Source of the DNA: an uncultured Ruminococcus sp.
GTDB lineage: Bacteria; Bacillota; Clostridia; Oscillospirales; Ruminococcaceae
Assembly: GCA_946186215.1 (NCBI GenBank)
Contig: CAMHMM010000001.1
Coordinates: forward strand, 1-40,597
Reading direction: 5' to 3'
DNA: 40,597 bases
Below, one piece after another: positions 1 to 40,597 of the stretch. Below the pieces are notes generated by a model that saw only the letters and a program-made list of their open reading frames with translations, did not search any database and was not told the DNA's origin. The first letter of the stretch is position 1. Each line of letters starts with the position of its first letter. A program made the position numbers and the translations under genes.

Positions 1-1
1 C

Positions 2-1333
2 ATGTACCCCGAATCCGCTCCCGATAAGTCCGAGATATGGACATCGAGCCGCAAGGATGTGGCAACGGTCAGCGATATGGGACTCATCACCGCTGTATCA
101 TCGGGCTGCACCACGATCAAGGTCGCATCAGCCGCCAACCCGAATGTAATGGCCAGCGTAAGCGTGCGCGTGTATGATCCCGACGAGGATTATGACGATG
201 ATCTGGTTCATGAGATCCATCTTACCGATTATAATTTCGACCTGGATGTGGGCGACACGGAAATGCCCTATGTTTCCATGTATCCCGACTGGGCGGATGA
301 TTTCAGCGAGAAGTGGAGCTCCTCCGACACGAATGTAGCAAAGGTCGATTCCAAGGGAAATATCACAGGCGTGGCTCCCGGATATGCCATCGTAACGGTC
401 GCATCCGCAGCTAATCCCGATGTTTTCGCAAGTGTCAGCGTCCATGTAAAGGGCGAGATCTTCATGGGCGGTGCCCGTCCTCAGACATCCTCCGGCAATG
501 CCGATGATGTGGATGACAGGGATTTCATCAGCGTGAATGACGATGATGAGCCCGGTGCAGTAAAGCAGATAAACCTCACCTTCTACACAGCTAATCTCGA
601 TATCGGCGATTCGGTAATGCCCATCGTAAGCATGTACCCCGATGATGCGGACGATGTAAGCGAGATCTGGTCCTCCTCCGATGACAATGTTGCCACCGTT
701 GATGACAGGGGCGAGATCACCGCAGTAGGCGTAGGCGACTGCATCATCACGGTAAAGAGCGCATCCAACCCCGATGTTGAGGCAAATGTATCCGTAAGGG
801 TAAATTCAGGCACTACCGAGCCCACATATGTTGAAGGCGTTCTCGTGGTAAACAAGAGCTATGCGCTCCCCGCAAGCTACAATCCCGGCGTTGATCCCGA
901 TGCACAGGCTGCCTTTGATGAAATGGCTGCAGCTGCACAGGCAGACAATGCTACTCTCTTCGTGGTATCGGGCTTCCGCTCCTATGACTACCAGTCGCAG
1001 CTCTATGAGAGCTATGTTGCTGAGTACGGTCAGGAGGCATCCGACAGGTTCTCCGCACGCCCGGGACACTCCGAGCATCAGACAGGTCTTGCGTTCGATA
1101 TAAACACCATCGACGATTCCTTCGCAGACACCAAGGAATACGAGTGGCTCAAGGCACACTGCCATGAATACGGCTTCATCATCCGCTATCCCGAGGGCAA
1201 GGAGTCCATTACCGGCTACAAGTTCGAGCCGTGGCATGTACGCTATCTGGGCAAGGAGCTTGCAAAGGATGTACATGATTCAGGTCTCACTCTTGAAGAA
1301 TATCTGGGCCTAGATTCAAAATACAATGACTAA
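2..1333 (+). CDS. Ig-like (Big_2) repeat protein with C-terminal M15B/VanY-type D-Ala-D-Ala carboxypeptidase; 5'-truncated by window edge
   Basis: Three repeats of the W-S-S-S-D-xx-VA-x-V-xxx-G-x-ITAV-xx-G type; C-terminal SEHQTGLAFD (SxHxxGxAxD) and EPWH (ExxH) zinc motifs. Confidence 0.88.
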   Translation: MYPESAPDKSEIWTSSRKDVATVSDMGLITAVSSGCTTIKVASAANPNVMASVSVRVYDPDEDYDDDLVHEIHLTDYNFDLDVGDTEMPYVSMYPDWADDFSEKWSSSDTNVAKVDSKGNITGVAPGYAIVTVASAANPDVFASVSVHVKGEIFMGGARPQTSSGNADDVDDRDFISVNDDDEPGAVKQINLTFYTANLDIGDSVMPIVSMYPDDADDVSEIWSSSDDNVATVDDRGEITAVGVGDCIITVKSASNPDVEANVSVRVNSGTTEPTYVEGVLVVNKSYALPASYNPGVDPDAQAAFDEMAAAAQADNATLFVVSGFRSYDYQSQLYESYVAEYGQEASDRFSARPGHSEHQTGLAFDINTIDDSFADTKEYEWLKAHCHEYGFIIRYPEGKESITGYKFEPWHVRYLGKELAKDVHDSGLTLEEYLGLDSKYND

Positions 1334-1430
1334 GCGGGCGGGCAGAGCCCGCACCCACCCGGGCGGCAAGGACGACAGCTAACCGTACTTTCATTTGTGA
1401 GTAACTCTAACTTGCGGCTCGGAACTCTGA
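1334..1430. repeat. REP-like array, family 1 (hairpin units plus linker), directly after the carboxypeptidase stop
   Basis: GCGGGC-AGA-GCCCGC-ACCC hairpin, partial CGGCAAGGACGACAGCTA unit and linker CTTTCATTTGTGAGTAAC...GCTCGGAACT, matching other intergenic copies. Confidence 0.85.
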
Positions 1431-1467
1431 TCTCTGCTTTGGACAGCAGGCAAAACCATACACAAAA

Positions 1468-1515
1468 GCCTCCCTCTGGGAGGGAGATGCCGAGCGCAGT
1501 GAGGCGGAGGGGTTC
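1468..1515. repeat. Palindromic repeat family 2, copy 1
   Basis: GCCTCCCTCTGGGAGGGAGATGCCGAGCGCAGTGAGGCGGAGGGGTTC; related copies at 12399-12441, 21503-21557 (rc), 33131-33180 (rc), partial 37963-37988. Confidence 0.8.
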
Positions 1516-1630
1516 GTCACGGACAAGGCAGGCTGTTTTGGGTAAGTTACCTCAGTTAGCAATATAAAAATATATAACACACAAATCCTTTGGCATACAC
1601 CACACATCAAAACGATCGGAGGCAGCAGCA

Positions 1631-2071
1631 ATGATATATATAGGCAGCGACCATGCGGGCTATGAGCTCAAAAACGAGGTGATAAAGCATCTTGAGGAGC
1701 TCGGTCTCGAGTACCGCAATTTTGGTTCGGTTAACGGCGAATCCGTTGATTATCCCGATGTTGCGGAGGAAGTCTGCACAGCCCTTCTTGCAGGAAATGA
1801 AGGCGACAAGGCTATCCTCGTCTGCGGCACGGGCATCGGCATCTCCATCGCCGCAAACAAGATAAAGGGTATCCGTGCGGCTCTGTGTACCGACTGCTAC
1901 ACAGCAAAATACACCCGCTACCACAACAACGCAAACACTCTTTGCATGGGCGGAAGAGTTATCGGCGCAGGTCTTGCCTGCGAGATAGTTGATGCATTCC
2001 TCGGAGCAAAGTTCGAGGGCGGCAGGCATCAGCGCAGAGTTGACAAGATCACAGCACTTGAAAATAGGTGA
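1631..2071 (+). CDS. rpiB: Ribose-5-phosphate isomerase B
   Basis: GSDHAG, VDYPD, CGTGIG, HNNAN, GGRHQRR motifs; rpiB-upp order typical of Clostridia. Confidence 0.96.
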
Positions 2072-2075
2072 TAAT

Positions 2076-2702
2076 ATGAATGTAACGATTATAGACCATC
2101 CCCTGGTGCAGCATAAGCTCACCCTTCTCAGGGATTCAAACACAGGCTCAAAGGAATTCCGCGAGCTCGTAAGCGAGACTTCCATGCTGATGTGCTATGA
2201 AGCTATGAGAGATCTCCCCACCAAGACAATTGAGGTACACACACCGCTCGGCATCGCCAATTCAAAGGTGATATCCGGCAAGAAGCTGGTATTTGTGCCT
2301 ATCCTGCGCTCAGGTCTGGGTATGACCAACGGCGTTATGGGGCTTATCCCCGCTGCCAAGATCGGCCATATCGGCACCTTCCGCGATCCCGAAACATCGG
2401 GCGCAGTAGAGTATTACTGCAAGCTCCCCGCAGATACCGGAGTGCGCACGGCGATCATCGCCGATGTTATGATGGCAACAGGCTTTACCGCCTGCGAAGC
2501 TATCAGACTCGTTAAGGAAACAGGCTGCAAGGAGATCAAGTTCATGTGCCTTATCGCCCACCCGAGAGGGATAGAGCTTGTAAACAAGACACATCCCGAT
2601 GTGCAGATCTACTGTGCGGCAGTAGATACCGAGCTCAGCGATGATCTTTTCATCGTTCCCGGTCTCGGCGATGCGGGAAACAGGATGTTCGGGACAAAAT
2701 GA
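2076..2702 (+). CDS. upp: Uracil phosphoribosyltransferase (divergent motifs)
   Basis: Starts [15 protein letters not shown] after AGGTGA; [17 protein letters not shown]-terminal FGTK. Start moved from 1989 to 2076. Confidence 0.9.
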
Positions 2703-2766
2703 TCATACATCTTGTCTTACCGGCGATCAGGCAAAGAAAGTATAAGGTTTAAGGAGTTTTACACCA

Positions 2767-4605
2767 ATGTGCGGAATAGTAGGATTTACAGGAATACAGC
2801 AGGCTGCGCCCATTCTTCTCGAGGGGCTTTCAAGGCTCGAATACAGAGGATATGACTCCGCAGGCATAGCTGTAAGAGACGGGGAAAGCGATGTAAAGAC
2901 CGTCAAGGCAAAAGGCCGCCTCAAGGAGCTTGCTGAAAAGACTGATTTCGGCAAGGCTGTAAAGGGCACCTGCGGCATAGGCCACACTCGCTGGGCTACC
3001 CACGGCGAGCCCTCCGAGCTCAATGCTCACCCCCATTCCTCGGATGACGGCGCTGTAACAGGCGTTCACAACGGTATCATCGAAAACTACAAGGAGCTCA
3101 AGGAAAAGCTCATCAAAAAGGGCTACTCCTTCAGGAGCGCTACAGATACCGAGGTTGCCATAAAGCTTGTGGACTACTACTACAAGAAGACCGGCAGCGA
3201 TCCTGTGGATGCCATTCACAAGACCATGCTCCATGTGCGCGGCTCCTATGCGCTGTGCATCATGTTCAAGGACCGCCCCGGCGAGATCTGGACAGCCCGC
3301 AAGGACAGCCCCATGATAATCGGTCTGACGGAAAATGACACATATGTTGCATCCGATGTTCCCGCTATCCTTAAATACACAAGAACAGTATACTATATAG
3401 ACAATCTCGAATTTGCCTGCCTCACTCCCGGCAAGGCTACCTTCTACAATATCGACAGCGAGGAGATAGAAAAGCAGCCCGTCACCATCGAGTGGGATAC
3501 CGAGGCTGCGGAAAAGGGCGGCTACGAGCATTTCATGCTCAAGGAGATACACGAGCAGCCCAAGGCTGTAAGGGATACTCTTGCGTCCCTCGTGAAGGAC
3601 GGCAGGATCGATCTTTCTCAGGCAGGCCTTTCCGAGGACGAGATAAAGAATATCTCTCAGATATACATAGTAGCCTGCGGCTCCGCATGGCATGTGGGAA
3701 TGTGCGCTCAGTATGTGTTTGAGGATCTGGCACGCATCCCCGTAAGAGTGGAGCTTGCATCGGAATTCCGTTACAGGAACCCCATCCTTGACAAAAACGG
3801 TCTGGTAATAATCGTTTCCCAGTCCGGCGAGACCGCAGACAGCCTTGCAGCGCTGCGCGAATCAAAGGCTCAGGGGATAAAGACACTGGGTATAGTCAAT
3901 GTCGTAGGCTCATCCATCGCAAGAGAAGCAGACAGCGTTATCTACACCCTTGCAGGCCCCGAGATCGCAGTTGCCACCACCAAGGCATACAGCGCACAGC
4001 TCGTGGTTTCCTACGCTATCGCTGTGGAATTCGCAAAGGTGCGCGGCGAGATAGACGAGGAGAAGTATTCCGCACTTATCGCAGATCTTGACACTATCCC
4101 CGAAAAGATCGAGAAGATACTCTCCGACAAGGAGCGCATCCAGTGGTTTGCAAACAAGTTCGCAGGCGCTAAGGATATATTCTTCATCGGCCGCGGCATC
4201 GACTATGCTATATGCCTTGAAGGAAGCCTTAAAATGAAGGAGATATCCTACATCCATTCCGAGGCATATGCAGCAGGCGAGCTCAAGCACGGCACCATCA
4301 GCCTTATCGAGGACGGCATCCTCGTTATCGGCGTGCTCACACAGCAGGAGCTTTATGAAAAGACAGTCAGCAACCTTGTGGAGGTAAAGGCAAGAGGCGC
4401 ATACCTGATGGGGCTGACAAGCTACGGCCACTACGAGATAGAGGACACGGTGGATTTCACCATCTATGTTCCCAAGATAGACGAACATTTTGCCGCAAGC
4501 CTTGCGGTGATCCCCCTGCAGCTCATGGGCTACTATGTTTCCGTGGGCAGAGGTCTCGATGTGGATAAGCCCAGAAATCTTGCAAAGTCGGTGACAGTCG
4601 AATAA
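2767..4605 (+). CDS. glmS: Glutamine--fructose-6-phosphate transaminase
   Basis: MCGIVG, LEYRGYDSAG, GHTRWATHG, SQSGETADS, C-terminal PRNLAKSVTVE. Confidence 0.99.
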   Translation: MCGIVGFTGIQQAAPILLEGLSRLEYRGYDSAGIAVRDGESDVKTVKAKGRLKELAEKTDFGKAVKGTCGIGHTRWATHGEPSELNAHPHSSDDGAVTGVHNGIIENYKELKEKLIKKGYSFRSATDTEVAIKLVDYYYKKTGSDPVDAIHKTMLHVRGSYALCIMFKDRPGEIWTARKDSPMIIGLTENDTYVASDVPAILKYTRTVYYIDNLEFACLTPGKATFYNIDSEEIEKQPVTIEWDTEAAEKGGYEHFMLKEIHEQPKAVRDTLASLVKDGRIDLSQAGLSEDEIKNISQIYIVACGSAWHVGMCAQYVFEDLARIPVRVELASEFRYRNPILDKNGLVIIVSQSGETADSLAALRESKAQGIKTLGIVNVVGSSIAREADSVIYTLAGPEIAVATTKAYSAQLVVSYAIAVEFAKVRGEIDEEKYSALIADLDTIPEKIEKILSDKERIQWFANKFAGAKDIFFIGRGIDYAICLEGSLKMKEISYIHSEAYAAGELKHGTISLIEDGILVIGVLTQQELYEKTVSNLVEVKARGAYLMGLTSYGHYEIEDTVDFTIYVPKIDEHFAASLAVIPLQLMGYYVSVGRGLDVDKPRNLAKSVTVE

Positions 4606-5576
4606 TGGATCTGATCACTTTGATAGTCCCCTGCTACAACGAGCAGGAATCCCTGCCACTTTTCCGCGATGAGGTGATGAAGGTCACCTCATCCATGACG
4701 GAGGAATACAAGAATCGGGAGGACGGCGGCGTTTCATTTGAGTTTCTGTTTATAAACGACGGCTCGAAGGATGACACACTTTCTCTTCTGCGCAAGCTTT
4801 CCGAAGAGGACGAGCGTGTGCGCTACCTTTCCTTTTCCCGCAATTTCGGCAAGGAAGCCGCGATGATCGCGGGGCTCGAGCATTCAAAAGGGGACTATTG
4901 CGTTATCCTTGATGCCGATCTTCAGCACCCGCCCTCGCTGATACCGGAAATGTACCGCTATGTAAAATACGAGGGCTACGACTGCGCCGCCACAAGGCGC
5001 GTGAGCAGAAAGGGCGAACCTGCACTGCTCTCATTCTTTTCCCGCTCCTTCTACAAGGTTATAAATTCCATTTCCGATACATACATCATCGACGGAGCGC
5101 AGGATTTCCGCTTCATGACACGGCAGATGGTGGACAGCATAATCTCCATGCCCGAATATCACCGCTTCTCAAAGGGTATATTCAGCTGGGTGGGTTATGA
5201 AACGAAATTCATCCCCATCGAAAATGTGGAACGCGCAGCGGGCAGATCCACATGGAATTTCCAGTCCCTTTTCAGATATTCCCTTGAAGGGATATTCGCA
5301 TTTTCCACGATGCCCCTCACTCTTGCTTCGCATCTGGGGATAATATTCTGCATCTTCGCCCTTATCATGATAATCGTCACAGTGGTCAAAAAGCTGGTGT
5401 TCGGCGAGGATGTTTCGGGCTACCCCACGATAATATGCCTTGTTTCCCTGCTCGGGGGAACACAGCTTTTCAGCATGGGCATCATGGGCAATTATCTTGC
5501 AAAAATGTATATCGAGACCAAGGGACGGCCGAAATACATAGTCAAGGAAGACGAGAACTCGCACAGGGACAGATAA
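4605..5576 (+). CDS. GT2 polyprenyl-phosphate glycosyltransferase (GtrB/YkcC-like)
   Basis: VPCYNE, NDGSKD, FSRNFGKEAA, DADLQHPP, two C-terminal TM segments, RPKYIV; TAATG overlap with glmS. Confidence 0.92.
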   Translation: MDLITLIVPCYNEQESLPLFRDEVMKVTSSMTEEYKNREDGGVSFEFLFINDGSKDDTLSLLRKLSEEDERVRYLSFSRNFGKEAAMIAGLEHSKGDYCVILDADLQHPPSLIPEMYRYVKYEGYDCAATRRVSRKGEPALLSFFSRSFYKVINSISDTYIIDGAQDFRFMTRQMVDSIISMPEYHRFSKGIFSWVGYETKFIPIENVERAAGRSTWNFQSLFRYSLEGIFAFSTMPLTLASHLGIIFCIFALIMIIVTVVKKLVFGEDVSGYPTIICLVSLLGGTQLFSMGIMGNYLAKMYIETKGRPKYIVKEDENSHRDR

Positions 5577-5585
5577 GGATCAACA

Positions 5586-6482
5586 ATGGAACAGGTATCT
5601 ATTCAATGGTTTCCCGGTCATATGACCAAAACAAAGCGCCAGATGCAGAAATTTCTGCCTATGGTGGACGGCGTGATCGAGCTGCTTGACGCGAGAGTGC
5701 CGATATCCAGCAGAAACCCCGATATAGCGGAGCTTATCGGGAACAAGCCGGATATAATCCTGCTCAATAAATCATCCCTTGCAGATGCTCAGCTCACCGA
5801 TAAATGGACAAGCGAACTGAGAAAAACATCACAGGCCGTGCTGCCTGTGGACTGCCGCACGGGAAAGGGACTCGACAAGGTGGAGCCCACCATAAGGGAA
5901 GTCCTCTCCCCGCTTATTGAGCGAAACAACGCAAGAGGCATGGGCGGCAGGATGCTCCATCTTATGGTGGTGGGCATACCCAATGTGGGCAAATCCTCAT
6001 TTATCAATAAAATGGCAGGCCAGCGAAAGGCAAAGGTCGAGGACAGACCGGGCGTTACCCGCGACAAGCAGTGGGTGCAGATAAGCGACAGCATCGAATT
6101 TCTCGACACTCCGGGCGTACTCTGGCCGAAATTCGAGGATATGAGCGTGGGCGAAAAGCTGGCATTCACAGGTGCCGTCAAGGACGATGTTGTAGATACC
6201 GAGCTGCTGGCATCAAGGCTGCTTCTGTGCCTGAGAGATATCGCCCCCGACAATATTTCCGAGCATTACGGCATAGACCTTGCCACCCCCGAAGAGGATG
6301 AGGCAATGGAGCAGGGAATGACTCTGGGCTGTGCATCGGGATATGAGCTTCTCTGCCGCGTGGGAAAAAAGCGCGGTATGCTCATAAAGGGCGGCGAGAT
6401 CAACACCGAACGCGCAGCGATATGCGTGCTCGATGAATTCCGCGGCGGCAAGTTGGGCAGGATAACTCTCGACAGGATATGA
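5586..6482 (+). CDS. rbgA: Ribosome biogenesis GTPase RbgA/YlqF
   Basis: IQWFPGHM, DARVPISS, LNKS, GIPNVGKSS, PGVTR, DTPG in circularly permuted order. Confidence 0.97.
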   Translation: MEQVSIQWFPGHMTKTKRQMQKFLPMVDGVIELLDARVPISSRNPDIAELIGNKPDIILLNKSSLADAQLTDKWTSELRKTSQAVLPVDCRTGKGLDKVEPTIREVLSPLIERNNARGMGGRMLHLMVVGIPNVGKSSFINKMAGQRKAKVEDRPGVTRDKQWVQISDSIEFLDTPGVLWPKFEDMSVGEKLAFTGAVKDDVVDTELLASRLLLCLRDIAPDNISEHYGIDLATPEEDEAMEQGMTLGCASGYELLCRVGKKRGMLIKGGEINTERAAICVLDEFRGGKLGRITLDRI

Positions 6483-6498
6483 TGTTCCATGTGGAACA
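6483..6498. promoter_or_regulatory. parS site 1
   Basis: TGTTCCATGTGGAACA, close to the chromosomal parS consensus TGTTNCACGTGAAACA; near oriC; immediately after the rbgA stop. Confidence 0.88.
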
Positions 6499-6548
6499 TC
6501 GGGACAAAGCCTATACGGTGACAATTATTAAACGAAAGGATGACGATC

Positions 6549-7073
6549 ATGAATGACATTATCAAGGCAATGAAGGAACGCAGAAGCATCCGCAAATTCA
6601 AGCCGGATATGCCGTCGGCTGCCGATATTGATCAGATAATCGAAGCAGGTCTTTATGCTCCGAGCGGCATGGGAAAGCAGGCCGCAGTCATCCTTGCGAT
6701 AACCGATAAAACAGTACGCGACAGACTTTCCGATGCAAACAGAAGGATCGGCGGCTGGCAGGAGGGCTTTGATCCCTTCTACGGCGCTCCGGTTATCCTC
6801 GTGGTCCTTGCAGACAAGGAGTGCCGCACAAGCATCTATGACGGGGCGCTGGTAATGCAGAACCTTATGCTTGCCGCACATTCTCTCGGTCTCGGAAGCA
6901 TATGGATACACCGCGCAAAGGAAGAATTCGAGCAGGAAGAATGGAAGAGCTTTCTCAGATCTCACGGGATAGACGGCGACTTTGAGGGTGTCGGCCACTG
7001 CGCGATAGGCTTTGCAGACTGCGAACAGCCTCAGCCCACACCCCGTAAGGACGGCAGAGTTTTCAGGGTATGA
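6549..7073 (+). CDS. Nitroreductase family protein
   Basis: RRSIRKF, APSG, FYGAPV, QNLMLAAHSLGLGSIW; ATG 6549 is better spaced from GAAAGGA than 6540. Confidence 0.93.
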   Translation: MNDIIKAMKERRSIRKFKPDMPSAADIDQIIEAGLYAPSGMGKQAAVILAITDKTVRDRLSDANRRIGGWQEGFDPFYGAPVILVVLADKECRTSIYDGALVMQNLMLAAHSLGLGSIWIHRAKEEFEQEEWKSFLRSHGIDGDFEGVGHCAIGFADCEQPQPTPRKDGRVFRV

Positions 7074-7122
7074 TGATATCCGGCGATCCTCATTAAGTAA
7101 CTCATAAACAGCATAACAAAAC

Positions 7123-7776
7123 ATGAATGATCTTTATTTATTTGATAGTGAACTGAAAAAGCAATACTTTGCATCTGTAATATGCGGTCTCGATGAAGCA
7201 GGCCGCGGCCCCCTTGCGGGAGATGTGTATGCAGGGGCGGTAATCATCCCCGACGGCGTGGAGATAAACGGCCTTGACGACAGCAAGAAGCTTTCCGAAA
7301 AAAAGCGGGAAAAGCTCTTTCAGGAGATCACTGAAAAAGCTGTCTGGGCAATAGGTATCGCCACAGTTGAGGAGATAGAGAAAATAAATATCCTCAATGC
7401 CGCAATGCTTGCAATGAAGCGTGCAGCAGAGGGACTTGAAAAGCACCCGCTGTTTGTAAAACGGCCTGAATTCGCCGCAGTGGACGGCAACCGCCTGCCG
7501 CCGATAGATATACCCGCACAGGCTATCGTAAAGGGCGACCAGAAGAGTGCCTGCATCGCAGCGGCATCTATCTGCGCCAAGGTGAGCCGTGATCATTATA
7601 TGGAAGAAATGGCGGAAAAATACCCCGACTGGCAGTTTGAAAAGCACAAGGGCTACGGAACGAAGCTTCATTACCAGATGCTCGATAAATTCGGCGAGAG
7701 CCCGATACACAGACATTCCTTCCTGAAGAAATACTACGAAAGCAGAATGTTCCATGTGGAACATCAGGATACATGA
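7123..7776 (+). CDS. rnhB: Ribonuclease HII
   Basis: GLDEAGRGPLAG, DSKKL, VDGN, KGD, AASICAKVSRD, KGYGT, HRHSF. Confidence 0.97.
   Translation: MNDLYLFDSELKKQYFASVICGLDEAGRGPLAGDVYAGAVIIPDGVEINGLDDSKKLSEKKREKLFQEITEKAVWAIGIATVEEIEKINILNAAMLAMKRAAEGLEKHPLFVKRPEFAAVDGNRLPPIDIPAQAIVKGDQKSACIAAASICAKVSRDHYMEEMAEKYPDWQFEKHKGYGTKLHYQMLDKFGESPIHRHSFLKKYYESRMFHVEHQDT
7748..7763. promoter_or_regulatory. parS site 2 (within rnhB 3' end)
   Basis: TGTTCCATGTGGAACA, identical to site 1. Confidence 0.85.
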
Positions 7777-8126
7777 ACAAAAGCAATATCAGAGGCAGGC
7801 TCGGCGAGGATATCACTGCGATGTATCTGCAAAGGGCAGGCTTTGACATTCTTTGCAGGAATTACCGCACAAAAGGCGGCGAAACTGATATCATCGCGGC
7901 AAACGGTGAATTCATCGTCTTTGTTGAGGTAAAGACGCGGGATATCTCTGCATTCGAGCGGGGAGAATTCGCCGTTACAAAGCAAAAGCAGCAGCGGCTG
8001 ATCCGCTGCGCTGAAGCATATCTCAGAAGCAATCCGTGCGAGCTGCAGCCGCGCTTTGATGTGGCTGTGGTGACGATCAAAAACAACAGACTTTACAGAT
8101 TCGATTATTATGATAACTCTTTCTGA
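7773..8126 (+). CDS. YraN/UPF0102 family protein
   Basis: GRLGED, RNYR, GETDII, FVEVKTR, RFDV; follows rnhB with ATGA overlap. Confidence 0.92.
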   Translation: MNKSNIRGRLGEDITAMYLQRAGFDILCRNYRTKGGETDIIAANGEFIVFVEVKTRDISAFERGEFAVTKQKQQRLIRCAEAYLRSNPCELQPRFDVAVVTIKNNRLYRFDYYDNSF

Positions 8127-8802
8127 TACAGACATCCGCGTGCAGACCGATATGTCCGCACCACAGGACTTGCCATATCCACACGAAATACAGCCGCCTC
8201 TTTCGACGGCAAAGCGCGCCGTTGCCTCTGTACTGGGGCTCGGCCTGTGGGGTGTGCTGGCGGTATATGCTCTTTTCTTTGCCGATCTCGGCTACAGGTA
8301 CGACCACGAATATGTCATAACAGACGACAGGGAGACCATCGCCGCGGAATGTCCGCAGGCTGTATATACATCCGAGGAAATGGCTTTTATGGATCAGATA
8401 TATGATCTCCCCGAGATACAGGATAAACTATTCACCGAAGAGGCAGAGGAATTTGAAATGCTCGACGCTCTCGAGTATATGCCCGGTTACCCATGGGACT
8501 CCCCCTACATGGGCTCGTACTATATTTCCAACGAAGACGGTTCATATTATTCCATGGTCTCCGCCGATACTCTTCCCTCATATGAGGACGGAAACGGCCA
8601 CCGCCTGCAGATATATCTCAACGAGGAAAGAACCTCCTATGTCACATCATACGGAAATTCATCATTGAAAAAATACATCAAGACCACTATGGTCGAGGAT
8701 GAAAACGGAAGAGTCCTGTACCGTTATGAGGATACCGAGGACGGTATCAGAAAATACGGATCAAGACGCGGTCTTATCGGACTGCTGACAGGGGATCAAT
8801 AA
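8110..8802 (+). CDS. Hypothetical single-TM protein with acidic soluble domain (start uncertain, 8110 or 8152)
   Basis: 230-aa ORF filling an operon gap; hydrophobic AVASVLGLGLWGVLAVYALFF; no family recognised. Confidence 0.7.
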   Translation: MITLSDTDIRVQTDMSAPQDLPYPHEIQPPLSTAKRAVASVLGLGLWGVLAVYALFFADLGYRYDHEYVITDDRETIAAECPQAVYTSEEMAFMDQIYDLPEIQDKLFTEEAEEFEMLDALEYMPGYPWDSPYMGSYYISNEDGSYYSMVSADTLPSYEDGNGHRLQIYLNEERTSYVTSYGNSSLKKYIKTTMVEDENGRVLYRYEDTEDGIRKYGSRRGLIGLLTGDQ

Positions 8803-8825
8803 AAAAGATTAGGCACAGGTATTTT

Positions 8826-9581
8826 ATGGATAAACTTGATTACTTGATAGGATGCCTTTGCGACGAAAGGCATATAATCCCACCAAACACCGAAAATACA
8901 GACAAATTTGAAATATACCGCTCTCTTGTGAATATGAGGGAGCCCGGAGAAGCAAGCGAAAACTATCTTTCCACCGAGGATGCAGTACTGCGCGAACAGC
9001 TGCAGAAAAAGGGCATAGTTGATATCACCCAGCTTCCCCGCATCAATAAAAATATCATCCTGTGGAAGGGCGATATCACAACGCTCAAATGCGATGCCAT
9101 AGTGAATGCGGCAAACTCCGGACTGACGGGCTGCTATGTGCCCGGCCACAGTTGTATCGACAACTGCATCCACACCTTTGCAGGAACACGGCTCAGGCTG
9201 TGCTGCGACAGGCTGATGAAGATGCAGGGCTACCCCGAGCCTGCGGGAACAGCAAAGATCACCCCCGCGTTCAATCTCCCCTGCAAATATGTGATACACA
9301 CCGTTGGACCCCAGGTGCAGGACGCACCGACGGATATACAGCGCCGCGAGCTTGCGGGCTGCTACCGCTCCTGTCTGGAGATCGCCGAGGAAAGCGGCTG
9401 CAGGGATATCACCTTCTGCTGCATATCCACCGGAGTTTTCGGCTTCCCCAAATATGAAGCCGCACAGATCGCAGTGAATACGGTCGAAAAGTTTTTCCAG
9501 ACTCATCAGAATATCACCGTTGTATTCTGCGTATTCTCCGATGAAGATCTGAATATTTACAAGGAATTGCTGGCAAGATAA
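8826..9581 (+). CDS. Macrodomain protein-ADP-ribose hydrolase, zinc-loop type
   Basis: WKGDIT, IVNAAN, GCYVPGHSCIDNCIH, VIHTVGP, CCISTGVFGFP; N-terminal RSLVNMREP extension. Confidence 0.92.
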   Translation: MDKLDYLIGCLCDERHIIPPNTENTDKFEIYRSLVNMREPGEASENYLSTEDAVLREQLQKKGIVDITQLPRINKNIILWKGDITTLKCDAIVNAANSGLTGCYVPGHSCIDNCIHTFAGTRLRLCCDRLMKMQGYPEPAGTAKITPAFNLPCKYVIHTVGPQVQDAPTDIQRRELAGCYRSCLEIAEESGCRDITFCCISTGVFGFPKYEAAQIAVNTVEKFFQTHQNITVVFCVFSDEDLNIYKELLAR

Positions 9582-10717
9582 TGAACAAGGCTAAACTCAT
9601 AACAATACTGCTTTTCTTCGGGATATCCGCAGGCGCAGGGATAGCTACTGCGGTGCTCCCAAAGGAAAGCTTTTCCGAAAATCAGAACCGCTATCTGGCG
9701 CAGTTCCCGAAATTCACTGCAAAGAGACTTTTCTCAGGAGCATATACGGATGATCTGGAAAACTACATTTCCGATCATTTTATCATGCGCGAAAAAATGT
9801 CGGAGGTAAAGACCAATTCCGATATACTCACAGGCAAAAAGGATGTAAACGGGATATATATTACCGGCAGCAGACTCATTGAAAAGATCGATCCGCCGGA
9901 TGATGCGGTGACACAGCGCAACATCGGCTACATAAACGACTTTGCCGAATTTTTCGGCAAGCCCGTTTTTGTTATGCTCGTACCGACTCAGGCAGAGATA
10001 TACCGTGATGAACTCCCGCCAAATGCACCCAATCCCGACCAGAAAAAATATATCGAAAAAGTTTCATCCCAGCTCACAAAGGTGAGCATGATAGATGTAT
10101 ACGGCTCTCTTTCAGCTTCATCAAACGAATATATTTATTACAGGACTGATCACCACTGGACGACACACGGCGCATTTTATGCATATCAGGCGGCCGCAAA
10201 GAAGATGGGCTTTGAAGCACAGACCGAGGATCATTTCGACCACAGACACAGTGCAAATGATTTCAGGGGAACATTTTATTCCAAGACACTTTACAACGGA
10301 ATAAAACCCGACACACTCGATATCTGGATACCCTCCGAAAGAAGCTCCATCCCCGAGCCGAAGCTCTATGTCTACAATGATATCGGCGCAGAGCCCGAGG
10401 AGCACAGCGGACTTTATTTCAATGAATTTCTTGAAAGAAAGGATAAATACTCCGTATTCTTCGGGCAGAACCAGCCGCTTATAAAGATCGAAACAGGCAC
10501 TGAAGGCGGCAGGCTCCTTGTGATAAAAGACAGCTACGCACACTGCTTTGTGCCCTTTCTGACCGAGCATTACAGCGAGATAACGATGATCGACACAAGA
10601 TATGTCCAGACATCGATAAACGAGCTTGCCGATCCCGAAAATTTTGATCAGGCACTTATCCTCTACAACGCTTCCACATTTATGGATGGAATAACCATCC
10701 GCACAACACCTACTTAA
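9581..10717 (+). CDS. DHHW family protein (AlgJ/AlgX-like SGNH O-acyltransferase partner)
   Basis: N-terminal anchor, ENQNRYLA, YYRTDHHWTTHGA, KDSYAH. Confidence 0.9.
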   Translation: MNKAKLITILLFFGISAGAGIATAVLPKESFSENQNRYLAQFPKFTAKRLFSGAYTDDLENYISDHFIMREKMSEVKTNSDILTGKKDVNGIYITGSRLIEKIDPPDDAVTQRNIGYINDFAEFFGKPVFVMLVPTQAEIYRDELPPNAPNPDQKKYIEKVSSQLTKVSMIDVYGSLSASSNEYIYYRTDHHWTTHGAFYAYQAAAKKMGFEAQTEDHFDHRHSANDFRGTFYSKTLYNGIKPDTLDIWIPSERSSIPEPKLYVYNDIGAEPEEHSGLYFNEFLERKDKYSVFFGQNQPLIKIETGTEGGRLLVIKDSYAHCFVPFLTEHYSEITMIDTRYVQTSINELADPENFDQALILYNASTFMDGITIRTTPT

Positions 10718-10731
10718 CTGGAGTTTTTACA

Positions 10732-11949
10732 ATGGAATACGCAGCGATAATCGTGCTGCTCATACTATCGGCATTTTTTTCATCAGCGGAAACTGCATTT
10801 TCCTCCGCAAGCAGGATCAGGATAAAACAGCTGGCCGAGACAAACAAACGCGCAAAAACTGCGCTTGACATAATCGAGCATTTTGACTCCGCACTGACCT
10901 CGATACTCATCGGGAACAATATCGTAAATATCCTTTCCGCCGCGCTTGGCACGGTGATATGCACATCAATTTTCGGAGTAAGCGGTGTCGGTATCGCAAC
11001 TGCGGCAATGACCGTTCTTGTGCTGATCTTCGGCGAGATACTCCCGAAAAGCCTTGCAAAGGAAAACGCAGAGCAGTTCTGCATCAGAGCGGCGATACCT
11101 CTTAAAATACTGATGACCATCCTCACACCTGTGACGCTTATCTTTTCAGGTCTCAAAAAGCTTCTTACAAAGGAAAAGACCGAAGAGCCCACTATGACCG
11201 AGGACGAGCTCAAATATTTTATCAACGAGATAGAAAACGAGGGTGTGCTTGAAGAAAGAGAGAGCGACCTTGTGCGCTCCGCACTTGATCTTGATGAAAA
11301 AAAGATCGCGGAGATATGCATACCCCGCGTACAGATCGTCGGTGTGGAAAGGGATATGACCATCGACGAGGTCAAGGATATATTCTTTTCGGAAAAATAT
11401 TCAAGGCTCCCTGTTTATGAAAAGACCGCCGACTCAATCATCGGTTATATCCACGAGAAGGATTTTTTCAATCTTATCGAAAACAGCGAGGAAACGAGCA
11501 TAAAAAGTATAATCCACGATGTGATCTACACAACGGAATTTACTCCCTGCGCGGATATACTTTCACAGATGCAGCGCTCTAAGATACATCTTGCTGTAGT
11601 AATGGATCAGTACGGCGGAACATACGGCATGGTCACGATGGAAGACCTTATCGAAGAGATACTCGGCGAGATATATGATGAGGCGGATGAAAACGACGAC
11701 CGCTTCAAGGCTGTTGACAAGAATATTTACGAGGTGCGTTCCGAGCTCCCGCTCCATGATTTTCTGGAGCTTTCGGGAAATGAAAAGGTCGTTATCGACA
11801 CAGAGAATATAACCGTAGGCGGTTGGGCAATGGAGCTTTTTGGTTATGTTCCAAAAAGCGGAGAGACAGTCACAAGCGATATTTTTGAAATAACGGTTCT
11901 TGAAGCACTTGAAAACAGGATAATCAAACTCCGCATCAAGGCAGGCTGA
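10732..11949 (+). CDS. HlyC/CorC family (CNNM + CBS pair + CorC) membrane protein
   Basis: SAFFSSAETA, GNNIVNI, FGEILPKS, SRLPVY, DQYGGTYGMVTMEDLIEEILGEI. Confidence 0.94.
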   Translation: MEYAAIIVLLILSAFFSSAETAFSSASRIRIKQLAETNKRAKTALDIIEHFDSALTSILIGNNIVNILSAALGTVICTSIFGVSGVGIATAAMTVLVLIFGEILPKSLAKENAEQFCIRAAIPLKILMTILTPVTLIFSGLKKLLTKEKTEEPTMTEDELKYFINEIENEGVLEERESDLVRSALDLDEKKIAEICIPRVQIVGVERDMTIDEVKDIFFSEKYSRLPVYEKTADSIIGYIHEKDFFNLIENSEETSIKSIIHDVIYTTEFTPCADILSQMQRSKIHLAVVMDQYGGTYGMVTMEDLIEEILGEIYDEADENDDRFKAVDKNIYEVRSELPLHDFLELSGNEKVVIDTENITVGGWAMELFGYVPKSGETVTSDIFEITVLEALENRIIKLRIKAG

Positions 11950-12372
11950 GCCTGCACCCAGTCGCTCTTCTATTTGAACTGGAACGCTCATTTGAAGCCC
12001 GAAACTTTCATTTCCACAGATAGTGAATTGAACGGTCAGCAATGCCGGCAGGCAGAGCCTGCACCCAGTCGCTCTTCCATTTGAGGGTAACGCTGCCCGG
12101 AACTCTCATTTCCACAGAGTGTGAATTGAACGGTCAGCAATGCCGGCAGGCAAAGCCTGCACCCACTCGCTCTTCTATTTGAACTGTAACGCTCATTTGA
12201 AGCCCGGAACTCTCATTTCCACAGAGTGTAAATTGAACGGTCAGCAATGCCGGCAGGCAGAGCCTGCACCCACTCGGCGGTCAAAGACCGCTGTTACCCG
12301 GTCGGCAAGGCCGACAGCTACCCGAACTTTCATTTGAGAGTAACGCTTATCATTAGCCCGAAACTTTCATTT
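11941..12372. repeat. Family-1 tandem array: units of 107, 98 and 107 nt, then a three-hairpin cluster and linker
   Basis: Units start at 11941, 12048, 12146, 12253 with GCAGGC-NNA-GCCTGCACCC; the first three end AATTGAACGGTCAGCAATGCCG. Confidence 0.95.
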
Positions 12373-12398
12373 GTTGTACTTATTAAGCAGTGCAGTGA

Positions 12399-12441
12399 GC
12401 CTCCCTCAGGGAGGGAGGTGCCGAACACAGTGAGGCGGAGG
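12399..12441. repeat. Palindromic repeat family 2, copy 2
   Basis: GCCTCCCTCAGGGAGGGAGGTGCCGAACACAGTGAGGCGGAGG aligns with 1468-1511. Confidence 0.8.
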
Positions 12442-12566
12442 AAGACCGCCCGCAGACATAAAACAGCAAAGTGCAGACTAATATCCGACGCAGATATTAA
12501 TATTAGGATATAAGACACAAGACTATGATTCTCCACCTATGATCTTTCTTTCTTACAGACAAAAAA

Positions 12567-12582
12567 TGTTCCACATGGAACA
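12567..12582. promoter_or_regulatory. parS site 3
   Basis: TGTTCCACATGGAACA (reverse complement of sites 1/2); palindrome extended by A6/T6 flanks. Confidence 0.88.
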
Positions 12583-12605
12583 TTTTTTATGTATCATACA
12601 AAAGG

Positions 12606-14852
12606 ATGATATCAATGACAAGACCAACCATCGGTTTTCTTATACACAGACTGGACAATGACTATTCCACCGAGCTTATCCGCGGCGCGGTAAGTGCGGC
12701 AAATGAGTATGATGTGAATATCGTTATCATCCCCGGGCGCTCGCTCAATCCCCAGCTCCGTGATGATGCAAACACAAAGTACGAATATCAGCAGAATGTG
12801 ATATACAAATTCGTCTCCTCCCGTTCACTGGATGCGGCTGTTGTATCTGCGGCAACTATCGGGCAGTTCGTTGACCGACGGGATTTCCAGAAATTCCTTT
12901 CCGAATTTTCCGATATGCCCATCGTCACCATGGAGGATAAATACGACAGATACCCCTGCATCAAAATGACCAGCAGCGGCATAAAGCAGGTGGTCTCCCA
13001 TCTTATAAACGAGCATAAGCTTACAAAGATCGGCTTTATCAGCGGTCCCATGTCAAACGCGGATGCACGCGAGCGCCTCGAATACTACAATCAGGCGCTC
13101 AGGGACAATGACATCGACTATGATGAAAGGCTCGTCCGCTTCGGTGACTTTTCCGAATATTCCGACGAGATAGTTGCCGACCTGCTCGACAGCGTACCCG
13201 ATATTCAGGCCATTTGCTTTGCAAATGATATGATGTGCAGGGGCGGATACAGAGAGATACAAAAGCGCGGACTTGTCATCGGCAAGGATATTTTTGTGAC
13301 CGGCTATGATGATTCAAAGGCAGCACTTTCACTCCAGCCCCCTCTCACAACTGTCCGCGCGGATGCATCCCGTGTAGGCTACTATGCAATGGTATACGCA
13401 ATAAACCTGATCAACGACGGCACCTGTGATGATCTTGAGCTTGAATCAAGACCTGTTTACCGCCAGTCCTGCGGATGCAATTCCATAGGTGAATCGAATA
13501 TCAGCGAATTTTTCAAAAACGGTATGCCCGATGAGATCGCCGAGCATATCATCAAAAGATGCATACCCGATTACGACAAAAAGGTGATCACATCCGACTC
13601 ACATCATCTGCGCGATGCAGTTGCAATGATCGTCAGGATATTAAAGACCAGCGATGCAAATTACAAATCAAAGATAGAAAAGGCGCTCGATCAGGTGCTC
13701 ACCAACAACTCTCCCTTTGAATACGGCGATATCTTTGATGTGATCAATCTTCTGAGAAAATACTCTACAGGGACCGATCAGAACAGCTTTACCGATTCGG
13801 TATTCACCGCAGTATACAAGACATTTTCCGATAAGCTCATTTCCCTTACCTATGAAAATGTCGAGGATATCCAGAACACATATTACCTCATTTCAAACAT
13901 CACAAAGGACATGGTGCTCGAAAATGTGAGCCGTGAGCAATCATTTTCCTCCGTGATGAACAACCTCAGCCGCATCCACCTCAGATCAAGCTATATCTAT
14001 ACCTACGGCTATGCGATCCACACGGAAAAGAGCGAGAATTTCGTGCTCCCCAAATATGTGAATCTGCGCTGCTTCCATGTGGATGATGATATCACACTTC
14101 TCCCTCCCGAGGATGGTCAGCTGAGAAGCTATAAGGTATTCAACAATGCATTCGTAACCGATGAACGCCACACCTTCGTTGCGATACCTCTCTATCTGAA
14201 AGAGGAGCAGTTCGGCATCATCATGTGCGAAACACATATCAGATATTATCCCGTGCTCTATGCACTCTCCCCGCAGGTGAGCCTTGCAATAAAATTCACC
14301 GATGTGCTCCTCGGCCTTGAATACTCCCTCGACAAGATAATCGAGGAAAACGAGCTGCTTGAAAAGACATCCATGCATGATGACCTTACCGGTGTTTACA
14401 ACCGCCGCGGCTTTGCATTTTTTGCCCGCAAGCTGATAAACGCCGAGGAAAATGCAGGCAAAACTGCATACTTTATCTATGCGGATGTGGATAATCTCAA
14501 AAAGATAAACGACACCTTCGGACACAGTGAGGGCGATTTCGCCATAAGCAATTCCGCAGGCATCCTGCTCGAAAGCTTAGGCGGCTCCGATATCGTGGGA
14601 AGAATGGGCGGCGACGAATTTGCAGCCATATTTATCGGTAACGACCCTGCCGATGATGATATCGCAGTGAGGATAAAGGAAAACGCCGCAAGATTCAACT
14701 CCCAGAGCGTCAAGGATTACAACCTCAATATAAGTGTAGGTATTTCCAAGATTCTCTGTTCTCCGGACGCTACCTTCAATGAAGCAGTGGATGAAGCAGA
14801 TGCCGCACTGTATGAGGATAAAAAGAACAAGTGCTTTGAAATAATGAAATAA
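12606..14852 (+). CDS. Diguanylate cyclase with N-terminal LacI-type ligand-binding domain (start 12606 or 12615)
   Basis: IGFISGP, ERLEYY, GDFSE, FANDMM, VTGYDD, PPLTTV, YRQSCGC; C-terminal DDLTGVYNRRG, KKINDTFGHSEGD, RMGGDEF. Confidence 0.92.
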   Translation: MISMTRPTIGFLIHRLDNDYSTELIRGAVSAANEYDVNIVIIPGRSLNPQLRDDANTKYEYQQNVIYKFVSSRSLDAAVVSAATIGQFVDRRDFQKFLSEFSDMPIVTMEDKYDRYPCIKMTSSGIKQVVSHLINEHKLTKIGFISGPMSNADARERLEYYNQALRDNDIDYDERLVRFGDFSEYSDEIVADLLDSVPDIQAICFANDMMCRGGYREIQKRGLVIGKDIFVTGYDDSKAALSLQPPLTTVRADASRVGYYAMVYAINLINDGTCDDLELESRPVYRQSCGCNSIGESNISEFFKNGMPDEIAEHIIKRCIPDYDKKVITSDSHHLRDAVAMIVRILKTSDANYKSKIEKALDQVLTNNSPFEYGDIFDVINLLRKYSTGTDQNSFTDSVFTAVYKTFSDKLISLTYENVEDIQNTYYLISNITKDMVLENVSREQSFSSVMNNLSRIHLRSSYIYTYGYAIHTEKSENFVLPKYVNLRCFHVDDDITLLPPEDGQLRSYKVFNNAFVTDERHTFVAIPLYLKEEQFGIIMCETHIRYYPVLYALSPQVSLAIKFTDVLLGLEYSLDKIIEENELLEKTSMHDDLTGVYNRRGFAFFARKLINAEENAGKTAYFIYADVDNLKKINDTFGHSEGDFAISNSAGILLESLGGSDIVGRMGGDEFAAIFIGNDPADDDIAVRIKENAARFNSQSVKDYNLNISVGISKILCSPDATFNEAVDEADAALYEDKKNKCFEIMK

Positions 14853-14856
14853 GAAT

Positions 14857-14887
14857 ATCCCGTGAGACCATCTGATCTCATGGGATA
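14857..14887. terminator. Hairpin between convergent genes
   Basis: ATCCCGTGAGA-CCATCTGA-TCTCATGGGAT. Confidence 0.6.
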
Positions 14888-14901
14888 AAGCTTTGCCGTA
14901 A

Positions 14902-15099
14902 TCACTTCTTGCTGTTGTCCGTTCCGCAGTTGGGGCATACATAGTTCGGCTGGCTGAACATTGTCCGCTTTGTCTTGAAATAGCTGCTGCACTTGACACA
15001 CATTATGCCCGCATACTTTCCGCCGGACACACCTTCAAGCTCATCGGCATCCAGACGGACATCGTCATTGTTTGTGATATTCTCATTAACCACAGACAT
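14902..15099 (-). CDS. 65-aa peptide: double-glycine leader plus CxxC...CxxC core
   Basis: MSVVNENITNNDDVRLDADELEGVSGG|KYAGIMCVKC...CPNCGTDNSKK; SD GAAAGGGG suits ATG 15099; own sigma-A-type promoter. Confidence 0.8.
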   Translation of the reverse strand: MSVVNENITNNDDVRLDADELEGVSGGKYAGIMCVKCSSYFKTKRTMFSQPNYVCPNCGTDNSKK

Positions 15100-15154
15100 A
15101 GGCATTCCCCTTTCCTGTACACAATAAAAAGTCCGAAAATAATTTCTTTTTATT

Positions 15155-15183
15155 ATTATGCAATATTTCTTAACATTTGTCAA
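15155..15183 (-). promoter_or_regulatory. Sigma-A-type promoter for the peptide gene
   Basis: TTGACA-17 nt-CATAAT on the minus strand. Confidence 0.7.
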
Positions 15184-15263
15184 GTGTATCATATTTTTTT
15201 AACATTTAGCACAGCTGCCAATGTCACGGAACATTAGAATCAGATAAAATCAGAATTTTCATA

Positions 15264-15292
15264 TTGACTTGCAGCACTTTTTACTGTATAAT
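15264..15292 (+). promoter_or_regulatory. Sigma-A-type promoter for mntP
   Basis: TTGACT-17 nt-TATAAT. Confidence 0.75.
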
Positions 15293-15327
15293 TGATATGT
15301 TTGTGACTTACTTTTCCGGTGAATAAT

Positions 15328-15903
15328 ATGAATTTACTTTTCTTTCTAAACAGCATCCTGCTGGGCGTAGGCCTTGCGATGGACGCATTCTCCGTTTCTC
15401 TTGCAAACGGGCTCAGCGAACCGAAGATGCGCAGGCGCAAAATGTGCATCATCGCAGGCGTGTTCGCATTTTTTCAAGCGCTTATGCCGATGACAGGCTG
15501 GATATGTGTTAAAAAAATAGTCAGCCGCTTTGCCGTATTTGAAAAATTCGTCCCGTGGATAGCGCTTGTGCTGCTACTGTTTATCGGGATAAAAATGGTG
15601 ATCGAAGGAGCAAAAAACGATCCCGACGATGAAAAAACCCGCGTTGGTGCGGGCGGACTGCTTGTACAGGGAATAGCCACATCCATCGACGCACTTTCCG
15701 TGGGATTTACCATATCCGAATATGGATTTGTCATGGCGCTCGTCTGTTCAATGGTGATTGCCGCGGTCACATTTGTAATATGCATGGCGGGACTGTATTT
15801 CGGGCGAAAATTCGGAACAAAGTTCTCAGGCAGAGCTTCTGTTCTGGGCGGCCTTATACTTGTCCTTATCGGTATAGAGATATGGGCAACGGGGATATTC
15901 TGA
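15328..15903 (+). CDS. mntP: Manganese efflux pump MntP family (start 15319 GTG or 15328 ATG)
   Basis: GLAMDAFSVS, FQALMP, ATSIDALSVG, GGLILVLIG; about 6 TM segments. Confidence 0.9.
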   Translation: MNLLFFLNSILLGVGLAMDAFSVSLANGLSEPKMRRRKMCIIAGVFAFFQALMPMTGWICVKKIVSRFAVFEKFVPWIALVLLLFIGIKMVIEGAKNDPDDEKTRVGAGGLLVQGIATSIDALSVGFTISEYGFVMALVCSMVIAAVTFVICMAGLYFGRKFGTKFSGRASVLGGLILVLIGIEIWATGIF

Positions 15904-15936
15904 TCAATCATAGATATTAAACCGAAAGGAGAGGCC

Positions 15937-16317
15937 ATGTTCAAAAAATTCAGATCACAGGAAGAACGAAGACGATACGGCGGCTCATGCTTTATCGAAC
16001 TGCAGTTTTGCAGACTGCCCGCATCCGAATCACCGGAAGTAATTTTAGACCAGTTCGACAACTGGAGAAATGATTCTCTTTATGTGCAGGGAGACGAGCC
16101 TTTATACACCGTTTACGGGCCGATATTCGGAAACGGGATCCATCCGAATATGACGGAGAGCTACCTTGATGTATGGGGCATTACATATTATAAGCCGTCC
16201 CAGATCGACGGGATCATAGCCCGCGCTCTTGAATCAAAGCCCGAAGAATATGAAATGCTTGTTGAATGGTTAAATGAAGCAAAGAATTATAACGGCTTTT
16301 ATATACGGGGCGTATGA
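15937..16317 (+). CDS. Hypothetical protein
   Basis: 126-aa ORF with strong SD (AAAGGAGAGG); no family recognised. Confidence 0.8.
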   Translation: MFKKFRSQEERRRYGGSCFIELQFCRLPASESPEVILDQFDNWRNDSLYVQGDEPLYTVYGPIFGNGIHPNMTESYLDVWGITYYKPSQIDGIIARALESKPEEYEMLVEWLNEAKNYNGFYIRGV

Positions 16318-16334
16318 ACCAGCACCCGATCACA

Positions 16335-16377
16335 AAAAAACCATAGTATCTGATCTGGTCAGGTACCATGGCTTTTT
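16335..16377. terminator. Probable bidirectional terminator
   Basis: AAAAAACCATAGTATCTGA-TCTGG-TCAGGTACCATGGCTTTTT between convergent genes. Confidence 0.65.
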
Positions 16378-16419
16378 ATTATAAGCGCCGTATTTTACAA
16401 ATCATGACTTATCAGATGA

Positions 16420-16848
16420 TCAGCCTCCGGGCTGACAAGCATCGTATACTTTATATATCATGCCCGATTCATCATATTCCATATAATAATAGTGTTTCAG
16501 ATGATCCGGCATAATGGGGCCGTTGTCTGTATAGATGTAGTATGCAGCACGACCGGCCTTGTTATCAGCAACATCACCAAGGTCAAAGGCTCCGTATTTT
16601 TGTCGAACTTCATTGATGCTGCTGTCCAGAATCGACCAGTCATTGTATTTATAGTATGTCGGGTGGGAAGCATCAAATAATATCATCATCAAAAGAAGAA
16701 GACTGTTGATACTTAATAAAATAACAGGTGCTTTTATGCTTTTCCTCTTATGTTTTCCTTTGATGATCAGAATGACTGATATTATTCCGATCACCAAGAA
16801 GATCAAAAGAAAAAACAAATAACAAAAATAAATGCTCCATGGATTCAT
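16420..16848 (-). CDS. Hypothetical two-TM membrane protein, AT-rich
   Basis: 142 aa, two hydrophobic segments then a Tyr-rich soluble part; SD GGAG. Confidence 0.75.
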   Translation of the reverse strand: MNPWSIYFCYLFFLLIFLVIGIISVILIIKGKHKRKSIKAPVILLSINSLLLLMMILFDASHPTYYKYNDWSILDSSINEVRQKYGAFDLGDVADNKAGRAAYYIYTDNGPIMPDHLKHYYYMEYDESGMIYKVYDACQPGG

Positions 16849-16992
16849 GTGTGTTCTCCGATAACTTTATTCCGGTTTGTCTTATAAACGATCAGTGCCC
16901 GACTAAAGTGCTGTCAATAGAAATGCCATAGTACTTCCGACTGCATATCAGAAATTCTATGGCACAAAACTTCTATAATTCACGGGCGATGT

Positions 16993-17451
16993 TTATTTTG
17001 TTATGCTGCCCTGTGTCATCATTCCGCGGTCATTGATATATACATAGCTGCACATATCCCCGCTTATCAGCAGCAGAGACGGACTGAAAACTTCCCAGCT
17101 TTCCATATCCGATAAAATATCATCAAAGCTGCCGTAAATGTATATGCCAAGCAGCTCCCTTGTGCCGCCCATAAAGCACAGATACATTTTATCATGCGAT
17201 ACAGCACTGCCCGGAGGTGTTATCTCTGTCTGACCGGGAAAGTTAAGATCCATCTTTGTGATGATAGCTTCTAACCTTGCCGATTCATCCCTATCTGCAA
17301 ATCTGTATTTTAAACCAAAGCAGTCTATTTCATCTGTGAGCCGTTTTCTTTCATTTTCGACGGCCGCCTGCTGCTGCTTTCTTTTAAGCTGCTCCAGCTT
17401 TTGCTTCAGCGGCGAATCGCTGCTGCCCGTGTTCTGATCTGTAGATAACAT
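16993..17451 (-). CDS. Hypothetical protein downstream of gyrA
   Basis: Start reassigned to MLSTDQ (17451) after GGAAAGG/AGGAG to avoid overlap with gyrA; N-terminal coiled-coil-like segment. Confidence 0.7.
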   Translation of the reverse strand: MLSTDQNTGSSDSPLKQKLEQLKRKQQQAAVENERKRLTDEIDCFGLKYRFADRDESARLEAIITKMDLNFPGQTEITPPGSAVSHDKMYLCFMGGTRELLGIYIYGSFDDILSDMESWEVFSPSLLLISGDMCSYVYINDRGMMTQGSITK

Positions 17452-17467
17452 CTCCTGTGCCTTTCCT

Positions 17468-20077
17468 TTACTCGTCTGTCTGGTCGTCAGCACCGTCGTC
17501 GGTGTCTTCCTCGGAGGTCTCATCCTCGGGAACGATATTTTCATCGAGGATCTCTATTTCCTCCTCCTCGCGCATCGCCTCGGAGATATCCTCCTCGCTG
17601 TCAACTACGGTGTTGTCTACCTCGGCGGTCTCAACATCCTCCTCATGTGCAGTTCTTGTGAAGGTAACAACTCTTTCATTCTCCCCTACCCTCATTATGC
17701 GCACACCGGATGAATAGCGGCTCATTACGCGGATATCGCAGGCTCGTACCCTGATTATGATACCGCCGGATGCGATCATGATAACATCATCATCCTCATC
17801 GACGATCTTTATGCCGCAGACATAACCCTTTGCCTCGGTGACACGGTAGTTTTTAAGACCGTAGCCGCCTCTGTTCTGTATGCGGTAATCCGAAAGCTCT
17901 GTCCTGCGCCCGAAGCCCTTTTCGGTAACGGTGAGAACAGTCGCGCCCTCGCGCACTCTTGCCATTGAAACGATATAGTCATTATCGCGCAGTCTCATCG
18001 CCTTGACACCGTGCGCCGTTCTGGACATAGGCCTGATGCAGTTTTCGTTTATGCGTATGATGCAGCCGAGACGGGTTGCGATCATCACCTCATCGGTGCC
18101 GTCAGTAAGCCTTACGCCCGCGATAACATCGCCGTTGTCAAGACCGATAGCGCGAAGTCCCATCTTGCGCACATTCTTGTAGGCATTGAGGGGCGTTCTC
18201 TTGATCTTGCCGTTCTTTGTTACCATGATAAGGAACTTGCCCTCATCATAATCCGAGGTGCGGATCATCGCCTCGATCTTCTCATTCTCCGAAAGCGGGA
18301 TGAGATTTATCATATTAGTGCCCTTGGACTGCTTTGAGCCCTCGGGGATCTCGTAGCATTTGAGCTTGTACATAACGCCCATATTGGAAATGAGCAGAAC
18401 ATCATCCTTTGAGGATGCAATGAACATCTCCTGTACAAAATCCTCGTCACGCTGCTTCAGGGCGCTGACACCCTTTCCGCCTCTGCGCTGAGTCTTGTAT
18501 TCGCTGACGGACTGGCGCTTGATGTAGCCTATATCGGTGAGGGTGACAACGCAGTCCTCCTCCTCGATAAGATCCTCCACATCGACCTCACCGCTTACAT
18601 TCTCGATAACGGTCTTTCTTTCGTCGCTGTATTTTCTGCTTATCTCGTCGAGATCGTTGGAGATTATCTCCAGTACGCGCTTTTCGTTTGCAAGGATATC
18701 CTTGTAGTCCTCGATCTTCTTTTTAAGCTCCTCCAGCTCGTCTAAGAGCTTCTGCATTTCCATATTGGAAAGCTGATACATCCTCATCTGGGCGATAGCC
18801 TCAGCCTGAGGCTCGGTGAGCCCGAAGCGGTCCATCAGGCGCTTTCTTATCTCTGCGATATTCGAGGAGGTGCGGCAGATCTTTACTACCTCGTCAATGT
18901 TATCCGCGGCGATTACCAGACCTTCCAGGATATGCGCCCTTGCCTCGGCCTTGTCAAGGTCGAACTGTGTGCGGCGGCGGATTACCTCTTCCTGGAACTT
19001 GATATACTCACCAAGCATCTCCTTGAGCGTGAGAAGCTTGGGCTTGTTGTTCACAAGGGCAAGCATGATAACGCCCACGGAAGACTGCAGCTCGGTGTAT
19101 TTGAAAAGCTTGTTGAGCACTACCTGCGCGATTGCATCCTTTTTGAGCTCGATCACTATGCGCACCTTGTAATCCTTGTCGGATTCGTCGCGTATAGCAT
19201 AGATGCCGTCCACACGCTTTTCCTTAACAAGCTCCGCCATTCTTTCGATAAGGCGCTTCTTGTTTACCATATACGGCAGCTCTGAAACAACTATGCAGTT
19301 TCTTCCGTGAAGCTCGCATATCTCTGTCTTGGAGCGCAGAACGATCTTGCCCTTACCGGTGCCGTATGCCGCACGGATACCGCTTCTTCCCATGATGATA
19401 CCGCCTGTGGGGAAGTCGGGGCCTTTGATGTGCTGCATCAGGTCGTCAAGAGTGCAGTCGGGGTTGTCTATAAGGCACTTTACCGCATCTACCGTCTCGG
19501 CCAGATTGTGAGGCGGGATATTCGTTGCCATGCCGACAGCGATACCGATAGAGCCGTTTACCAGCAGATTCGGAAAACGGGATGGCAGAACCACAGGCTC
19601 TTTGAGACGGTCGTCGTAGTTTGACATGAAATCGACGGTATTCTTGTTGATATCCGTCAGCATTTCAAGGGAGATCTTCTCCATGCGGGACTCTGTGTAA
19701 CGGTAAGCCGCAGGGGGATCTCCGTCTATGGAGCCGAAGTTGCCGTGGCCGTCGATAAGAGGATATCTCAGCGAGAAATCCTGCGCAAGCCTTACCATTG
19801 CATCATAAACGGATGCATCACCATGAGGGTGATACGAACCGAGCACAGAACCTACGGTATCTGCGCACTTACGGTAATCCTTGTCGGGTGTGAGCCCCTT
19901 TTCAAACATCGTGTAGAGGATACGCCTGTGAACAGGCTTCAGTCCGTCACGCACATCCGGAAGTGCTCTTGAAATAATTACCGACATGGAATATGCAAGG
20001 AAATAATCTCTCATTTCCTTTTCAATATCCTTGTTCAGTATCCTTTGATTATTTAAGCTGAAAACTTCATCTGACAT
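17468..20077 (-). CDS. gyrA: DNA gyrase subunit A
   Basis: [29 protein letters not shown], GyrA box QRRGGKG, acidic tail. Confidence 0.99.
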
Positions 20078-20111
20078 TTTTTAGATTCCTTTTTCGGGAA
20101 AGCTCCCGTAA

Positions 20112-20127
20112 TGTTCCACATGGAACA
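20112..20127. promoter_or_regulatory. parS site 4
   Basis: TGTTCCACATGGAACA just upstream of gyrA. Confidence 0.88.
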
Positions 20128-20151
20128 TTTATTCAGTATTATAATTCAGTA

Positions 20152-20487
20152 TTATAAGAAAATATTGATAAAACCGGTAATATCGAAGATCTCTTCTACC
20201 GCCTCTGAAACATTGATAAACTTCACGCTGTTGTGCGTCTTGTATATCTTCATGAAAACTCTCAGACCTGCACTGGAAATATACTTTGTTTCAGTGCTGT
20301 CGAAAACTATGTTATCACACTTGCTTTCCTTGATGCACTTTTCTATATCCTTGAGTATCGCATCCGCATTGGCGGATTCTATCCTTTCGGGAAGGATGAT
20401 GGTCACAACGCCGTTGTATGCCTTGTAGACCATGTTGTGTGTTTCATCTCCGAAAATATCGCTGATGATCTTTTCTTCGTTATCCAT
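20152..20487 (-). CDS. STAS-domain anti-sigma factor antagonist
   Basis: YISSAGLRVF and VEEIFDITGF motifs; SD GAGGT. Confidence 0.88.
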   Translation of the reverse strand: MDNEEKIISDIFGDETHNMVYKAYNGVVTIILPERIESANADAILKDIEKCIKESKCDNIVFDSTETKYISSAGLRVFMKIYKTHNSVKFINVSEAVEEIFDITGFINIFL

Positions 20488-20520
20488 ATCATTACCTCAC
20501 TTGTCTTTCACCGGGAACGG

Positions 20521-21195
20521 TCATATCACAATGAATTTCGTTCCCAGATGAACGGGGTATTTTTCGGCTATCCTTGCGTTTTCCTCGTCCGAAAATGCGC
20601 TTCTCGGGATAACATATATGTTTCTTCCCTTTATGTATGCGATGTACTGATCCTCTGTGCAGAGAACATCCACCACACCCTCGGTAAGCTTTATTATCGT
20701 CGCGGGAGGAAGGTCATCTGTGCTGTCTTTTTCTTCACTGCTTTCTTCTTTTTCCTCTTCTCCGCTCTGTGCATTTTCGTCTGATTCTGCTTTATCCTCA
20801 TCCTCATTTTTAATATCATTCTGAGGATCATACACAGTGGTAACTATTATCTTGTCCGTGAACATTTCCGCTCTGTATATTATCCCGTCCAGATCCTTTA
20901 TAGCCTCTGCAAGCTTGTTGTAGGTAAGTCTGGGCTTCTGGAGTATAAACAGCCCCACTGCAAGGAGTACCAGCAGGAGTATTATATTAACGCTCTGCAC
21001 GCCCGATACGGCGATATTTGCAAACTGTATCACCGCCGCTATCGCAAGCAGCGTTATCTGTATCGCCACATTCTTGAAAACATACCGTCTCTGAAAGGTC
21101 TTGAAACCCTTCATTATCTCGTCGGACTTGCTTTCATACTCTCCGCTGGCAAGCAGCTCTCCGTCACGGAAGCTCTCTGTTCTCTCGTCTATCAA
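20521..21195 (-). CDS. YcxB-like two-TM protein with acidic insertion
   Basis: Two TM helices, C-terminal IYVIPRSAF motif; TTGA overlap with the upstream gene. Confidence 0.7.
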   Translation of the reverse strand: MIDERTESFRDGELLASGEYESKSDEIMKGFKTFQRRYVFKNVAIQITLLAIAAVIQFANIAVSGVQSVNIILLLVLLAVGLFILQKPRLTYNKLAEAIKDLDGIIYRAEMFTDKIIVTTVYDPQNDIKNEDEDKAESDENAQSGEEEKEESSEEKDSTDDLPPATIIKLTEGVVDVLCTEDQYIAYIKGRNIYVIPRSAFSDEENARIAEKYPVHLGTKFIVI

Positions 21196-21407
21196 AGGTT
21201 CTCGTCCTCAGGCTCTTCCTCATAGGAATCAAGAAATTCAAGATCCTCTTCGTCAAGATCCTCGTTCATGCTGTCGTAATCTTCATAATCAAATTCCTTC
21301 TTGCCGAGGAGCCTCTTTGTTTTAAGGCTGTCGATAAAAAGAACCAGTGCTGCTGCTGCTGTAGCTGCTGTGATTATAACTGCCAGGATTTTAAAAAAAT
21401 TGCTCAT
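21192..21407 (-). CDS. Small single-TM protein with acidic tail
   Basis: 71 aa, SD GGAGGT, hydrophobic N-terminus then D/E-rich. Confidence 0.8.
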   Translation of the reverse strand: MSNFFKILAVIITAATAAAALVLFIDSLKTKRLLGKKEFDYEDYDSMNEDLDEEDLEFLDSYEEEPEDENL

Positions 21408-21451
21408 ATTAACCTCCGGTTTATTGGTTTATTATAATAGCTTATAAGATA

Positions 21452-21792
21452 ACCGTACTCTATTTTGCGGATAATTTTCAATAGTAGCTCGGTTCGGTAG
21501 TGAACCCCACCACCACCGCCTTAAGGCGGCGGTCCCCCTCCCCTTTCAGGGGAGGCAAGGCATCTTTGTGTGGTCACTCTTCAAACAAAGATTTAAATAA
21601 ATAAAAGTTCCGAGCCGCAAACAGGCATTACATTTCAAATGAGAGTACGGGTGGGTGCAGGCTCTGCCTTCCAATCACTCTATGTGGAAATGGAAGTTCC
21701 GGGCTTCAAATGTGAGTTACCCACAAATGAAAGCGCGGGCAGCTGTCGGCATTGCCGACCGGGAGAGTGCAAGCTCTGCCTGCCTTGCCGGC
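21452..21792. repeat. Composite repeat cluster after the gyrB stop (family 1 in both orientations plus a family-2 copy)
   Basis: Linkers at 21602-21650 and 21690-21738, hairpins GGGTGCAGGCTCTGCC and GTCGGCATTGCCGAC, degenerate inverted linker 21452-21496, family 2 at 21503-21557. Confidence 0.88.
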
Positions 21793-23784
21793 TTAGAAGT
21801 CCAGATTCTGAACATATCCCGCATTTTTCTCTATGAAATCCTTGCGGGGCTCTACCTTATCACCCATAAGTATGGTGAATATCTCATCTGCCTTTGCCGC
21901 ATCCTCAATATTGACCTTGAGCATGGTTCTTGTTTCGGGATTGAGGGTGGTCTCCCAGAGCTGCTCGGGATCCATTTCACCAAGACCTTTGTATCTCTGG
22001 ATATTTACCGTTCCGTCGCCCTCTTCATTGAACTGTGCCACATACATATCTCTTTCCTCATCGGAAAATGCGTATTTGACAGTTTCTTTCTTTCCCTTGC
22101 GCTTTGCCACCTTGAAAAGCGGGGGCTGTGCGATGTATATGCGCCCTGCGTTGATAAGCTCGCGCATATATCTGAAAAAGAATGTGAGCATCAGTGTACG
22201 GATGTGGAAGCCGTCCACATCGGCATCGGACATTATAACTATCTTGCCGTAGCGCAGCTTTTCGATATTGAAATCCTCACCGATGGATGTACCCAGCGCC
22301 GCAACGACGGGCATCAGCTTTTCATTTGAATATACCTTGTCAATACGCGCCTTTTCAACATTGAGCATCTTTCCCCACAGAGGGAGCACTGCCTGATAGC
22401 GTGCATTTCTTCCGCCCTTTGCTGTGCCTCCCGCGGAATCACCCTCGACGATGTAGAGCTCTGTCAGCTCCGTATCCCTGTCGTAGCAGTCAAAGAGCTT
22501 GCCGGGGAGAGATGTGCTGTCCATCGCGGACTTGCGCCTTGCAGTCTCACGCGCCTTTTTTGCAGCCTCTCTTGCCTTCTGTGCGTTCTGAGTCTTTTCA
22601 AGTATTGCCCTTGATATTGCGGGATTTTCTTCAAGGAAATTCATCAGTTTGTCATAGACCATATTTTCCACAAGGGGACGCGCCTCGGGATTGCCGAGCC
22701 TTCCCTTTGTCTGCCCCTCAAACTCGCAGTTTGTGAGTTTTACAGAGATTATGGCCGTGATGCCCTCGCGGACATCGTCGCCGATGAGCTTTTCCTGATT
22801 ATCCTTTATCAGGTTGAACTTCTTGCCGTATTCGTTTATTACCTTTGTAAGAGCATTCCTGAAACCTGTTTCATGCGAACCGCCGTCGGTGGTGTGGATA
22901 TTGTTTGCAAAGCTGCGGACATCCTCGTTATAGGAATCGTTCCACATGAGCGCCACTTCTGCGGTCATATCATCCTTAACGCCGGAAAGATAGATCACCT
23001 TGTCGGAAAGGGGCTCATAGCCCTTTACCTTGTGGATATGCTCTACAAACTGCCTGATACCGCCCTCATAATGGAGCGTTTCGGACTGTATATTATCCTT
23101 GTCGCGCAGGTCGGAGAAAACTATCTTCACTCCCGCATTGAGGAATGCCTGCTCGCGCAGACGCTTGAGCAGCGTTTCATAGTCATACACCGTGGTCTCC
23201 GTGAATATCAGAGGATCGGCTTTGAATTTTACATTCGTGCCTGTTTCGGTGGTGTCGCCTATTATCTTCATCTGCTCGTCATAGTGGCCGCCGTTATTGA
23301 ACTTCTGATAATGGATATGCTCGCCGTCCTTTACGGTAAGCTCCAGCCATTCAGAAAGAGCATTAACGACCGATGCACCAACGCCGTGAAGACCGCCTGC
23401 TACCTTGTAGCCGCCGCCGCCGAACTTTCCTCCTGCGTGAAGGATGGTATAAACTACCGTTGCAGCGGATATGCCCTCCTTCGGGTGTATACCCGTAGGG
23501 ATACCGCGCCCGTTGTCGTCTACCTCGATCACATCCCCGGGGAGGATATTTACCCTTATCTCGGAGCAGAAGCCCGCCAGCGCTTCATCAATGGCATTAT
23601 CGACGATCTCATAAACAAGGTGGTGAAGACCTCTCGGCCCTGTCGAGCCGATATACATACCCGGCCTTTTCCTGACAGGCTCCAGTCCCTCGAGAACCTG
23701 TATCTGGTTTTCGTCGTAATCCTCATCCGGAGCGATAACGCCCGCTATTTCTTCATTGTTCATATACTCGTTTTCTGCACTCAT
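21793..23784 (-). CDS. gyrB: DNA gyrase subunit B
   Basis: VRKRPGMYIG, DNGRGIP, LHAGGKF, VEGDSAGG, DADVDG, RYKGLGEM. Confidence 0.99.
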   Translation of the reverse strand: MSAENEYMNNEEIAGVIAPDEDYDENQIQVLEGLEPVRKRPGMYIGSTGPRGLHHLVYEIVDNAIDEALAGFCSEIRVNILPGDVIEVDDNGRGIPTGIHPKEGISAATVVYTILHAGGKFGGGGYKVAGGLHGVGASVVNALSEWLELTVKDGEHIHYQKFNNGGHYDEQMKIIGDTTETGTNVKFKADPLIFTETTVYDYETLLKRLREQAFLNAGVKIVFSDLRDKDNIQSETLHYEGGIRQFVEHIHKVKGYEPLSDKVIYLSGVKDDMTAEVALMWNDSYNEDVRSFANNIHTTDGGSHETGFRNALTKVINEYGKKFNLIKDNQEKLIGDDVREGITAIISVKLTNCEFEGQTKGRLGNPEARPLVENMVYDKLMNFLEENPAISRAILEKTQNAQKAREAAKKARETARRKSAMDSTSLPGKLFDCYDRDTELTELYIVEGDSAGGTAKGGRNARYQAVLPLWGKMLNVEKARIDKVYSNEKLMPVVAALGTSIGEDFNIEKLRYGKIVIMSDADVDGFHIRTLMLTFFFRYMRELINAGRIYIAQPPLFKVAKRKGKKETVKYAFSDEERDMYVAQFNEEGDGTVNIQRYKGLGEMDPEQLWETTLNPETRTMLKVNIEDAAKADEIFTILMGDKVEPRKDFIEKNAGYVQNLDF

Positions 23785-24530
23785 TTTATAGTTTCCTGCT
23801 CCATATCATAATTATCATCTTTAAGAACGCTTACAATAGTTCCCGTGCTGTCATATATCTTATCATACCTTGCTGCCGCGGGATCATCCGCACCGACAAC
23901 AAGATAATCACATTCATCGCTGGTGCCGCAGGTACCCTTTCTGATAAGTACACCGCCTATCTGCTCTATACCGTAATAGTCGCAGTTGCACAAAAACGGC
24001 AGCGTATCCATATATCTGTTTGCCTTTGCAAATTCCGCAACGGGGCACTGAATGAATTTATACCTGCTTGCGCGTATATTTCCTTCATCATCGCGAACAG
24101 GCTTTCCTCTGCGGGTAATAAAGCAGGTATCAAAGCTCTGTTCGTGCTTTTTATCCTGCACGCTCACCCTTTTGAACACACTGTCTATTATCTTCATATC
24201 CCTGTGCCGTCTGAGATCCATTATCTTCCCGATCTTTTCAAACGCGCTCATGAAGGTCGATCTCGTAAAAAGCTGGAATTCATCCCTGTCGGGCATTTCT
24301 CCCGTGACCTTCACTATGCCGTCACGCAGTGCGAACACCCAAATACCGCCGTATATGCTCGCATTGTGTGGGATATTCCTCCCGCCGTATTCGGGAGCCT
24401 TTTTCAACAGCTCACGATACCCTTCGTAGGTACTCTGCATTATCTCCCTGCCCTGTTCGGGATACATTGAAAACACCCATTTTATCGTGCTTTTTCTGAC
24501 AAAATCCGGTGGAGCAACATACTTTTTCAT
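23781..24530 (-). CDS. L-2-amino-thiazoline-4-carboxylic acid hydrolase-like (ATC_hydrolase) protein
   Basis: C-terminal CPVAEFAK...LCNCDY...LIRKGTC...CDY cysteine pattern; ATGA overlaps on both sides. Confidence 0.75.
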   Translation of the reverse strand: MKKYVAPPDFVRKSTIKWVFSMYPEQGREIMQSTYEGYRELLKKAPEYGGRNIPHNASIYGGIWVFALRDGIVKVTGEMPDRDEFQLFTRSTFMSAFEKIGKIMDLRRHRDMKIIDSVFKRVSVQDKKHEQSFDTCFITRRGKPVRDDEGNIRASRYKFIQCPVAEFAKANRYMDTLPFLCNCDYYGIEQIGGVLIRKGTCGTSDECDYLVVGADDPAAARYDKIYDSTGTIVSVLKDDNYDMEQETIK

Positions 24531-24793
24531 CTTTTGGCCTTTCCCGACTTTCCCGCCCTGCAGGATATTGTCCTGTGGCTCACATTGGTTATATATACCT
24601 TTTCCATGCCCGATCCGTCAACTGCAACTATATATGACTTTGTCATATCAAAGCTGACATACACGGCATTCTTTCTCCGTCCCGCTGCTGCGAGATATTC
24701 TCTCGTATCATCGGCAACGGATGTTTCTATATCAAATATCCCTATTATGTCCCTGTCAAGCAGAGAACGATCATTCCCTATATGTATATACAT
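24527..24793 (-). CDS. remB: RemB/DUF370 (YaaB-like) protein
   Basis: MYIHIG...DIIGIFD...KSYIV...VYIT; expected position between recF and gyrB. Confidence 0.88.
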   Translation of the reverse strand: MYIHIGNDRSLLDRDIIGIFDIETSVADDTREYLAAAGRRKNAVYVSFDMTKSYIVAVDGSGMEKVYITNVSHRTISCRAGKSGKAKR

Positions 24794-24825
24794 TCAAAAA
24801 TCACATAAATTTAATAAAAACCGAC

Positions 24826-24868
24826 TTTTTAACAGAGTTTTCAACAAAATTTTCATTTTTGTTGAAAT
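24826..24868. promoter_or_regulatory. Satellite cluster of DnaA-box-like 9-mers between recF and remB
   Basis: TTTTTAACA 24826-24834, TTTTCAACA 24838-24846, TGTTGAAAT 24860-24868. Confidence 0.65.
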
Positions 24869-26007
24869 CAACCTATTCTTATCTCCTCTAACCGTCCCGA
24901 CCTTATGCCGAAAACTCCTATTTCCGAAGATCTCCGTTCCCTGCGCATCACTGCATCATCACAGGCGGTTATGAACACCTGCATACCGTGTGCATTGTCA
25001 AGAACGAAGGACTGCCTTGAGGGATCAAGCTCGCTTAGCACATCATCAAGGAGCATCACGGGAGCTTCTCCTGACTGCTCTGCGACCAGCCTTGCCTGTG
25101 CGGTCTTGAGCACTATCGCCGCTGACCTCTGCTGCCCCTGTGAGCCGAACTCACGGACGGGAAGACCGTTTATGAATATTCCCAGATCATCCCTGTGAAC
25201 TCCGGTGAGCGTGTAACCTGCGCGGATATCATCCTGCAGACACTCACTGAGGCGTTTAAAATATATATCCTTTAACTCCCCCGCATAGTCCGAACTTCCT
25301 TCAAGCTCTCTGTAAACCCCCGACTGATACGAAAGAGTAAGGCTCTCATTGCCTCTGGTAAGCTCCGAATACAGCATCGAGGCATATTCTGAAAGATTTC
25401 TTATATATGTGTCCCTCACGACCGAGATATACGCGCCAGCAGCAGCAAGCTGCTCGTCCCATATCTCCACCTGGGAGACATCACCCCTGCCCATCGATAT
25501 CTCCTTGATAAGTGCATTTCTCTGGGAGAGGACATTTTCGTATTTATTGAGCGCCCACACAAATGAATGCTTTATCTGCGAAGCTGAAAGATCCACAAAT
25601 GACCGCCGCTTCTCGGGAGCGCCCTTTGCTATTGAAAGATCCTCGGGTGTGAACACCACACAGGAGAGCACACCGAACAGCCTTGAAAGCAGCGGGACGG
25701 GAACGCCGTTGAGGGTGATATTCTTTTCCCTGATATTTCCTCTTCTTACAGAAAAGCTGATATTCTGCCCGCGCACATTATCGGAAAAATCCACCGAAAT
25801 ATCTGATTTTTCCTTTTCAAAACCGATAAAATCCTTATCTCTGGTGCCTCTGAATGAACGGCAGCCTGTACACAGCCACACAGCCTCGATAAGATTTGTC
25901 TTTCCCTGTGCATTATCCCCGAGGATAAGATTTACCTCGGGACACGGAGAAATATCCACATCGGAAAGGTTCTTGTAGCCGTCTGCCCTTATCCTGTCTA
26001 TCCTCAC
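24868..26007 (-). CDS. recF: DNA replication/repair protein RecF
   Basis: [29 protein letters not shown]. Confidence 0.98.
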
Positions 26008-26279
26008 TTATCTGCCGCTTCTCCTGCGGGGATGGGGTAACCCTCCCTGTATTCAAGGCTTATCTCTGCGGTGTCATCCTCAAAGATCACCCTGACGGTA
26101 TTTCCCGGGCGGAGCTTTTTCCCTCTCATGGTGCATACTTCTCCGTCTACCTCACAGATACCGGCCTGTACCATTTCCTTGGCCTCTCCGCCTGTATCGG
26201 CGATACCGGAGAATTTGAGAAGATCTCCCAGTCTGATAAATTCGGTTTTTATCTGTACTGTTTTCTGCATTTCGATCAC
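26004..26279 (-). CDS. yaaA: S4-domain RNA-binding protein YaaA
   Basis: [24 protein letters not shown]; between dnaN and recF; start may be 26270. Confidence 0.92.
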
Positions 26280-26309
26280 TCATCCGATCATGAATGCGGC
26301 ATCTGCCGT

Positions 26310-27410
26310 TTATTTGAGCCTTACGGGAAGAACGAGGAATGTAAAATCATCCCCGTCAAAGGGTACTACCGTCATAGGCGAAAGGGAATTACCCAGCTTC
26401 AGGCGTATCTTGTCGCAGCCTGCAGCCCTGAGGGCATCGAGGAAGTAGCGGCAGTTAAAACCTATCTCAACGCTGTCACCTGTCATATCGGTAAATATCA
26501 TATCCTGGAAATTACCCAGTGCTGTGGAGCAGGAAACGGAAAGTGAGCCGTCATGGAAATTGCATCTTACCGCTGCCTTTGTATGCTCTACTATCATGAG
26601 CATACTTCTTTCGAGCATATCTATAAGGCTCTTTGTTTCAACAACTACCTCTGTGCCGAATTTCTTGGGAACAGAGCCCTGATATTTATGGAATTCTCCT
26701 TCAAGGAGCCTTGAAACTATCGTGTAGCTGCCTATATCGAATGCGACATGCTTTTTGGTAACATATACCGTTACCTTCTTCTCACCGTCATCAGAAAGCA
26801 TCTTTGAAAGCTCATTGAGTGCCTTTGCCTTGACAACGAAATTGAATCTGTCCTCGGTATTGATGCTCTCATGCCTGATCGCCAGTCTGAACCCGTCTAT
26901 CGCCACGAGATTGAACATACCGTTTTCGATATCGAAGAGCTCACCCTTGAGTATGGGCTTGCTGTCGCTGGTAGCAACGGCATATATGGTCTGCTCTATC
27001 ATATTCTTGAGCACGGGCTGTTCAAACTCAAAGAAATCCGTCTTGTCAACATCGGGGAGCTCAGGGTAATCATCCGCAGAAAGTGCGGGGATAGTGAACA
27101 CCGACTTGCCTGATGTGATGACAGTGCGGAGATTTTCGTCTATCTCAACAGTCACCCTTTCCTCGGGAAGCTTTCTTACGATATCGGAAAAATGCCTTGC
27201 GTTGAGGAGGATTATCCCGTGGTCGGTGCTTTCCACCTCAATGGATGTGATTATCGCAAGCTCCATATCATAGCCCGTAAGAGTGAGCTTCTTTGCGTCA
27301 AGATAAAACTGCACGCATTCGAGATACTGCATGGGTGATTTGGGAGGAACTGCTCTTATTACATTGTTCAGTGCATCCGTTAGCTCTTTTTTACTGCATG
27401 AGAATTTCAT
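26310..27410 (-). CDS. dnaN: DNA polymerase III beta clamp
   Basis: Starts MKFSCSKKEL (27410); AIDGFRLA, SRLLEGEF, IGFN, C-terminal LVLPVR. Confidence 0.98.
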   Translation of the reverse strand: MKFSCSKKELTDALNNVIRAVPPKSPMQYLECVQFYLDAKKLTLTGYDMELAIITSIEVESTDHGIILLNARHFSDIVRKLPEERVTVEIDENLRTVITSGKSVFTIPALSADDYPELPDVDKTDFFEFEQPVLKNMIEQTIYAVATSDSKPILKGELFDIENGMFNLVAIDGFRLAIRHESINTEDRFNFVVKAKALNELSKMLSDDGEKKVTVYVTKKHVAFDIGSYTIVSRLLEGEFHKYQGSVPKKFGTEVVVETKSLIDMLERSMLMIVEHTKAAVRCNFHDGSLSVSCSTALGNFQDMIFTDMTGDSVEIGFNCRYFLDALRAAGCDKIRLKLGNSLSPMTVVPFDGDDFTFLVLPVRLK

Positions 27411-27479
27411 CGTTATACCTTTCTTCTCTTTATTTAAAATGATATCTTTGATTATGCATTTATAACATTCATACACCTG

Positions 27480-28078
27480 AATGTTGAAAACTTTCTCTCA
27501 CAGGAAATTTGATCCCGTATTTCTATGTATATATATATTATATGTTTTAGTATCTGTAGTAGTAGTGTTGAAACTGTTTAAAACACAGCATATCCCGTGT
27601 CACAGACATTTTCTCCCTGAAATTTTCAACCTTGCCTGTTTTGAAAAAAATCTCAAAAGTTTAAAACCCTAAAGGTCTGTTGAAAGACACTGAAAAACAG
27701 GTGTTGAAAGTTGAAAACCGGTCGAAAGTTATGTTTAAAAATCGGCACTTTCGGAAAGCCTGACGGTTTTTATCAAAAAGATGTTGAAAAGAGCTTATTT
27801 TCAACAGAGTTTTCAACAATCGTGTCGAAAACTCAGGATTTTCCGGAGGCTGAAAATCCCGAAAAATGTCAAAAAGTAACCGTTTGTTACCACTTTGTAA
27901 TAAAATCCCTTTAAACCGAGTTTTCAACATTTTGTTGAAAAAGATATTGAAAAGCATAAAAAAACAGCTCTTTTTTAAAAATCCGGAAATGTAGGAATGC
28001 ACATCCCGAAAACAATATCAACAGCATATGTTTGTGATATTTTACTTTAAACAGGATCTGTTGAAAAGTTTTCAACAG
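27480..28078. other. Predicted oriC: TTTTCAACA-type box array, DnaA-trios and AT-rich unwinding element
   Basis: Exact TTTTCAACA/TGTTGAAAA at 27482, 27782, 27798, 27810, 27921, 27933, 28059, 28069 plus several one-mismatch copies; minus strand near 27583-27523 reads TTTTAAACA-GTTTCAACA-CTACTACTAC-AGATACTAAAACATATAATATATATATA. Confidence 0.9.
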
Positions 28079-28792
28079 GTCGGCAAGGCCGACAGCTACT
28101 CGGCAGGCTGAGCCTGCACCCTCCCGTACTCTCATTTGTCAGGGAACGAGCTTTTGTGGCTCGGAACTCTTATTTACATTGAAGCTGGCGGCGAAACGCT
28201 GCTGTTGCCCGTATTTTTATATGTGGGTAACGCTCATCGGTGGCTAGGAGCTTTCATTTTCAAGTTTCGGGCTGCAAATGAGCGTTAACATTCAAATACA
28301 AGTGCGGGTAACAGCGGACTTTGTCCGCCTAACGGTAGCCTTTTGTTTTAAACGGTTTATTTGTTGCAGGTCAAAGGGGATGAAACACCAGAGGGACGGA
28401 GCATCAGTCCGCAATAGCGGCAGTATTTGTGCGCCGTCCCTCTTCGTTTCTCCCCTTTGTATCCCCTTTTCCCCACTCTTTTGTTATTTTGCTTTCCGTC
28501 GAACCCCGTTTGTAACTCACTCAGGATTATCAGTACACTAAATCTCACATTCACTCAGGTGTGTTCTGAGGGGACAGTCGCCGATGTATGTCTGCTTTCT
28601 GCTTCATTTGACTCGCCCTGACACTTGTAAGGACACCTGCTCTCAGGTTTAGCAACCTCTCATGTCAGTTTCTTCTGTTTACCCTTAGTAAAATAAAAGT
28701 TCCGGGCTTCAGATGATAGTTATCTTTCAAATGAAAGAGCGGGTAGTTGTCGGCCTTGCCGACCGGGTAACAGCGGTGTTTCGCCGCCCGGT
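28078..28792. repeat. Family-1 composite array with inverted halves, between oriC boxes and dnaA stop
   Basis: Hairpins and linkers at 28078-28260 in one orientation; 28262-28330 and 28693-28790 in the other. Confidence 0.9.
28304..28661. repeat. ~358-nt conserved structured element, copy A
   Basis: Colinear with 38042-38400; identical blocks 28370-28406 and 28428-28494 form a long hairpin. Confidence 0.9.
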
Positions 28793-30130
28793 TTAGCCGG
28801 CGGATTTCTTGATGTTCCTGATAAGATCCTCGATCGTGTCCCGTGTGAGGGGATCGGATTCTATGAGCTTTGTCACATCTGCGATGTAGAATGACACGGT
28901 GGCGTGATCTCTCTTGCCGAGCTCCGCACCGATATCCTGCAGTGAAAGCGATGTGCATTCCTTCATCACATAGGCCGCAGCCTTTCTTGCGATGGAGACC
29001 TGCTTTGCGCGAGATTTTGATTTTATCTCATCGGGTTTTACGCCGTATACCTGCGCAACATCCGCGATTATGCTGTCGTTTGTGAGGGTGGTGTCGTCAT
29101 CATCGGTGAGTATCTCCCTGATGACGCTCTGAACCTGCGCCATGGTAGGCGGCGAGTTCATAAGGCTCTGGTAGGCGCTGAGCTTTTTCACGCAGCCCTC
29201 GAGCTGTCTTACACTGGTCTTCAGCCTGCCAGCCATGTAGTTTATGTATTCCTCGCTGAGCTCAAGATCAAGTAGCCCCGCCTTTCTCTTGACGATGGCA
29301 CATCTTGTCTCATACTCTGGCATACCGATATCTGCGGTAAGACCGGATTCAAAGCGTGTCCTCAGCCTGTCCGCAAGGGATTTGATATTCTTCGGGTGCT
29401 GGTCGGAGGTTATCACGATCTGCTTTCCGTGGTTGTGGAGCTCGTTGAAGGTGTGGAAGAACTCCTCCTGCGTGGACTCCTTTCCGGAAATAAACTGTAT
29501 ATCATCCACCAGAAGCACATCAGCATTGCGGTACTTGCGCTTGAATGAAACAGTGTCCTGTATCTTTATAGCCTCGATCATTTCGCTGGTGAACTGCTCA
29601 CCTGTCACATAGATGATGTTGGCATCAGGATCGTTTTGCTGTATCCTGTTACTGATGGCCTTCATCAGATGGGTCTTGCCCAGTCCCGAATCCCCGTAAA
29701 TGAAAAGGGGATTGTATTTTCCGCCGGGGTTTTCAGCAACTCCCACACAGGCTGCATGGGCAAATTCATTGGATTTGCCGACTATGAAGGTGTCAAAGGT
29801 GTATTCATACTGGCCGTTGTTTACAGCCTTTGGCTTCGGCTTTTCTTCAAGCTTTTTCTTTTCATCCTCAGAGAGGATAACTATTTTTATCTTCCGTCCG
29901 GTGATATGCTCAAAGGCCTCATTTAATATCTCGCCGTGCTGCTCCTCGATCATATCCCTTGCCCAGTCCGAATCATCGCCGCTGACGGAGAGTGTGAAAA
30001 CATCTCCCTCAAAGCTTACGGGCTGGAGCTTTTTTATCAGAATATTATATGAAACATTGGTCAGCCTGTCCGAACGGACGAGCTGGCCGATGTAGTTCAT
30101 GACATCGTTGAAAATATCTGTAAATGACAT
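28793..30130 (-). CDS. dnaA: Chromosomal replication initiator DnaA
   Basis: YTFDTFIVGKSN, YNPLFIYGDSGLGKTHL, LLVDDIQF, QEEFFHTFN, RDHATV; start MSFTDIF (30130) after GGGG. Confidence 0.99.
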   Translation of the reverse strand: MSFTDIFNDVMNYIGQLVRSDRLTNVSYNILIKKLQPVSFEGDVFTLSVSGDDSDWARDMIEEQHGEILNEAFEHITGRKIKIVILSEDEKKKLEEKPKPKAVNNGQYEYTFDTFIVGKSNEFAHAACVGVAENPGGKYNPLFIYGDSGLGKTHLMKAISNRIQQNDPDANIIYVTGEQFTSEMIEAIKIQDTVSFKRKYRNADVLLVDDIQFISGKESTQEEFFHTFNELHNHGKQIVITSDQHPKNIKSLADRLRTRFESGLTADIGMPEYETRCAIVKRKAGLLDLELSEEYINYMAGRLKTSVRQLEGCVKKLSAYQSLMNSPPTMAQVQSVIREILTDDDDTTLTNDSIIADVAQVYGVKPDEIKSKSRAKQVSIARKAAAYVMKECTSLSLQDIGAELGKRDHATVSFYIADVTKLIESDPLTRDTIEDLIRNIKKSAG

Positions 30131-30342
30131 CTGTATCCCCTGAAAGTTGTAATGCAGGGTGTCACGCCGTATCAAGATAACAGCATGGGAAAAAACACCT
30201 GTGATAGACAGGGATCTGTCTGCCGTCTTACGGCTTTGTAAAACCCTGTCACGATGTGTATTATTCCTGCATTCTGCCCTGTGTTTTCCGCCGCAGGAAA
30301 AGCGGCAGGAGCGCAAAAAGGCAAAAGCACACCAACATAACT

Positions 30343-30371
30343 ATTATAGCACAAATGAAAAAAAAAATCAA
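30343..30371 (-). promoter_or_regulatory. Probable dnaA promoter
   Basis: TTGATT-17 nt-TATAAT with extended TGn; implies a 5' leader of about 200 nt. Confidence 0.7.
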
Positions 30372-30495
30372 GCAAAAAGATATATTTTGATATACTGTTT
30401 CTGGTAGATATAGAGCCTGTCAGAGATAATTTTGTTTTGTTGATAATGCACAAAATTCAATGAAATTTTTTTCAATATCATGTTGCTATAAAATT

Positions 30496-30524
30496 TTGAC
30501 ATTTTTTGAAAATTATGTTATAAT
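30496..30524 (+). promoter_or_regulatory. Consensus sigma-A promoter for the 30637 gene
   Basis: TTGACA-17 nt-TATAAT with extended TGn. Confidence 0.85.
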
Positions 30525-30636
30525 CAAAATAGTGATGTCCTGTCCCTCAGGACAGGATCAAAGCCTTTGTAAACGATTTTTTATTTAGTGATAAAGAGCG
30601 GAAAACGAGAAAACCTACCGGATCGGAGCAGATACT

Positions 30637-32142
30637 ATGGCAAATGAATTTGATTCCGCAGCATATGCTGCTGCACATCAGGAAAAAAAGATAGGTTCCT
30701 ATGAGGCTATATTCAAGGAATCTGCCTTTGCAAAGCCTCAGAATATCTATTTCACCATTACCGCAGGGCATATATTCGGAGAGGCCTTCGTAATGGAGCA
30801 GCAGGGCACCATGGAGGGCGATCCTGTTTACTGCAGATTCGTGTGCGGTCTCGAGGATATAACCAAGGTCTATATCAACGACAGAGTAAAGGTATCACCG
30901 CTGTTTATCCAGTGCGATACAGATGTGAAGGGCGTAGTTCACAGAAAAAGGATAATCGTTCCCTGTCTTCCCAATGTAAAGGAAATACTTGAGGAGATAA
31001 AGAAAGTCCACGCCGTTCATATGAAGAAATTTGAGGAGACGAAGCAGCGCGAAAGAGAGAGAAAGCTCGAGGAGCTTCGCAGGAACGAAGGCAGCGAGCC
31101 TGTTCAGGAGCAGGAAGCACAGCCCGAGGCAGTCGCACCCGAGAAGAGAAGCATCTATTTCGATCCCTCGCTCCCCGCATCACTGCCTCCCAGAAAGAAG
31201 CCCTCAAAGCTTGAGCTCACAGCCGATCTCGAAGAGGATCTCAAAACTCTTGAAAAGCTTTCCATGGCTGTATCCGCAAATGCAGGTACTTCCAAGCAGG
31301 AAAGCCAGAGCGGTGATTCTCCCGAGGTGGAGAAGGCTCTTGAAGCATTAAAGGGCGAGATAGAGGAGATCACTGCTCCCAAGAAGCGCCTTAAAAAGGC
31401 AAAGTCTGATATTGACGATCAGGTGCCCGAGCTTGATACAAAGAAGATAAAGGCTCCCAAGAAGATAAAGCACAACCCCGACGAGGTAGAGTCCATCGCA
31501 GCGGGAGAAGAGGTCAACACAGAAGAGATACTCGGTGTTCCCGCAGCAGTAGAGCAGGTTGAGAACAGTGTTGAGGAGATAAGCGCCGGCAACAAAAAGC
31601 CGCCCAAGGTAAAGACCGATATCCCCGATGAGCTGCTTTCGCTGGAGCTTCCGCCAATCGTTGAGCTGTCCCACGCTGATGAGCTTTCAACAGGTGATAT
31701 GCTCACCGATGTTGATGATGCGATAGCTGAGGAAAAGGCTGCAGAGGAGGCTCGTCTTGCCGAGGAAGCAAAGCTTGCACAGGAAAAAGCCGAAGCAGAG
31801 GCTAAGGCCGCTGAAGAAGCACGCATCGCCGAGGAAAAGCGCCTTGCGGAAGAAAAGGCAGCAGAAGAGGCTCGTCTTGCCGCAGAAGCGCAGGCAGCCG
31901 AGGAAGCAAGACTTGCGGAGGAGCAGCGCCTTGAAGAGGAAAGAAAGGCAAAGGAAAGAGCATCGTCCATCAGGAGCACAGAAAAGGTACGCACTGTTCC
32001 CAACAGGATAAGCGAGGGCACACAGAGCGGCGGCCTGAAAGATTTTGAGGACGCTATGAAGGCTCTTGCCGCAAGGAAGAATGAGCTTTCTCCCGAGGAA
32101 TACGCTCAGGAGAAGAAGAAGATAATAGCAACTCTTTATTGA
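30637..32142 (+). CDS. Hypothetical protein: globular N-terminus, long acidic linker, E/A/K/R helical repeats, SHOCT-like C-terminus
   Basis: 501-aa ORF, SD GGAG; repeated EEKAAEEARLA; ends LSPEEYAQEKKKIIATLY. Confidence 0.85.
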   Translation: MANEFDSAAYAAAHQEKKIGSYEAIFKESAFAKPQNIYFTITAGHIFGEAFVMEQQGTMEGDPVYCRFVCGLEDITKVYINDRVKVSPLFIQCDTDVKGVVHRKRIIVPCLPNVKEILEEIKKVHAVHMKKFEETKQRERERKLEELRRNEGSEPVQEQEAQPEAVAPEKRSIYFDPSLPASLPPRKKPSKLELTADLEEDLKTLEKLSMAVSANAGTSKQESQSGDSPEVEKALEALKGEIEEITAPKKRLKKAKSDIDDQVPELDTKKIKAPKKIKHNPDEVESIAAGEEVNTEEILGVPAAVEQVENSVEEISAGNKKPPKVKTDIPDELLSLELPPIVELSHADELSTGDMLTDVDDAIAEEKAAEEARLAEEAKLAQEKAEAEAKAAEEARIAEEKRLAEEKAAEEARLAAEAQAAEEARLAEEQRLEEERKAKERASSIRSTEKVRTVPNRISEGTQSGGLKDFEDAMKALAARKNELSPEEYAQEKKKIIATLY

Positions 32143-32152
32143 TATGATAAGC

Positions 32153-32178
32153 TATCCCACGCCCTGCGGCGTGGGATA
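32153..32178 (+). terminator. Hairpin after the 30637 gene
   Basis: TATCCCACGCC-CTGC-GGCGTGGGATA. Confidence 0.65.
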
Positions 32179-32215
32179 TATACACTTTTTAAGTATATTG
32201 ACGCGGGTGAATGAA

Positions 32216-33124
32216 ATGAATATAAAAAAATATGCCGCTGTTTGTGCAGCGATCATGGTAATGAGTGCAGGAGTGCCGATCGGCAGCTTTGAAAATATGC
32301 CTTCTCTGTGTACAAGCGTATCAGCCGACGGGTATTATTATGTGCTCAACAAGCAGAGCAGCATCAAGGCTGTGCTCGGTGACGACGGTACTCTCAGCAT
32401 CAGCGGTTACGGTGAGATAACCAACGGAAGCTGGGTATACAAAAAGGACAAGACTGCAATAAAGTCGGTCGTATTTGAAAAGGGCAGCAGGATAACATCC
32501 ATCGGCGACGGCGCTTTCAGCGGATGCACTGCTCTTGAATCGGTAAAGCTCCCTGCTTACTTAAAGGAGATCCACGCAAACGCATTTTCGGGATGCGGGG
32601 CTCTTTCCGCTGTGAGCATACCCACCAAATGCACAGTTATCGGTAAAAACGCCTTTCTTGGCTGCACCTCACTTAAAAAGGTGACCTTCAGGGCAACGGC
32701 ACCCATCGCATTTTCCACCAAGTCCTTTGCCGACCTTACAGAGGATGTGACTGTGGAGATACCTGTGGGATCAACCTACGGAAAAAAGGAGATACTCGAA
32801 AGTCTCAAAAACGACAGGTTCGCTTCTGTTTTCGGTGATGCTCAGGTAATAAGAAAGGACACTCCCGACGAGCGCACCACACCTACGGTATATGCAGATA
32901 ACGGAAAGATCACCATAAGCTGGAAGGGTGCGGAGAATGCCCGTTATTATAATGTATATCTGATGAAGAATGACGGCAGTCTCAAAAAGCTCACCACCAC
33001 CGAAAAGACCACCTATGTGATGAACTGCAAGATAAATGGCCGCTACCGCTTTGCCATCCGCGCATACATCAACGGAAAATGGACAAAGGTATCCGACAAG
33101 GAAGTAGTTACGATACTTGCGTAA
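32216..33124 (+). CDS. Secreted BspA-type leucine-rich repeat (LRR_5) protein with C-terminal Fn3-like domain
   Basis: Signal-like MNIKKYAAVCAAIMVM; ITSIGDGAFSGCTAL-type repeats; ITISWKGAENARYYNVY...YRFAIRAY. Confidence 0.88.
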   Translation: MNIKKYAAVCAAIMVMSAGVPIGSFENMPSLCTSVSADGYYYVLNKQSSIKAVLGDDGTLSISGYGEITNGSWVYKKDKTAIKSVVFEKGSRITSIGDGAFSGCTALESVKLPAYLKEIHANAFSGCGALSAVSIPTKCTVIGKNAFLGCTSLKKVTFRATAPIAFSTKSFADLTEDVTVEIPVGSTYGKKEILESLKNDRFASVFGDAQVIRKDTPDERTTPTVYADNGKITISWKGAENARYYNVYLMKNDGSLKKLTTTEKTTYVMNCKINGRYRFAIRAYINGKWTKVSDKEVVTILA

Positions 33125-33130
33125 GGGATC

Positions 33131-33203
33131 GAACCCCCCTCCGCCTCACTGCGCCCGGCACCTCCCCTTTCAGTGGCGGCAAGACAGGCAGAGTCTGCAT
33201 CCA
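33131..33203. repeat. Family-2 copy plus degenerate family-1 hairpin
   Basis: Reverse complement aligns with 1468-1515; followed by CAGGCAGAGTCTGCATCC. Confidence 0.8.
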
Positions 33204-33227
33204 CGCAACAAAATAGAGTAAGATAAA

Positions 33228-33710
33228 ATGATACACATACGAAAATTCAGAAACGGTGATGAACAGGCGGTCGCGGATGTGATAGCCGTGACCATGCGGA
33301 CTGTGAATATAAAGGATTATCCCGAAAAATACATAGAGGACGCAGTTGCATTCCTGAATGCTTCAAAGATAAAGGAGCGCTCGGGCTGGATGCATCTCTA
33401 TGTGGTCTGCGATGATGATATGATCATCGGCTGCGGCGGCATCGCTCCCTACTGGAGCAAGGAAGATGAGAGCATCATATTCACCGTTTTCGTCCTGCCC
33501 GAATATCACGGCCACGGCATCGGCAGGAGCATCATTGAAGCGATAGAAAAGGACGAGATATTCCTTCGGGCGCGGCGCATCGAGGTGCCCGCATCCATAA
33601 CGGCGCTTGAATTTTACAGAAAAATGGGCTACGACTACAAGGACGGCAAAAAAGAGATAAACGAGGATATGGTCTATCTTCTTGAAAAAAGGCGCGAACC
33701 CGCAGTATGA
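33228..33710 (+). CDS. GNAT family N-acetyltransferase
   Basis: VFVLPEYHGHGIGR and ASITALEFYRKMGY. Confidence 0.93.
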   Translation: MIHIRKFRNGDEQAVADVIAVTMRTVNIKDYPEKYIEDAVAFLNASKIKERSGWMHLYVVCDDDMIIGCGGIAPYWSKEDESIIFTVFVLPEYHGHGIGRSIIEAIEKDEIFLRARRIEVPASITALEFYRKMGYDYKDGKKEINEDMVYLLEKRREPAV

Positions 33711-33716
33711 ACTAAC

Positions 33717-33755
33717 AAAACAACCTCCCCGCTTGCAAACGGGGAGGTTGTTTTG
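33717..33755. terminator. Bidirectional terminator
   Basis: AAAACAACCTCCCCG-CTTGCAAA-CGGGGAGGTTGTTTT between convergent genes. Confidence 0.88.
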
Positions 33756-33782
33756 CATTTATTTAAAGGTTTAAAGGAGTTA

Positions 33783-34193
33783 TCAGAATATAATGTCATC
33801 TATATCAACGATGTAGTAGTTATGGCCCTTGATGTAGAAATATCCGATATCGTCGGAATAATAGATCTTTCTCTTGTAGATATCCTTGCCGATGTACTCG
33901 GTGAATGTAAAGTCCCAACCGAGGGATTCGCCGGTGCTGCCGCCGTTATATGCATAATAGCCTATCTTTGTGCTGTAATATACATCTCCATAGAAAGCGT
34001 CCTTGCCGACATATACGATTTCCTGATAAATGCCGTACTCGTCTTCCTGATATACCTGACCATCATTTACTCCGTCGTAAAATACATCTCCGTCATATGT
34101 ATAGTATGTAGCTGCTCCGACTGTTGAGAATACGGATACAGATGCGATAAGTGCTGCGATAGCTGCTGTTATTGTTCTCTTTGTGTTTTTCAT
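33783..34193 (-). CDS. Small secreted Tyr-rich protein with internal duplication
   Basis: Signal peptide MKNTKRTITAAIAALIAS...VGA; SD AGGAGG; YVGKDAFYGDVYYSTKIGYY resembles YIGKDIYKRKIYYSDDIGYF. Confidence 0.85.
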   Translation of the reverse strand: MKNTKRTITAAIAALIASVSVFSTVGAATYYTYDGDVFYDGVNDGQVYQEDEYGIYQEIVYVGKDAFYGDVYYSTKIGYYAYNGGSTGESLGWDFTFTEYIGKDIYKRKIYYSDDIGYFYIKGHNYYIVDIDDIIF

Positions 34194-34260
34194 AATAGGT
34201 TCCTCCTGAATTTAAAGCTTTTTTTATTTTATTTTTTGAAGCTTTGTTTTTTTCGCTTCT

Positions 34261-34315
34261 GTCTGTTTAACCGATGCAATGGAAAAAAAGGACAAGATTT
34301 TCTGAAAAAATTTTT
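34261..34315 (-). promoter_or_regulatory. Putative ECF-sigma promoter motif, copy 1
   Basis: Minus strand: AAATTTTTTCAGAAAATCT-TGTCC-16 nt-CGGTTAAACAGAC; near-identical motif at 38664-38715 (+). Confidence 0.65.
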
Positions 34316-34369
34316 GAGGATCTGTTTTTAGTGTTTCCTTAAAAGTAAATTAGAATTTCCCTGATCACA

Positions 34370-34398
34370 TTGACATAAGGAGAATTTTGGTATAGAAT
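34370..34398 (+). promoter_or_regulatory. Sigma-A-type promoter for the 34498 gene
   Basis: TTGACA-17 nt-TAGAAT. Confidence 0.65.
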
Positions 34399-34497
34399 TT
34401 AACTACGATCCCAAACAAATGATATGAGAAGTGATCGGTGGTCTGCCACTGACCGCCGGCCGCCGGACACTGATCACCCAAACAAACGGAGAATGAC

Positions 34498-34809
34498 ATG
34501 AGTTCTGTTAATGCAAGCGATACCGAGAAAATAAGACAATATTACAACAGAAAGCTTATCGGTGAAGAGCTCGGAAGAGAAATAAAAAAGCCGGTCAGGA
34601 TAGATCTTGTTGATACACTTGCCGTGGCTGCCGGCAGCTTTCTCGGCTATTTTCTCAACAGCCTGATAAATCCCGGTGTGGTGATAGGCAGCCCTGTGGC
34701 AGAGTTTATTGCGGAATCATTCATTGTTACCGCGACCGTGGTGATAGTTGAGGTCACTGTGGGATATATCAGACAGGCAATAGGAAAAATAAGAAAGCAC
34801 GGTGAATGA
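34498..34809 (+). CDS. Hypothetical two-TM protein
   Basis: 103 aa, SD GGAG, two hydrophobic segments. Confidence 0.7.
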   Translation: MSSVNASDTEKIRQYYNRKLIGEELGREIKKPVRIDLVDTLAVAAGSFLGYFLNSLINPGVVIGSPVAEFIAESFIVTATVVIVEVTVGYIRQAIGKIRKHGE

Positions 34810-34842
34810 TCATCGTGCTTTTGTGTTACAGGTCATAAGAAA

Positions 34843-34877
34843 GCGGCGTTCACTGCTGAACGCCGCCGGATTTTTTT
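34843..34877. terminator. Terminator between convergent genes
   Basis: GCGGCGTTCA-CTGC-TGAACGCCGC followed by a T-tract. Confidence 0.75.
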
Positions 34878-34889
34878 AAGAATTACAGA

Positions 34890-35870
34890 TTACAGAAGAT
34901 GTGCGCGGGTGTCCTCGCCGGTTCTGTCGATAAGGTATGCAGGAGCGATATCGAAGATAGTCTTGCAGCCTGTAACGCCCTCGGCATTGAGCTTGTATGC
35001 AGCGCGGGCAAATGCCAGAAGAACGCTGGATGTGAATTCGGGGTTGGAATCGAGCTTTAAGGAGAACTCGATAACAGCCTTGTTAGTGCCGTCGCCTACC
35101 TCGCCGGAGCGGATAACAAAGCCGCCGTGAGGGATGCCTGCATGATCTCTCTTCATCTCTTCCTCGGAGATAAAGTGAACGGTGGTATCATAATCAGAGA
35201 AGTAGTTGGGCATGGTCTTGATCTTTTCCTCGATCACAGCTTTGTCAGCGCCTTCCTCTGCTACGACGAATACCTCTCTTGTGTGCTTTTCCCTTGTGGT
35301 GAGAACGGGATTCTCGCCGCTTCTTACTCTTTCAAGTGCGCTTTCAACGGGGATAGTGTACTGTCTTGCATCCTTAACGCCCTCAACGCGTCTTACAGCG
35401 TCGGAATGTCCCTGAGAAACGCCCTTGCCCCAGAAGGTGTAGTCAGAACCGTCGGGGAGAACGGCATTTGTATAAAGTCTGAGAAGTGAGAACAGACCGG
35501 GATCCCAGCCTACGGAAATAATGCCGACCTTGCCTGCTGCCTTTGCTGCAGCGTCAACATTTGCAAAGTGCTCGGGAATCTTTGCATGAGTGTCAAAGCT
35601 GTCGATCACATTGAAATATTTAGCCATTTCGGGTGTCTGCACGGGAAGATCGTTTGCGCTGCCGCCGCAGAGGATGAGAACATCTATTTCGTCCTTATGT
35701 GCTGCTGCTTCATCAGCCTTATAAACAGGTACGCCCTGTGTTGCGATCTTTACGGATGCGGGGTCACGCCTTGTAAATACAGCCTTGAGCTCGCAGTCCT
35801 GAGAGCGCCTTACAGCGTGTTCAACGCCTCTGCCGAGATTTCCGTAGCCGTAGATACCTATTCTTATCAT
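34890..35870 (-). CDS. ddh: meso-diaminopimelate D-dehydrogenase
   Basis: GYGNLGRG, LCGGSANDL, DSFDTH, GWDPGLFS, TFWGKGVSQGHSDA, HGG, SNPEFT. Confidence 0.97.
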   Translation of the reverse strand: MIRIGIYGYGNLGRGVEHAVRRSQDCELKAVFTRRDPASVKIATQGVPVYKADEAAAHKDEIDVLILCGGSANDLPVQTPEMAKYFNVIDSFDTHAKIPEHFANVDAAAKAAGKVGIISVGWDPGLFSLLRLYTNAVLPDGSDYTFWGKGVSQGHSDAVRRVEGVKDARQYTIPVESALERVRSGENPVLTTREKHTREVFVVAEEGADKAVIEEKIKTMPNYFSDYDTTVHFISEEEMKRDHAGIPHGGFVIRSGEVGDGTNKAVIEFSLKLDSNPEFTSSVLLAFARAAYKLNAEGVTGCKTIFDIAPAYLIDRTGEDTRAHLL

Positions 35871-35909
35871 GTTATCACCTTTTTTACAGAAATTTGGAAA
35901 ATACTATGT

Positions 35910-35940
35910 ATAGTTTATCACAGCCTTGCAGGATTGTCAA
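35910..35940 (-). promoter_or_regulatory. Probable ddh promoter
   Basis: TTGACA-17 nt-TAAACT with extended TGn on the minus strand. Confidence 0.6.
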
Positions 35941-36175
35941 TAAATAAATTCAATAAAAAGCATATTATTTTGTTGTAAATATTATGTGAAATGCCTTTAA
36001 ATCGCCATAATCGGGAATTTACAGCCGTTATGAAATGAAGTATGGCATTGATAGAAATTGCAATTGATTCAAAGCTTTGCTTTAAGGAAAGCAGCGGCAT
36101 CCGCCGCCTTGAAGACAGCAGATATTTTTATAAAGATGAGTAATTGTGATGGGTGATAAGGTCAAGACTTATAAT

Positions 36176-36213
36176 AAAAAACGCAGATGGCTCAGATGTC
36201 ATCTGCGTTTTTT
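36176..36213 (-). terminator. Rho-independent terminator after the MBL-fold gene
   Basis: AAAAAACGCAGATGGC-TCAGAT-GTCATCTGCGTTTTTT. Confidence 0.85.
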
Positions 36214-37022
36214 CATACTAATTTTTCACCGCTGTGCAGGGATCTGAGCTTATCGCCCATGATTTCCTTCATCATCTCAAATGCCGGGATACCTGTGCAG
36301 TGTCCGCTGTAGAAAACGGTATTCATCTGTGAAAGCTCCCGGGCTGTCTGAATAATGACGGATTTTTCCTCATCGGTGTGTTCGCCATCACGCTTCATCA
36401 TGTGAAATCCGCTTATCACATAGTCGGGAACGCTTCCGAAAAGTTCTCTGTATCTGTCAAGGATATTGAGAATACCGTTATGAGCGCAGCCCGATAAAAG
36501 CCAGCGTATGCCGTTCTGTGTTATGACAAGGCATTGTTCATGTACAAAATCGTCTTCGGCTTTTTCTCCGTCCTTCAGACAGGAAAGCTTTCTGTTGCCC
36601 TGCGGATAGCACCGCCTGCCTGTGATACCGCTGAACAGAAACAGTTCATCATCAAGCTGTATATTACCGTCGATCAGACGGATATTCGGTAATTTAAGGA
36701 TATCCGTATCTATGCCGATATAGCGTTCACCGTTAAAATGCGGTTCGGCGGCTGTTCTCTGCATGATTATCTGTGCTGTGTGGTTGAGCTCTGAAAAGGG
36801 CAGAATACCGCCTGAATGGTCATAATGGCCGTGGCTGAGGATAACAGTATCAACAGCGGTAAGGTCAATGCCGAGCGTTTCAGCGTTTGTGACAACTGCA
36901 TCAGTCTGTCCAGTATCAAGCAGAAGCCTGTGCTTTTCTGTCTCGATATATACCGAGAGACCGTGCTCGGCAATACAGCTTTCGCTCCCGACAGTATTTT
37001 CTACAAGTGTTATGATCTTCAT
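36213..37022 (-). CDS. MBL-fold metallo-hydrolase
   Basis: AEHGLS, LLDTG, LSHGHYDHSGG, GCAHNG, GFH, HCTG. Confidence 0.93.
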   Translation of the reverse strand: MKIITLVENTVGSESCIAEHGLSVYIETEKHRLLLDTGQTDAVVTNAETLGIDLTAVDTVILSHGHYDHSGGILPFSELNHTAQIIMQRTAAEPHFNGERYIGIDTDILKLPNIRLIDGNIQLDDELFLFSGITGRRCYPQGNRKLSCLKDGEKAEDDFVHEQCLVITQNGIRWLLSGCAHNGILNILDRYRELFGSVPDYVISGFHMMKRDGEHTDEEKSVIIQTARELSQMNTVFYSGHCTGIPAFEMMKEIMGDKLRSLHSGEKLV

Positions 37023-37738
37023 TCGTGTTTACCGCAGCAATGATCTCCGCAGAAATGCTCTTCACCATGTTCATGATCATGATGATCACAGGTAGGATCA
37101 TCATTCTGTACAAGTGTATCTGCAAGGAAGGATGTAACTGCATCATCAGCATATCCGGTATTTCCGCCGTAAAGAGCAATACCTGCTTCCTGCATTGCCA
37201 TCTGAGCACCTCCGCCGATACCGCCGCAGATCAGCACATCTACCTGAGCACTCCTCAGAAATCCGGCAAGAGCACCATGTCCTGCGCCGTTAGTGCCAAC
37301 TACCTGTTCGTTTATGATCTTACCGTCAGTGATATCATAGAGCTTGAATTGTTCTGTCCTTCCAAAGTGCTGGAATATTTGTCCGTTTTCATAGGTTACT
37401 GCTATTCTCATGATCGTATTTCCTTTCCGGATTATTTCTTCCGAGATATTATTGTCGAGTGTATAATTTCCGCCTGAGATCACTATGCGCTTTCCTTCCA
37501 CCAGAGCTGCTGCCAGCTTTTTTCGTGCGCTTTCATATATCGCCGTAACGGTAGTCCTTGCGACATTCATTTCAGCAGCGCATTGTTCCTGAGTTTTTCC
37601 CTGATAGTCTATCAGCCGTATAGTTTCAAACTCGTCAAGTGACATTGTGACTGTATCGTTTGCAATATCCTGATCGGGGGCAAAGCTCCAGTAATCGGGA
37701 TAACAGCATATACGGCGCGTTTTCTGAGGTCTGGGCAT
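37019..37738 (-). CDS. DUF134 HTH domain fused to a NifB/NifX-family cofactor-binding domain, His/Cys tail
   Basis: MPRPQKTRR...EFETIRLID..G.TQEQCAAEMNVARTT...ARKKLA.ALVEGK, then MRIAV...HFGRT...ICGGIGGGA and CDHHDHEHG...CGDHCCG; start 37738 after AAAGGAG. Confidence 0.92.
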   Translation of the reverse strand: MPRPQKTRRICCYPDYWSFAPDQDIANDTVTMSLDEFETIRLIDYQGKTQEQCAAEMNVARTTVTAIYESARKKLAAALVEGKRIVISGGNYTLDNNISEEIIRKGNTIMRIAVTYENGQIFQHFGRTEQFKLYDITDGKIINEQVVGTNGAGHGALAGFLRSAQVDVLICGGIGGGAQMAMQEAGIALYGGNTGYADDAVTSFLADTLVQNDDPTCDHHDHEHGEEHFCGDHCCGKHE

Positions 37739-37754
37739 AGAACCATCTCCTTTA

Positions 37755-37795
37755 CGACTTATGTCAATTATATCAGATAATATGACATATGTCAA
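37755..37795 (-). promoter_or_regulatory. Consensus promoter with two palindromic operator-like sites
   Basis: TTGACA (37795-37790)-17 nt-TATAAT (37772-37767), extended TGn; TGACATATGTCA at 37783-37794 and CGACTTATGTCA at 37755-37766. Confidence 0.85.
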
Positions 37796-37826
37796 GTATA
37801 GATTTTGCTGCACCACTGCCTGAGAG

Positions 37827-38663
37827 CGGGCAGGCAGAGCCTGCACCCTCCCGGCAGGGAAACGCCGCTGTTACCCGTGCGCTATTTTGCAGGGGAACGC
37901 TCATTTGTGGCTCGGAACCGTAATTGATGCACTGTTTTAGGCGTGACCACGCTAATAAGGACTTGCCGAGAGAAGCGAGGCGGTGGGGTTTACAAACTAA
38001 AGTTCCGGGCTTCAAATGAGAGTTACCATTCAAATGAGAGCGCGGGAAACAGCGGGTTTTACCCGCCGAACGGTAGCCTATTGTCTTAAATTGTATATTT
38101 GCAGCGAGTCAAAGGGGATGAAACACCAGAGGGACGGAGCATCAATTTGAAATGACGACATTATCTGTGCGCCGTCCCTCTTCGTTTCTCCCCTTTGTAT
38201 CCCCTTTTCCCCACTCTTTTGTTATTTTGCTTCCCGTTTGGACACCGTTTATAACCCACTCAGGATTATCAGCACAATAAATTTTACATTCGCTCAGATA
38301 GGTTCTGTGTGGACAGTTGCCGATAAATGCCTGCTTTCTGTTTTGTTTGTCTCGCCCTGTCATTTGGTAAGTCACCTGCTCTCAGGTTTATAAACCTCTC
38401 CTATAAATTTGTGCTGTCAGCCTTGCCGTTATCATATAATAATAGTAGATATAAAAGTTCCGAGCTACAAATGAGAGACTTCGTACAAAAGAGAGTACGG
38501 GTAGGTGTTGGCCTTGCCGACCGGGTAACAGCGGGTTTTACCCGCCGGGTGGGTGCAGGCTCTGTCTGTTTTCTAACTCGCTTTATGTGGAAATAAGAGT
38601 TCCGGGCTGCAAATGAGAGTTACCATTCAAATGAAAGCGCGGGAGGGTGCAGGCACTGCCTGC
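37827..38663. repeat. Family-1 composite array with inverted halves
   Basis: Hairpins and linker at 37827-37920 in one orientation; linkers near 38000, 38453, 38595 and a three-hairpin run at 38498-38569 in the other. Confidence 0.9.
38042..38400. repeat. ~358-nt conserved structured element, copy B
   Basis: Colinear with 28304-28661; identical blocks 38108-38144 and 38166-38232. Confidence 0.9.
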
Positions 38664-38715
38664 AAATTTTTTGAAAATTATTGTCCTTTTTTTCTTCTGC
38701 ATCGGTTAAAGAGAC
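38664..38715 (+). promoter_or_regulatory. Putative ECF-sigma promoter motif, copy 2
   Basis: AAATTTTTTGAAAATTAT-TGTCC-16 nt-CGGTTAAAGAGAC. Confidence 0.65.
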
Positions 38716-39070
38716 AAAGGGGAAAACAAAAGCCCCGAAAAAGAAATTGAATTAAAAAGAAACTGAAAAAAAGAAACCGAAGGCGGGAAGTAAATCAGCC
38801 CGTTTGATATAGATGACCGGATGCAAATCGTCCGGAATGATGGCAGAGCGAAAATCACTTTGCAGCGGCAGCGGAGCAGATCTCCCTGTATTGAAAGGAA
38901 GTAAATCAGCCTTTCGGAAACCGGATAATAATACTTAAACTGTGCGACGAAAATATAAAAGGCAGGAATGTGGATGAATAATAAAATAATGCAGTAATGA
39001 GCCCGCTTGGTGTAAGCGGGTATTCTGCGTTGCAAAAAAATCTCTTCCCCCGCAGTGGGAGAAGAGATGA
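38713..39070 (+). ncRNA. Candidate sRNA with repeated AAGUAAAUCAG loops
   Basis: Promoter-like motif upstream, no SD-led ORF, several hairpins, two with an identical 11-nt loop; 3' hairpin ATCTCTTC...GAAGAGAT. Confidence 0.5.
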
Positions 39071-39089
39071 TCTCATGAGAGGGTGTTTT

Positions 39090-39782
39090 TTAGTTCTGTC
39101 CGTAATATGCGTTTGCGCCGTGCTTGCGGTTGTAGTGCTTGTCAAGCAGATACTGAGGCACCGTGCCCGCATCGGGATTGAGCATGAGCGCATGGAAATT
39201 CATGAATGCCGCCTGCTCGAGCACAACCGAATTATGCACAGCCTCGTGAGCATCCTTGCCCCATGTGAAGGGTCCGTGGTTCTTGGTGAGAACGCCGGGG
39301 ACAGCAAGAGGATCAATGCCTCTGAATGTCTCGATTATCACTTTGCCGGTGTTCTTTTCATATGCTTCGTTGATCTCGGCCTCGGTAAGAGAGCGGGTGC
39401 AGGGTATCTCGCCGTAGAAATAGTCCGCATGAGTGGTGCCCATGGGCTTTACGCCCATCCCCGCCTGAGCAAAGGATACTGCCCATTTGCTGTGGGTGTG
39501 GACGATGCCGCCTATGCCCGCATATTCGCGGTACAGCTCCAGATGTGTGGGCGTATCGCTGGAGGGGCGCAGCTTTCCTTCTACTACCTCGCCTGTTTCG
39601 ATGCTCACTACGACCATATCATCGGGGGTGAGCTTGTTGTAATCCACGCCGGAGGGCTTTATAACGAAATTGCCGCTCTCGCGGTCAACGCCGCTGACAT
39701 TTCCCCATGTGAACACGACAAGACCGTATTCGGGGAGGAGCATATTTGCCTTGTAGACTTCTTCCTTTAATTTTTCAAGCAT
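39090..39782 (-). CDS. araD: L-ribulose-5-phosphate 4-epimerase
   Basis: [52 protein letters not shown]. Confidence 0.97.
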
Positions 39783-39797
39783 ATCTATCTTCCTTTA

Positions 39798-40517
39798 TCA
39801 GTCAAATTTTGAGCCCTTGTATAAACGCATTCCTTCAAGCTGTGATACTGTCCACGAAAAGCCCTTTGCGGTGCGCTCTGCTGCTTCAAAGAAGTGGTTC
39901 CCGGGGTTTATTTCCAGCTTATTGTCAAGGATAAGATGATCCTCGTCGATATATTCCGCGGTCTTTTCGATCATTTCCCGCGAACGCTGAAGGACGGGGT
40001 TTTTTGTTCTGTGCTCTTTATCGCCCAGTGAAAGATACACGAAGCGGGATCTTATATAGTGCCCCGCCATGAAGTCTTCCCAGCCTTCAAACCACACCGA
40101 TGGTGATGCGGCGGCAGTGGCGGCGAATTCATCGCACACATATGATGCCCACAGGGAGAAGAGCCCCGCAAGCGAATACCCGCCGATGATCCGTTTAAGA
40201 CGGCTGTCGGGGAATTTTTCATCAAAATACGGGATGATATGAGCTGTGATAAGCTCAAGTGTGCGGGCTGCACCGTCCCCGAAGGGGGTATCGCCGAAAA
40301 CAGGCGGCGCAGGCCACGGGGAAAGCTCGTCATTCCAGTTATCCACGGCGAGTGCTGCCAGTATGATATCATCATGCCCGCAGGTCTCACAGATAAGGCG
40401 GTACTCTTTTTCAAGCTGATCCGTTTCATGCTGTCCCACAGGCTGTATGAGAAGAAAGCGGGGTTCATTCCCGCTTTGCACAAATACGCTCCTGCCGTTT
40501 ATGATGATCTCTTCCAT
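39798..40517 (-). CDS. Alpha/beta-hydrolase esterase
   Basis: WNDELSPW, GYSLAG nucleophile elbow, SPSVW, SLGDKE, NPGNHF; start MEEIII after GGAG. Confidence 0.9.
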   Translation of the reverse strand: MEEIIINGRSVFVQSGNEPRFLLIQPVGQHETDQLEKEYRLICETCGHDDIILAALAVDNWNDELSPWPAPPVFGDTPFGDGAARTLELITAHIIPYFDEKFPDSRLKRIIGGYSLAGLFSLWASYVCDEFAATAAASPSVWFEGWEDFMAGHYIRSRFVYLSLGDKEHRTKNPVLQRSREMIEKTAEYIDEDHLILDNKLEINPGNHFFEAAERTAKGFSWTVSQLEGMRLYKGSKFD

Positions 40518-40597
40518 AATCTCTCCGCATAGCCATAAAAGGCGCAAGTAAGCCTGTAAGCCGGGTTTTGTCGTGTGTGGTCATCTATCTGAGTGAA

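What the first reader, a model, noticed from the sequence alone, without database searches (positions are those of the whole stretch)
28304..38400. A ~358-nt non-coding element present twice, with an invariant bulged hairpin, carried inside the REP arrays
Seen: 28304-28661 and 38042-38400 are colinear (358 vs 359 nt) with many scattered substitutions, yet blocks of 37 and 67 nt are identical. These pair as CAAAGGGGA-T-GAAAC-ACC-AGAGGGACGG-A-GCA / TGC-G-CCGTCCCTCT-TC-GTTTC-TCCCCTTTG around a 26-nt loop that keeps its length but diverges in sequence. Bulges and mismatches are also conserved. Both copies have the same context (linker, GCGG hairpin, element, linker, GTCGGC and GCGG hairpins), so homology spans over 500 nt. 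No common ORF is preserved. Inference: the core is under selection for recognition, either as a structured ncRNA or as the cis site of a non-autonomous element. I do not recognise an Rfam family.
Basis: partly seen in the sequence, partly recalled or inferred. Interest (0 to 1): 0.8.

Follow-up and report, generated by a model that had tools for sequence, protein, structure and literature searches.

The report
Mosaic repeat with triple-helix hairpin core
A 330-base non-coding unit is scattered about 28 times through this gut bacterium's genome as patchwork copies of fixed length, and its unchanging core is a hairpin plus a mirror-image tail that likely folds into three-stranded DNA, which makes it a long variant of the little-understood bacterial triplex repeats rather than a new RNA gene.

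Summary
The element is not a pair: 28 loci in this genome, 19 full-length, 77-89% alike, of fixed length, with no ORF and no Rfam match. Related families occur in four other Ruminococcus/Oscillospiraceae genomes. On the minus strand this reads third strand, purine arm, long loop, pyrimidine arm: a class I purine-motif intrastrand triplex. All 21 perfect 8-triad motifs in the genome lie in this element; three shuffles gave none. In a sister family the tail tracks six stem variants in mirror register (p=0.003). In this genome alone, against composition-matched shuffles, support is weak (p 0.07-0.11). Copies are mosaics: linkage is near the free-recombination level beyond about 20 nt, and orthologous copies in sister strains have swapped alleles. 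No mobilising enzyme was found. Best reading: a DNA-level, non-autonomous repeat related to BoxC/PIT/TM triplex repeats, spread in trans and shuffled by short-patch conversion. It is a new variant of a known kind, not a new RNA.

The parts
28331..28661 (.). Copy 1 of the ~332-nt fixed-length core, between the dnaA 3' end and the DnaA-box-like cluster before dnaN
38069..38400 (.). Copy 2 of the core
28372..28459 (.). Bulged hairpin of copy 1 (lower stem with one bulged base, internal loop, 10-bp upper stem, variable ~30-nt top)
38110..38197 (.). Bulged hairpin of copy 2
28460..28476 (-). Invariant tail of copy 1; mirror of the 3' arm; predicted third (reverse-Hoogsteen) strand on the minus strand. 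Perfect triads: 28460-28467 on 28451-28458 paired with 28373-28380
38198..38214 (-). Invariant tail of copy 2; predicted third strand (38198-38205 on 38189-38196 paired with 38111-38118)
28306..28329 (+). 24-nt REP-like hairpin (type A) abutting the core; exchangeable between copies
38044..38067 (+). 24-nt REP-like hairpin (type A) abutting copy 2
28078..28303 (.). Left mosaic arm of copy 1: REP-like hairpins and linkers, mostly in inverted orientation (ends approximate)
28694..28790 (+). Right arm of copy 1: linker and two REP-like hairpins, ending at the dnaA stop (ends approximate)
37829..38041 (.). Left mosaic arm of copy 2 (ends approximate)
38454..38661 (+). Right arm of copy 2: two linkers and four REP-like hairpins (ends approximate)

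Best explanation
It is a dispersed, non-coding, fixed-length repeat with patchwork copies, whose invariant core likely folds in single-stranded DNA into a bulged hairpin bound by its own mirror-image tail (a purine-motif triple helix), and which is probably spread by an enzyme acting in trans and shuffled by short-patch gene conversion. Shown: copy number, fixed length, invariance of stem and tail, mirror symmetry, compensatory pairs between species, mosaic copies, allele swaps at orthologous sites, different sites in a congener. Inferred: that the triplex forms (when the strand is unpaired in replication, repair or transcription); that it is the handle for a structure-specific nuclease or stalls the polymerase, starting repair from another copy; that the same handle allows new insertions. 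The enzyme is not identified. A DUF559 nuclease is the best lead, because such genes sit beside related short triplex repeats in this family, but none sits beside this element.
For: Triplex: genome-wide scan for perfect 8-triad purine-motif intrastrand triplexes gave 21 hits, 21 inside this element, and 0 in each of 3 shuffled genomes (one family, so one observation). Given the hairpin, 22 of 5000 random intergenic 20-mers gave a run as long as the real tail's 11 with one mismatch. Three-way change at one stem position, in register only for the mirror model: A/T/T in G000 and L125, L135, L146 against G/C/C in L016, L017 (one event). In the G061-type family the tail follows the upper stem: 70 of 80 triads over 10 haplotypes (permuted mean 57, p=0.0005), 43 of 48 over 6 arm variants (p=0.003); mirror identity 0.83 against at most 0.74 for a direct repeat. 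The third strand carries T on A-T pairs, allowed in the purine motif (Holder et al.) and so on the minus strand as DNA. DNA-level and mobile: 3 same/same and 4 opposite/opposite gene contexts among 15 copies with both neighbours called; found in 1 of 29 congeners; one G026-type site shares a neighbour gene with a G000 copy. Conversion: r2 0.23 within 6 nt against 0.079 permuted, 0.068 beyond 40 nt against 0.061 for free recombination; four-gamete fraction about 0.7 beyond 10 nt; segment distances uncorrelated (-0.25 to 0.25) while odd/even columns within a segment correlate (0.26-0.54); at one locus two strains differ by an insertion allele seen at several paralogous loci (L127 against L066). 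Length between anchors is 302-303 nt in 19 of 19. 19 of 21 DUF559 loci in the family carry a class II triplex motif nearby.
Against: In G000 alone the tail is not significantly better than its own shuffles (p 0.065-0.11 in fixed register; mean p 0.39 by local alignment), so purine richness carries much of the signal. Lower-stem triad runs of the G061/G063 types have p 0.11-0.61. The permutation score allowed T on C-G pairs after I had seen it (tolerance recalled, not from a call). One of 10 haplotypes (L161 minus) has a non-matching tail, and the L127/L061/L066 variant does not gain triads. 5 of 12 G026-type rows have a hairpin inserted between arm and tail. The perfect 8-triad form needs a 1-nt loop. 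The same strand scores 1.92 by a G4Hunter-type score. No Y1_Tnp, DDE_3, Transposase_20 or DUF559 in G000 (82% complete) or in G061-G063, and only an IS200-type TnpA in G026. None of 21 DUF559 loci carries this element. No empty site or target duplication was shown for G000. Holder et al. saw no stable triplex in vivo by DMS. The model does not explain the 186-nt 3' part, with its 63 invariant columns and fixed length.
Confidence: 0.55

Rival explanations
1. The core is a hairpin recognised as such, and the tail is conserved as a protein-binding site or as G-runs of a quadruplex that competes with the hairpin, not as a third strand.
For: Four G-runs on the minus strand, G4Hunter-type score 1.92. 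Tail not significant against its own shuffles in G000. The tail could also pair antiparallel with the 5' arm over 9 bp (read).
Against: The fourth G-run is absent in the G026 type. Neither a quadruplex nor antiparallel pairing predicts the in-register three-way change or the tracking of six stem variants.
Confidence: 0.15
2. The unit is passive cargo of a REPIN- or MITE-type element: the arms are what a RAYT or DDE transposase recognises, and the core is kept uniform by conversion alone.
For: Inverted arms of 24-nt REP-like hairpins and linkers in G000 (about 400 hairpins), two of three types with a GTAG/GTGG-like tag. 19-nt terminal inverted repeats in G061/G062.
Against: The arms differ wholly between species while the core is kept. 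Conversion leaves the loop and the 3' part variable but stem and tail invariant. No RAYT or IS630-type gene found. A 3-nt duplication fits only 2 of 4 complete G061/G062 elements.
Confidence: 0.15
3. A multi-copy structured RNA, possibly with a pyrimidine-motif triple helix on the plus strand.
For: Stable fold on both strands; contigs over the element in rumen metatranscriptomes at depth 3-14; one weak promoter-like site near copy 2 (at chance level).
Against: No orientation rule; no consensus structure or clear covariation outside the hairpin (one perfect pair among 93 sites); no Rfam; plus-strand triads need many adjacent protonated C and fail at the A positions; RNA contigs cannot show strand or level.
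Confidence: 0.12
4. A guide or bridge RNA whose fixed-length loop is a programmable spacer, or an assembly chimera.
For: 21 different loops among 22, all of one length. The hairpin base resembles type I-E CRISPR repeat ends, which the search pattern also caught.
Against: Loops are mosaics of shared alleles (57% of 8-mers recur in place) and match their own flanks no better than others' (6.8 against 7.0 nt). No IS110. Other samples carry the same junctions.
Confidence: 0.03

Closest known systems
BoxC / PIT / TMECO intrastrand triplex repeats (Holder et al. 2015, PMC4666352; parts 1, 4, 5 of 10 and passages read; Hoyne and Maher 2000 only as cited there)
   Same: Three blocks on one strand (pyrimidine, purine, mirror purine) with G.G-C, A.A-T and T.A-T triads; intergenic; no strand bias; no neighbouring transposase; similar copy number; patchy among relatives; unstable loci.
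   Different: Class I, not class II; the purine-pyrimidine loop is a ~70-nt bulged hairpin, not 3-6 nt, so it falls outside the ITxF definition; does not fit the TMECO pattern; embedded in a 332-nt fixed-length unit; Clostridia, which the paper does not mention (0 occurrences).
BIMEs / REPINs with RAYT (Di Nocera et al. 2013, PMC3733652, passages)
   Same: Intergenic mosaics of 24-nt GC-rich hairpins and linkers in inverted arms; species-specific; hundreds of copies.
   Different: No RAYT found; one hairpin type has GTAA instead of the GTAG tag; the 332-nt core is not a REP and is shared by species whose arms are unrelated.
MITEs of the RUP / ERIC / Correia kind (Delihas 2011, PMC3184786, passages)
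   Same: Non-coding, dispersed, within the size range of the larger MITEs; the G061/G062 relatives have terminal inverted repeats, several right behind stop codons.
   Different: No fixed terminal inverted repeat or target duplication in G000; 77-89% identity with free shuffling, not a recent burst; no IS630-type gene found.
Short class II triplex repeats beside DUF559 genes (seen here; not found described in the papers searched)
   Same: Purine-motif triplex layout; such repeats occur in this window and inside the same arrays; G026-type copies carry a similar hairpin between arm and third strand.
   Different: Class II, about 45 nt, short first loop; 0 of 21 DUF559 loci carry the long element.

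Membership tests
BoxC/PIT/TM intrastrand triplex repeats | Three blocks on one strand giving at least 8 G.G-C, A.A-T or T.A-T triads | tested here: met
   21 copies with 8 perfect triads, 0 in shuffles
BoxC/PIT/TM intrastrand triplex repeats | Both loops 1-6 nt (ITxF) and TMECO pattern, class II | tested here: not met
   class I; second loop about 70 nt
BoxC/PIT/TM intrastrand triplex repeats | Intergenic, no strand bias | tested here: met
BoxC/PIT/TM intrastrand triplex repeats | Third strand covaries with the duplex | tested here: inconclusive
   met in the G061 type (p=0.003) and at one position G000/G026 type; core invariant and p 0.065-0.11 in G000
BoxC/PIT/TM intrastrand triplex repeats | Triplex forms in vitro (CD, NMR, DMS) | not testable with these tools
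   needs the bench
REP/REPIN with RAYT | Short GC-rich hairpins with a GT(A/G)G tag in inverted arms | tested here: inconclusive
   fits flanking types B and C, not type A or the core
REP/REPIN with RAYT | RAYT gene flanked by the same repeats | tested here: not met
   none in G000 (82% complete) or G061-G063; IS200-type TnpA only in G026
MITE | Terminal inverted repeats | tested here: inconclusive
   present in G061/G062; no fixed ones in G000
MITE | Target-site duplication and empty sites | tested here: inconclusive
   3-nt duplication in 2 of 4 complete G061/G062 elements; no sister strain of G000 held
MITE | Cognate DDE transposase with the same ends | tested here: not met
   DDE_3 in 0 of 5 genomes; other DDE families were not searched
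Known RNA family (Rfam 15) | Match at gathering score | tested here: not met
IS110 bridge RNA | IS110 transposase, and loops that match target or donor | tested here: not met

The most novel reading that the evidence does not exclude
A selfish DNA system in which a triple-helix-capped hairpin is the recognition handle of a small trans-acting nuclease (DUF559-like) that both seeds new copies and drives templated, roughly 10-nt patch exchange among them, keeping a 332-nt scaffold at fixed length while its sequence is freely recombined: a mechanism for the long-orphan BoxC/PIT repeats, and a natural short-patch diversifier.
Probability: 0.17. Interest if true: 0.8.

Novelty: new variant of a known kind. 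Interest (0 to 1): 0.45.

Why it matters
Bacterial intrastrand-triplex repeats have been known since the 1990s without a function, a mover or comparative proof that the third strand matters (Holder et al.). This family offers natural triple-compensatory variants, so selection on a triple helix becomes testable. The near-free shuffling of 19 paralogues at about 10-nt scale with fixed length gives a measurable read-out of the recombination that such motifs are thought to provoke. One copy lies beside the probable replication origin. The limits: five genomes of uncultured bacteria, no enzyme, and no phenotype.

Tried and rejected
ORF in the element: none common, no triplet periodicity. Rfam: none. 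Plasmid and phage records: no match. Viral contigs: 0 and 4 pattern hits, the 4 not family members. Family-wide tail pattern: 0 of 400 other genomes. REP linker: 0-1 hits in each of 29 congeners against 116 in G000. Enzyme searches in G000, G026, G061-G063: Y1_Tnp 1 of 5 (IS200-type), DDE_3 0, Transposase_20 0, DUF559 0; GIY-YIG gave one long protein each (about 620 aa, UvrC by my reading) plus one 75-aa frame in G063 not beside the element. An HUH-motif scan and a multi-copy protein scan of G000 gave nothing; 22 genes between arrays, read by eye, are host genes. Of 102 ORFs near 20 metagenome copies, the 42 nearest were scanned: no transposase, nuclease or reverse transcriptase family at 1e-8; 18 had no family. 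The cross-genome neighbour comparison was swamped by the repeat and its output was cut. Helical periodicity of conservation: none (p 0.11-0.41). Loop as guide: rejected. Promoter and terminator scans: chance level. RNA runs: contigs only, low depth, no strand. G.T asymmetry in upper stems (16 for minus, 2 for plus) is mostly shared descent and was not counted. Invariance of central lower-stem pairs across families is forced by my search pattern and was not counted. Integron attC, group II intron domain VI and CRISPR I-E likenesses (recalled) fail on motif conservation across families. Earlier-findings look-ups by sequence and by place were empty. Paper searches found no description of this family (listings only, except the three papers named; no supplements read).
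Full report
1. Observation. The two stretches align with one gap and 84% identity; the identical blocks are 67 and 37 nt; the bulged hairpin folds on both strands. No Rfam family and no shared open frame. Copy 1 lies between dnaA and dnaN; copy 2 between a DUF134/Nitro_FeMo-Co gene and a class II aldolase gene. Contigs of other rumen samples cover copy 1 and its junction into dnaA, so it is not an artefact.

2. It is a family. BLAST of the assembly (2.28 Mb, 365 contigs, 82% complete) gave 28 loci at E<=1e-10; 19 are full length, the other 9 are cut by contig ends and were left out of the column statistics. The core is 332 nt (38069-38400), 77-89% identical between copies, 302-303 nt between two anchors in 19 of 19 (one copy has an 11-nt duplication beyond the anchor). 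It sits in intergenic mosaics built from three 24-nt REP-like hairpins (144, 130 and 133 matches) and a linker (242 matches), in 175 arrays of two or more modules, arranged differently at each copy. Orientation to neighbouring genes follows no rule: of 15 copies with both neighbours called, 7 lie between divergent genes, 1 between convergent, 3 with and 4 against a tandem pair.

3. Relatives. One of 29 congeners (G026) has the core (19 matches to its own version), homologous along its length but with other arms. A hairpin-base pattern over the species-level genome collection gave 11 hits: 9 real, in 4 genomes whose record titles say Ruminococcus sp. or Oscillospiraceae, and 2 chance. The metagenome scan gave 60 hits, of which 20 are family members (8 G026-type, 12 G061-type) and 40 chance or CRISPR-like repeats. 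G061 and G062 copies end in 19-nt inverted repeats. So the core is old and rare, and the arms are replaced from species to species. One G026-type site shares a neighbour gene with a G000 copy, the others do not (27 loci, partly overlapping): the unit has moved.

4. What is conserved. Over 19 copies: 5' arm 25 of 28 columns invariant, loop 5 of 30, 3' arm 27 of 30, the 17 nt after the hairpin 17 of 17, the rest 63 of 186. Compensatory pairs appear between and within species. The consensus fold finds little outside the hairpin.

5. The third strand. The invariant tail is a mirror image of the 3' arm. On the minus strand the order is mirror strand, purine arm, long loop, pyrimidine arm, which is class I of Holder et al. 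(PMC4666352). A scan of the genome for perfect 8-triad purine-motif triplexes (third-strand loop 1-6 nt, second loop up to about 90 nt) found 21, all in this element, and none in three shuffles. Given the hairpin, a random intergenic 20-mer matches as well in 22 of 5000 trials, but a shuffle of the tail itself does so in 6.5-11%, and by local alignment the G000 mirror is no better than shuffles. The stronger evidence is comparative. One stem position changes in all three strands between G000/L125/L135/L146 and L016/L017, in register only for the mirror model. In the G061 type six upper-stem variants each carry their own mirrored tail (43 of 48 triads, p=0.003; 70 of 80 over 10 haplotypes, with 7 insertion haplotypes left out), while the sequence just downstream assorts freely. 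That score counts T on a C-G pair as allowed, a tolerance recalled and adopted after seeing the data. Exceptions are L161 (minus) and the L127/L061/L066 variant. Five of 12 G026-type rows have a hairpin inserted between arm and tail. T in the third strand on A-T pairs fits the purine motif on the minus strand, which Holder et al. say cannot form in RNA; this points to DNA. A quadruplex is a real rival in G000, less so in the G026 type.

6. Mosaicism. Linkage is 0.23 within 6 nt (permuted 0.079, maximum 0.105 of 2000) and 0.068 beyond 40 nt, against 0.061 for free recombination; distances between copies in different segments are uncorrelated; about 70% of site pairs beyond 10 nt show four gametes. 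Multi-base alleles recur in otherwise unlike copies, which recurrent point mutation does not give. In the sister family one orthologous locus differs between strains by an insertion allele present at several paralogues (L127, L066), and L133/L152 differ by clustered changes in the 5' module. This is short-patch exchange among paralogues (inference).

7. The missing enzyme. No RAYT, IS630-type, IS110 or DUF559 gene was found in G000 or G061-G063, and none beside 20 metagenome copies (42 of 102 ORFs scanned). These assemblies are incomplete or of unstated completeness, so absence is not shown. Following earlier scan notes, I tested DUF559: 16 of 160 family genomes have it, and 19 of 21 loci examined carry a short class II triplex motif nearby (7 triads, loose loops, no shuffled control). 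A repeat of that kind occurs in this window and resembles the one beside the congener's DUF559 gene. None of the 21 loci carries the long element. DUF559 is therefore a lead only.

8. Mechanism. Most likely (0.55): when the purine strand is unpaired it folds into the bulged hairpin, and the tail lies back in its major groove. This structure is a nuclease handle or a polymerase block (PIT elements block polymerase in vitro but showed no effect in vivo, Holder et al.). Repair from another copy swaps short patches; positions needed for the fold stay fixed; rarely the unit is copied to a new intergenic site together with whatever arms the species uses. Folding, enzyme and route of spread are inferred. 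The 186-nt 3' part is unexplained. Rivals: hairpin plus protein site or quadruplex (0.15), passive cargo of a REPIN or MITE (0.15), structured RNA (0.12), guide RNA or artefact (0.03).

9. Known and new. It works like BoxC/PIT/TM repeats but fails their loop and class definition; its setting is BIME-like; its relatives are MITE-like. Six paper searches showed no description of this family; the library lacks most subscription papers, and no supplements were read. Thirty earlier scan findings hold the same key words, some on short triplex-type repeats of gut Clostridia, so the class is not new to the scan. What this case adds is the long class I core, its fixed-length 332-nt scaffold and the measured near-free recombination. 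Verdict: new variant of a known kind, interest 0.45.

Noticed in passing
window 27482-28077: Eight copies of a variant DnaA-box-like 9-mer between dnaN and the array (15 in the window against 1.6 expected): the probable replication origin, with a repeat array and the predicted triplex directly beside it.
   Followed up: partly
window 1467-1510 and 12398-12441: Short repeats of class II triplex layout (the first passes a 6-triad scan, the second does not), similar to the repeat beside a DUF559 gene in congener G003 (L191); 43 plus 7 related modules in the genome.
   Followed up: partly
L191, L208-L227: 19 of 21 DUF559 loci of this family carry class II triplex motifs with a hairpin in the second loop, often one on each side of the gene in inverted orientation.
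   Followed up: partly
L111 (G062:C362, near 7020-7120): An element of about 100 nt made only of the two terminal inverted repeats and arms, a long near-perfect palindrome without the core.
   Followed up: no
L046, L047, L049, L074: G061/G062 elements begin right at the stop codon of the upstream gene.
   Followed up: no
G000:C157, C27, C81, C170, C203 copies, just 5' of the core: The degenerate form of the 5' hairpin contains a perfect DnaA-box consensus (motif recalled) in five copies.
   Followed up: no
L072, L074 (G061): A segment of about 150-200 nt replaces the base of the hairpin in several G061 copies (split matches).
   Followed up: no
L132, L151, L165, L173, L174, L176: The hairpin-base pattern also matches CRISPR arrays with type I-E-like repeats (type recalled); probably a shared palindrome style.
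   Followed up: partly
window 31726-31941: Ala/Glu-rich coding tandem repeat in the 501-aa ORF 30637-32142.
   Followed up: no
G000:C97 near 1558 and L021: The one site where G000 and G026 both carry the element beside the same gene: an old insertion or a preferred site.
   Followed up: partly
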